From Chrysemys picta bellii (Eukaryota): DNA of 64,000 bases. Both the position numbers and the translations under genes were made by a program. Positions 1-64,000 of this stretch are shown here, piece after piece. A model generated the notes under the pieces. The model was not told where the DNA came from. It did no database searches and saw only the letters and a program-made list of their open reading frames with translations. Position 1 is the first letter of the stretch, and each line of letters opens with the position of its first letter. The stretch is taken from positions 201,500,001 through 201,564,000 of the forward strand of contig NC_088793.1 of NCBI RefSeq assembly GCF_011386835.1. The letters run 5' to 3'.

Positions 1-13382: not shown

Positions 13383-13546
13383 ATATCTTATCTCCTAGAT
13401 GGGACCTTGAAAGGCCATTGAGTCTAGCCCCCTGCCTTCACTAGCAGGACCAAATACTCATTTTGCCTCAGATCCTTAAGTGGCTCCCTCAAAGATTGAA
13501 CTCACAACCCTCAGTTTAGCAAGCCAATGCACAAACCACTGAGCTA
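13383..13546 (-). mobile_element. Tortoise-type Pol III/SINE, second head-to-tail copy
   Basis: More diverged copy directly adjacent to 13191-13365; head truncated by about 12 nt. Confidence 0.9.
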
Positions 13547-14730
13547 GGATGCTTCCAACAATCAGTTTCAACCAGACTGGAGCCTGCATCAAATGTTCAA
13601 ATCTAGACCCAGATTTCTAACATCCCAAAGTTCAGCTCTGGGGCTGTGCTTTGGTCTTCTCGTTTCAATGGGAATTTGCATCAGAATTTACTGTAATACG
13701 CTGAGCTAGTTGATTGGGAGCCAGGAGACAAGGAGGTCTTCATCCAGACTGCCACTGATTTACCATGTGACAACTCACTCGACCTTTCTGCTCCTCCTTT
13801 TCCCCAGCTGCAAAATGAGAATACTACTACTTGTCTCACCAGGGTGTTGGGAGGATTAATTAATTACTGTTTGTACATCACTTTAAACCTGTTAAGAACT
13901 ACACAAATAGAACTACATGAGGATTATTAGCAGTCCTGCATATCATCACTGGGAAGATATTGCATAGCTAGGACTCAATCCTCCCTTCGACTAAGATGTG
14001 CCGCTTTCCCCATGGCTTGCGCAAGTTGAGTTTATATAACTCCTGTACTACACATCAGTATGCAATCATGTGCCTCAGCATCGTGCCAAGCCCAGAGAAC
14101 AATAGATTTGCTGGTGCATCATGTAATCCACCCATTTTACAGGAAGCAGTTTTGGCCAGTGGCTTTAACACATATTCTTCTTTCTGGACCACGTTCCCTT
14201 GAAATTAACAGGCAGGGTTTTTCACAGTGATGAGAGTGGGATGAAAACTCAGGTCTGGATCCTGATGGCCCCTCTGAGCCTGGGTAGTAGAAATGATTTG
14301 AGTGAGGGGCCCAGGCAGAAGGGTGGATAATGGGAACGCATGCATTTTACACACCGTAGAGGAGCACAGTGATTAGTGAACGGGGGCACTGCTAAGTGCG
14401 TTCATGCCCAGTGAAAATCCACCAGGGCCAGACCCCAAAGGAGAATTAGATGGAAGCAGTCCGTGCCATCATCTGCAATAGCCGGCAGTGGCCTCACGAT
14501 GCCAGTTTGCATGTCCTGAAGCTGCGGATTGTTTTCCTCAGCCTCGCTGCTCGTTGGAGGATTCTCCTGGGAGCAAAGTCCTTTTTCTCCTCAGGATTCA
14601 GACCTGATAGTGTCCGATGCTTGGTGGGGAAAGTATTCGTTCCTGATCCAAAGCAGATAGAAATCAAAAGAAAGACTCCCATTGACTTCAACCGGCTGTA
14701 GTTCAGGCCTTTAATGGGATGAAAACTTTA

Positions 14731-15622
14731 TGGTTGTGTCTACACTTAAAACACTACAGTGGCACAGCTGTGGTGCTGCAGTGCTTCATTGTTGGCTGTT
14801 ATTACAGCAACGGGAGGGGTTCTTCATCACTGTAGTAAATCCACCTCCCCGAGAAGAAGGTCGACAGATGAATTGGCCTGTCTACACTGTCGGATCAAGT
14901 CACTCTGGGTTGTGGCTCTTTCACATCCCTGCGGGGCCGGCTCCAGGCACCAGCAAAACAAGCAGGTGCTTGGGGCGGCACATTTCTAGGGGCGGCATTC
15001 TGGCAACGGCCATCATAGGCATGGGGAAAAAGTGCCCCTGCCTCCCCAGCTTGCCTCCGCCTGCTTCCCTGAGCACACCGCCACCACTCTGCTTCTCCCC
15101 CCTTCCTCCCAGGCTTGCCATGCGCGAAACAGCTGTTTCCTGCAGCAAGGCTGGGAGGGAGGAGAAGCCGAGCGGCAGGGCACTCGGGGGAGGCGGCGGA
15201 GGTAAGCTGGAGCAGGGAGTGTTCCTCTACCCCCCCCATTACTTCCTGCGCCCCCCTACCCTAGTGCATCTCCGCCCCGCCTGCTCCCCTGAACACGCCG
15301 CTGCTCCGCTTCTCCGCCCTCCCTCGCCTGAGAGGGAGGGGGGGAGAAGCGGAGCGGCGGCACGCCCGGGGGAGCAGGTGGAGCGGAGGTGAGCTAGGGC
15401 AGGAGGTCGCAGGGGGCCCACAGGAAGCAAGGGGGGAATGTGGGGGAGGAGGCGGGGCTGGGGATTTGGGGAAGGGGTGGAGTTGGGACGGGGTCAAGGG
15501 GCACGAAAAAAGGGGGAGCGGCCAAAAATTTTTTTGTGTGGGGTGGCAAAAATCCTAGAACCGGCCCTGCACCCCTGAGCGACATAGCTGAGTCAATCTA
15601 ATTTTCTAGTGTAGGCCAGCCC
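14731..15622. mobile_element. PIF/Harbinger MITE interrupted by a hAT MITE
   Basis: Ends TGGTTGTGTCTACACT...AGTGTAGGCCAGCC; interior shared with 44818 and 57803. Confidence 0.8.
14932..15569. mobile_element. GC-rich hAT MITE
   Basis: Imperfect TIRs CGGGGCCGGCTCCAGG/CCTAGAACCGGCCCTG; 8-bp TSD CATCCCTG/CACCCCTG. Confidence 0.88.
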
Positions 15623-15645
15623 TGGGGCTGTGATTTTCAAAAGAA

Positions 15646-15912
15646 CCTAAAGCTCATTTATTATAATGTTTTGACCAGAATCTAATTTATGCAGGGTACT
15701 TGTCTTATAAAATGCATTGATGGCGGTGGCTGATTTATAAAGGAATCTAAGGGAGTTAGGCACCCACATTTCAATGACATTCAACATAAGTTGGGCAAGT
15801 AACTCCCTTAGATTCCTTTATAAATCAGCCGCCGCCATCAATGCATTTTATAAGACAAGTACCCTGCATAAGTTAGATTCTGGTCAAAACATTATAATAA
15901 ATGAGCTTTAGG
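15646..15912. repeat. Long inverted repeat: 113-bp arms, 41-bp spacer, 2 mismatches
   Basis: Arm 15646-15758 is the reverse complement of arm 15800-15912 by direct reading. Confidence 0.95.
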
Positions 15913-18482
15913 AATATAAGTGAAAGAAGGGGAATGGGGCAGGGGCTGTGATCAACAGTGACGTTAGGTGCAAAAAATACAGCTTTGAAAAGATTAAAGA
16001 TGAAAATGGTCTGGGTAGGCAATGCACGTTAGCTAGTCGTTTTCAGGCAACGTGCAACGACAAGTACACGGGGTTTATCATCCGCAGCTATGTGAGGAAT
16101 TACAACAAATGCTTGAAATGCAAACAGATTTCCTGCTTAGGTATGTGAATAATGGAAGTCACTATTTCTATTTGAGCTGCGAGAAGTCATTTCCCCCACA
16201 ACCCCCATTCCACTTCCAATTCTGCTGCCCCCTGTTTGGTGAAAGTGAGTTCCTTCGTGCATCATCAGGATTTTCAAGCGCTGCTTGCTCGTTCCTTCTT
16301 TGGTGGTGGTAAGTGGAAGGTTCCAAAACTGTCCAGCATTTGGGGGCATTTATTCAGTTCACACCCGTTTTCCATGTAATTGCCTACAGAATTAACGGAG
16401 ACATGAAATGTTATGAGGAAGGAGGTTTGTGATCTGTAGGGGGGCGAAATACCAAAACAAACACCAGGAGTGAAATCCCAGCCCTGCTGAAGTCAAGGAC
16501 AAAACTCCCATTCACGTTAGTGGCACCAGGATTTCACTCCAACGCTCCAGTCTGCATCTTGTAGAAACGATTCTCAAACCGGTCAATGATTTCTGCATAA
16601 GAATTTCTTACAAGAAACCCTGGATGTTCATGTAATAAAGAAACAGGGCAAATTTCTGGTAACATAGTCGTAAATATGGAGTAAAGTCATTGGATCTTTG
16701 GGCTGTCCCCTGTCATTTATTCCTCCCAGCCCATCTGCCTGTTTGGCTCTCCCTCTGTTCGCTTTCCGGGCCTATGAACCCTAGCCTTCAAACATTCCAA
16801 ACCAGACAAACACCAGGCTCACAATACCACGGTGAAACCTGCGTTATGTCGATTAAGGGCCTTATCCAAAGCCTGGTGAAATCAATGGAAAGACTCCCAT
16901 TGATTGTGATGGGCTTTTGAACACGCTGTTTAAGCCTAAACCTCTTTTGTCTCCATGAATGTACCAAATTACCTACAGGCTGCCTGTCCTGCCGCCACAG
17001 AAATGCACCGGAGTGGGCCTTGGGAAGGGTTAAGGACTCATCGGGCTAAAGGAGCTTCTTGTCTGTGTGCTTCATGCCTGCCACATTTCTTAGCAAAGCG
17101 AACATATGAACACTGGCATGCTCCCACACACCGCCTTGGCTCCCCTCCAGGAAATCACAGCCCAACTATTTGGCACACACAGCCGCAATTTTATTTACAC
17201 AATCGGCTTCTTGATAAACACAAAAACTTACAAAACACACCACGCCCTTAAAAAGAAAAGGGGGATGGCCGGGGTAGGATTGTAGTAATGTGAGCTACCC
17301 GGCAGGAAGAACTCCCCAGCCAGCAGTAACATTCCATTCCGCCCCAGGGAATCACCTGTATGAGACATTAGGGCTTGCTGTGGCTTTAAGGCACGGCCCT
17401 GTGTTGTGGGGGCACGGAGGGGCCATGGAGCGGTGGGAGCAGCTGGAGGAATTCTGGATGAGTCAGCCAGGAGTCTTTCTGGGCACTGGGGGAGCAAACG
17501 CTGTAGTTCCAGTTCCGACGCCCTTTGGAAGGGTGCAGTACACGTTCGCTGGAGTGCTGCTGGCTGCTGCGCGGGAGGGAATAGGCCCCAAGCTCACCCC
17601 ATCACCTCTGAGTAGGCTTGCACCAGCCTGTGCTTTTGCTCAGATTTTAGCTGGCCCCTGTGCAAAGGAGGAAGAAGAGAGAAGGTCCTTTGTTCCATTA
17701 CCTCCAATCCTCTGTGCACCCATGCAGGGCCAGTCACAATCTGGGCCTCTGGAGATGACTTTTTCACAAGGGAATGAAGACACACTTTTCAATTCCCGGG
17801 CCCGAAATAACTCTGGCAAACTGTGGTGGAAGCACTGGGTTCTTCAAACTGGAATAAGATAAGATCTCTGTGATTGGAGGTGGTCCCCAGCTTTCCTTTT
17901 CATGAATGAGGAACACTCCATCTAGCCAACGCACTGGGCTAGTTCACCTCTAGAATGTGCAGGCCTTCCTAATAGCCATTCCTTGACTAGGACATCTTAC
18001 CCTATGCCTAAAAAAACGGAAGACCTTCTGTAACCTGGTGGCCTTGCAGATCTGATCAAGTTAGATCATTCCTCAAAAGAACACAGGCGTGGGCAGGTGC
18101 GCACCTGATCTCAGCTCCACCATCTTCTCATTCACCTTTTAACTTAACACTTCCTCCTCCCCAACCCCTCCTTCACCCCAATTGCCTTGTTTGTTGAAAG
18201 TATGCCCCGCCCCTTACACAGAGCAAGGTGATTGAACACAATTCAGCCCTTCGCTTTTTAAAAATTGATAGTTCTGTTCATATAAGGGGAATAAAGACAT
18301 TTATTCCACAAATGAGCTATAACCTCACCCTGCAAATCAGACAGTAGTAGATCAGACCAGCCTTTGATGCAACAGAATTTGCAAGCACCCCTATAAATTG
18401 GCGATAGCATGCATTTCTCTCTGCTTCAGTCTTCACGCATCAAGACAATGGGACACCTGTACACAACTTTAATCCTTCTTAA

Positions 18483-19985
18483 GGATATGTCAGAGATCTT
18501 CTGACCAATCTGATTGAATTCAAATCAGTAGGGCCGAATGTTATCCGCCTGAGGGCATTGAAGGAATTAGCTGAAGAAATCTCAAAGCCACTGGCAAGGA
18601 TATTTATAAACTCATGGATGACAGGAGAGGTCCCGGAAGACTGGAGATGGGCTAACGTAGTGCCCATCTTTAAAAAGAAGGACGATAGAACTGTCAGCCT
18701 GACTTCAATACCTGGGAAGCTATTAGAGTAATGTATAAAACATTCAGTTTGTGAATATCTGGAGGATGAAGGGGTAATCGCTAGCAGCCAGCATAGATTT
18801 ACCAAGAACAAATCATGCAAAACCAGCTTAATTCCTTCTTTGACAGGGTAAATGATTTGGTGGATAGGGGGAATGCGGTAGACAGAAGATACCTGGACTT
18901 CAGCAAGGCTTTTGACACAGTCTCATATGACATTCTGATAAGTAAGCTGGAGAACTACAGGCTCAACAGAACTTCCATTAGTTGGCTACATAATTGGTTA
19001 AACAACTGCAAACGAATGGTAACTACTAATGGAATGATGTCAGATTGGAGGGAGGTCTCAAGTGGGGTTCTGCAGGAATCTGTTCTGGGTCTGGTGTTGT
19101 TTAACATCTTTATTCATGTCCTGGGTGTAGGAAGAGAGAGCATGCTGATCAAATTTGCAGATGACACAAAGCTTGGGAGGCTGCCAATGCTTTGGAGGAT
19201 AGCGCTAAAATTCAGAGGGATCTTGATAAATTGGAGAACTGGGCTATAGACAACAAAATGAAATTCAACAAAGACAAATGTACAGTGCTACCCTTGGGGA
19301 AGAAAAACCAAATGCACAAATACAGAATGGGAGCGGGGGGTAACTGGCATGGCAGCAGCACTGCAGAGAAGGTTCTAGGAGTTGTGGTGGATCACAACCT
19401 CCACATGCGTCACCAATGTGATGCTGTTGCAAAAAAAGCAAAATGCAATTTTAGGTTGCATTACTAGAGGTATCGCATACAAGTCACGGGAGATGATAGT
19501 ACTGCTCTACTTGGCACTGAGTAGGCCTCAGCTGGAGTTGTGTCCAGTTTTGGTCACCAATGTATAGAAAAGATGTAGAGAAACTGGAAAGGGATGGAAT
19601 GCAAGCCATGAGAGCAAAGGCTGAAGGAACTGGGTATGTTTAGTTTGGATAAAAGGAGATTAAGGGGGGACATGATAGTAGTCTTCAGATACTTGAAAGG
19701 CTGCCATAAATAAGATGGAGAAGAGGGCAGGATAGGAGGCAATGGGTTCAAACTACAGCAGAGCAGATTTAGATTAAATCTCAGGAAAAACTTCCTAACT
19801 GTAAGAACAGTAGGACAATGGCACAGACGCCTCAGGAGATTATGGAAGCTTCTTCACTGGAGGTTTTCAAAAAGAAGCTGGATAGCCATCTGTCTTGGAT
19901 GGTTTAGACACAACAAATGCTGTATCTTGGCACAGGGCTAGACTAGACTAGATGACCCTTGCAGTCCCTTCTAACCCTATGATTT
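18483..19985 (+). mobile_element. CR1 LINE, 5'-truncated, degraded ORF2 reverse transcriptase and 3' UTR
   Basis: RT motifs YLDFSKAFDTV, GVLQESVLGLVLFNIFI and KFADDTKLG; frameshifts and stops; tail GATGACC...CCCTTCTAACCCTATGATT. Confidence 0.97.
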
Positions 19986-21214
19986 TAGAATAATGGTCCA
20001 GATGGAGCTATGCTGATTTTCACCAGGTGGGGATCTGGACAAATATGTCTTTTCCCCCCTCCAGTAAACAGATTTGCCTCTTGTTAATGAGAAAAAGAGG
20101 ATCTGCTTTTAAACTCTGAAGAAGAATGATTGATTATTTTTCACAAATAGGAAGAACCACCTTCAAATACCAGAGACACAAACTCTGCAATCATTTAGGC
20201 AGATAAGATTCCGAGATATTATCGGTGCTGAGTGGCTGGCCTTAAAACCATTAGTACAAATTCTTGGAGCAACACACAAGCCGAGTGAAATTAGACTATT
20301 TCTACAACGTTATACTGGGGAATGCTAATGACATTTCCCCCGCCTCTAAGAGCTAAATGATTTAGGCTAAACACACTGCTGGCAGTCTTGCCTCAGCATC
20401 TGAAAGAGTTTAGATGTGGAGGACATTTCAGTGGTCTGCTTCTCTGGAGGGTGTACAGCTGGGCCTATGGCAGTGACTACCTTGGATGAAGAAATGACAG
20501 GCTTTGGCATGAAAGTCTGAGACACCAAAGAAGGCCTCTTGCCAGGGAAGATGACGGCCCACGATGGAAACACTGGAAGGGCAGAGCCCTTGGTGGTCTA
20601 AGAAGGTCCTCAGACTTGATGGCCTCATGTCACTGAAGAAAATCCTTCCTAGAAAGGAGGGGACAGTTTAGACTATTTGCAGTAGTTCATGATTTCCTGC
20701 CCCTATCAGATGTGTGTCTCTCCTACTGCATTCTGCAGGCTGGAGAGGAAGAGCACTGGCCCAGGTGAGCAAACAGATTGCACCGTGATGGCCATGGCCT
20801 CTATATCCCCGAACTCCTCCATACTGGAGTCACCACTCATTCTCTTCCTTGCTCTTTCAAAAGTGGGCAGGTGGGATACAGAAGCTAGAAGCACAACAGC
20901 ATACGCCATGCAAGAGAAGAATGCGTCCTTCATGTGTCTGACCTCAGGGCATCAAGGAACCATATCAGAGTGGAATCCCAGATGGCAATACAGGGAGAAT
21001 GAATAGCCACTTGAAGTCACAGAGCTCATGTGTCCCCCTCTATTTCTGAGGCACACATACTGGAATCTCCCTGCACCTGCTTGACAGATTTAAAGGCCAC
21101 GGTAACAAATATCTTTGCAAAGAGTCATTTAGATCCATCTGCTGTGTGTCTGTATAATGCTTCCATTATTTTCTGAAAATATTACAAACTACCATGTATT
21201 GCCTGAGTGCTACA

Positions 21215-21510
21215 GAGCTTCCAGCTCTCATGGTTGTATGGTGACTCTCACAATATTTGAGGGGTTCCCGGAAACCCCAGCTACTAGAATCACATACATG
21301 AGACTCTCACCTTTGATTTAAAAAAAAATAGTTTCTAGCCCCCCTGGGTGCAGAGGAAAGCTTGAAAACATGAGTGCACACTAAAGGTTCAAAAAACAGA
21401 AGTTAAATAAAGAGAACTCTCTTTTTTTAAATATCTAATGGTTTTTAAGCCAGTCTCGTGATTTTTAGGGCCTTACTTGGGATTTTTGAATGCTAGGAGT
21501 TGACACTGCT
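21215..21510. mobile_element. Non-autonomous DNA transposon (hAT-like)
   Basis: Ends AGAGCTTCCAGCTCTCATG...GGAGTTGACACTG; homologous to 8875-9155. Confidence 0.65.
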
Positions 21511-24500
21511 GCTGCTATAGACAAGAGACATACCTGTATGCAGAGGGTTAATATAAGAAGTGCCATCTACTGACACATACGAATACAAAGCATTGTTCGT
21601 AAGTTAGTAGGTTTGGTAAAGTTATCGTGCACTGCAAAGAACTTCCCGAGTCCACTTCTATAACATTCTGTCCACACACGTTATCCATAAACCCTGAAGC
21701 CCTTTTGAGAATCACGCTTGAACTGAATCTTTCAGATCAAATTCTTCCTAGCATGTGACCGCTTTGCACCTCACTGCACGTGGAATCTGGCCCACAGAGT
21801 CCCATTGTAGAGGGAACCTCCAGTGGCTCCAAGACCACATCTCTTCCTGTGGCCATCAAACTGGTGTAGCTGGAGAGGCATTTCCCAAGCTTCCTTATGC
21901 CCTGTCAAACCCTGTCTGCCATTTTGCAATGCCTGGGGACCATCTGAAGTTGGTATAAAATAGAGCAGCCTTTATTATACCCTAATTTATGCCAGGAGAC
22001 AAGCACCACACACAGTAACCCAAGAATCAGGGTATAGTGTTACACCACTTTAGCTAGACACCCTGCAAGCTGTGCTGTGCTCCTCATACCAAGCTGAGGT
22101 TCTAGCCCTTAAGATTAACACGAGGCAGAGTCCAGACCTGGAAGTCCCAAAATGCTGCAAGTAAGACCGTTCACACCATTCACCTGGTATTTCCAACTGC
22201 CAGTGGAAGTCGATGTGCTGGGAATCTCTCAGGAACAGGCTCTTAGCCTTTCCAAGCCAATTCCGCAGACTCTGGAGGGTCAGACAGAGAGCTGACCATT
22301 GGGATACTTTCCACCAAGCTGAAGCTGAATTCTGAGCTCTTCGAGGTTCTCCCAGCACTGTTCCACAGCAACTCCAGAATAAAGCGCGTCAACTCTGGCA
22401 AGAAACAAAGAGACACGCTGGCAACCTTCACACGGAGGAGTCTCCAGGCCAGTTTCCTAGACCACGCCAACCGACTTAGTGCGACAGCATGCCGGAATGA
22501 AATTAAGTAGGTAACACAGTGACAAAAATATACTGAAAGGTACTAACACCCGCTTGTCCGGGCACGCATCAGAACGAAATGACTCATAATAGCTACGGCT
22601 TATATTATGAATGTTTCATAGCCATCTGGCTAAGAGAGCTGCTTAAGTGTGTGCATCGGTACACTATGTGATGTGGTGTAAAAGACCTATCAGGGCAGAA
22701 GTGAAAATGTCTGTATTAGAAAGAGAAAGAGAGAGATCGGAGGGTTATAGTATTGTATATTGTTCCTCTAAACAAATGCTCGCTGTTGTAATAATTATTG
22801 ATATGTCTCTGATATTCACATGGCAAAGATTTGTAATGATTATCATTTTGTCTTTGAGAGTCACATGGCAACTATTTGTAAACCTGTGAAAACTCCCTAC
22901 ATAAATAAATGGATAAAATGAAAGAGAGAGAGAGAGAATGAATATGTCTCTGGTGATTCAAACTCTCTTGAGCAACAATGCAGCAGTAAAGTGATGCAGT
23001 GGACCAGATCCTCTGCTGGTGTAAATAAGCCCCGTTCTGTTGAAGCAATGGGTACTTTGCTTATTTACACCCTTGTATATACCTTCCCTTGGTGCAACCG
23101 GCGCTCGAACGTGCTTATCAGTAGATTGAAGCAAATGCCCAGCTTCACAAAAAGGAGTCCTTTCTGCCTCTCCTCGTATGGTCTGATTCGCATACAAAAT
23201 GGGCTTGTGAACGTAAAGATTATGGGAGGGATTCAGAGTGGAGGAAAAGGAGAGACAAGAGCCCTTTTATTTTGCATCTTATTCACAATGAAAATTGGCA
23301 CTGAAGCCAACCACATACATTAACATAATTTGCGCAAGTTTTAACTCTTATGAATACATTTCTGTGGAAAAACTATGCGACTATGGAAAAATCCCCTCTT
23401 TTTTGCCACTTGAAAAGGTAACAGGCTTCCGTGTACCCAGGACCTGCCCGATTCAGAAGCCTGGAAATATAAAGATGAATATGTCCAAGTCTACCATGGT
23501 GGGGGCCTGTGGAAACAGACTGGGGGAGAAGGGAGGAGGCCCCCTGACTCAGAAGAAGGACTTCCATCGAAAAGGGGAGAGAAGGCTTCTAAAATCAGTG
23601 GCAGCATTGTAGGCCTGATCCAAAGACCATTTAAATCCGTGGTGAGCCTCCCGTTGACTTCATTGACTTTAGATCAGCATAGAACATATATAGAAGTGCC
23701 TTAGGAATTCCCGGCAATCAGAGTGCCTCTGTGGAAGTTAATGAGTTACATAAAAATACTAATCATTCTCCTGACATCCCAGTTTCCAATCCACAAGCTT
23801 TTGCCATCCCCATAGGAAAATTCTTCCTGTTTTCTTGCTAGCATTCTGAAAATCCCTCTAGATTTCTATATGAATGGCATAGGATGGTAACTTGACAATT
23901 GCAATTTGGTTGTGAAGAAACCAGTTTGTTTTATTATTAGCCTAGGTGATAACATAACCAGGCCAGACTTGCATTTCAGCTCCTTCATCAGCTCCCATTA
24001 GCAGCACACCACTGCATTAGGCCTTTAATAGCTTGCTAACGAGTTTCACAAATTATTAATAGAATGCTCTTAAATGACTCACGTGGGTACAGTATGTCTC
24101 ACCCTATGCAGTATGTCTCACCAGTGATCTCAGAAGAAAATGCATTATTTCTTGCTAGTTAATATAGAAATTAAATAATTTGGAGGGAAGTCTCATCCCC
24201 GAATGGCAGATCAGGTCTCTTCCCGCTGGGGTGTATCTAAGTGCTGATTATTCTGTACCTCCTGCGTTTCCACTGATGTCAATGCTTTGGGAAAACACAT
24301 TGATGAGGAAGGATCTGCTTTGCTCATCAGAGAAGAAAACTCTCCCCCCTTTGGAGCAAATTCATAGTCCATTGGCTCTGCCATTTAATGACGCAATGCC
24401 CAGCACCACTGACGTCGTCTCTAAACTGGACCCCACTAAGAATACAAGGTTTGGCCGGGAAGGAGAACAAGCTTCCTCACAACACTTCCAGCACTAGTTG

Positions 24501-24859
24501 CTTCCATCTGGGCCAGAAATACCAAGAGAAAAGGCTTTCTCATGGTGTTTCAGCATGGCTGCTTTCAGCTGGATCCCAGAAACGCAGAGGCAAGTGGCAA
24601 GGAATGGCTGTGGGAAAAGCTAACTGAACATTTTGGAAAATCCATAAAAGGCTCTGCTTTGGTTTGGTTCTTGCAATGGGCAAGGCAGAAGAGGGATTGC
24701 TTATGTTTTCCAGCAGATTCCCCCACCCCTATGAGTTCTCCTTCACCCAGGGACTGGCTATGTCCTCTTTATAACCTGCCTGATCTCCAACAGCCTGGCC
24801 ATAAGGAGGGTGACCTGAAGCTGCAAATCCTCTGACGAGCTGAGACTACAGTTGCTGAT

Positions 24860-25607
24860 TGTAGCCCATAGGGCTAGCTTGCCTTTACTATATTCAGTGC
24901 CTTGCCTTCATTGTATTTAGCTGTAATGCAAGAAACCTATAGTATCCTGTAAGACATTAGCTGAAGTATAAGCTATCGTAAGTGTGGGTAAGTAGGCTTG
25001 GCATAGATCAGTGGTTACCTTTAGATTTTCGGAACTAAGGAGAGCTTGATCTATGGTAGCAATTAGAATGTTCCAGTCAGTGCTACTGCAAGGAACAAGG
25101 AAGTAATAACCGCAAATCCACTTAAGCAAGGGGTGATGGGTATGATCATGAGCTGAAATGTTAGTTACACATATCAATATATTAACCTATAGAAGGACAC
25201 CTCAGCTTTAGTTGGATGAGGAAATACAAAAAGGAAAGGGGGGAAAACCCCTACTGAACATGCATTAGATATAGTGGCGACAGCATAACGTATTATAAAA
25301 GTCGTATCCCACCTGGGGGTAGGAGAGAAAGATGTAGCCCTTGGAAGGGGCCAGAATGATGGCCACTGGTGATGAGGAGGAAGGTGATGGTGATGAGGAA
25401 GATAATGGCTAACAGTTCAGGTCATCCTGCAAGGGATGGTGTGAGGATATGGATGTGCAGATGGACATTCTGTAGTCTCTCTGTCTACCTTACTGAGTTA
25501 GAGTGTTTGTCACTTTGCTAAATGTATTAATAAACTATTTGGAAATATAGAAGAATTCCTGTAGTGCGAGTGTTGCAATTGTGCACATCGTGGTTCCTAA
25601 CTATACA
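24860..25607 (+). mobile_element. Possible old solo LTR
   Basis: TGTAG...TATACA ends; TATAAAAG near 25295 and AATAAA near 25528; no clean TSD. Confidence 0.3.
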
Positions 25608-26869
25608 ATAATTTTAATAATCCTGCACCTGATCTTGGGACAAGAACCTGTCAACCCTCAAAGTGATAACTAGGCATTCTTAGGTAGTCAATACAATTAA
25701 TACATGATCTATAGATCAGGCTACATGATCAGCTCATTTCTCTCCATTAACCCAAAAAAACCAACTACCTCTGTGTACCAATTGTGCGCCCAGGTTGTCT
25801 ATGTGCATAGATCCCTCTTGCTTCATCCTCCCTCCACCCCCTGACAGAGTTCATCCCCCTGTTATGGACAGTTTTAAATTAAGATTGCAAGATCTTTGGG
25901 TTAGGGTTTGTCTTATTACAGCACCTAGCCTACGGGGCCGATCAGTGCTACTGTACAGACGAACAATAATAATATTAATAAAACTCTCCATGACTCAGGA
26001 GAAATCTCCGCCATACAAAGCCCACCTTTCTGTAGAACCATTTAGCACAGTTCCTATATGTACAGTTTAAATCCAGAAGGGACCGTTATGATCATCTAGT
26101 TTCACCTCCGAGACACAGGTCAAAGAATTTCACCCATTGATACCTGCACTTATTAGAACAGCCCTAGGACAAATGCAGGTATGTTCCTAGAGAATTGAGT
26201 TCCACTGCATAACTTAACATCATACATTAGATCCCAAGAGAAACCTTTAAAAAAAAAACCCCAACACATGTGTGATGTTTAAGCCTTAGTAGTCATCAAC
26301 TTTCCATGGAAAGGTTGTGCCCTAATGTGCATAAGTCATTAGAGGCAGTCTTCTAAACTTTAGTATCTCCAAAGGACCAATAATTGTGACCCAGTCAATA
26401 TTTTATGTTTGCAGGCAGGAGGAATGAACTCATCGGAACCAGCAGGTAGTGTATGTTCAGCTGCTTGGAGCACTGTTGAAGCCTGCCAATTCCCAAGGAG
26501 CACAGCTGACATCAGAAGTGATGGCCTGTGAAGGTCTCATTCAGAGGCTAGTTGAGGCCTGGAGTTTATGTATTAGACATGAAAGTGTATTTTAACATGC
26601 AGATATTTTCTGCGTTAAGTCAAGGGCAAGCTTTGTAAATCCCGCTCTTGTTTCTTTTCGTTATTGCTGTGAGTCAGAGTGACGCCATAGGACATAATGG
26701 AGCTACGCCAATTTACGCTGGCGGAGGATCTGCCCCATTGACTTAAATGGCTCTAAGCAGATTTATACCAGCTGGGACCCGGTCCTATAGTTTTCTACTT
26801 AGCTAAGGAACTTCCTATTAAAAAAAAGACACAATGCTTACTAGAGTCATATTTCATGATGGCCTTTTA

Positions 26870-27780
26870 CAGGATCTCTTCCTCTCTTTCCCCATCCCAA
26901 GTCAGTCTGCTCCCAACCCACCCTTTGCTCCTCTCCCTTGTTCAGATGCCTAATCCCGTTCAACTTTCCCTCTACACAATCAGTTTACCACCAGATCACC
27001 CAGGGATTTATCTTCCCACTTCTGAGCTCGTTCTGCCCAACTCCCAGCCACCTTGACCCAGTAACAGCATGGCTAAAACTGACCCCCTCATCTTTCATCC
27101 CAGACTTTCTCCTCTCCCAGCCAGAACACCACCCTGTAACCTGGACGTCATGTCCATGGCCTCTCTCTCCCTTTCCCCCCAGCATACAGACAATGGCTGA
27201 ATCCTGGCATTTCTTTCTGTACAGCACCTCAGATATCCATCCCTTCCTTTTTGATGCTGTGGCTAACATACTTGATTTGCTTTAATCATCCCCTGCCGCG
27301 ACTATGGCAACATCCTCCCTCTTCCTGTCCCAATCCCCAACTCAACTCCTTTCTACCCCATCCAAAATGCCACTTGCCTGGCCTGCCGGTCAGACCATGT
27401 TATTCCCTCTTCAAATCCTCCACTGGTTTCCTCTCAGCTTCCACATCAAGGTCAAGGTTCTCACACTCTCCTTTGAGACCTTTCAGCCCTACCTACATCT
27501 CTGCTCTGACTTCTTAGTACACCTCCCCTTTGTCCCTTTAGCTAGCTAGCTTAGGGTTTTATGTAGCTGACCATCACCAAAATATGAGCATCTTTCTCTA
27601 CACAAGCTTCCCACCTCACCACTCCCTTTATAGCCTCATCCCACTCACATTTTTATGCCTTCTTCCAAGCTATGTCTGATGCCTCCTAACCTCCTGACCA
27701 CTCTCCGTCCCAATCCCTCCTTAAGAAACACCTTTCTTCTGCCAGCCCTACCCAACGTTACTCTCCCTAAGTCAGCAGCT
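26870..27780 (+). mobile_element. L2 LINE 3' fragment, highly degraded
   Basis: C-rich strand; CCATGTTATTCCCTC...CTCCACTGGTTTCC...CATCAAGGTCAAGGTTCTCACACTC resembles the L2 HVTP-LHW-IKFK region. Confidence 0.75.
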
Positions 27781-28472
27781 CCATCATACAAGGTCTTCTG
27801 CAAAATATATTGGACTGTGAGACCACTAGGTGCTACCTATCCCAGGTCCTTCTATAGTTCAAATATACTGTGGGGTTCAAATACGGTAACATTGACAGCC
27901 ATGCAACATTACTAACTGATGAGAAGGCCACATTCAATGAAAACTCCCCTCCTTTATCTTATCAGTAGAATAACCACCAACCTGCACTGGAGAACGCAAA
28001 TCAATGAATAGAATGAGACTAATATAAGGCTGAGATCTTCAAAGGAGCCTAAGGGAGTCAGGCACCCAACTCCTATTGGATCTCAATATGAGCTAAGTAT
28101 CTAACTTCCCTAGGCTCCTTTGATAATTCTAGCATTAAGCTTTTGGAACCAACCTGCCTAGGATGTCATCGAGGTTTGAACTCTCTCATTAAAAGCATGA
28201 ATTGCTACTGCTTGGGCCAAGTGCTAAGCCCTCAAAATGGCCACTATCACAACCCATTAACCTGTTGTTAATCAGCCACTAGATGATGACAAAGACCCAA
28301 CATGCGCCGAGTCCTGGTTACTCTGTCCCAGCAGGGATCTGGCCCTATTTCTCATAAGCAAAGCATCTAGCAAACAATTAATACTTAAAAAAAAAAGCAT
28401 CACAATAAGTTGAAAGGAGGTTGCTTGCCTGCATCCGGGAGGCATCACTGCGCTCTAAAAGACTTACTCTAA

Positions 28473-28604
28473 GGCTACGTCTTCACTACGAGCGAGGGTT
28501 GCGATTCCCCTGCTCCTGTACACATGCTCACACTAGCGCTCATCCAGCTAGCACGAGTATAAACAGCAATGTAGCCCAGCCTAGCTCGCAGCATAAATGT
28601 AGCC
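28473..28604. mobile_element. Internally deleted Harbinger MITE
   Basis: GGCTACGTC...ATGTAGCC termini; TAA TSD on both sides. Confidence 0.8.
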
Positions 28605-29682
28605 TAAGTATTATGTCTATTCCAAGGGGAGATGCTACCAGATTGCTCAGTTGAGCACTGCAGAGTTCTTTGGAAGACAGCTGACAACCGTCACTGGGGC
28701 CAGGTTAGTCTGTGTATGCCTTCTGGCCAGCTGTTAAATTAAAGCCCAAGCAAGAGAACGTTATCCTTCCCAAGAGCTAGCTTCCCATGCTGGTTTGTCT
28801 GCTGCTTTCTGTAAGATTCCCTTCCTCTGTGACTGACATTTCCATTCTTTGCCTGCTTTCCTGACATTTCTAATTGGCAAGCATTTAAGGTGCCTTTCAA
28901 ATGGCCCCTTCCTAGTTAGCCAACAGCCCCAGATTTTCCTTCGTGAAAAAAGCACTAAGGCTCTGGACCCTGGGCTATGATTTAAAACATTTTCATCTCC
29001 TGTATAGAGCTAGTCTTGTATGTGATTATACCATTCAGTTCAGTTTACCTGAGAACTTACAAAAATACCGTCAGAGGTTGTTTTTTCCATATGTGTAAAT
29101 ATTAGGGATGGGAGTATTCCTTATGGGAAATTTGAAACAGTTTCCCTTTTGTTGGCCTGACATTTCCTGCAGCAATTGAAACTTTTGATGTTAAAGATCC
29201 CATTTAACTTGTCTCTTTAAGCCTGGCAGGGAAAGGGGCGGGGGCTGGGGGCAGAGTTAGGACAGTATTTCCCTTCCTCCCCAACATCCAGTCAATCAAA
29301 CTGTAGTAGGTGGGATGAGCGGCTGTATGGGAAGGGGTATGAGGAAGGAAATGTCAGCCGAGTTGAGTAATTTGGAGCAGAGGAATTCAGGCGAGGTTAC
29401 AGAAGCAGGGCCACATTAAGGCAACTTAAGTTGCTGGGGGTGAGGGTGACGAGGGCATTGCGCCACCTTGGCTCCATGGCCTTCTCCTCCTCCTCCAGGA
29501 ACAATCTTCTGAGCTAATAGGGAACATACCGCCGGCCTTTTTGAACAGGCCGGGCTTCCTCCAGCCCTGGACCACCACTCCTTGTCTTCAAAAAGACTGG
29601 GTTCTTTCCTGGGAGGGGGGCAGGCAGATGAAGCAGGAAAAACAATCAGTGGAGGGTGTAACATACCCACCTGTACTTGCAC

Positions 29683-29936
29683 CGTAGGCGCCAACGTTCT
29701 CTGTTCTCAGGGGTGCTTGACCCCTGTGCGGCCCCAGGCCCTGCCCCCACTCCACCCCTTCCCCCAAGCCCCTGCCTCTTCCTGCCCCCGCTCCTCCCCT
29801 CCATGCCTCATGCCTCCTTCTTCACACCACTGAACAGCTGATCTCGGCGGGCAGGAGGCACTGGGAGGGAGGGGGGGGCGCTGATCCATGGGGCTGCCAG
29901 CGGCTACTGAGCACCCACTTTTTTTTTTGGCCTATG
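29683..29936. mobile_element. hAT MITE (CATAGGCGCC type)
   Basis: CGTAGGCGCC...GGCCTATG termini; 8-bp TSD ACTTGCAC/ATTTGCAC. Confidence 0.8.
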
Positions 29937-29951
29937 ATTTGCACCCCTGTT

Positions 29952-30490
29952 TAGGGTCAACACCTGTCCTGAATTGGGTGGGGTAGTCCTGAAATGCACA
30001 GGTCAAGTCCCTGTCCTGAGCTGAATGACTTCAAGACAGCATTTGTCCTGGATTCCCTGCAGCGCTGCTCTGCGCTTGCCTTAGGCTCATGGGAGACACC
30101 AGCCTCTTCTCAGTGGGGGGCAGGACCGAGGTGCACCTTAGCCCTAACTCGCCCTGAGGCCCTGCCCCCTGGCCAGGCCACAAGCTGGAGCCGGGCTGTG
30201 ATAGGAGCCACCCAGGGAGCCCAGGCTCCTGCGGAGAGACCCAGACCCTCCATCTGCCCTGGACAGCATACCCCAGGGGGTGGGGACATGGGCAGGTGCT
30301 GCTCTCAGGCCCCCTGGCCTCCTGCCTAGGGCAGGGGGAGGGTCTAGAGCTCCCCATAGTGGCCCAGGCTCTTCCCACAGCTCCAGCTTCTGGCCTGACC
30401 AGGGGGGGGGACCTCGGGGGAAGAGGAGGAACAGGGGGTGGGGCCACTCCATGCGTCTCACTTTTGCCTTTCGAAAAGGTGATCCCCCTA
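29952..30490. mobile_element. hAT (Blackjack-like) GC-rich MITE
   Basis: TAGGGTCAACACC...GGTGATCCCCCTA termini; 8-bp TSD CCCCTGTT/CCTCTGTT. Confidence 0.8.
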
Positions 30491-31854
30491 CCTCTGTTTC
30501 TTGACCGATTGTGATTTTCAAAAGTGCTCCAGGTTGGTGTCCCCTCTGAAGTCAATGGAGAGCACGTTTGAAAGTCCCACCCTCAATCATGTAACTAAGC
30601 CCCCCGCCGCAGACTCTGATCTGACACAGGCCTCCTTGTGTGGCTTTCCCATAAATTGTTCCAGGCTGAACAAAAACAACCACCACCTTGAGTTGTTAGA
30701 ATCCTGAACCCTGACATTGGCGTGACCTGTAGCTCTTAATAGTAGGAAATGACAGTCAGACAGAGTACAGGACAAGGTAGATTCCCGGTTAGTAATGGAC
30801 ATAATTACATTAGTCAGTCACACAACATAACTTGATGTTAAGAAATATTTTTGGCATGTCACAAAGAAGTTAGATATTGTCACACACACCCCAACAGTTA
30901 CAATGTCAAAGCAACATAATACGGGCTTTATTTTAACTGTAACATACATTTGCATAATAATGTTCTTCATAGTTACAATGAGATCTATGCTTCCCTGTTT
31001 GGGCTTTTCTTTTTTCCTTCATTTTCTCTCTCTTGGAGGCAACTCCCTCGTGCTCTCACCTCCACAAGTAGAAAAATCAAACAATTCTCTCTCATGACTG
31101 TTTTTTCAAGCGTGGGGGGGGGAGAGGGAATGAGGATCAGCACTTTCTCAAAAGTAGGTCCCTTTAAGGCACTTCAAGTTGGACACCCAAAAATCGACCT
31201 AACCTCCATTCACTAGTCACTTTTGAAAATATTTATCTTCATCTTTAAATATGTCATAGTCATGAGATTAGCCAAATTATGTCAGTGGTTATTCTTTTTG
31301 TTAATGCTTATAAATAATGAGCTAAGACTGAACAACACCATGGGATGAGAAAACAGGAATTGGACCTATATAGATGCAATTATTTTAGAAGGAAAAACTA
31401 CCTAGTGCTGGAATATCCATTCAGTATAACTCTAATTATACACAGATGCTTATTGGTCCCTCTCTAAGCCTATCACTATAAAGGATATTAACTACAGACT
31501 CACTCTCTCTCTGAGTTCCCCTTAGAGAATTCCCCGAGAATAGAGAAACACACACGCCCTCTCAGGTGTAATCAGAGAGGGTATTATTTAACTCATTATT
31601 ATTTGCATTATAGTTAACATCCGGAGGCTAAGTGCTGTAAAAACACATAGTGAGAGACAGGCCCCAATGTGAAGAACTTCCATTCAGTTTGGATAGAAAG
31701 ATGGGGGCACAGGGAAGTAGTGTGATTTGTTCAAGATTGGTGGGAATAGGATTTGGGGCTGATCAGTCTCTTCGGATGATGTATTCGGATTTGTTTCAGA
31801 GCTTCCCTCTCCTGCTTCCGCTCAAGAGGTCAGCTGTATCAACATAGGGCTCTT

Positions 31855-32405
31855 GAGTGGAGTAGAGAGGTTATTTTACCTCGTTATTTGGCACTGGTGT
31901 GATCACTGCTGGAATACTGTGTCTAGTGCTAGTGTCTAAAGTTCAAGAAGGATGTTGATAAATAGGAGAGGGGTCAGAGAAGAGCCACAAGAATGACTAA
32001 GGGATTAAAAACATGCTTTATAGTGCCAGACTCAAGGAACTCTATCTATTTAGCTTCACCAAGAGAAGGTCAAGGGGTGACTTGATCACAGTCTATAGTT
32101 ACTTACATGGGGAACAGATATTTGATAATGGGCTCTTCAGTCTAGCAGAGAAAGGTATAATATGATCCAATGGCTGGAAGTTGAAGCTAGACAAATTCAG
32201 TCTGGAAATAAGGTGTACATTTTTAACAGTGAGGGTTACTAAAGGTTGTGGTAGATTCTCCCTCACTGGCCATTTTAAAATCAAGATTGGACGTTTTTCT
32301 AAAAGATCTGCTGTAGTTCAGACAGGAATTGTTGCAGGGATGTTCTATTATGCAGGAGATCCGACTAGGTGATCACAGTATTCCCTTCTGGCCTCAGGAT
32401 ATTCA
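31855..32405 (+). mobile_element. CR1 LINE 3' fragment
   Basis: GCTGGAATACTGTGTC...GTTCAAGAAGGATGTTGATAAA...AATGGCTGGAAGTTGAAGCTAGACAAATTCAG...CCCTTCTGGCCT. Confidence 0.9.
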
Positions 32406-33984
32406 AAGGTGGGGTGGGCTGAGAACCGTTAGCTTCCTGCTGACTTCCTGCAGGGAGGCAGGAAACAACTTGGGATCAGAGATGGGAGGAGACAGAAGGA
32501 GGGAGCGTGGTGTTCTCGATCTTGATTGGCTCCTAGGCTGACTCAAAGAAGGAGGAAAGTCCAGCATGTGTGCTGACAAAAGCCGCATCCTAGAACTTAA
32601 CACATGTGAGTGTAAGCAAAAAAGTTATGGAAGAAGACAAGACATGAAATAAATGGAAAAGGAACGACAGAAAAACAGAATGAGAGAAATAAAGAGACTT
32701 GCTGCCTGGAACCTATAGCAATAATTAGTGAGCACAGAAGTTATGAAAAAACCTGAAATAGACAATACTGTGATGGGCAATAGTCCATCTGAATAACAGC
32801 AGATGGTGGGGGATCACTTTGGATGGGCCAGAACTGGTACTACGGACTGTGGGACATGGATAAATGGGATCCGGCTCTCCAACTTGAGTTTGGTTTTGCA
32901 ACTTTTTGATCTTTGCACTCGTATGTTGTAAAGTGGTTTCTAAACCACTTGAACTAAATTTCTAACGCACTTGGCTGTGAAATTCAGACACCTCCCGAGT
33001 CATCAAATGAATAAATAAACTAGATCTTAGGTGAGAGATTAATATTTGACTGTTACTTCATTCTTGGGAAACACCTACGGGCTGGTTGTACTGGATTCAG
33101 GAGGCAGATGTAGTTTTAAACTTGGATCAAAGGGATTTTAGCTGGAAACAAATTACTTGGACTTAGCAGACTGCCTTATTAATCATATCTGTATCACCAC
33201 TTTACGGTACTTCTAAAGGGCACCGTAGTGCAGACGTATTTTATCTTGTTATGTCTCATAACTATATTGCGTGATGTTTGTGAAATATGATTTCTGTCAT
33301 GCCGTATACCAGAGCCACAGGCCTTTGGCAAATTTAAAAACTCTTAGCCTACTTTAGATAGAACTAATAAATCAGAGCAGTTGCTCAAGCCACAACTTAG
33401 GTGGTATCAATCAGACCAGTGGAAGCTATGATACAACCTAATTATCATTGTGACTCCACCTACACTTAATGTGAATGTTTCTCTCTTGTTCCCCAGAGGG
33501 TCAACACGAAAGCTTAAATATGTACTTCAACATTGTCGATTTCCAAAGGCAGCACTGAAAAGACAAATGTTTAATACTTATAGTGGTGTAAGTAAGGGGA
33601 AAGGTGGAGGGGGACAACTATTATGGGATGTGAGTAAAGACATTTTAGAATGGAGACAGGGGAGAGAAGCCCTGTGGGTGAAATTCACCTCTATGCCACG
33701 TAAGCCCCATTTATGTCCTCAAATTAGGCCCTTTAAGTGGGACTTAAGTGGTGCAGAGATTTTGTGCTGGCTGCCGTGAATTTCACCCCACCAGACACAG
33801 GTCCCAGGTCAGCAAGGTACTTAAGCATACATATAATTTTAAGCATGTGAGGACTCCTCACAGGTTTAAATTTACTCAGATGATAAAGTACCTTGGTGAA
33901 TCGGGGGCATAGCACTGGCTGTCGTGAGCAGACCTGCTAAAGGTAATGGAACTATTCAGAGTAATGAGTGAAGTGGAAGGATCG

Positions 33985-34390
33985 CCAGTGGTTAGGATGC
34001 TGGGACACAGGATTCTATTCCCTGCTCTGCTACACAATTCTTGAGTGACCTTGGACAAGTCACTCAGAGTATGTCTACACTGCAAAGAGAAAAGCCCGTT
34101 TCAGAGCCCAGGCTCAGGCAGTGGGGCAAAAAGTATCAGTGTAGACATTCCCACTTGGGCGGGAGCCTGGGACCTGAAACTTGGCAAGGGGTGAGGATCT
34201 CGAAGCCCAGGCTCCCGCCCAAGTGGGAACGTCTACACGGATACTTTTTGCCCCACTGCCTGAGCCCTGCAAGCCCAAGGCAGCTGACCCGGCTCTGAGA
34301 CTCAATGCTACAGGTTTTTCTCTGCAGTGTAGACATACCCTGAGTCTTCTGTACCTCAGTTCCTCATCTATGAATGAGAATGATAGAACT
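33985..34390 (+). mobile_element. MIR-like SINE split by a Harbinger MITE
   Basis: GTGACCTTGGACAAGTCACT and TCTGTACCTCAGTTCCTCATCTATGAATGAG halves flank the 34067-34340 insert. Confidence 0.75.
34067..34340. mobile_element. Harbinger MITE with about 60-bp internal inverted repeats
   Basis: TIRs GAGTATGTCTACACTGCA/TGCAGTGTAGACATACCC; TCA/TGA flanks; inner arms GGCTCAGGCAGTGGGGCAAAAAGTATC.../...GATACTTTTTGCCCCACTGCCTGAGCC. Confidence 0.9.
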
Positions 34391-34908
34391 AGAGCTAAGG
34401 ACATTTTTCAGCCAAAAAACCTTTTTTTGATGAAAAATGCAGATTCAGCAACACCAAAACTTTTCAAGAATTCATGTAGATTTTGCCGAATTTGTTTGTT
34501 TATAAAGAAAACAACAAATTCGAAAAAATATGAAAGGTTTTATTTTGACATTTTCAAAATGAAACATTTTGATTTTTCAGTCAGAAACTACTTTGTTTCA
34601 AAACTTCCTTTAATTTTATTTTTTTTAATTAAAAAAAATTTAAGTGGGTGAAATTGAAACAAAATGTTTTGACTTTGTCAGAACTAAAGATATATTATTC
34701 GATCCAAACCAAATATATTTTCAGCTTTTCAATTCACTGACAATTTTGAAAATGTTCAGTTTCAGTCTGGCCCAAAATGAAATTTTTTGACTTTTCAAAA
34801 TTGCCAAAAAACAAATTCTGTTATTTGCCTAGCTGATTACCTAATCTCCCAGGAGTACTGTGAGGATAAATACATTAAAGATTGTGAGGTGCTCAGATAC
34901 TTATGATG

Positions 34909-36044
34909 ACTATATATAAGAAATCCATGGATCACCACACTTACCTCCAGCACCTCTCCCACCCCCACCCCCACTGCACCAAGAAAGTGGTTATCTATAG
35001 CCAGGCACTCAGATACCATTTGCTCTGAAGAGAAAGTCCGGGACACACACCTAACCACACTTCACTAAACAAGGACACGCCACCAGAGAAGTAGATCACA
35101 TTATGGAAAGGGCCACCCAAATACCCCAGAAGAACCAACTTCGATATAGGAAAATATAAACAACTGACTACACAATCCTACTTGTCACCGAACATACCCC
35201 ACATGGGTTCTAGTGTGAGAGCATCAAACAGTGACAACCCAATACCTGAGGGGGACCCCATCCTGAAAGAAATCTTTCCCAAGTCCCTTCTTTTGGCCTT
35301 CAAACAGATCCCCAACCTCACCAAGCTTGTCATCAGAAGAAAGCTCTTGACAGACCAGGACACATCAACTCAAAGCAGCACCAGACTGCCAGAACAACAG
35401 ATGCAAAACCCACAGACATCGCTCTGCTGATTACTACCCCCCACAACACACCATTCAAGATCCAGGGGTCCTACACATGCCTATCACAACATGTCGTGTA
35501 GCTTATCCAGTGCTACAAATGCCCCAACAACTATTTGGTGAAAACAAAAACAATCACTACGCTCGCAAATGAATTTGCATAGAAAAATGATAAAAGACAA
35601 ACACACCCTATCACTGGTGGGTGAACACTTTTCGCCGAACGTTCACTCCAGACCTCAGTCCTCATCCTCAAAGGAAACCTGCACAACGACTTAAAAAAAC
35701 CAAACAAACCTGGGAACGTCAATTCATAACTCTGCTGAACACTAAAAACCATGGACTTAACAGAGACCCTGATTTTACGGTTCATTACAACAATTTGTAA
35801 CACACCCTACTGCCTGCTAATGCACCGTTGTCAAACAACTGCAGAGCTGTTAATTGCATATTTCATTTTAAGTGGTCTCCTACAGCATGTGTGAACCCTT
35901 ATATTTCACAACCTTATATTTCACTTGGACACTCTGGTTACATTCTCCAGACCGGAGGAAGAGCTCTGTGAAGCTCAAAAGCTTGTCTAGTCCACCAACA
36001 GAAGTTGGTCCAATAAAAGATATTACCTCACCTACCTTGTCTCT
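34909..36044 (+). mobile_element. Penelope-like (Neptune-type) retroelement, 3' part with degraded RT thumb and GIY-YIG endonuclease
   Basis: Degraded peptides resembling KP-DHHTYL, KK-VIYSQALRY, SYTCLSQHVV-LIQCYKCP-NY, HRKMIKDK, VGEHFS and NTKNHGLNRD; terminal GAAGAGCTCTGTG-AGCTC-AAAGCTTGTC...TTGGTCCAATAAAAGATATTACCTCACC. Confidence 0.92.
35948..35990 (+). ncRNA. Degenerate Penelope-type minimal hammerhead ribozyme
   Basis: AGAC-CGGAGGA-A-GAGCT/AGCTC-AAAA-GCTT-GTC; core deviates from CUGANGA...GAAA. Confidence 0.6.
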
Positions 36045-37164
36045 AAGATAAGGAGATAAGTATTGCACCCATTAGTAAGTGTTTGCATAACTGAGCCCTA
36101 AGTCATTTCTTGAGGTATTTCGTAATCCTAAAATTATTATTATTATTAAAGTACCACCAGGAGAACTAGTGACTTTGAATTGGTAACTGACAATATTTAA
36201 ACCAAAAAATAGGATATTTTGGGGACACCAAGGTTTTTTTTGTTTGGTTTGGTTTGGCTTGGCTTTTGAATTAACAGCTGCCTCACCACAGTGATCAGAA
36301 GGTAAAGAAGTTTTCTTTGAAAAAAAAAATCCTCAAAATGATATATTTCAGTGGGTTAATTACTGCTGTTCTTCTTTGACCTTTTTTGTTTTCGTCTGCT
36401 TTTCACTGCATTTACAATCCAACATTTTCCTTTGACACTGTGCAGGGCTCTGGGTAAAATGAGTTTGGTGTAATCAGGTGTGTTGCTGGTGAACTGCAGC
36501 CCACAGTACAAAGGCAGCACTGTTTTTCACAAGCATAGTCAGTAATATTCACTCAACAGAAGAGCCGAGCGACATGGCAATATCCATCAACCCTCTGCAT
36601 TAGCTCATAATTAAAGAAAGGTCAGCGGCTTTACCTTTATGAGAACTACATTTATCTTTGTACGGTTAAAAAACAAACATATACAAATTTCACAACGGAA
36701 ACTTTTGTTGACATCCAGAAACATGAAACCCAAGACATGAAAAATGTTACACAGCCAGCTGAGTTAATCTAATAAGGCTCATGAGATTGATTTACCTCAC
36801 CAGTTGCAGAGCTGTTGAGATAATTTTTTGTAGCTAACAGCACATGCTGATGTACTCCAGTTTTTTCATGCCTTGCTAGCGAAGAGAGGCCGTGATTCAC
36901 CCTGGTTAGTGACCTTTTCTCATTTTCATAGCCAGCCAGAGCCAGGATATATTCTTAATTTTGTTTTTGTGGATCCATTCATTAGTAAATTACACATAGT
37001 GAGAAACAATTTTCACCTGGAAATTTCAGCTGGATACAGCTTTTATCTTCAAATACTGTGAGCTACTTAGGAAAAAAAATAGAAGTAAAACCATTCCCCA
37101 TTTTTAGAACTCAGACGGAGGCTCTTTAAGGTACTGAAATGTGATTTTTGTTTTTGCATGTTTT

Positions 37165-37230
37165 ACCAGTTCTGGAGGGTTGGACTAGATGACCTCCTGA
37201 GGTCTCTTCCAACCTTAATCTTCTATGATT
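37165..37230 (+). mobile_element. Very short CR1 3' tail
   Basis: GGGTTGGACTAGATGACCTCCTGAGGTCTCTTCCAACCTTAATCTTCTATGATTC. Confidence 0.85.
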
Positions 37231-37428
37231 CCATACAAATCCAGCTGCAGAACTGCCAGAAAACAGCTAGAACAGCTAAGGCTAGAAGAGAAGTTCCAGA
37301 AGTCTCATGAGAAAGCATTATTAATATTACTTTGTTTTACACTAGGAACCAGGGTCCCTGAGATCAAAACCCCACTGTGCTTGGCAACGGTGCATATGCA
37401 TAGAAGAGAGAGTCCCTGCCCTAACTTA

Positions 37429-37726
37429 GGCCTGGTCCACACTAACCCCCCACTTCGAACTAAGGTACGCAAATTCAGCTACGTTAATAACGTAGCTGAA
37501 TTCGAAGTACCTTAGTTCAAACTTACCGTGGGTCCAGACGCGGCAGGCAGGCTCCCCCGTCGACTCCACGTACTCCTCTCGCCGAGCTGGAGTACCGGCG
37601 TCGACGGCGAGCACTTCCGGGATCGATCCGGGATCAATTTATCGCGTGTCTAGACAAGACGCGATAAATCGATCCCAGAAGATCGATTGCTTACCGCCGG
37701 ACCCGGAGGTAAGTGTAGACCTACCC
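37429..37726. mobile_element. Young Harbinger MITE
   Basis: GGCCTGGTCCACACT...AGTGTAGACCTACCC termini; TTA/TTG flanks; CpG-rich with internal hairpins. Confidence 0.9.
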
Positions 37727-37737
37727 TTGCTTACAAT

Positions 37738-38310
37738 TAGAGCTGGGTGAATAATGAATTTTTCAGATCACTGATAATTCCAAAAACTCAAAAATAAAAT
37801 ACAATAAAATTCATTTTGGGTTGAATGAAAAATAAAAATTTTCAGTGAACTGAACAGTTGAAAAAAAAAAAAAAAGTAATTGGGAGGTCAAACAAAATGT
37901 TCTATTTGATCCGAAACAAGACATGTTTTGATTTTGAGCTTTTATAATGTTTTTAAATTAAAAAATTAAGAAAAGTTTTAAATGAATTCATTTTGTGCCA
38001 AGTTTCATTTTGAAAATGTCTAAATTAAACATTTTGATTTTGTCTGATTTTTTTTTCCTGACAGGAACAATCTGGTGAAATCAAATGCAAATTTGTAAAA
38101 TGTTTCAGTTTTGCCAAATCTGCATTTTTTGCTGAAAAAAAGGTTTTGGTCAGCAGAAGAATTATACACCGAGGTTAGTCAGCAAATAATTGTGAATAAC
38201 AAATACAAGTATTTGAAAATAGTGATTTGTTCATGGACAATTCAAACGCAGAATAAGTGGGGAAATTCATCAAATGAATTATTCATTACGAGTGACTAGA
38301 CCAACTCTAG
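37738..38310. mobile_element. AT-rich MITE or MITEs (TAGAGCTGG family)
   Basis: Starts TAGAGCTGGGTGAAT and ends GACCAACTCTA. Confidence 0.6.
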
Positions 38311-40292
38311 TTATAACCAGTTACCACTCACCTAGATAGCCAGAAAAGAGTTTGATAATTTTCTCACGGTCACTCCAAGAACAATGGCTTCCTCTTCCAA
38401 AGAGACGTGGGGCCAAATATTCCTCTTGCTTACACCAGAGAAACTTGCTGTCTTCAGTGGAGTTACACCAAAGAACCTGAGAGGAGACACTCACCTAGGA
38501 TACTTCATTTACTTGCATGGCTAAATTCCAAGTAACCACCTTCAGACTCATCTAAATGCCTGCTGTACTTGCAATTACCTAAATTATTCTTCCCATCCTG
38601 TGCTAATTTTTTCTTAGTGTGGATGACAATAATCGGGAAACGTGAATGAAAACGGCAGCCAGATGTACAGAGGAACATAGTCCAGCAGCTAAGACACTAG
38701 CCTACAATTTGGAAGGCTCTGAAACAGGCTTTCTGTATGACCTTGCATAAGTCATCTTTGACTTTGGTGAAAGTTAGGAGCCTAAATACCTTGGAGGATC
38801 TGGGCCTTTGTTCCCCATCTGTGAATGGGGATGATAGGTGTCTTGTAAGCATAAATACATTTTAAAAGCTCGTGAGGTGATCATATTCTCATAGTGGGGG
38901 CATGTAAGTACCTTTGACAGGTAGGGCTGATTTAGCCGAACAATTCTGAAAACATGGCCTGGATGACCTATTCCTGTTGAAATGTTTCAGATCCCCAAGC
39001 ACTGACCACATTTCCAAAGAGAATCAGAGCAAATGGTTAATAATAATAATGTGACGTTATAGTACTTAAAAAAGAACTACACTTTGCTGATATTCTGTTG
39101 TCAGCATTGGCAAGCAGCGGGAGGGAAGTAAAACACTGATAACATTACTGTATTGTTCATGTAGGTCCCCAACCTTAACATGCATCTGTATCTTCTGTCT
39201 CAAGAGGTTGCTCTCTTTTCATCAAACACATTCCAGGAGGTAGTAGTGAACGTACGGACAGAACACAGCAGATTGATCCATTAACTCTCGCCCTAGCTCT
39301 GCATTCCAAATGGGAGGATTTGGTAAGCTCAAAATGTAAACACGCTCACAGGATCTGGTTTACCACTGCTGCTACTTTGACTTGTTGTAGGTGCTGCAAA
39401 CCTTTTCAGGTGCTACAACTTCTTCTTTGATATGTGGTGTTTAATTAAGTACGGGCACAAAGCAAGCTAGTCTTTATGTGCCTTGGGTTATCATCTCAAA
39501 AATGTAAGGCCAGATTCTCAGTTAGTGCGAATCCATGTAGCTCCACTGAAGCATGAGACTCTTAATATATGTCTAAAATTAATAACGTGTTCCCTCTTTG
39601 CCAGAAAAGATGCAATTCAATGCGCATTCGTTCCCCTTTGATGGACAGTCCCTTAAAGAGCTTCCATTTAGCAATGGATAAAATTAAAAGTCCAGCCTGT
39701 CACAGCTCTAAACATGCTTTTCATGCCTGATCTTTTTCATTTGGATTGGGTTTACCCACTAACACACCTTTGATGTTATCATTTTCTTATTGTGGCGGCT
39801 AACAACACAGTTGTATGTGCTTGGATAACCCACACAAGCAGCGTTTGGCTCTCTGTCCCTCTCTAGTGGTTAGTCCATGTACAGAGGTTTATGCGTCTGC
39901 TACAGCCCGTTTGCTGAGGTGCCTGGGTCTTTAGCTCAGACAGTAGAAGCTCTTTACTTTAGTTCCAGAAGTGCAATAACCACAGAGGATGACTCATCCA
40001 AGACTGAAGACTGAAAGATTGTGGTTCATCATAGGAAGAAATTGCCTTTTTTTCAGGTAGCACACTGGCCAAGGGTGTCTTTGTCCCCCTCTAGTAACAG
40101 GGCCATTTAAGAGGCTATCAACTACTAGAGCTGGTCAGAAAATACTCCATCTCCCCCTACAGATAATGTTGCCTTGTTGGCAATGTATCAAAAAAATGAA
40201 ATATTTGGGTCAAAAATATAAAGTATTTATATTCGACATAGCACCCTGGTGCCTCCTGGAGTTGTAGTTCAGATGCTGTATGTTCCCACAGC

Positions 40293-41182
40293 TGTCTCGC
40301 ATGACCTTCTCATATACAAACTAGGGAAATACAACCTAGATGGAGCTACTATAAGGTGGGTGCATAACTGGTTGGAAAATCGTTCCCAGGGAGTAGTTAT
40401 CAGTGGTTCACAGTCATGCTGGAAGGGCATAATGAGTGGGGTCCCGCAGGGATCAGTTCTGGGTCTGGGTCTGTTCAGTATCTTCATCAATGATTTAGAT
40501 AATGACATAGGGAGTATACTTATAAAGTTTGTGGATGATACCAAGCTGTGCAAGTGCTTTGGAGGATAGGATTAAAATTCAAAATGATCTGGACAAACTG
40601 GAGAAATGGTCTGAAGTAAATAGGATGAAATTCAATAAGGACAAATGTGAAGTGCTCCACTTACGAAGGAACAATCAGTTGCACACATACAAAATGGGAA
40701 ATGACTGCCTAGGATGGAGTACCGTGGAAAGGGATCTGGGGGTCATAGTGGATCACAAGCTAAATGAGTCAACAATGTAATGCTGTTGCAAAAAAAAGCA
40801 AACATCATTCTGGGATGTATTAGCAGGAGTTGTAAGCAAGACATGAGAAGTAATTCTCCCGCTCTACTTCGCTCTGATTAGGCCTCAACTGCAGTATTGT
40901 GTCCAGTTCTGGGCACCACATTTCAGGAAAGATGTGGACAAATTGGAGAAAGTCCAGAGAAGAGCAATAAAAATGATTAAAGGTCTAGAAAACATGACCT
41001 CTGAGGGAAGATTGAAAAAAAATGGGTTTGTTTAGTCTGGAGAAGAGAAGACTGAGAGGGGACATGATAACAGTTTTCAAATACATAAAATGTTACAAGG
41101 AGGAGGGAGAAAAATTGTTCTTAACTTTTAAGGATAGGACAAGAAGCAATGGACTGAAATTGCAGCAAGGGTGGTTTAGGTG
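40293..41182 (+). mobile_element. CR1 LINE ORF2 fragment, degraded and truncated at both ends
   Basis: GVPQGSVLGLGLFSIFINDLD and KFVDDTKL; downstream LEKWSEVNRMKFNKDKC and [14 protein letters not shown]. Confidence 0.96.
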
Positions 41183-44100
41183 GCAGTGGAGAGGAGTGAG
41201 CAGGCAGACCGGGCATGCCTTGGGGGAAGAGATGGAGAGAAGTGAGTGATGGGTGGGGAGGGCCTCGGGGAGGAAGCGGAGAGGAGCAAGCGGGGGTGGG
41301 ATCAGGGAAGGGAGCAGATTGGGGGTGGGAAGAGGTGGAGTGAGGGTGGGGCTTCAGAGGAAGAGGCAGAGTGGGGGCAGGCCCATGGTCCGGGCACTGG
41401 TGGGCCCCCCACACACTTCTATGGCCCTCATGTCTAAGCCTCCCCAAACAGAAGACTCGCACGCTGCCTATGTCTACTGTGCAAATGTCCGAGATACTTC
41501 TCCTCCCAGGTGACAAACCCTTTGTCATAGGGAAATTCAGTAAGATGGAGAGGATAGAGGAGGGCCTTTGAGGAGAATTCAAGAAAACATTCAATGGGAG
41601 ATAGAGAACAGTGGCTCTGGTGCACGACCTCTACATGCTCTTCAGAGGCACCGTTTCCCACTGAAGCCCAAATCTGCTGAGTTTTGCCAACACCCAGACT
41701 CTCTTTTGGATGTAACTTTACTGTGATTCACAGTTTGTTCATCTCAGGATGCATTTATACAGAGGCTCTCACCTTCAGTAGAAAGTCCAAGCCTTTTGGC
41801 AGACACATTCTGTGCTCCTTCCTCAGGCCACTGGCTTTGATATGAATTTTGTCTGACTACAAAGAGATTAAGCTTTGCAGAAAATGGCTGTTAGATGGCA
41901 TAGAATAAGCTTGTAATATCTATTTAGGACTAAAAAATTGCTTGGTCAGAATTACTCTTCTCCTCCTACATATTCTCCACTACGTAAGTGCACATTTGCT
42001 GACAATGACATTGGGTTCAGTTTTGCACCCGTTGAAGATGATAATTTTGCCATTGATTTCACTGGGAACAGCATGCAGCTGGTATCTGGCACACATTATA
42101 TAGTCAGATTTTACTGGCACATATGATAACATTTACAAGAGTCTGGTGTCAGAGCATATAATCTTCACAGGATTTTGTAATCTTCCAAGATTGTAATCTG
42201 TACATTGGCACCATCTGAAACAAATCAAAATAAGAAATTGCCAGTTTAATAAGTTGTAAATTTTTAACACAGATATATTCAAATATGTCCCAGACATTAG
42301 TCTTAATTTTTCAAAGTAAGCTGTTCTCGAGTTATGAAAGAGAAGAGCAAATCCCAGGCTCAGAAAACAAAAATCACGCCACCAATTTTCTTTAGATTTT
42401 TCTGAGAACACTTTAGCACAAATATGGAGTGTGACCATCTCCTGGTCTATAGTGTTTTTCTTAAGCACCAGCTCCTGGAATCATATGACGACTTGGGAAT
42501 CACAGCTGTTATTTTAAAAAAGTCAAATTTCTAGCCCTCACAGTTGGGGAGAAAAGCTTGGGAATGTGATCAAAAATCAGAAGCCAAATAAAAAGAATCC
42601 TTAATTTATTATTTGCAAATTCTCATTATTTTTTAGGGTGGGCAATGTTGGTGTGCGAGATGTGTATATTTGTTATACAGATATAAGGGAGTTTATAATG
42701 TGTGTGCCACAAGGACTGCTAGGTTTTTTTGCTGATACAGACTAACACGGCTACCACTGAAACCTATAATGTGTTTGTGTATACCGGTCTATCTGGCAAT
42801 CAGCCAGGAAACAGAGACAATTAAGTATTTCATAATGAGCCAGATTGTGATCACCTTACTCAACAAGTGATCCTACTGAAATCTATGCAGGCAGTAAGGT
42901 GCTACTTAGTAGAAGGAAGGGAATCAGAATCTGGCACCCTAAATAAGATCAGTGATTTCCAGTGTGCATAACAGTGTCAAATCTGGCCCCAATCAGGATA
43001 CAGGTTCCTGCTCCAAAAGAGGATTTTTGTTTAGATTCACAACAGGGACTGTAAAATCCTTTGAAAATTCCCCAAGGTGTTAATTGGTTTTTATGCAAAC
43101 CCATCTGATGTCCTAGCCACTCTAAGGAATTTTTCTTCCAACTTCCTACCATTGCTAACACTGGTTCAGCTTCACCAGAGTTAGCAATGTTGGGAGCGCT
43201 GGCATAAATGCACTGCTGGTATTGTTAACACCATATCAATTTGGTCTGCTCGCAGTAGGGTCACATGGCCCCAGCAGCTAGTGGTCTATGTACACTTGGG
43301 GGCCAAATCCAAATTGTATTAAGCCTTTCCATTGACTTCAACGGCCTTTGGATTAGGCACCAATAAAACTTGACTCCAATTAGCGAGGGTGCAACTTTTT
43401 CCATAGACTTTTTGTTGGTGGGTGAAGGGGTTATTTCTTTCTGATGGAAAGTGGTTTCTTCAACTAAATGGACATTTTCATGGGGGGGGAGGGGAAGTCC
43501 CATCTTTGGTGGAAATCTTTGAGTTTTCGTTGAAAAACTGAAAACTCCAAGCTCCCAAATTGCGCTTTTAAACCAAAAAGTTTCAGTTTTCTAAAAGCCA
43601 GTCGTTTCTCAGCAGCGGAAAACCGGAAAAAAATAAAAGTCTGATGAAAACTTGAAAAGATTCAATAAAAAAACATGCGGAAAATCATTTTTTCAGCGGT
43701 GTGTGTCAGGGGATTTCGCAGAATCATAAATCTATTATATACAGTAAAGAACTTCCTCTTTGCAGCAGCTGCAGAACCCTTTGAAATGGGCGAAAGATCT
43801 ATGGAAAGCACTCGGGCAAACGAGGTGGAAATTAGAGAGGGAGCTGTATCAAGAGGAATATACTATTTAAATGAAATGCATTGAGAGCCAGATTTCGATC
43901 CGCTGAATACAGCTATTCTTGTTCACATGGGGCAGCACCTTATGCTACAATTAGCCCATTTGGCTTCAGTGGGACTTTGTGAATTGCAGGTACGACTCAG
44001 TGTGAGCATAGGCATCACAATCTAGTCCATTGTAATTTAGAAATAAAATTCTATTTGTGTATTGAGTTCTTATCTAAAGGATGAGGGAATCTACAGTATG

Positions 44101-44817
44101 CTAATGAAGGCTTATCAGCTGTGCTGGCAAAATCCCAGGGGATGATAAAGAGAAAGAGAGAATGGGAAAGAGACACTTTGGCTATGAAAACAAGTCTTGC
44201 TGGAACAAGAGATGATAGCAGTGCTGCAACTGAGAGAGAGAAAGAGAAAGAGACTTCCGTTCCTGGGACAAGATCCCTTCCTGAGGCATGTCACTGAAGG
44301 AGATACACAGATTTCCACTGACAGATTGGTGCACCAAATACATTATGAATCTTGCAGCTGAGGACAAAAGGTCTTTCTACCGTATACAGGAGAGAATTAC
44401 AAAAGCAACTAGAACTACCCAAAAAAATCAAAATTTTTAGGTTCCCAGCCTGAGACACAAAAAAGAGCCTGATTTCAGAGGGCAGGTGCTCAGCACATTT
44501 CGGGGTGGGGAAAAATCAGATCCTTTTAAGGTGTCTCAAATTGGTCACCCAAAATTCACTAGTCCCTTAAATCTTGGCCTGAGCTTTTTCCATCTGATTT
44601 AATGAACATTTTTCTAGCAAGGATTTTAGGCCTATTAAAGTGTCTCAGTCCAGCTATGTTTATAGAGTCACTCACATTTAATACTTTCCCTTCATTCTAA
44701 TGAGGATCTCTTCATCGGCCACAAGCTGACCTGGATTTCAGGAGTGGTGGCAGGGGCAAGCAATCCCAGAGGAAGAAGGGATAAGGAGAATGGATAAGGA
44801 GAGCTATAACCAGCTGG

Positions 44818-45060
44818 GGGCACGTCTACACGACAACACTGCAGCTATGCTCTTGTAGCCCCAGAGTGTAGACACTTCCTACATCGATGTAAGGAGTTTG
44901 TCCCCTTCCGTATAGGTAATCCATGTACCTGAGGTGACAGTAATTAGGCTGACAGAAGAATTCTTCTGTTGACTTCGCTGCGTCTACACCAGACGCTAGG
45001 TTGGCTTCACTAGGGCACTCAGGGGTATGAGGTCGATCTAAATTTTAAGCACAGACCAGA
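44818..45060. mobile_element. Harbinger MITE
   Basis: GGGCACGTCTACAC start; interior AGGCTGACAGAAGAATTCTT shared with 57803. Confidence 0.75.
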
Positions 45061-47104
45061 TCATGGCATACACACAAGAGCAAAAGGTGTTGCAGTACCC
45101 TCCTCAAAAGGGATTGTGATGAAGATGGCTGCAGCGAGTGTGTGGGTGACCGGCTAAATACCTGGGGAATATAAGGAGTTGCTGTGCTGAGCATAAGAAA
45201 TTTCAGATGCAAAATGATTTATTTTGGGGAAAAGTTATGATCAACCCTGGTTAGAGCCTTCAGGGGGGAAACAGTTGTTGGAAATAGAACTGTGGTGGAA
45301 CCTGGACACTAGGGGTGAGGGTTTCAAAGCCACCAATGAGATTTGTATTCCCAATTCCCATTCATTTTAAAGGGGAACTTGGTGTCCAAATCCCTTAGAC
45401 AGCTTTGAAAATCTGAGCTTAGCGGCCTGGTCTAAAGCCCACTGACGTCAATGGGAGTCTTTCCATTGACTACAGATCAGGTCCCGGGCTGATGGGCAGT
45501 TTAGAAATGAGGGTGGGTGGATGGAGGCCACAATGGAAGGATTAATAAGCACTTGAGAACAAGGATGTGGAATGGAAGGCCTCCTGTGTCAGTCACTATG
45601 GGGCTATTGCTGCGTCCCCTTATACAGCTGCGACTGTATCCCCTTGTAAACATCAACCTTCAATCCAATCAGCTGTGTCTTATCTAGTGTAAAGCCTACA
45701 GAGTCACGTCACATGGTCCATGAAAAGCAGAGCTGCCTCCAGCCCCACACAGGGAAAAGCAAAATCCTCACCAGCCTCCTGCTTCAGATCCTGCCAGTAA
45801 GCAGGAGTGGGGCAAGGTGAGACCATATTTGCTGAGCAGCGGCCAGTTGGCAGTTCCAGATGCCAGCATGATGACAGTCAGGGCCTGCTCCCTCTCCCTG
45901 AGTCTCATGGGCAGGGTGGACAAAGAAGAAATCCATCTGTCCGTGGGGGGAAGGGATGAAGCGTCCCCATTCCCAGCTACTCTCCCAGCAAGTTCCCCTT
46001 CTCATCTGCGTTTCTGCGGGGGTCTGGTCAATACACCCCAGTGCTGTTCCGCCTCCTCAAACATCTCCGGGTGGATCGCAAGCCCAGATAGTGAGTGTCC
46101 ATCTTGTGATAGGGACGGGAAGTCCTGGCCTTTTGTTCCGCTGCTCCTGGCCCTTTAACCTACCCCACAGAGAGCTCTCTTAAATGGTAAGTCCCATCGG
46201 GAAAGGACCATACTTCCCTCTGGGCCATGCTCACTTTCAGGGCTTATCCAATAAGCATGTCTCAGCTTTAGAGAGTTTAAAGGGTCAGTATCGAGAGCAG
46301 GAGCAGTGTTGGCCAGTCCTACAGCAAGATGGGATTGGTGGGTGGGTCTCCCATCTCCCTGCCTGAGACAGTCTAAAGGGCCTTGATCCTCAGAACAGGC
46401 AGCGCACCTGCCCTCTCACAAATCAGGTGTCTCCAGTTGGGCACTGGCCACGGATCGTCCCTTCTCAGGGTGCCCTATGACATCAAACCGCAGCAGGACA
46501 GGTGTGCCTTCCTCAGCTCCCATTCTCAGACTCCAGCACGCCTTCGCTCATGTCCAATTCTATCCCTGGCTGGAGCCAGTTCGTTGTCCCACACAGGGTG
46601 AGATAGTCCTTGAAAGCCCAACGCAGTCCAAAGACACCTCATGGCCTAGTACTGGTGTCTTCTCCCAAGCTGGCCTTCCTCCAGTCTCCATCTGTTCTTG
46701 TATTCCATAGCCACTCCAGCCCTTCCATCTGGAGTCCTTTCCAGGCTTCTTCCTACCTCGCAAACCTCTTTCCTAGGCCTCACTGGCTTTACAGGCTTCC
46801 TAGGTCTTTCCCAGAGGGCTCCCCCCTGACATGACAGTTCTCCTCTGAGATCTCTAATCCCTAGAGGACACCTACCCTTCCTCAGCTGCACCAGGTTAAT
46901 AAAACGGGCTGGCTGGCACCAGCCCTCTGACCCTTAAATGGACAGACCATCCAGTCACAGGCACCCATAATTGAGCCTCCCTAACTCATCAGGCCTTTGT
47001 CAAAATCATGGCCATTATTTATGACTGAAAAATAGCCCAACCTCCCATTCCCCTCCCTCTGCTTTTCAGACAGCAGTCTACAGAACCAGCATCATCATCA
47101 CAGT

Positions 47105-47335
47105 TGGGTAGGTAATGATAATACCTAGCTCTGATATGGCACTCTTCATTAGAGGATCTCAAAGCACTTCACAAAAGCGGGAGTCGGTATCATTATCCCC
47201 ATTTTACAGATGAGGAAATTGAGGCCTGGGGAGGTGACTTGTCCAAGGCCACCCAGCAGGCCAGTGGCAGAGTTGAGAACAGAACCTAGGTCTGCAGAGT
47301 CCCCGTCCAATGCCCTATCCTCTAGACAGCGCAAT
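47105..47335 (-). mobile_element. MIR-like CORE-SINE
   Basis: CATTATCCCCATTTTACAGATGAGGAAATTGAGGC...GTGACTTGTCCAAGGCCACCCAGC. Confidence 0.85.
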
Positions 47336-48244
47336 TCAGAAATCCACATTTGTACAAGGTTCTCCCCAAACCTGGAGCTCCTTCCCACACCTGACTACTG
47401 TGATCTTTTTCAAGGTAGCATTTAATGTTATAACCCAGCCAATCCATGGAGCTTCTATGAAGACCTAACAACAGAGAAAACAAAGAGTAAATTCAACAGG
47501 ATTCTCGCTTCTTGTCGGCAGTCATCCATCCAGAAGCAAGCTCCTGCACCCCCATGTCTTCTCCTAATACTGCTCCTTAGTGACAAAAGGAGCTACATCT
47601 GCAGACAAAGAACGTGCTGGATTTCCCATCTGCTGGCAAAAAATAAGGAGAATGTGGAAGAAGTGGAACCGGTGACACACAAAGTGAGAGGAAAAATTGT
47701 AAGAGGAAAAGAGAGCACTGGGGGGAAGGAGTGGAGAAAGAACCAAAGCAGGAATACCGGTCACAAAGACAGAGGTGAAAAAAGCAACCCACAACTCAGC
47801 TGCAGTAAAAGGCACCAAGAACAGCATTTGAGAGAAGACACCACAAGGCAAATCATATAGGTTCTGTCTTTGTACAGTGCCTAGCTCATAATGGGGTCCT
47901 GGTCCATAACTGGGACTCCTAGGAGCTACCACAATACAACTTATAAATAATAAAAGTAACAGGTACAAAAAGAGCAAGAAGCAACCAAGCAGAACACAGT
48001 AAACCAGAGCAGTGGTGTCTGCTCCAAATTGCCAAAGGTAATTGAAACTCGGTGGGAGCAGATCTCTTGCCAAACTAAGTCTGATGGGACATTCATTGCT
48101 GCAACTGGTTATAACAAGCCCAGAGAAACCTTGGCAACCTACGGATATGGGGCCAGATCCTCAGCTGGTGTAAACTGGCAAAGCTCTATTGCAGTCAGCG
48201 GTGGTAGGCCAATTTATACCAGGTTTATTTTTTCCTAGCATTTA

Positions 48245-48490
48245 CAGCCGGAAGGGACCATTAGACATCTAGTCTGACTTCTTGTATATCACAAGCCATT
48301 ATATTTCACCTAGCTATCCCTGTATTGACCCCAATTACTTGTATGTAGCTAAAGCATGTTTTCCAAAAAGGCATCCATTCTGGGTCTCAAGCCATCCAAA
48401 AAAAACATGGAGAATCCACCACTTCCTTTGGCAGTTTGGTCCCATGGTTCTCACTTAAAAAAAAAAAATGTGCCGAATTTCTAATTGAAA
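48245..48490 (-). mobile_element. CR1 3' fragment
   Basis: CCGGAAGGGACCATTAGACATCTAGTCTGAC...GGAGAATCCACCACTTCC is the reverse complement of a CR1 tail. Confidence 0.75.
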
Positions 48491-50289
48491 GTGACGTCCT
48501 CAGCTGACGATATCCTCATTGACTTCAATGGAGCTAGATTAATTTACACCTGAGAAGGACCTGTCCAAAGACCCCTAATACACTACAACCACCAGAGGCC
48601 TGTATGTTGTAAAATTTCTCACAGAACAGTCATCAGATGGTAAAATCTTTTACACCTTTATTGGTCTGAGTTAGATTTGATTTAGTCTCTTGGGTAGGGA
48701 AGGCTCCAAGTTTCATTATCATTCTGCTCAAGTCATCCACCCACTTTGATCTGCTATGTTGTTACCATAATTATCTGCATTACCATCCATTATCCCCATC
48801 AGCACAGCTTCAAGGATCAACTTTACAGAGTCAGCTAATCACCTAGAGTCATAATTAGAGCAGGGAAGATATTGCAAAAGACATTTAATAAATAGACATT
48901 TGAATTTTTAAAATTAATTTGCTTCAGCTGTGCTCATGTGCCTCGTGTATTTGCTTTTGGCAAATATTCTGGCAACTTAACTTACTGGCTGCAATGTTTG
49001 TGGAAACAGTAAGTTTGAAACTATCCTGGAGGATGCACCTGAGAAGAAAAATTGGCATTCATAATGGGGAGTGTTCTCACCAGAAACCTGACAGGAAGGG
49101 TTATACTTATCCAAACTAGTCTTGTGGTTCAGATGCTGGGCTGTAATTGAAAAGACCTGGGTTTGGTTCCTGGTAATACCACAGATCACTTGTGTGACCC
49201 TGGGCAAGGCTGGTAATCTCTCCGATTCAAAATCCTGGGGCAGTGCAGTTACCTCTGCTCAGGGCTTGTGGCAAAGTCTTGGCTTAAACTGTATGGCAGA
49301 GCCACTGGACAAGTAATGTGTGGATTGCCCCCTCTTAGGCCAGACTCATTCTATAGAAAAAGCTTTCCCCTCCTCCTAATTACTCTACAAGCTGTTCCAT
49401 TCCCAGGCAACATTCAGGCCAAAGATTCTCTGCTAGGTTGACTCCAGCTTCTACTGCCCCTCCCCTGAAGATATTCTGAACAGCAGCTGTGGGAGAGCAC
49501 CCTGTACTGTTCACACAGAGCACTATGTCTTACGCGGCGCTCTGGGCGAGCGCTGCGCGGGGGAGCTTGTAGGACTGAAAGTTGCTGCTTTTATTGTTTT
49601 CTCTGTCTCCCTTTGTTTCTTGATCCTTTTCCTTGTTCTCCCCTTCCCTCGTTATATCCTTTTCCTTTTTTACCTTTGCTTCATCATGCTTTCTTTTCCT
49701 GTCTCTCCCCCATTGCTCCCCCTCCTCCTTGTTCAGGTCTGTCGGCCTTCCTCTTCACATTAAAGCAATGGGAGCTTGTATTCAACAGTTAAATGATTCC
49801 TTTATCCCAACATATAGGGCAGTAACCAGAGCGAGCGGCCTGCTGCAGTTCCCTGATCTATCCCTGCAGACCAGAGCCCCACCTTCCAAGATGGAATATG
49901 AGCTTTGGTCTCTGTAGACACACCCTATATTCCTACACAGCAACTGCCTCCTCCACATACCTCAGCCAACTTTCATCTCTCTCTGATGTTCTCCCACTTC
50001 AGTTTCTCCCTCCTAATCTCTCTTACCTTTGTCCTGGGCTGTGAGCCAAGTGCCTCAAGCCTGATAGTAAAAACTCCAAAGGGACTGTGTAGAATAGAGT
50101 ACAACCCCCATTTACCAACGATGGTTTTGGAGACATCACAAGTATTCAGATCCATGGAGGTATGGATAAGCAGAGGACTTTCTGGGTAACTGATTCGTGT
50201 CTGGAGACATATGGGGTAATTTCACTCATGCAGATTTACACCACTTTATCAATGTAAACTATTGTTGATTATTAGTGTTCAAGGGATTT

Positions 50290-50760
50290 TCAAAAGTGAC
50301 TAAAGAGAACATTTTCAAAAACGCCTAAGTGACTTAGGAGCCTAAATCCCAAAACATGGGACTTAGACGCTTAAGTCTCATTGAAAGTCATTGGGATTTA
50401 GATACCACAGTGCCTAAGTTACTTTTGAAAATGGGACTTAGGAGCCCGTCAGGTACTTTTGAAAATTACGCCATTGAAAGTCACTTCGGGTACTGGTGAT
50501 CCAAGGCATTTAGATGCTTTTGAAAATCCTACCCTTGAAGAATATAGTTGTCAATATGTCCTAAGGGACTGATTTTGAAAGAACTCAGCCACCCACATTT
50601 GGGGCCAGATTTTCAAAAGAGCTCAGCTCCCTTTTAGGTGCCCAACTGAAGTAACCAGACTTTCAGAAATACTCAGCAGTTCCCATTCTTCCCCCTTGGG
50701 AGGGGAAGATTCACCATGGCCAGCAATGGTTGGTGAGCTCTTTTGAAAATCTGGTCTTAA
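50290..50760. mobile_element. Cluster of short palindromic TTTTCAAAAG...CTTTTGAAAAT MITEs
   Basis: Repeated GATTTTCAAAA/TTTTGAAAATC arms with CCTAAGTGACTTAGG cores. Confidence 0.6.
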
Positions 50761-50989
50761 ATATATTTTGATCACTCATCTGCATCATTTCAGTCTCTTT
50801 ACATTGACGCTGGGTCAGATTCGGAATCCCTTACTTACTACAGAAGTAGACCCACTGACGTTAATGGGAGCAGAGTTAGGTCAGCGCTGGATATTTCAGA
50901 AAAATCCCTCCTTACCTGCTGTATGACAGCAACTCAGATTTCAGACATTGATTTTTTTTTTGACAAATTGCTAGTGAAGAAGGATTGTA

Positions 50990-51208
50990 CAGGTGAGTCT
51001 CATCTTACGCGGGGGTTCCGTTCCGCGGTTAGCATGTAAAGCAAAAACCGCGTATAGTCAAAATTACATTGAGTTGAATGGTGGGCGGAATTGCCCGCAC
51101 TACAGGTACAGTATTAAAATTGTTATTTTTCTCTTTTTTTTCCCCCTTTGCCGACCGCGTAAAGCTGAAATCGCACATGTTAAATGCACGTAAGATGTGA
51201 CAGACCTG
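50990..51208. mobile_element. Tc1/mariner (Tigger-like) MITE
   Basis: TIRs CAGGTGAGTCTCATCTTACG/CGTAAGATGTGACAGACCTG; TA TSD. Confidence 0.88.
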
Positions 51209-51389
51209 TATAACGAGAATATTTTTGAGCAATGAAGCCATGTGAGAAATTCATGATCCTTGTACAGACAACTTGCAAACAGAAAAGGAGCAAAATTAAT
51301 CAAATTACTCCTATTTCTGGATACTGGTCAAAAACTGCCCAGCAAAACTGTTTCTTGACAGAAAAAACAGGGTTTTTGACTAAACCAAT

Positions 51390-51391
<2 letters not shown>

Positions 51392-51444
<53 letters not shown>
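51392..51444. repeat. (GT)26 microsatellite
   Basis: Perfect GT run. Confidence 0.98.
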
Positions 51445-51447
<3 letters not shown>

Positions 51448-51832
51448 AGTGCCTACTTTCCATTGGGAAAAAAATGATTTTCATTGAAAAACCAAATGCC
51501 CCAAAACTAAAAAAGCCAAAACCTAAAATATTTGGATACGCTGTTGCAGTGCCCCATGGGACATGTAGTTTGCTATCCTCATGTCCCATTCTCATCTCTG
51601 GAGTGGGCTCCCCCCGGACGACCTCTCCTGTTGTACTGTCTCCCCTCTCTAAGAGGGGAGATTCTTATGCATCATGGGAGATGTAGTCTGACCAAGAAGA
51701 CCAACTTATAGAGAATGAGTGTATGAGGCACATAAACTACAACTCCCATAAGGCACCACAGCAGCATTTCTGAATAGAAATATTTTGGGTTTGGGCAGAA
51801 ATTGTTTGGTTTTCAGCTGAAAATGTTTGATA

Positions 51833-52025
51833 CACCTCTACCCCGATATAACACGGCCCGATATAACATGAATTCGGATATAACGCGGTAAAGCAGTGCT
51901 CGGTGGGGGGGGGGGGGGACTGCGCACACCAGCGGATCAAAGCAAGTTCGATATAACGCGGTTTCACCTATAACACGGTAAGATTTTTTGGCTCCTGAGG
52001 ACAGTGTTATATCGAGGTAGAGGTG
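51833..52025. mobile_element. Tc1/mariner (Tigger-like) MITE
   Basis: TIRs CACCTCTACCCCGATATAAC/GTTATATCGAGGTAGAGGTG; TA TSD; internal GATATAAC repeats. Confidence 0.92.
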
Positions 52026-52539
52026 TATTTAAATTTTCACACACAAAAAATTGATTTTTTTCTGACCAGCTCTAACTATGAACTCTATAGCCTTCTCTAA
52101 TGTTTTCACATGGGTATTACTGCCACACATGGCATAAAGTAATAGAGCCATTTGATAAGATACATTTTAATGTGTATTTTTAGTCATTTGGTTGCTTCCT
52201 AGGAATCCACCTTCATCAGATATAAATCGATCATTCTTAACCTCAAAACAGCTTCAAACAGCATCCACCGAAGATAAATACATACATGCACCCACAGAGC
52301 TATAAATACCAAACACCTGCCACGTCAATGTTTTCTTCTTTCTTCTTTCTCCAGATGTGGAATTCCTCCACCCACCTCCCAGGTAAAAGGTTTTCTATTT
52401 AGTGACTCATCAAGGGCAGGTGAGCTTTATGAGTTACAACTTCAAAAGTGACTAGTGATTTCGGGCTTCCTCCTTTTTGGCTGCCCAGCATGAGACGGGG
52501 AGAGGGGGTGAGTGCTCACCCCATCTCATTACATAAATA

Positions 52540-52870
52540 AAAGGAAGTATTTCTTCACACATTGCACAGTCAACCTGTGAAACTCCTTGCCACAGGATGT
52601 TGTGAAGGCCAAGACCATAACAGGGTTCAGAAAAGAACTAGATAAGTTCATGGAGGATAGGTCCATCAATGGCTATTAGCCAGGGTGGGCAGGAATGGTG
52701 TCCCTAGCCTCTGTTTGCCAGAAGCTGGGAATGAGCGACAGGGGATGGATCATTTGACGATTACCTGTTCTGTTCATTCCCTCTAGGGCACCTGGCACTA
52801 GCCACTGTTGGAAGACAGGATACTGGGCTAGATGGACCCTTGGTCTGACCCAGTAGGGAAATTCTTATGT
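52540..52870 (+). mobile_element. CR1 LINE 3' end
   Basis: AAGGAAGTATTTCTTCACAC...GGATACTGGGCTAGATGGACCCTTGGTCTGACCCAGT...TTCTTATGTTC. Confidence 0.93.
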
Positions 52871-54278
52871 TCATGCTATGTGGTTACAGCTTGATTTATC
52901 CTGGTAGTGCTTAATCACTCAGCTGAAAGCACTTGTATAACCACATACACAGTGCCACAGAAGAATACACAGAGCAGTATGATGCGCTCCCAAGAATTAT
53001 TAAACGAAGTAAAATGAAATAATGGTCAATACAGAACTGAGCCAGGCTTAACGTATTTCAACAGGAAACAAAGAAAGCCCTGTTTTAATCTGCGCTGTTA
53101 GGGCTTGCCTTTAGGTACATAGGAAAAATGTTTACTAAATAACTCAAATACTTAGCAGTGAGCTACATTTTTATTTCAAGCTGAATTAGCAGCAAGCATG
53201 CACATGCCAAAAAAAAAGAAAGGTGAGCAAAGGGCCAAACTGTTGAGGGTATCAAATCATTCGGCCGGGCTTTTGGGAAACAAAATCTTCCATTTTCAAA
53301 GAGTGGATCCTTTTTAAATAAAAAGCTTCCCTGTTTCCAACAATTGTGTCTCAGTTCCCATCACTGGGGCATTGTTGGGATGTGACAGTAAGGCTAGGGA
53401 AGCCCCAGGCAGGGTTGAAAAACACAGAAGGGACAAAGGCTGCTTAAAGCGATCTTTTCCCACCTCTGTTCCTGGTCTGAGTACAGCTTAGCCAGGGCCC
53501 TGTGTGTTGTTGTTCCCTTGTGCACCACGTCAGACTACATTCTCAGTAACTCAACCCAGCGAGCCGCTGGCTTATGCTCCCTTCTGGGGCCTGTCTATCT
53601 CAGAAGGCTGGCCAGGCCTACAGGTGTTAAAAGATCAGCTTCTACTATGGAGCCAAATTCAACTTGGCACTTATTGCCATGTTTTGCAGGGGTCAGTGTT
53701 TGCATTCCTTGCATGTCCTACTACCAATTATCTCCAGGGCAGAAAACAGTGGTCAGTGTGAAGGACAACATGCTGCTTAATCTCCCAACATTTATTACTC
53801 TATACACTCTCCCTTTTATTAATTAATGTTATTAATTACATTAAGGGCCAAATAGTCCTTCCTTACTCACAGAGAGCTCCCATTGACTGCAACTCGCAAT
53901 TGGCCCATCAAGGGTACCTCCAGTCTGAAAAGTGACTATGTGATCTGGAAGGCGGCCATGTTCTCCCTTACTCGGAAAATCTGCCCTCTGTGGGTATTCA
54001 AAGACTTTTCTGCTCAATGTCGCATCTAAGATCAAGTTCTTTTGCTGTTAGTTCTGCAGTATTAACACAGATCTGACAGTAAGCTGGATTCTATCCTCTC
54101 TTGTGCATCCTCATCAGAATAGTTGGCTAAATTCCTATCAGCTACACCTGTTATTATCTACATTCTGGTAGCTCCTTGAAGGCACCAACCAAGATCAGGG
54201 AACTCTCTTGCTAAGCACTGTATAAACATGCAGGAAGAGACAATCCCTGCCCCAAAGAAGGTTTACAATCTAATAGAC

Positions 54279-54800
54279 CAGAAGTTCTCAAACCAGAGGG
54301 AAGCTCCCCCTGCCCCAGGGCAGGGGGGGACATGTAATGTATGGGGAAGGGGGACGTGAGAAGATTTAGGAAAAAATAAAAAACCTACTGCACATATTTT
54401 ACCCCCAGCAATGAATCACTAGCAAAGCTGAATCCTCCAGACACATCAGGTCCTCAGCTGGTGCTGTGCATTTTGACAGATTTCTGTTTAAGCTTGCCCA
54501 GCATTATACAGAGTCGTTGCCATCTGTACGTCCATCCATTTGTTACGACGCAGTGTGCACATTTAATTGGGAGTGTGGCGCACAATCGCAGTTTTGCTTT
54601 TGTTCTTATGACAATGAATCGTTGGCTCATTCGTGCAACAGAAAGAAAAAACCCAACTCAAGTGAAAAACAAAGAAGCCAAAATGGATTTAAGTGAAGCA
54701 AGGGCACCGCATATATCGGTTATGTATTTGTGTGGAAGGGGCGTAAACTACTATAGACCCAAAGAAAGGGGGTGTGATCAAATACGTTTGAGAACCGCCG
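54279..54800. mobile_element. hAT-Charlie non-autonomous element
   Basis: TIRs CAGAAGTTCTCAAAC/GTTTGAGAACCGCCG; perfect 8-bp TSD TAATAGAC. Confidence 0.9.
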
Positions 54801-55868
54801 TAATAGACAAAGGATAGCACTGGCTCAGAGAGATGTATTGACTCACTGAAGGTCATAGGGAACCTAGATGTTCTAGATCACAATCTAGTGGCCCATTTCT
54901 GGATCATGCTATCCCTCTGCAGGTCCATTTTAGAAAATGGCAGACACCCCACTGGGTCCCAATTCCTCTGGGACTTTCGTTTTCCACCGAGGAGGGAGAG
55001 TATGCTATGCCAGCCCTTTAGACGATACGGTGCAAAAGTACTGCTTTTACACATCCACATTTCAGAGAAGAGCTACCCTTTCCATAGAGTTTCTTTGCAA
55101 AGTGGTCCCAGTTCATATGGGACCTGATCCGAAGTCAATGAGGGTTTTTTCCATTTCCTTCAATGGACTCTGGATCAGGGTCAGAATTTAGACAGAGTAG
55201 AAAAAAAACCTGAATCTTACCATTGTCCATTGATAAGAGTACAGGTTTTTCTTGGAGGAAGCACATAGAAAAGAGACGTTTCTTGAAAGACTGAGCGGAG
55301 ATGATCAAAGATGCCTTACTCCAAGTCAATGGGAGTCGGGTGTTTTGCAAATCTCCTCCATCAGTCACAGAAAAAGACACTTGCAGCTGACCTTCGGGGA
55401 TGCTGTATTTGCCACTCTCAGTAGTCTGTTATTTGACATGAGTTATAGAAAAAAAAATGGTTCTGTGTATAAATGAAAAATCAGTTGAATGTGCATTTTA
55501 GGCATATTTGTACAGATTTGTATAAGGCAATCCAAATACTAAGGAAAAGAGGAAGTGTACTTTAATGTACAGGAGGTAAAACAAACATCAGTCTTTTCTG
55601 GTACAAAAGCATCTGTGGCACATTGTCAGCTTTTCAACATTTAGAGTATGCTCTGCACAATAGCTGCTTAATACCCTGGCTTGTAGTCAAAACCACCATC
55701 TATCCACAGTTCTTAAAAAAAGAACTTCCTTTGCCCTCTGCTCATAGATAATGTAGTAAGGCTTTTCTACCTATTGCCATCATAGAACAAAGCTGGCCTG
55801 TTTCCCCGGGGAAACTATGCATTTCTGTGGGCATCCATTGAACCTTTTGGTGAAGGTGAGACCTTTTA

Positions 55869-56358
55869 GGGTATGTCTGCACTGAAGAATTAACTCTAGC
55901 AACCGGATCTAAGCCCCAGGACTAGCCTAGCTGGGGTGTGAGCAGCCCCACCGCAAAGCCCTACCTGATTTACTATGTCCTCACTGATGCTGCGCTCTGC
56001 CACAGGTGTAGCTAGCACTTCTGGGGGCATATCTTGAGGTTCTTTGCAGTGCAGTAAAGTAAGGCGCTCTATGATTCTTTGCAAGTGAATTGTGAGAGCA
56101 CCTGTCTGTCTTTCCGGACTCACAGGGGAATTGTGGGAAAGCACAGGTGGATGATTTAGTTTGAATCCTCACCGCATGATGGGCAGGTTACCAATGAAGG
56201 AGAACACTGGCTCTAACCCATTGCTCCAGCAGTGCCAGCTAGCCTAGGGTTAAAGCTCCACCACACTCGTGTGAAAGGTTTGTGTGTGTGGATGGGAGAG
56301 GGGTTAGTAGCAACACCCTCATGAGAGCCCAGGCTAATACTACAGTGAAGACACACCC
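55869..56358. mobile_element. Harbinger MITE
   Basis: GGGTATGTCTGCACTG...CAGTGAAGACACACCC termini. Confidence 0.8.
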
Positions 56359-56514
56359 CGAGGGTCAGAGTTCCAATGATAAGAGAACTCGGGTGCTTCA
56401 AAGCTTGCAAAATAACATTTAATTTATGACGGGATTAAGTAAGAGGAAAGCATATCATCTTTCTGGCAGCAAGGCTAGCTGATGAGCTAAGAGCTGTGAA
56501 TGCCCACGCAATCT

Positions 56515-56611
56515 GCAGACCTGAAGCAAAGCTCGGTGCAGCTCCACAGCTTGTCTCTTTCAGCAACAGAAGTTGGTCGAATCAAAGAGATTTCCTCACC
56601 CAACTTGTCTC
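56515..56611 (+). mobile_element. Penelope terminal fragment with a decayed hammerhead motif
   Basis: AGACCTGAAGCAAAGCTCGGTGCAGCTCCACAGCTTGTCTCT...AGAAGTTGGTCGAAT...CCTCACCCAACTTGTCTC; homologous to 35948-36044. Confidence 0.8.
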
Positions 56612-57056
56612 ACACAATCTATAGCCGTTAAAGTGTCCGTTAAAGACAACAGTCACCTGTGGCCCTGCGCAAAAAGGAAGCTTCAACTATCTCCTCAAAT
56701 CCTTCTTTTAACTCTATCCATTCGAATGAGTCTCATTCATTCCAATTCTGAATCGACCACCACCACCACCAAAATGACAGAAGCAGAATTTCTCACTAGT
56801 GCATCACCGTCTTGAATACAAACCCTCCTTGGAATCTCCTCTAGCCAAGCCAAAGGTTTCACAGTTCTATAATAATCCGTATGTGTTTTCATCGAGATGT
56901 CAGCCTCAGCCTCTTTTTGGAAAGCGCCTCCTTCTTGCAGGCCTGAAAACAAGTACACACGGACACCAAATGCTGAGGTTCACTAGCCCTTGGTTAATCT
57001 TTAACCCTTCTGGGCTGTTTGAATTGATGGGAGAGGAAGGATGGTCTTCTGCATAA

Positions 57057-57200
57057 AATCCATAAGTTCCAAGGCCAGAAGGGACCATTGTGATCATTTT
57101 ATGTAACCTCCAGTATACCACAGGCCTCAGAATGTCCCCAAACTAATTCCTAGAGCAGATCTTTTAGCAAAACACCCAATCTTGAGTTTAAAATTGTCTT
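57057..57200 (-). mobile_element. CR1 3' fragment
   Basis: AAGGCCAGAAGGGACCATTGTGATCA... is the reverse complement of a CR1 tail; similar to 58138-58400. Confidence 0.8.
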
Positions 57201-57802
57201 TATTGCTGGCAATGGCCTTTGGATGGAGAAAAATGAAGCTGGAACTATTTTACGCAGCACTGGAACCGGAGAGAGCAGTAACACTGGTGTCCGTTTACCT
57301 GGAAAGATATGGTAGTGTCCTTTTTCAGCGATGGCAAGCTGGCCTCCTGGGAGATTAAACACCACCAGATAAAAGAATTCTTGTTGGGTTTTTTTTGAGA
57401 TGCTGCCAGTGTTATCAAAAATTAAATACAAGGTGAGATAGAAAGCTCCGTACCTCAACTGGGTTCAACTGGGTCATAGTTTTGGGAAGTTCAAATGTTT
57501 CCTTCTCAGAAAAAAAAAAAAAAAAAGCTCCCAGGCAAGAAACTGAGTCTGACACTCGTTTTTATTCTGCCAGCAGTCAAGGGAGAACAGTACCAGGCAA
57601 CAACGCAAAGTACTGACCACCTCCCAACACCCCAATCATATCAGAGGTTGGGTACGGAAGGATAAGAATTGGCTCACATGCTTTCTCATCTTCACTCTAG
57701 CTGGGATTTTCAAAGCTACCTAAAAGGAACTAGGCATCCAGGTTTAATTGAATTTGACCTTTGAAAATCTCCGTCTCTACTCTAAAGGCACTTTGAAAAT
57801 GA

Positions 57803-58066
57803 GGGCTTATCTATACTAGAAATGCTAGAGCGACACAGTTGCAGCACAGACACTTACCTCAGCAGCAGACGGGGTTCTTCTGTCATTTTAGTAAATCCAC
57901 CTCTCCTAGAGTTGGTAGCTAGGCTGACAGAAGAATTCTTTGGTTCACCTAGCAGTGTCTGCACTGGGGTGTAGGCCCCCTTAACTATGTCGCACAGGGC
58001 ATGACATTTTTCACAGCTCTGAGCGATGTAGTTAGGTCAACCTAACATTGGAGTGTAGATCAGGCC
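57803..58066. mobile_element. Harbinger MITE
   Basis: GGGCTTATCTATACT...AGTGTAGATCAGGCC; TGA TSD on both sides. Confidence 0.85.
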
Positions 58067-58137
58067 TGACTGGATATTAAAGTTAGTTCCTGCAGAAAGA
58101 GAAGAGTTCAGGTGTTACATGTAAGCCTCAAAGCCAC

Positions 58138-58400
58138 AATTCATAGATGTCATGACCAGAAGGGACCACTGTGATAATTTAATCTGACCTTCTGCATAGC
58201 TCAGGCTAGAGAACGTCCCCAAAATCACTCTTGTTTGAAATAGAGCATTTCTCTTAGAAAAACCATCCAATTTTGATTTGAAACTTGCCAGTAATGGAGA
58301 ATTCACCACAACCCTTGGGAAATTGTTCTAGTTTTCCCATCTCTCAATAATGTACGCCTTATCCCCAGTCTGAATTGGTCTAATTTCAACTTCCAATCAT
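58138..58400 (-). mobile_element. CR1 3' fragment
   Basis: GACCAGAAGGGACCACTGTGAT...GGAGAATTCACCACAACCCTTGGG...AATTTCAACTTCCAATCAT. Confidence 0.8.
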
Positions 58401-61400
58401 CACCAATACGAACTTGTACCATCACAGCCCAGTTTGGCGCCAGTGAAGATTTGTGTGAAACTGGGCCTAAAGTCAGGAGTGACTACGGATAAAGATGACA
58501 CCAGGAGAGCCGTTAGCTTGTATAGTAGGCCTGAGATTCACTTCCTGACTTGAAAGGTGTGTGTGTCTGGTTGTTATAAGTAATAAGCCCAGGTTCTCAT
58601 GCAATGGTGAAAGTCGCCAGAATTAGGAAAAGCCAAACATTAAGGTTCCATCAGCAACACTACACAAGCTGTGTACTTTACGCTACTATTACAACAAACA
58701 GCAATATGTCGAGCTACATTTTTCACCAGGAAAAAACAAACAGAAAATAAGTGCAACATGGCTAAGCTGATGTATCTACTTAAATTCTGCATTTCCTGAC
58801 TTGGACCCCACAGTTTATAGATCCAAAAGCAACAATGTTGGCTTAACTCTTCTCTCTTTTGAAGTCAATGGTAAAACTCTTATGGATGTCAGTGGGATCT
58901 GTTAGGCCAATGCTGAATGCTTTGGAAAATCCAACCCTGCAACCTGAATGATTCTTTTCTTTGTTGCGGTTTTTTAAGGATTAAAAGAAAAGACAGTCTT
59001 AAGAGCAGCATAACTCTTCAGATGCCTCGAATTCTCATGCTTGAGCTACTTCACATGATGAAGCAAACATCTTTTTAACTGCTCTACAAATTTAAGGTAG
59101 CACAAACACATAGGTCTTAATCCACTTCTCAGTGACGTCAATGGAAAGACTCTTCCCTTCAAAGGGCATGGCATTGAGCCCCTAAACCACCTCATAACAA
59201 GAGAATTTTTAAATGGCTGAAGAGATTTTGCTCAAAGTTTCCAGAAATATTGACTTTTGTACAAAGACTAAGCATGTCCCCAGAAAGTGATGTTTCCCCT
59301 CAGAAAATGATGAGTATATAAAACACTGGGTTATAATGGAAACTGTTTGCACCTTGACTATAAAAGGAACTACCAAGTGCCCACTCTCATAATGCCAATC
59401 TGGCAGCGGTTTTTGTTTGATCATTGCAGTCTCTATTAACCCCTTGATTACATTGTAATATAAATCCGTATTCACTGCAAACTGCAGGGAGAATTTAGTG
59501 GGGACATAACATGGTTTGATGGCTCTATAACAGTCTTTACCTTAATTAGAAAGTGAATCATACAACTTGTTAATTCATTTGTGACAAAATTAGCAGATGC
59601 CCATGTTAGTGGATAGGTAATATGCCTCAAGTATGCTTTGGGTCTGATCCCACAAGTATCTCTTGCAAAAGGATGATTGGCCCAAATATCATTGACCCAC
59701 AGAACCTCACAATAGGTCATTTATTATCAACATATCCATAGGATTATAGGCTTTCTTGGGGTGAAAAAACCCAAAAGCCAGGGTCATAGTACCCTGACAT
59801 ATGTCCCTGCACTGTTACTAACGCATAGAAAGAATAGCAACAAAGAAATCAGAAAAAATGTTGAGCGTCCCAGGTAAAATTTCTGCAGCCATGTTTCTGA
59901 GCATTTACAGATTATACACTTCTAGCAAATGGGAATTCTTTATCCTGATGCACTGTCATAGACCTGGCCGGGCTTATGACAGGAAACACAATCTTTGTGG
60001 CAGTACAGTACAACAAGATCCATGCAACCTGACCGGCAGACATTAAAGGTAAATATTCATGAAAGCCTGTTGAATGGCTAAAACCTATTTTCTAAATTGT
60101 GCATTTTAGATCTCAGGTTAAAAAGTCTATGAACATAATGTATATTACTGGAGACATGTGCCATGACCGCTGCTTGACCCAACGCCACATGGATAGGGTT
60201 CATTTTGGCATTACAGTCCCTAGTATAGCATTTCAAACACAGAGTCACAACGTTTATTGCTTGTCAGATGGACTGTAAAATCTCACTAGTGTTCATAATA
60301 GGATTATGCAAGTTGTTTATTGTTTGAAAAATAATATGAGCATTATCCTCTGTACCTTTCAAATGGGTTTTACTTTTATAGGAATTAGGAAGTCCAATTT
60401 TTTATTACTTGAAGTAAATATTAGCTTTCAGCTTTACAAATTACGGCTCATTTAGGGCACATATTTCAATGATATTAAAGGTGGAAAACAAGAATTTGCT
60501 AGGTAAACGGAAGCACAAAGAACATATTATAGTATAGAACCCTGATCACATACCTATATTTCTGACTACCCTTGAATACAGAGACTTAATATTGAAGAAT
60601 GTATGATGATGCCATTTTAAAGTGCTGCTGAGGAGATACGGATATAGGACCGGATTGAGGAGAACATCCCCATTCCGGAAAGAATTTAAGCACATACTTA
60701 ACTGTAGGCATATGCCTACATCCTACTGAAGTCAATGGGACTTAAACACATGCCTAGGTCCATCTCTATTCAGAACATCATAAGGCTTAGGAGCTTTCCT
60801 AAATCGGGACCGTAGTTGTATCTATTTTATACGCTTCTTTATCAGATTGTAAATTTACCATAGTTATTAAAATATATATAGTTTGACTCATTTTTAATGC
60901 TGGAGATGAGATGCTCTATTTTGGCAAAGTGGACTTCCCCAAAAACGTATGTCTAGAGACCACCCGAGCAAGTCAGGTGCTCCCTCACGACTTGGTGGAC
61001 AATGCCCTATTGACCTTCATTTTTCTAGGAGGGCTTCTCCCTGTCAAGCATTGTAGTTGCAGGGCTAACATTGCCTGTCAGAAGGCACTGATAGACTGGC
61101 CTTCTGATGCCTTTCCTAGAAATCTTACCTACTGGAGTTGGTCCCATCTAAAAATAGAGTATACCAGATTGCAAGCTCATCTTTTATCCATTCCTTTGTC
61201 ACCTCCTTGTGATAGGGCAGAAGGTACTCTGGAAGGCCACTCAGAAACCTCAGATAGCCCAGCATGTGGCAGAACAATCATTTAGTGATATATCCCAGGT
61301 GATAAATATTACAACTGGGGCAGCAGTGGCTGCTGGTTTGTTTATGGGAGCAATCCACGGTGTTCATTTTAAATCTACAAAGTCCTACACGATTTGCATC

Positions 61401-61699
61401 TTGACTGATCAAAAGCTTATTGAAGTCAAAGGAAAGATTCCCTCTGGGTTCAGATCAAGCCTTTACAGACCATCCCCCTCCTTAGACACCATCCCAAATT
61501 AGCTAATGATCTTGCTCAAAGTTTTTGGATTTGAACTCTAGGAGTGGACTGTTGACTGTAAGCATCATGTCTCTTTGATCTGACAAAGTCCCAAGTTTCC
61601 TGACGTTCAGGGCATGGCAAAAGGGGAAAATATTTGCTTTGGCTTTTACTTAGTAAATTCAGTGGTATTTTTTCAGGTGATCTGGCTAGATCTATTTTG

Positions 61700-61985
61700 A
61701 GTTACTTTTTGTTATTGTTATTTGTATTACAGTAGCACTGAGAGGCCCTGACAAAGAGAAGGGTTGCATTGTGGTAGGTGCTATATAAACACAAGAGACA
61801 GTGAGCCCTGAAGAACTTCAAACTGAAATACCCAAAACAGAAAAAGGAAGTTTTGTTATCGTCACAACTATCCATTTTATAGATGAGAAACTGAGGCATT
61901 TAAGTATCTTACCTAAGATTACACACACACAGTCTGTGACCAAGCTGGGAATAGAACCCTAATCTCCTGACTGTCTATGCCTTAC
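61700..61985 (-). mobile_element. MIR-like CORE-SINE, interrupted near its head by an LTR-like element
   Basis: TATCCATTTTATAGATGAGAAACTGAGGCA...GCTGGGAATAGAACCC. Confidence 0.8.
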
Positions 61986-62070
61986 TGTAAGGAGTTGGAC
62001 TCACCCCTGCGGCACCTCCTGCTGGTCCTCCTCAGGAATTAGCTCATCCCAGCTCCTGAGCGCCCTATGC
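61986..62070 (+). mobile_element. 5' part of a solo LTR-like element (family of 10468)
   Basis: TGTAAGGAG...ACTCACCCCTGCGGCACCTCCTGCTGGTC...GGAATTAGCTC...CCAGCTC...AGCGCCCT matches the start of 10468. Confidence 0.8.
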
Positions 62071-62603
62071 TAGGGTTACCATTCGTCCGGATTTACCCGG
62101 ACATGTCCTCCTTTTGTGTGCTAAAAATAGCGTCCGGGGGGAATTTGTAAAGCACTCACAATGTCCGGGATTTCCCCCTCCCCCGGCAGAGCGAGCGGCT
62201 GGGAGGGCTGCAGGAAAGTCCCGGGCTGGACTCCGGAGCAGCTTCCTCCTCCCACCCCCCCCTCCCTGCATTCTGAGCCGGCCGGCAGCTCCTCCTCCTG
62301 CAGCCCGCTCCGGCAGCCCTGTGCAGGGCCAGGGACCGGGTTTTGTGTTGTGCAGGGGAGCTCAGCCATGTGTCCGGCTGGCACAGAGCCCAACACCCTG
62401 TTCTGAGCAGCAGGGTAAGGGGGGGCAGGAGAAGGGACAGGGAGGTTCTGGAGGGGGCAGTCAAGAAACGGGGGGGGGGGCTTTTGGAGGGGAGTGGAGA
62501 AAGTTTTGGGCAGTCAGGGTACAGGTAGGGGGTAGGGTCCTGGGGGGCAGTTGGGGGGGGTCTTAGGAGGGGGCAGTTAGGGGACAAGGAACAGGGAGTC
62601 TTA
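62071..62603. mobile_element. hAT (Blackjack-like) MITE, left part, interrupted by R2
   Basis: TIR TAGGGTTACCATTCGTCC; subterminal GTCCGG/CCGGAC repeats; G-rich interior; no right TIR within the window. Confidence 0.85.
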
Positions 62604-62605
62604 AT

Positions 62606-62905
62606 GGCTCTCTTAATGGCTCTCCATGCGTCTCTGGACCCTCTCAGCTGTCGGGCTTGGACGGAAACATTGCCTGAGGGTAGTGAGAGAATGGGTTATC
62701 GGTGAGGTGGGGGTGGGCGTGAGCCCGGTCAATAGGGGCAACCCCTACCAAGATCTGAGCCTTTTCTCACACGCCCGTTAGAGCTCGACATTATGCTGTT
62801 TGGGACCCCTCTTTGAGGAAAGCCTCTGGATTGCAAGTCCAACCGCTACCTCCTCGTGGTGAGAGTCGGTAACTGGCTTGGATAGCCAGGCGGATTGCGG
62901 AGGAC
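62606..62905 (+). ncRNA. HDV-like self-cleaving ribozyme of the R2 5' UTR
   Basis: P1 GGCTCTC (62606-12 or 62618-24)/GAGAGTC (62861-67); P2 GTCC-AA-CCGC (62837-46)/GCGG-A-GGAC (62897-905); P3 ACC/GGT with L3 TCCTCGT; P1.1 CC/GG (62868-69); P4 CTGGCT/AGCCAG; candidate catalytic C62891. Confidence 0.85.
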
Positions 62906-62974
62906 GAACCCACATCCCACGTTCAGTGGGGTGTGGGACGGGGTTGGGCAGCCCCATATGGTGCCACATGGATG

Positions 62975-63159
62975 CCCCCCTGGTAAGGGTAGCCTCCCCC
63001 AGGTACGGGTTGACTCCCCCTGGTAAGGGTTAGATTCCCCCTGGTAAGGGTAGTTTCCCCCAGGCACGGGTTAGTTTCCCCCTGGAAAGGGTTAGTTTCC
63101 CCCAGGTACGGGTTAGTTTCCCCCAGGAAAGGGTTAGTTTCCCCCTGAGAAGGGTAAAT
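62975..63159 (+). repeat. About 9 copies of a 20-21 bp tandem repeat CCCCC(A/T)GGTA(A/C)GGGTTAGTTT
   Basis: Units begin at 62975, 62996, 63016, 63037, 63057, 63078, 63099, 63120 and 63141. Confidence 0.93.
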
Positions 63160-63168
63160 CTTTTAGCT

Positions 63169-64000
63169 ATGGAAAAAAGTAATTTATATTTTTATACCGG
63201 ATTGGCGCTGGACCGGGTTAATAACGCCCCCGCTGTTGGCTTTGATGCCCCGGCTGACAGTGTTAAATATATTAGGGGTGTGATCAGGGTCGCTGGACCA
63301 ATGGATAAAATGGTGTGGACTATAATGAAGTCTCATGAGAATGAGAGTGAGAATCAAGTCCTCCCAGTGGAGCATGGAGAGGAGGTAGAGGAGAATGTTT
63401 GTGATGATCATGGTGAGGAGATTTTATCTATCTTACCGATGGTTTTTACAAGGGACACTTTTAATGATTTAACTATGGACAGTTTTAATCCAGATTTTAA
63501 GTATTTAAGTACATTTGATGATCCATATGTTAGGGAATCAAGTACTGATTTTAATAGGGATCGTAATAAGGATCTTAACAGTATTGGTAGTAATATAAAT
63601 ATATTAGAAAGTAGTTCATGGAAGGATGGGGTTTTTTATTTAGAGTATCCCGTTGATAGTTTTAATTGTCCAATATGTCCCCAGATATTACCAACATTTG
63701 GTAAATGGGCCAAACACATTAATGTGGTTCATAAAAGTAAAGCCATACGAGTTGTATGTAGTAAATGTGGAAAATCTTCTCAATATCATAATATAGCTTG
63801 CCACTACCCCAAGTGCATACCCAAGAAGGCGGATACCCCAATGAAGAGCCATACGTGCTCGGTCTGTGGGCTTGGTTTTCATACTAGATCTGGATTGAGC
63901 CAACACTGTAGACATAGACACCCTGCTGTGAGGAATGAGCAAAGAAAAGAAGATATGGCTGCTAAAAGTAAGATCAAAGAGGGATCGATTAGATCTCGTA
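63169..64000 (+). CDS. R2 retrotransposon protein, N-terminal 277 aa (partial, runs off the window): acidic N-terminal extension plus three zinc fingers
   Basis: Hand translation, no stop in 277 codons: MEKSNLYFY...FNCPICPQILPTFGKWAKHINVVHKSKAIRVVCSKCGKSSQYHNIACHYPKC...HTCSVCGLGFHTRSGLSQHCRHRHPAVRNEQRKEDMAAKSKIKEGSIRSR; ZFs at 63667-63732, 63757-63816 and 63856-63921; start context GCTATGG. Confidence 0.9.
   Translation, partial: MEKSNLYFYTGLALDRVNNAPAVGFDAPADSVKYIRGVIRVAGPMDKMVWTIMKSHENESENQVLPVEHGEEVEENVCDDHGEEILSILPMVFTRDTFNDLTMDSFNPDFKYLSTFDDPYVRESSTDFNRDRNKDLNSIGSNINILESSSWKDGVFYLEYPVDSFNCPICPQILPTFGKWAKHINVVHKSKAIRVVCSKCGKSSQYHNIACHYPKCIPKKADTPMKSHTCSVCGLGFHTRSGLSQHCRHRHPAVRNEQRKEDMAAKSKIKEGSIRSR

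Follow-up and report, generated by a model that had tools for sequence, protein, structure and literature searches.

R2 serves as the textbook example of a site-specific retrotransposon, and its clade-A proteins are under development for the insertion of transgenes into rDNA. Copies of R2 outside the rDNA are on record for five species of Drosophila (Stage and Eickbush 2009, PMC2718515), where the R2 copies are mostly incomplete and 1-2% diverged and where full-length non-28S R1 copies carry a short upstream 28S leader. An off-target R2 is therefore not novel in itself, and these documented copies had not been weighed in the first-pass annotation of the locus described here. When R2Tg was overexpressed in cultured human cells, its off-target sites, known from 3' junctions only, matched 28S at -19 to -25, the T at -20 being the strongest position, and their last 9 bp were T/C-rich and then T/A-rich (PMC12222951). 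Non-specific R2 families have been described in flatworms (PMC5035012) and in a cockroach (PMC7650587). As for the R2 ribozymes, their J1/2 loops usually exceed 200 nt, and the cut has been documented at -13 in Nasonia vitripennis and at -28 in zebra finch and many other R2s (PMC3774820).

The whole 64-kb stretch of Chrysemys picta bellii DNA that was analysed, here called the window, ends in the 5' third of a non-LTR retrotransposon of R2 clade A. Similar to the Drosophila non-rDNA R2 and non-28S R1 copies, this element appears as a 28S-specific element off the rDNA with target bases matching 28S; it differs from them in belonging to a vertebrate and to clade A, and in having a complete 5' end together with an undamaged ribozyme and ORF start. 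It also resembles the R2Tg off-targets in the match at -19 to -25, the T at -20 and the T/C-rich then T/A-rich run upstream of the nick, whereas the turtle copy is germline, inherited, full-length at its 5' end and closer to 28S at -14 to -3. The non-specific R2 families are likewise members of the R2 group away from 28S, but these comprise entire families, many young copies of which occupy unrelated sites, while the turtle protein and ribozyme look 28S-directed and single copies per locus were seen. The literature searched yielded no account of clade-A R2 copies lying naturally off target in turtles.

The coding part begins with an ATG at 63169, from which 277 codons run stop-free to the window end (translation of 63169-63999), the frame being open since 63034 (322 codons). 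Among 20,000 shuffled versions of the ORF not one was stop-free, and the remaining two frames hold 13 and 47 stops. The frame is missing from the ORF lists because it runs past the window end. Its features are as follows.

63169..64000, forward strand: R2 ORF, first 277 codons, cut by the window end; start Met and 60% overall identity in common with the N-terminus of a Chelydra serpentina relative (locus L004)
63667..63732, forward strand: zinc finger 3 (CCHH), with C167, C170, H183 and H188, aligned to R2Tg and other R2 structures
63757..63816, forward strand: zinc finger 2 (CCHC), with IACHYPKC inside; C197, C200, H212 and C216, read from the translation and aligned to R2 structures
63856..63921, forward strand: zinc finger 1 (CCHH), followed by HPAVRNEQR; C230, C233, H246 and H251, read from the translation and aligned to R2 structures

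Hence the ORF carries the three N-terminal fingers of clade-A R2 (CCHH, CCHC, CCHH). In a search of solved structures, residues 162-261 align to the R2Tg ORF (9dou, E 2.8e-16) as well as to 9nl3 and 9nl2 (E 3e-16 to 6e-15 over all three), and the motifs IACHYPKC and GLSQHCRHRHPAVRNEQR were found in the translated ORF. The sole Pfam signal in the window protein is a weak zf-C2H2 match on finger 3 (E 0.0014). The uninterrupted frame, the fingers and the motifs that the first-pass annotation had quoted were all seen on translation, and its assignment to R2-A is borne out by the PDB matches to R2Tg and other R2 proteins and by the kinship with the L004 ORF. It had also called the element apparently intact. 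This holds for the first 1384 nt, including the ORF start and the ribozyme, which are what the window covers and which represent about 30% of an expected 4.6-kb element (the L004 counterpart measures 4583 nt); it does not extend to the whole element, as the window stops at codon 277.

Compared with other clade-A vertebrate R2 elements (R2Tg/TaGu and PlaMe of Platysternon, PMC12180492; PDB 9dou, 9nl2 and 9nl3), the three fingers followed by HPAVRN are found in both, yet finger identity is only 35-40% and the fingers of the window lineage are preceded by an N-terminal extension of 160 aa. Among 1.8 billion representative proteins, the best identity to the finger region was at most 49%, the exception being a short stretch of a Gopherus evgoodei protein that matched at 71%. 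Profile searching led to annotated fragments in Caretta caretta and Chelydra serpentina and to the two loci below; the profile search led by P0001 gave shark R2s, none of the turtle lineage. The protein collections contained no full-length protein of the turtle lineage, and its sequence was taken from L004.

L003, Caretta caretta: aligns to window 62601-63049, 79.6% identity (blastn)
L004, Chelydra serpentina: aligns to window 62604-63947, 73.7% identity (blastn)

Judged from these matches, the R2 lineage of the window copy is also present in Chelydra, Caretta and Gopherus. A scan of metagenome and prokaryote contigs with a conserved 19-mer of the 5' end returned 7 loci, none of which aligns over more than 20 nt and two of which do not align at all, and contig look-ups with the small ORFs of the 5' UTR and with P0003 were empty.

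The Chelydra locus is a complete element with an intact 1255-aa ORF, in which RVT_1 is detected at E 1.6e-33 and the R2-structure alignment reaches residue 1228. Against solved structures, this ORF matches clade-A R2 at E 3e-228 to 1e-223, R2Bm at 2e-81 and LINE-1 ORF2p at 5e-29; like the clade-A structures, which it matches in the RT and C-terminal regions, it belongs to an element at the canonical 28S site. Upstream, true 28S ...GGGAGTAACTATGACTCTCTTAA is followed directly by TGACTGTCCATGCG, and downstream ...ACATAAA is followed directly by TAGCCAAATGCC, so that the exact R2 site of 28S is found on both sides. The locus is an R2 with short 28S flanks, about 150 exact 28S bases, within a 5-Mb Chelydra scaffold. 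A placement with NeSL/Utopia was set aside since L004 lies at the exact R2 site and R2 structures were matched far better than other LINE proteins, a judgement made on insertion site and structure matches, without a tree. The canonical insertion site, 28S ...CTCTTAAGG followed by TAGCC, which flanks L004 on both sides, is not what precedes the window copy, where only the 18/23 look-alike is present. The presence of this site concerns the location of a copy, not the kind of element.

Between the window ORF and that of L004, identity rises to about 85-90% in the finger region, and dN/dS, which is 0.22 for the whole, falls to 0.05 across the fingers. The window lineage is thus an R2 clade-A lineage that has evolved under selection, and this selection is strongly purifying in the finger region when compared with its 28S-resident relative.

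The Caretta locus, on the other hand, is an independent non-rDNA copy in a chromosome-scale assembly, with flanks on both sides that are unrelated to those of the window copy. Decay is evident in this copy: its frames are broken, part of its interior is deleted, and L3 now reads CACGG. At the 3' end it stops precisely with ...ACATAAA, after which comes non-28S TAAGCATCAATG; the 23 nt upstream of it match 28S at 18 of 23 positions, with a T at -20.

The 5' boundary of the window copy and its surroundings comprise the following.

62050..62598, no strand assigned: upstream flank, G+C-rich, G-run repeat-like and non-rDNA (GC 0.64, CpG o/e 0.35)
62594..62616, forward strand: 28S-like 23-mer GGGAGTCTTAATGGCTCTCTTAA, directly before the element body, matching 28S -25 to -3 at 18/23 in register with the L004 junction
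62599..62624, forward strand: perfect 12-nt tandem repeat TCTTAATGGCTC, 2.2 copies (TRF 100% match), running from the 28S-like stretch into the element's first 8 nt
62617..63168, forward strand: R2 5' UTR, body starting TGGCTCTCCATGCG (blastn to L003 and L004 from 62601-62604 on; three-way alignment A3)
62976..63145, forward strand: 21-nt tandem repeat in the 5' UTR, 8.2 copies (TRF score 214, 84% match)

In the three-way alignment (A3), window position 62617 corresponds to the first base after 28S ...CTCTTAA in L004, and the window copy is therefore 5'-complete. Its 5' UTR measures about 550-570 nt, in agreement with the roughly 560 nt first proposed, and shorter versions of the 21-nt repeat exist in L004 and in locus L002. 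No homology was found between 62050-62598 and the Chelydra or Caretta loci. At gathering threshold, Rfam returned no RNA family over the whole 64 kb, hence no rRNA there, in line with the earlier statement that the 62 kb upstream contain no rDNA. The idea that the flank is a decayed 28S pseudogene was rejected, since 200-nt flanks, compared by local alignment with 170 nt of upstream 28S and scored against shuffles, align at shuffle level except for the last 13-23 nt. A 5'-complete copy outside the rDNA, as originally claimed, is thus upheld by the A3 boundary and by the finding of no 28S save the 23-nt look-alike.

Ribosomal DNA and R2 are difficult to assemble, and L004 itself shows an R2 with short 28S flanks within a 5-Mb scaffold. 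It may then be asked whether any insertion took place, or whether the window reflects an assembly mis-join of unique DNA to an R2 contig derived from rDNA, or else a piece of rDNA bearing an R2 that was relocated at the DNA level (orphon). Over 62200-63400 (1.2 kb), 0.76-0.82 of the sampled words occurred in each of 20 runs from 12 studies. For 62560-62640, the 81 nt over the junction, 3 of 3 sampled words were found in 11 runs with five organism labels from five studies; 60% of the possible words in this piece cross the junction, which leaves a chance of about 6% that all three sampled words miss it. The recurrence of these words across independent contig sets, five labels and five studies makes a mis-join unlikely, and the evidence against it is good but not conclusive. 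The same recurrence shows that the insertion is not private to one animal. Several of these runs are very small (5-37 million letters), pointing to data from clones or to more than a single copy. Moreover, the break falls at the first base of the element, the same junction form is seen in the independent Caretta copy, and only 23 imperfect 28S-like bases are present against the approximately 150 exact ones in L004. Altogether we consider a mis-join or an orphon very improbable.

Within the 5' UTR and the bases just before it, an HDV-like ribozyme can be folded as a nested double pseudoknot.

62606..62905, forward strand: HDV-like ribozyme, predicted self-cleaving, J1/2 loop 212 or 224 nt long (hand-mapped fold)
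62606-62612 or 62618-62624, forward strand: P1 alternatives, both GGCTCTC, one G-U pair
62837-62846 with 62897-62905, forward strand: P2
62848-50 with 62858-60, forward strand: P3
62851-57, forward strand: L3
62861-67, forward strand: P1' (GAGAGTC)
62852-53 with 62868-69, forward strand: P1.1
62873-78 with 62884-89, forward strand: P4
62891, forward strand: putative catalytic C (J4/2)

P1, P1.1, P2, P3 and P4 are pairable and a C stands in J4/2; in one fold 26 of 26 pairs are canonical, and the alternative P1 pairs at 7 of 7. The core CCTCCTCGTGG, named as the most conserved R2 ribozyme sequence (PMC5035012), is exact in the window, and so is the conserved P3/L3/P1.1 core CCUCCUCGUGG at 62849-62859. 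One-sided wobble changes in the relatives keep the pairing of P4 and P2, the fold having been mapped by hand on three related sequences with thin covariation support. Rfam reached its gathering threshold for no HDV-like family in the window, and at a permissive threshold it gave weak HDV-like matches at 62827-62902, with 19.4 bits (gathering 44) and 18.5 bits (gathering 37); L004 gave no HDV-like match. A J1/2 loop that exceeds 200 nt cannot be accommodated by the Rfam HDV-like models.

P1' GAGAGTC is invariant in the three species and is the exact complement of 28S -13 to -7; a 28S co-transcript is therefore predicted to be cut 13 nt upstream of the insertion site. In this respect the turtle ribozyme, known from sequence, is like that of the Nasonia vitripennis R2 (PMC3774820), with P1 formed with 28S -13 to -7, a large J1/2 and the CCUCCUCGUGG core, and it differs from that of zebra finch R2, reported to cut at -28, just as the window copy differs in lying outside 28S. 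Unlike in Nasonia, P1 of the turtle copy comes from 28S-like bases or from the element's own first bases. The second P1 site (62618-62624) is perfect in the window and has a mismatch in Chelydra and Caretta. The window copy lends sequence-level support to a predicted ribozyme cleavage at -13 in a vertebrate R2.

The 28S-like bases at 62594-62616 may have been in the genome beforehand as a mimic of the R2 target, or they may have come in with the RNA as a 28S leader. For the comparison, 28S was read from L004 and L001 and from the oligonucleotides tabulated in PMC13000458. Over the remaining 62.6 kb of the window, on either strand, no site reached 18/23 and one site reached 16/23. GGGAGT occupies -25 to -20, the T at -20 included, and CTCTCTTAA occupies -11 to -3. 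Both turtle non-rDNA copies have the T at -20, agree with 28S at 5 or 6 of the 7 positions from -25 to -19 and carry CTCTCTTAA beside the nick; in the mimic register, both fit the off-target pattern of R2Tg. We consider it probable that the copy arose by off-target integration through R2's own machinery, at a non-rDNA site whose upstream 23 nt mimic the 28S target. The junction has the form expected from that machinery, in keeping with the off-target integration that had been proposed for this locus. If the mimic is real, the pre-insertion site would already have contained TCTTAATGGCTCTCTTAA.

The 12-nt repeat at 62599-62624 exists because the 28S-like stretch overlaps the similar first bases of the element, and the Caretta copy has the same arrangement at 10 of 12. 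With a genomic mimic, this common arrangement is left to chance (about 0.003 in a rough count). Also at odds with a mimic are the 18 T/C/A-rich bases at 62599-62616, which are unlike the G-rich flank and may, from this contrast in composition, have arrived with the element, and the TTA that both the window copy and L003 show at -18 to -16, where 28S has ACT.

These features bring forward the close rival, another account of the same off-target retrotransposition that we hold to be less likely, in which 62605/62606-62616 would be a non-genomic 28S leader (-14/-13 to -3) carried on the ribozyme-cut RNA; unable to anneal at an unmatched site, the leader would have been retained after a flank ending in TCTTAA. 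The cut predicted at -13 from the invariant P1' agrees with this, as does the change in base composition at 62598/62599. Identity to 28S -14 to -3 is 11/12 in the window and 12/12 in L003, far tighter than the loose R2Tg logo. In both non-rDNA copies the stretch follows ...T(C/A)TTAA, and TTAAT is common to the two at -18 to -14; Drosophila non-28S R1 copies carry 7-28 bp of upstream 28S (PMC2718515). However, in the register required by a leader, the flank misses the -19 to -25 rule, with 2 of 7 positions in the window, 4 of 7 in L003 and no T at -20, and GGGAGT at -25 to -20 becomes a coincidence, though a less unlikely one in a G-rich flank. In addition, the supposed leader is one base off 28S (A to G at 62607), and a TCTTAA annealed to the cDNA would predict a seamless junction without any leader. 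If a leader was retained, the pre-insertion site would lack TGGCTCTCTTAA, and a flank ...ACAGGGAG or ...TCTTAA would run straight into the 3' flank. A rough count favours the mimic over the leader by about one order of magnitude. Both are integration by R2's own machinery, and neither fits a relocated rDNA fragment of the L004 type.

If the genomic mimic is accepted, the insertion could be pictured as R2 target-primed reverse transcription at a non-rDNA look-alike site. The R2 protein would have bound and nicked the look-alike through GGGAGT at -25 to -20, with its T at -20, and CTCTCTTAA at -11 to -3. The ribozyme cut at -13 would leave a 28S leader on the RNA, whose complement would then be present in the full-length cDNA, and this complement may have annealed to the near-perfect -13 to -3, giving a junction of the 28S form; annealing of the cDNA leader to the upstream target has been proposed for 28S itself (PMC3774820). 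Outside the array, the copy would escape rDNA turnover. Such a non-rDNA copy also has no known promoter. Since GGCUCUC occurs twice within the copy as its own P1 partner, a read-through transcript could in principle be processed.

This internal P1 partner also raises the question of whether we are dealing with an R2 sublineage whose choice of target has relaxed or changed, or that spreads from non-rDNA copies, and in which a 28S-like leader has been internalised and the ribozyme freed from 28S. Only the window copy, and not those of Chelydra and Caretta, has own first bases GGCTCTC that pair perfectly with P1'. The window copy and L003 agree at 7 of 9 positions over 28S -23 to -15 (window 62596-62604), while either agrees with 28S at 5 of 9, and a model exists for duplicated junction 28S joining the element (PMC3774820). 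Nonetheless, the fingers are about 85-90% identical to those of the 28S-resident Chelydra element with a dN/dS of 0.05, P1' is still an exact match to true 28S, and the flanks of the window copy and L003 are unrelated. Furthermore, no P1 partner is present upstream of 62606, and therefore 62594-62605 could not be inherited via ribozyme-cut RNA. We regard such a sublineage as improbable; the relaxed specificity once suggested for this turtle lineage finds no sign in a finger region so conserved relative to its 28S-resident relative, or in a ribozyme that still pairs with 28S. If it did exist, the ribozyme would cut the element from any host transcript, allowing copy-to-copy spread outside the rDNA, and this would be a vertebrate R2 heading for rDNA independence.

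Regarding age, neither the ORF part with its start codon nor any ribozyme helix shows damage in the window copy, and CpG o/e in the element (0.44-0.54) exceeds that of the remaining window (0.28). Both are compatible with a fairly recent copy, without dating it. The first-pass annotation had described the copy as probably young; the undamaged ORF part and ribozyme are compatible with this, although a private recent insertion does not agree with the presence of the junction words under five organism labels.

Returning to off-target integration at a look-alike site, the preferred reading, natural germline off-target copies such as these reveal which target positions the R2 machinery tolerates in vivo, and two independent turtle copies agree with the R2Tg off-target logo obtained from human cells. 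The window copy is moreover a sheltered, so far undamaged template, and its comparison with rDNA copies could date such escapes. The understanding of R2 is unchanged, as non-rDNA R2 copies were already known in Drosophila; the value of the turtle copies would lie mainly in the natural evidence that they provide on target tolerance.

Copies of the window element's lineage were found in two other turtles, Chelydra serpentina and Caretta caretta, and R2 sequences were also recovered from two further contigs. These copies and a repeat within the window element are as follows:

L004:7393-12600 (Chelydra serpentina, JAHGAV010000119.1): complete R2 whose 1255-aa ORF is intact, occupying the canonical site within a fragment of 28S
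L003:9356-12420 (Caretta caretta, OZ220767.1): second non-rDNA R2 copy of the lineage, decayed
L002 (Logan contig of SRR23107473): related R2, decayed, with 67% nucleotide identity
L001:1-300 (JGI metagenome contig Ga0262470_10648): R2 of shark type, joined to 28S at the canonical junction
Window 62976-63145: 21-nt tandem repeat, 8 copies, within the R2 5′ UTR

The Chelydra copy is an R2-28S orphon located outside an rDNA array. Its 28S fragment extends for about 150–170 nt upstream and about 450 nt downstream of R2, and no further rRNA was detected within 10 kb of it on the 5-Mb scaffold. In the Caretta copy, the RT region directly abuts the 5′ UTR, several frames are broken and loop L3 of the predicted HDV-like ribozyme has changed from CGTGG to CACGG. 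L002 carries stop codons in its finger region and a G to A change in the ribozyme core. In the shark-type element, P1′ (CCCGCT) pairs, as judged by eye, with 28S positions −28 to −23 relative to the insertion site; this is the common cleavage site, from which the turtle lineage differs with its predicted cut at −13.

As for the window locus itself, most of the sampled words from 62200–63400, and from 62560–62640 across the 5′ junction, are present in runs of only 5–37 million letters (samples S3 and S4 of study P3, 2012). This would not be expected of random shotgun data if the site were single-copy; either these runs derive from clones or the stretch is present in several copies.

The 21-nt repeat has fewer units in related copies than in the window, and the R2 frame is open from 63034, covering part of the array. 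Downstream, dS against Chelydra is only 0.34 over the first 45 ORF codons (63169–63303) versus 1.7–2.5 over the remainder, which suggests that an RNA-level constraint overlaps the start of the ORF.

What the first reader, a model, noticed from the sequence alone, without database searches (positions are those of the whole stretch)
62594..62625. Junction mimics the 28S R2 target (18/23) and carries a 12-bp tandem duplication
Seen: GGGAGTCTTAATGGCTCTCTTAA aligns without gaps to 28S GGGAGTAACTATGACTCTCTTAA at 18 of 23 positions. The unit CTTAATGGCTCT is duplicated (62600-62611 and 62612-62623). GGGAGTCTTA fits the hAT interior, and a similar GGGGTCTTAGG occurs near 62557. Inference: the site may have been chosen or primed through 28S-like microhomology. 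ATGGCTCTCTTAA may be 28S-derived leader copied from a ribozyme-cleaved transcript, and the duplication may record re-priming or template jumping during 5' junction formation.
Basis: partly seen in the sequence, partly recalled or inferred. Interest (0 to 1): 0.75.

Follow-up and report, generated by a model that had tools for sequence, protein, structure and literature searches.

The report
Turtle R2 5' junction, duplicated ribozyme strand
This is the front junction of an R2 jumping gene that landed outside the ribosomal genes of a turtle; its likeness to ribosomal RNA is real and comes mainly from the short strand that R2's self-cutting RNA needs, present twice through a perfect 12-base duplication whose origin could not be settled here.

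Summary
The stretch from 62594 matches the 28S R2 site at 18 of 23 positions, the only such match on either strand of the window. The 12-base unit is perfectly doubled over 62599-62624.

The stretch is the 5' junction between a G-rich, transposon-like host repeat and a young clade-A R2. The R2 has three zinc fingers and an open frame from 63169 to the window end.

The core of the 28S likeness is GGCTCTC, at 62606-62612 and again at 62618-62624. It is the 5' strand of helix P1 of R2's HDV-like ribozyme. Its partner GAGAGTC lies at 62861-62867. In rDNA that partner pairs with 28S GACTCTC, the known "-13" cleavage type. GGGAGT and TCTTA look like host repeat.

So a 28S-derived leader is likely. 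A pre-existing host "target mimic" is mostly not supported, because most matching bases lie on the element side of the boundary.

The duplication spans the presumed boundary. Perfect duplications of this kind are rare here (4 in 64 kb), which points to junction formation, but later slippage is not excluded.

The scan had already noted R2 in this repeat at other loci of the same genome.

The parts
62063..62605 (+). Host repeat upstream of R2. It has a DNA-transposon-like terminus with GTCCGG sub-terminal repeats, then a C-rich part and a G-rich part made of degenerate units. Both limits are approximate. The 3' limit (62603-62605) is inferred only from internal look-alike units.
Evidence: units GGGGGGTCTTAGGAGGGG at 62555-72 and GGACAAGGAACAGGGAG at 62582-98. 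No other copy in the window.
62594..62616 (+). Stretch matching the 28S R2 site at 18/23. The right 13 nt match at 12/13.
   Evidence: 28S sequence.
62599..62624 (+). Perfect tandem duplication, period 12, 2.2 copies (unit TCTTAATGGCTC), with a 2-nt TC overlap.
62606..62612 (+). First GGCTCTC: candidate P1 5' strand of the ribozyme. The predicted cleavage site is 62605/62606.
   Evidence: Duplex with GAGAGUC is 7 bp, -8.9 kcal/mol.
62618..62624 (+). Second GGCTCTC: alternative P1 5' strand. The predicted cleavage site is 62617/62618.
62625..62836 (+). J1/2 spacer of the ribozyme inside the R2 5' UTR, 212 nt (224 nt if counted from the first P1 strand).
   Evidence: Spacings of 23 to over 700 nt between the two P1 strands are reported for R2 ribozymes (PMC3774820).
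62837..62905 (+). HDV-like ribozyme core. P2 62837-46 with 62897-905; P3 62848-50 with 62858-60; L3 UCCUCGU 62851-57; P1 3' strand GAGAGUC 62861-67; P1.1 GG 62868-69; P4 62873-78 with 62884-89; J4/2 62890-96 holding the candidate catalytic C.
   Evidence: Weak Rfam hits to HDV-F-prausnitzii (19.4 bits) and drz-agam-1 (18.5 bits), both below the gathering score. Helices checked base by base. P2 recovered by MFE folding, z = -2.5. The same P3-L3-P1' core occurs in rDNA R2 of a sawfly and a bobtail squid.
62976..63145 (+). 21-bp tandem array, 8.2 copies, in the R2 5' UTR just upstream of the ORF.
63169..64000 (+). Start of the R2 ORF. 277 codons are open to the window end, with three N-terminal zinc fingers (clade-A architecture).
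   Evidence: PDB sequence hits to R2Tg ORF (9dou, E = 2.8e-16) and R2 retrotransposon proteins (9nl3, 9nl2) over residues 158-263. Many R2-length relatives.

Best explanation
The stretch is the 5' junction of a recently inserted clade-A R2 retrotransposon with a G-rich, transposon-like host repeat.

The likeness to 28S has three sources:
1. GGGAGT and TCTTA(A) are host repeat. Look-alike units occur upstream in the same repeat.
2. GGCTCTC is the 5' strand of helix P1 of R2's HDV-like ribozyme. In rDNA this strand is supplied by 28S GACTCTC, 13 to 7 nt upstream of the first-strand nick. An R2 RNA cut there keeps a short 28S leader. Here the leader has become part of the element and carries one A-to-G change that keeps the pairing as G.U.
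3. The TTAA that completes the 12/13 match is the second copy of the junction's own CTTAA.

The 12-base unit TCTTAATGGCTC spans the host/element boundary and is perfectly doubled. It is most simply one slippage on a 2-nt TC overlap, either while the second strand was primed from the host end on the cDNA or shortly afterwards. The result is two alternative P1 strands, and so two possible self-cleavage sites, 12 nt apart.

Shown: the sequences, the pairings, and the rarity of the match and of such duplications. Inferred: the host/element boundary, the 28S origin of the leader, and the time and mechanism of the duplication.
For: - The 18/23 and 12/13 matches are unique in the window on both strands. 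Chance expectation is about 0.016 per window.
- GGCUCUC pairs over 7 bp with GAGAGUC, which directly follows P3/L3 (ACC-UCCUCGU-GGU). Duplex energy is -8.9 kcal/mol, against -9.5 for 28S GACUCUC.
- Only 26 heptamers in 64 kb of + strand can pair with that strand with at most one G.U. Two of them sit at this junction.
- All HDV-like helices are present.
- The identical core CCTCCTCGTGGTGAGAGTCGG occurs in rDNA-resident R2 of Neodiprion lecontei and Sepiola atlantica. There the annotated element starts about 50 and 4 nt before P3, so P1 must come from 28S (Table S2 of PMC13188248).
- Cleavage at -13 is a described type, for example TriCasB (PMC11331408; PMC3774820).
- Retained 28S leaders, microhomology priming, non-templated bases and tandem 13-28-nt leader duplications at R2 5' ends are documented (PMC3774820; PMC2718515).
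- Host units GGGGGGTCTTAGGAGGGG and ...ACAGGGAG upstream place GGGAGTCTTA in the host repeat.
- The duplication is 100% identical, so a single event is the simplest reading. It is one of 4 perfect duplications of period 8-30 in 64 kb, so chance placement within 15 nt of the junction is about 0.001.
- The R2 is young: the ORF is open and CpG observed/expected is 0.55, against 0.29 for the window.
Against: - No other R2 copy, no rDNA junction of this species and no empty copy of the host repeat could be obtained. The boundary (62603-62605) rests only on degenerate internal look-alikes.
- The bases AT at 62604-62605 are unassigned.
- If the element's own 5' end in rDNA begins TGGCTCTCC, the repeat could be a juxtaposition of leader and element rather than a duplication.
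- The Rfam scores for the ribozyme are far below gathering, and self-cleavage is untested.
- Read support for two units was not checked.
Confidence: 0.45

Rival explanations
1. Juxtaposition rather than duplication. The RNA came from an rDNA (or rDNA-like) master and began G(A)CUCUCUUAA + UGGCUCUCC... It carried an 11-nt 28S leader, and the element's own 5' end already resembles 28S through an old, fixed leader duplication. The cDNA end was joined to the host end ...TCTTA(AT) without annealing. This would be the Eickbush-type tandem leader repeat, seen here on a non-rDNA target.
For: - 62604-62616 matches 28S at 12/13, with AT, G.CTCTC and TTAA all in register.
- Tandem 13-28-nt leader repeats are described for several species. 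So are fixed 22-24-nt 28S duplications carrying 1-3 substitutions at R2 5' ends (PMC3774820).
- Joining without a heteroduplex is expected on a target that lacks the 28S upstream sequence.
Against: - It needs several coincidences to give 26 nt of perfect periodicity: the host TCTTA plus a 2-nt filler must equal TCTTAAT, the element start must be TGGCTC, and an A-to-G change must fall exactly where it makes the units identical in a young copy.
- Canonical cleavage would not leave AT on the RNA.
Confidence: 0.22
2. Ordinary replication slippage long after insertion, unrelated to retrotransposition. The 28S likeness of the doubled stretch is then partly an accident of the duplication.
For: - The copies are perfect and share a 2-nt flanking overlap.
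- Without the second unit the match to the 23-mer drops to 14/23 (read directly).
Against: - Only 3 other perfect duplications of this kind occur in 64 kb, so landing on the junction by chance is about 1 in 1000.
- It does not explain GGCTCTC itself, which is needed for P1.
Confidence: 0.15
3. Native host mimic. The repeat itself carries ...GGGAGTCTTAATGGCTCTCTTAA, and R2 begins after TTAA or after the second unit. The host repeat would then supply both the protein's upstream recognition sequence and the ribozyme's P1 strand, as 28S does in rDNA.
For: - Vertebrate clade-A R2 proteins read a long stretch of upstream target DNA with ZnF1-3 and Myb (bioRxiv 10.1101/2024.11.11.623112).
- Off-target insertions would be enriched at the best mimics.
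- Earlier scan notes report insertion at the same nucleotide of this repeat at two other loci (s1-323756, unverified here).
Against: - Internal units of the repeat predict ...TCTTAGGAGGGG, not ...TCTTAATGGCTCT.
- No copy of the repeat was available to test this.
Confidence: 0.12
4. Assembly artefact: the second 12-nt unit is an assembly or polishing error.
For: None directly. Read support could not be examined.
Against: - Nineteen public runs from 14 studies hold at least half of the sampled 31-mers of 62000-63200, though that does not resolve the unit number.
- Short perfect non-homopolymer duplications are not a typical assembly error.
Confidence: 0.03

Closest known systems
R2 elements whose HDV-like ribozyme cleaves in upstream 28S (the -13 type, e.g. 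Tribolium castaneum R2-B/TriCasB), leaving a 28S leader on the RNA (Eickbush, Burke & Eickbush 2013, PMC3774820; PMC11331408)
   Same: The P1 3' strand GAGAGUC is complementary to 28S GACUCUC at -13 to -7. The P3/L3 core is identical to that of rDNA R2 in a sawfly and a squid. The long J1/2 spacer is within the reported range. The element is clade A.
   Different: The upstream DNA here is not 28S. The P1 5' strand is GGCUCUC, with one G.U pair, and it is present twice.
[quoted passage not shown]
   Same: A short direct repeat lies exactly at the R2 5' junction and involves the sequence that forms P1. It can be explained by joining of the cDNA end without a heteroduplex.
   Different: The unit is 12 nt and perfect. 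It appears to span host-repeat and element sequence rather than being pure 28S, and the target is non-rDNA.
Non-rDNA R2 copies in Drosophila species (Stage & Eickbush 2009, PMC2718515)
   Same: R2 lies outside a 28S gene.
   Different: The Drosophila copies were often incomplete and 1-2% diverged. This copy has an open ORF start and a complete-looking ribozyme. Earlier notes of this scan (unverified here) say the same repeat is hit repeatedly.

Membership tests
R2 non-LTR retrotransposon, clade A | Three N-terminal zinc fingers, homologous to those of known R2 proteins | tested here: met
   Three Cys/His motifs lie in residues about 167-250 of the ORF. PDB sequence hits to R2Tg ORF 9dou (E = 2.8e-16) and R2 proteins 9nl3 and 9nl2 cover residues 158-263. 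R2-length relatives were found.
R2 non-LTR retrotransposon, clade A | Reverse transcriptase and restriction-like endonuclease domains, and a 3' UTR bound by the protein | not testable with these tools
   The window ends at codon 277 of the ORF. The rest of the element lies outside the window.
R2 non-LTR retrotransposon, clade A | Insertion at the conserved 28S site ...CTCTTAA|GGTAGC | tested here: not met
   The upstream DNA is a G-rich repeat, not 28S. No 23-mer within 3 mismatches of the 28S site exists in the window, and the best match is 18/23. The copy is an R2 by its protein and ribozyme but sits off-target.
HDV-like self-cleaving ribozyme | Nested double-pseudoknot helices P1, P1.1, P2, P3 and P4 in canonical order, with a C in J4/2 | tested here: met
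   All helices were located and checked base by base. P2 was recovered by MFE folding. The P1 duplex is 7 bp.
HDV-like self-cleaving ribozyme | Score above the curated threshold of an Rfam HDV-type model | tested here: not met
   HDV-F-prausnitzii scored 19.4 bits against a gathering score of 44. drz-agam-1 scored 18.5 against 37. This is expected, because the 212-nt J1/2 spacer removes P1 from the modelled stretch, so the result weakens the claim only slightly.
HDV-like self-cleaving ribozyme | Self-cleavage immediately 5' of P1 | not testable with these tools
   This needs an in vitro cleavage assay or mapping of RNA 5' ends.
Eickbush-type 5' leader duplication | The repeated unit equals the upstream target sequence retained on the ribozyme-cleaved RNA | tested here: inconclusive
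   The unit contains the P1 strand and TCTTAA, as the 28S leader does (12/13). It also seems to contain host-repeat bases. The rDNA junction of this species could not be obtained.
Eickbush-type 5' leader duplication | Present in some copies of a family and absent from others | not tested
   No other copies could be fetched.

The most novel reading that the evidence does not exclude
An R2 lineage in emydid turtles has taken a dispersed DNA-transposon-derived repeat as a second home. The repeat, or the leader now fixed at the element's 5' end, supplies the ribozyme's P1 strand in place of 28S. The CpG-rich upstream half of the repeat, which has promoter- or exon-like features, drives transcription. 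Copies outside rDNA could then keep making correctly processed RNA and re-insert at the same nucleotide. The two-unit junction would be the non-rDNA counterpart of the leader duplications seen in rDNA.
Probability: 0.15. Interest if true: 0.8.

Novelty: new variant of a known kind. Interest (0 to 1): 0.45.

Why it matters
R2 is the model site-specific retrotransposon and is being engineered for gene insertion at rDNA. How its 5' junction forms, and what happens when it lands off-target, are open practical questions.

A young, complete-looking R2 outside rDNA that still carries a working-looking P1 strand would show that the 28S leader travels with the RNA. It could then keep the ribozyme functional away from rDNA. 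The doubled junction would be a natural record of second-strand priming on a target that lacks the normal heteroduplex partner.

If the duplication and the strand turn out to be host sequence, the locus would instead define a natural off-target recognition site for a vertebrate clade-A R2 protein.

Tried and rejected
No letters of 61864-61899 were sent to any search tool afterwards. They were masked in the local BLAST database.
- **The search for homologous proteins with the 277-aa N-terminus** found only a Gopherus fragment (71% identity over 62 aa) and a contaminated MAG protein.
- **The search for homologous proteins with the minus-strand ORF of the host repeat** found nothing.
- **The search of protein representatives** gave R2 relatives of at most 49-71% identity and no near-identical copy.
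- **Exact scans of metagenome contigs and genome contigs** used the ribozyme core and the R2 5' 20-mer. They gave nothing, except one chance match in a bacterial-looking contig, L001, which diverges right after the 20-mer.
- **No other copy of the host repeat** exists in the window, even at word size 7.
- **Supplementary tables** of PMC13188248 and PMC5035012, and a full-text search for the junction strings, hold no turtle R2 5' sequence.
- **The search of earlier findings by sequence** was blank.
- **Rejected reading: the whole 23-mer as a 28S-derived block.** The four central mismatches, and the look-alike host units, argue that GGGAGTCTTA is host repeat.
- **Rejected reading: the 23-mer as a pre-existing target mimic.** Most matching bases are on the element side of the boundary.
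- **The hAT label** for the repeat could not be tested.

Full report
**What is there**

The last 1.4 kb of the window is the 5' part of an R2 retrotransposon.
- An ORF starts at 63169 and stays open for 277 codons to the window end. It carries three N-terminal zinc fingers.
- Its zinc-finger region matches the solved R2Tg ORF (9dou, E = 2.8e-16) and two other R2 retrotransposon proteins (9nl3, 9nl2).
- The representative search returned many R2-length relatives, but none above 49-71% identity.
- CpG observed/expected is about 0.55 in the R2 part, against 0.29 for the window and 0.10 for the flank. This fits a young insertion.
- Earlier notes of this scan say the genome is the painted turtle. 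They also say R2 sits in the same small repeat at other loci (s1-323756, s1-323773). I used these as leads only and could not test them.

**The observation**

- 62594-62616 matches the 28S 23-mer at 18/23 without gaps. I checked the 28S sequence against the 84-nt target printed in bioRxiv 10.1101/2024.11.11.623112.
- It is the only 23-mer on either strand of the window with 17 or more matches; the next best has 16. The right-hand 13-mer is the only 12/13 match.
- Chance expectation is 1.3e-7 per position, about 0.016 per window.
- The 12-base unit is perfectly doubled over 62599-62624, 2.2 copies.
- Only four perfect non-microsatellite tandem duplications of period 8-30 exist in the 64 kb. Chance placement of one within 15 nt of the R2 5' end is therefore about 1 in 1000.

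**Why it looks like 28S**

About 230 nt downstream lies a complete-looking HDV-like ribozyme core:

| Element | Coordinates |
|---|---|
| P2 | 62837-46 with 62897-905 |
| P3 | 62848-50 with 62858-60 |
| L3 (UCCUCGU) | 62851-57 |
| P1 3' strand (GAGAGUC) | 62861-67 |
| P1.1 (GG) | 62868-69 |
| P4 | 62873-78 with 62884-89 |
| J4/2, with a candidate catalytic C | 62890-96 |

- The P1 3' strand is the exact complement of 28S GACUCUC. That sequence lies 13 to 7 nt upstream of the first-strand nick.
- Cleavage at -13 is a described R2 type, for example TriCasB (PMC11331408; PMC3774820).
- The identical core CCTCCTCGTGGTGAGAGTCGG occurs in rDNA-resident R2 of the sawfly Neodiprion lecontei and the squid Sepiola atlantica. 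There the annotated element begins only about 50 and 4 nt before P3, so P1 has to be supplied by 28S (Table S2 of PMC13188248).
- In this locus there is no 28S upstream. GGCUCUC at 62606-12 and again at 62618-24 pairs with GAGAGUC over all seven positions, at -8.9 kcal/mol against -9.5 for the 28S strand.
- The one difference from 28S is an A-to-G transition, which turns an A-U pair into G.U.
- Only 26 heptamers on the + strand of the window can pair with that strand with at most one wobble, and two of them are here.
- The core of the 28S likeness is therefore the ribozyme's P1 strand. That strand is either a 28S leader carried in on the RNA or an imitation of one.

**Assigning the remaining bases**

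- The host repeat upstream is built from degenerate G-rich units. GGGGGGTCTTAGGAGGGG lies at 62555-72 and GGAGAAGGGACAGGGAG|GTTCTGGAGGGG at 62428 onward. These resemble ...GGAACAGGGAG|TCTTA at the junction.
- This places GGGAGTCTTA in the host repeat. By analogy, the uninterrupted repeat would continue with GG..., not ATGGCTCT.
- The boundary is thus around 62603-62605. The bases AT at 62604-05 remain unassigned.
- About 12 of the 18 matching bases lie on the element side. The 18/23 match therefore cannot have been what the R2 protein saw before insertion. At most TCTTA(A), followed by a predicted GG, resembles 28S TCTTAA|GG.
- That small resemblance still matters in principle. Vertebrate clade-A R2 proteins read upstream target DNA with their zinc fingers and Myb domain. 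A host 3' end ...TCTTA could also anneal to cDNA copied from a leader ...UCUUA.... Neither point could be tested.

**The duplication**

The unit TCTTAATGGCTC appears to hold host bases (TCTTA), the unassigned AT and element bases (GGCTC). Its two copies are identical over 26 nt. I weighed four readings.

- **(a) Junction-spanning slippage.** A slip on the 2-nt TC overlap, during second-strand synthesis or soon after, is a single event. It explains the perfect identity and, through the rarity of such duplications, the position.
- **(b) Juxtaposition.** An 11-nt 28S leader (GACUCUCUUAA) would meet an element whose own first bases are TGGCTCTCC, joined to the host end without a heteroduplex. This has direct precedent in the 13-28-nt tandem leader repeats and the fixed 28S duplications of other R2s (PMC3774820). 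It needs several coincidences, plus the A-to-G change, to give perfect periodicity.
- **(c) Unrelated later replication slippage.** This is disfavoured by the position.
- **(d) Native host mimic.** This is disfavoured by the internal units of the repeat. It is the reading with the largest consequences.

I put these at about 0.45, 0.22, 0.15 and 0.12, with 0.03 for an assembly error. Whatever its origin, the consequence is two alternative P1 strands 12 nt apart. They predict RNA 5' ends at 62606 and/or 62618.

**What could not be done**

The decisive comparisons were out of reach. These are the rDNA junction of this R2, other non-rDNA copies, empty copies of the repeat, the orthologous site, and read support.
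- Exact scans of the metagenome and prokaryote-genome collections gave nothing relevant. L001 is a chance 20-mer match.
- The window holds no second copy of the repeat.
- Nineteen runs from 14 studies and several organism labels hold at least half of the sampled 31-mers of 62000-63200. Their shares are 0.60-0.80, more than the R2 half alone could give. Near-identical repeat sequence therefore exists in related animals, but the junction itself could not be inspected.

**Verdict**

A 28S-derived, ribozyme-linked leader is likely. A target mimic is mostly not supported. Duplication during junction formation is plausible but unproven.
- This is a new variant of known R2 5'-junction behaviour on a non-rDNA target, and it is of moderate interest.
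- The scan had already noted R2 in this repeat on other DNA of the same genome.

Noticed in passing
window 62976-63145: A 21-bp tandem array (8.2 copies, 84% matches, consensus CCCCCAGGTAAGGGTTAGTTT) fills the R2 5' UTR just upstream of the ORF start at 63169. Its function is unknown.
   Followed up: no
window 62063-62420: The upstream half of the host repeat is CpG-rich for this genome (observed/expected 0.48, against 0.10 in the flank). It has GTCCGG sub-terminal repeats, and an ATG followed by a GTAAG-type splice-donor look-alike (about 62369-62417). It lies in the same orientation as R2 and could supply read-through transcription of the element.
   Followed up: partly
window 62000-62066 and 10484-10549: An 82%-identical 68-nt match shows that the sequence just upstream of the host repeat belongs to another interspersed repeat.
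   Followed up: no
protein P0002: A protein annotated as coming from a Gallicola sp. metagenome-assembled genome is 67% identical to the zinc-finger region of this R2. It is probably animal R2 DNA binned into a bacterial MAG.
   Followed up: no
window 62606-62617 (minus strand): The reverse complement of TGGCTCTCTTAA (TTAAGAGAGCCA) matches the 28S sequence downstream of the R2 site (TTAAGGTAGCCA) at 10/12. The 28S site is partly palindromic, so likeness alone cannot tell which side of 28S a short junction motif imitates.
   Followed up: partly
   Followed up: no
window 63496-63511: A perfect 8-bp tandem duplication (TTTAAGTA x2) lies inside the open R2 reading frame. The frame stays open, so it is part of the native coding sequence.
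   Followed up: no

Follow-up and report, generated by a model that had tools for sequence, protein, structure and literature searches.

Segment 62606-62905 of the window (the whole stretch of DNA analysed, 64,000 nucleotides of Chrysemys picta bellii) probably constitutes the HDV-like self-cleaving ribozyme at the 5' end of a young family of R2-type retrotransposons, with a P1 strand retained from a former insertion site in 28S rRNA genes. The sequence-only reading of this DNA had taken the element for a single ectopic R2 copy. It turned out to belong to a family of at least 224 insertions, 97-100% identical and about 4.6 kb long, that has switched to one site in a hAT-type MITE. The segment 62560-62960, which includes 46 nt 5' of the supposed junction, recurs at 97-100% identity in more than 200 places.

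The ORF of the element runs uninterrupted in the window copy from the ATG at 63301 to L031:2894 and encodes about 1197 amino acids. Its N-terminus contains C2H2 fingers, and the finger region aligns to that of R2Tg; Pfam recognized RVT_1 (E 3e-35), and its zf-C2H2 match was weak and below the cut-off. Among solved structures, R2 proteins match it best (9nl2_A, E 2e-204; R2Tg 9dou, 3e-191), with coverage to near the C-terminus. Fingers, reverse transcriptase, endonuclease and nearest relatives are those of the R2 clade and, judged by these matches, the product is a genuine R2 protein. In a protein search one NCBI Chrysemys picta bellii protein was 99% identical over the whole R2 ORF query; besides it no homologs closer than 40-45% were found, the next being from shark and coelacanth. 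The 99% identical model, of 1291 aa, is named cGMP-inhibited 3',5'-cyclic phosphodiesterase 3B isoform X1, which means that a gene model has absorbed the transposon ORF. The 5' UTR between the putative ribozyme and the ORF holds a 21-nt tandem repeat array (Table 1), which is also present in relatives 76-88% identical and is therefore an old feature of the lineage. A sub-threshold Rfam match to ACA59 at 62921-63035 overlaps this array and was taken as chance. In public runs, all 24 found being Logan contigs of guessed type, the R2 5' region is present under at least five organism labels; four of them, compared with the window over 62622-63000, showed a single difference, 62921 G>A, present in all four. 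Given this near-identity, either a number of closely related taxa have the R2 family in common or the labels are nearly synonymous.

The HDV-like elements at 62837-62905, read from the window sequence, are complete and their strands follow in the right order, as had been claimed. The segment reads GTCCAACCGC-T-ACC-TCCTCGT-GGT-GAGAGTC-GG-TAA-CTGGCT-TGGAT-AGCCAG-GCGGATT-GCGGAGGAC, and the order of a nested double pseudoknot, P1, P2, P3, L3, P3', P1', P1.1, P4, J4/2, P2', is found throughout. P1 comprises 7 bp with one G-U, P2 4+4 bp with an AA/A internal loop, P3 3 bp, P1.1 2 bp and P4 6 bp. L3, UCCUCGU, has two C for P1.1 and the conserved U...G, and a C is present in J4/2, which here (C-GGAUU) is longer than in HDV. 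This C62891 aligns to the conserved C of the HDV-F-prausnitzii model of Rfam and is the candidate catalytic base; an alternative candidate is C62898, combined with a 4-bp P2.

Table 1. Positions of the window copy, its predicted ribozyme elements and its host MITE (positions are those of the window unless a locus is given; the slash in target sequences marks the insertion point)
Feature	Position	Strand	Basis or remark
5' half of host hAT-type MITE	62071..62603	+	ends ...GGGAGTCTTA at the R2 target CTTAGG/TAGGGGG
Filler AT at the window junction	62604..62605	+	target GG missing; other copies have AT, nothing, T, ATTTAT and others
R2-type non-LTR retrotransposon	62606..64000, on to L031:3191 past the window	+	about 4586 bp in total
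Putative P1 5' strand GGCTCTC	62606..62612	+	first 7 nt of the element; homologous to 28S GACTCTC (-13 to -7)
J1/2 insert, 224 nt	62613..62836	+	predicted closed rod
P2 5' strand GTCCAACCGC	62837-62846	+	sequence; P2 predicted by RNAalifold
P3 ACC; L3 TCCTCGT; P3' GGT	62848-50; 62851-57; 62858-60	+	Rfam HDV-like consensus
P1 3' strand GAGAGTC	62861-67	+	kept in 4 of 6 old relatives
P1.1 GG	62868-69	+	pairs with C62852-53 of L3
P4 hairpin CTGGCT, loop TGGAT, AGCCAG	62873-78 (CTGGCT), 62884-89 (AGCCAG)	+	pair table over seven sequences
J4/2 GCGGATT	62890-96	+	contains the candidate catalytic C62891, aligned to the conserved C of the Rfam model
P2 3' strand GCGGAGGAC	62897-62905	+	sequence and alignment
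21-nt tandem repeat array, 8.2 copies, unit CCCCCAGGTAAGGGTTAGTTT	62976..63145	+	5' UTR
3' half of host MITE	G000:C3:201567192 (L031:3192) to L031:3768		to 3.7 kb past the window end

A covariance-model search had been suggested in the sequence-only reading. At the gathering score Rfam gave no match, and the curated score of an HDV-like model was not reached. With permissive filters two HDV-like models matched the core below threshold, HDV-F-prausnitzii at 62833-62902 (19.4 bits against 44 required, E 0.48) and drz-agam-1 (18.5 bits against 37 required, E 0.59). The P3/L3 consensus of both models, ACCUCCuCGuGGUg, equals the core letter for letter. Scores below gathering are to be expected, because the P1 strand lies about 250 nt away and is invisible to the models, which cover other subfamilies.

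GAGAGTC had been recognized as the complement of 28S GACTCTC, which is correct; the 28S heptamer occupies positions -13 to -7. It had further been claimed that GGCTCTC occurs twice, pairs 7/7 with one G-U across a J1/2 of about 210-225 nt and can stand in for the 28S strand, and this held on all counts: each copy (62606-12 and 62618-24) pairs with GAGAGTC at all seven positions, with one G-U, and J1/2 measures 224 nt when counted from the first copy, 212 nt when counted from the second. The P1-to-P1' separation is 248 nt, and no third such heptamer occurs from 62480 to 62837. Heptamers of the class GRYTYTY occur about once per 550 nt per strand within the window, so that a match anywhere in the 250 nt upstream is not significant; the chance of one beginning exactly at the independently defined 5' end of the element is about 0.002-0.005. 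A local P1 strand adjoining P2 does not exist, the attempt of the Rfam model, GCAAGUC, having three non-pairs.

The element's 5' end was defined by a census of junctions. The search found 112 5' junctions, 100 of which were listed and used to count categories. An exact start at GGCTCTCTTAATGG was seen in 59 of the 100, behind variable target deletions, filler or microhomology. Thirty of the listed junctions read GGGAGGCT/CTCTTAATGG..., via the GGCT common to the MITE and the first bases of the element; GGCTCTC follows straight after CTT, CTTT or CTTA in 14, in 12 it comes after either a duplicated target piece or other filler, which can reach about 20 nt, and three junctions carry three leader repeats. 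CTTA+AT+GGCTCTC, the form in the window, was counted 26 times and is the commonest single form. The remaining form, with a single repeat, CTTA/ATGGCTCTCC, was counted 15 times. For three further organism labels, Logan contigs of R2 have their first base at 62606 or 62607, and those of the MITE reach 62603 and then run on into the empty site; a contig break at 62606 is read only as the point where copies begin to differ. From the junction census it was concluded that the invariant part of the element starts at G62606, which is the cut predicted with P1 at 62606-12, cleavage being expected directly 5' of this G.

The 3' junctions are uniform, the R2 end ...GTACATAAA abutting TAGGGGG in 224 copies. 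Set against these, the 112 exact 5' junctions (both numbers are lower bounds) make it appear that about half of the insertions have no full-length 5' junction. R2 elements that are cut at their own end have uniform 3' junctions, together with 5' junctions that vary and show deletions, added bases and microhomology (PMC3774820). A cut at 62606 followed by random filler does not account for the two identical extra bases that recur in CTTA+AT+GGCTCTC; uncleaved or upstream-started templates that pair with the target CTTA may give rise to the recurrent AT.

The census also separates the two copies of GGCTCTC, which the sequence-only reading had treated as equivalent. Genomic 5' ends at the second copy (GGGAGGCT/CTCCATGCG, or short filler followed by CTCCATGCG) were found in one copy genome-wide, compared with the 59 listed starts at the first. 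It might be supposed that the ribozyme is active with a P1 formed by the second GGCTCTC, or by both interchangeably, since both heptamers pair equally well with GAGAGTC and the single-repeat junctions contain only one of them. However, the single-repeat junctions all keep TTAAT in front and can therefore be explained by priming on the internal CTTA(AT), and in the old relatives described below the second segment has the sequence GACTATC and cannot pair with GAGAGTC. Moreover, the second GGCTCTC is engaged elsewhere in the predicted fold. J1/2 folds into a rod with an MFE of -91.5 kcal/mol (z -2.54), the basal helix of which, 62619-62626 / 62827-62834, takes in the second GGCTCTC and contains a compensatory change from A-U to G-C at 62619/62834. 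RNAalifold keeps the rod, in which 12 pairs are maintained despite changes on both sides. A P1 made by the second copy is accordingly rated as highly improbable; in the folding model this copy probably closes the J1/2 rod, leaving the first copy as the P1 strand. Forcing P1 costs 2.4 kcal/mol only, the gain from P2 and P1.1 being left uncounted.

The host of the family is a non-autonomous MITE of 1.0-1.3 kb (about 1112 bp) with at least 1830 candidate copies, most of them without R2. Elements of the hAT type are recognized by terminal inverted repeats starting with YARNG and by an 8-bp target duplication. The MITE has the TIRs TAGGGTTACCAT / ATGGTAACCCTA, and 8-bp duplications were found in most of 26 empty copies and in the window copy, where the duplication is ccctatgc. 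It is very young and abundant, many copies being 100% identical over 350 bp. The MITE interior consists of G-rich tandem units, and at least two subfamilies exist, with GGATTTACCC... versus GGATTCCCCC... near the TIR and GGGAGT versus GGGAGG at the R2 site. The empty site reads GGGAG(T or G)CTTAGG/TAGGGGGTGGGG, and R2 is inserted exactly at the slash (L035 and others). Every examined insertion of the young family lies at this one site, CTTAGG/TAGGGGG, and among the first 100 GGGAGG sites listed, about 4 contain R2. The R2 site in 28S reads GACTCTCTTAAGG/TAGCC, so that the MITE and 28S targets share CTTA(A)GG/TAG. The young family does not sit at the canonical 28S sequence TTAAGG/TAGCC; it is R2 by protein and not canonical R2 by target.

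As every copy is flanked by a MITE with its own 8-bp duplication, and as the MITE is so young, R2 and MITE might have been moved together as a composite by the hAT transposase, with ribozyme and R2 retrotransposition not in current use. For such a composite, one shared junction and one MITE haplotype would be expected in most copies, an expectation already contradicted by more than a dozen forms of the R2/MITE 5' junction and by R2 copies 98-99% alike that reside in MITEs only 88% alike near the TIR. In addition, R2 is present in both the GGGAGT and the GGGAGG subfamily, few of the listed GGGAGG sites are occupied, and about half of the insertions seem to be without a full-length 5' junction. 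Differing junctions, subfamilies and MITE divergence indicate independent R2 insertions, and joint movement by the transposase is hardly credible.

The origin of the leader, the first bases of the element, is revealed by old relatives of the family. Three places in the genome join the family's 3' end to TAGCCAAATGCCTCA; the old relatives located there are 76-84% identical. One of these three has 45 nt of 28S-like upstream flank, GGTAAATGGTGGGAGTAACTAGGACTCTCTCAATG (28S: GGTAAACGGCGGGAGTAACTATGACTCTCTTAAGG), and 27 nt of 28S downstream. Five more old copies at other loci contain the leader GACTCTCTTAATGACTATCC or decayed forms of it. The old relatives, overall 76-88% identical, carry GACTCTCTTAATG, and only they have 28S-like flanks. 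From the leader of the old relatives together with these flanks it follows that GGCTCTCTTAATGG of the window is homologous to 28S -13 to -1. The leader has drifted from GACTCTCTTAAGG to GGCTCTCTTAATGG, and the A-to-G change at its second position keeps the P1 pairing, as G-U. Judged by homology, 28S -13 to -1 has been retained as a copy in the leader, and the predicted ribozyme is now self-contained. GGCTCTC had been regarded as junction sequence; it proved to be part of the element's own 28S-derived leader, present with every copy.

In an old relative the first bases after the leader, ACTAGCCATGCATCTC, resemble 28S TAGCCAAATGCCTC just downstream of the R2 site; the resemblance of 62625-62640 to downstream 28S is much weaker in the young family. 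At its 5' end the element may also hold a fossil of downstream 28S, as has reportedly been described for the earwig R2. Old broken R2 copies of the window lineage form a cluster on the chromosome-level contig C24 (L063, G000:C24:14504500-14514499; C24:14515568; C24:14518975). Short 28S-like fragments lie between them; one copy has an internal deletion, and at one junction two R2 copies are joined head to tail. By its appearance this cluster is what remains, outside the present rDNA, of an rDNA unit or of insertions that carried 28S.

Close protein relatives being absent, the old genomic copies were used to study covariation, and pairs were counted across seven sequences, the window and six old relatives (721-column alignment). 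Identity of the window to the old relatives is 89% in the core, compared with 72% in J1/2 (Fisher p 1e-13, the comparisons not being independent). P3 is invariant and P1.1 nearly so; changes in P2 are mostly to G-U. The P4 pair 62874/62888, U-A in the window, is C-G in three old relatives, and both intermediates occur as well; as a compensatory pair it is weak, each of the two changes being a CpG transition. RNAalifold gives a covariation term of +0.69, about zero, in a set of old relatives that are dead copies with many changes due to CpG decay. C62891 is part of a CpG. Three of the six dead old copies have T at this position, and 29 of 30 young copies have C. The 69-nt core is identical in 23 of the 30 young copies.

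The sharp 5' end could also stem from a transcription start. Pol I no longer feeds the element, GC and CpG are abundant in the MITE upstream of R2, and internal promoters are present in many non-LTR elements. G62606 would then mark the start of transcripts from an internal or MITE-borne promoter, and the HDV-like core would be a relic that no longer cuts. Arguing against this possibility are the better preservation of the core than of the adjoining J1/2 and the integrity in young copies of a CpG-borne C62891 that has decayed in half of the dead ones. Furthermore, the complement of P1', seven bases long, starts precisely with the element's first base, and its register has been kept after the A-to-G change, which is unexpected for a relic. 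A promoter with an inactive core is therefore considered unlikely, and a functional ribozyme is preferred.

The same genome contains a canonical R2 in 28S (L062, G000:C105:140500-144920, minus strand; 4290 bp) with a 1326-aa ORF. Its three-finger protein matches PDB 9nl2_A at 1893 bits and is 37% identical to that of the window family; nucleotide similarity between the two was not found. Like the window family, the canonical element has a three-finger R2 protein, the nominal target TTAAGG/TAGCC and the same core layout, here ACC TCCCCGT GGT TCCCGCT GG. It differs, besides its protein, in that it stays in rDNA and in that its P1', TCCCGCT, pairs with 28S GGCGGGA at -28. Of 325 28S target sites 308 are intact, and several of the other 17 are occupied by canonical R2; 28S sites followed by non-T are at chance level and outside rDNA contigs. 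R2 of the window family was not found in present-day rDNA, the insertions there being of another family. An 826-bp 5'-truncated canonical R2 copy is repeated in contig C201. The R2 3'/28S signature A/TAGCCAAATGCCTCGTCATC was also seen on large chromosomal contigs outside the rDNA arrays (G000:C1:97227200, C2:85207072, C3:70878912, C16:13268083, C16:13406574, C17:20824239, C17:21149030); these sites may be dispersed 28S fragments with R2 ends.

In the proposed mechanism, the element in its hAT-type MITE would be transcribed by read-through from upstream. The core, with P2, P3/L3, P1.1, P4 and C62891, would fold, the first seven bases, GGCUCUC, would pair with GAGAGUC over the self-folded 224-nt J1/2, and the RNA would be cut just 5' of G62606. 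The released RNA would then enter target-primed reverse transcription into CTTAGG/TAGGGGG of other MITE copies. Since the cut would lie at the element's own end, second-strand synthesis would be primed by microhomology and added bases, which would result in the variable 5' junctions. Ancestors in the canonical 28S site would have been cut at -13, so that their RNA would always have carried 13 nt of 28S, and a leader kept on leaving rDNA would have made the ribozyme independent of the flank. With the P1 strand inside the element, release from any read-through transcript without rDNA is predicted to be possible. The success of the family outside rDNA, with at least 224 near-identical insertions and 5' ends at the predicted cut, fits such an rDNA-free release. 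It is likely that a vertebrate R2 lineage escaped from rDNA by retargeting of its endonuclease and DNA-binding to CTTAGG/TAG in the MITE, combined with a ribozyme that the leader made flank-independent.

Several parts of this picture are already known, namely the kind of ribozyme, the long J1/2, the cleavage at -13, the tandem leader repeats and the end-cleaving variants (PMC3774820). In known R2 ribozymes the P1-P1' distance ranges from 23 to more than 700 nt, and J1/2 of silkmoth measures 216-498 nt; the 224-nt J1/2 and the 248-nt gap fall within the published R2 range (PMC3774820). Cleavage at -13 occurs in R2 of Nasonia vitripennis and in Tribolium castaneum R2-B (Eickbush, Burke and Eickbush 2013, PMC3774820), which resemble the turtle element in the double-pseudoknot core, a P1 3' strand that pairs with 28S GACTCTC, the 13-nt 28S leader on the RNA and tandem leader repeats at some junctions. 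In contrast, the turtle leader belongs to the element and not to the flank, the element is outside rDNA, and the cut is predicted at the element's own end, with variable 5' junctions as in Drosophila. Silkmoth R2 also has a long insert between P1 and P2, which is partly needed for cleavage (PMC3774820), but cuts at -28 and has no P4, whereas the turtle element has a regular 6-bp P4 and a J1/2 predicted to be self-closing. The ribozymes of Drosophila R2, R4/Dong, L1Tc and RTE likewise cut at the first base of the element (PMC3774820; Ruminski et al. 2011 cited there), and their 5' junctions show target deletions, added bases and microhomology (PMC3774820). Their P1 strand is ordinary element sequence, unlike that of the turtle, which traces to the former 28S target.

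Departures of the R2 clade from the canonical 28S site are represented by R8, R9, R2NS-1_SMed, R2NS-1_CSi and sponge R2-like elements (PMC5035012, PMC13188248). R8 and R9 still target rRNA genes and the R2NS and sponge elements have no site preference, whereas the turtle family is site-specific in a DNA transposon of a vertebrate. In the literature, Repbase lying outside the search, no report was found of a vertebrate R2 that is site-specific for a DNA transposon, and the literature likewise yielded no previous case in which a fossil of the former target had made a ribozyme self-sufficient. The target switch of R2 to a MITE appears to be unreported.

R2 is a model for site-specific retrotransposition, and R2 proteins are being developed for gene insertion at rDNA. 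This makes it an open question, and a practical one, how the choice of target can change. The turtle genome offers a natural comparison, in which one R2 lineage stays in 28S and a second, formerly there, now hits a MITE; it has landed there with precision in hundreds of cases, although the new site and 28S have only CTTA(A)GG/TAG in common. The junction census provides an unusually clean in vivo record of second-strand synthesis priming. The ribozyme, with its predicted cleavage, would account for a 5' end that stays defined when there is no co-transcript with rRNA. A published idea is also supported, since Eickbush et al. foresaw that sequence of the 28S/R2 junction could become a new P1 strand (PMC3774820). 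If the interpretation is true, the family represents a natural retargeting of R2 in the very protein family that is being engineered for gene insertion, and cleavage upstream in the target would pre-adapt an element to life outside that target.
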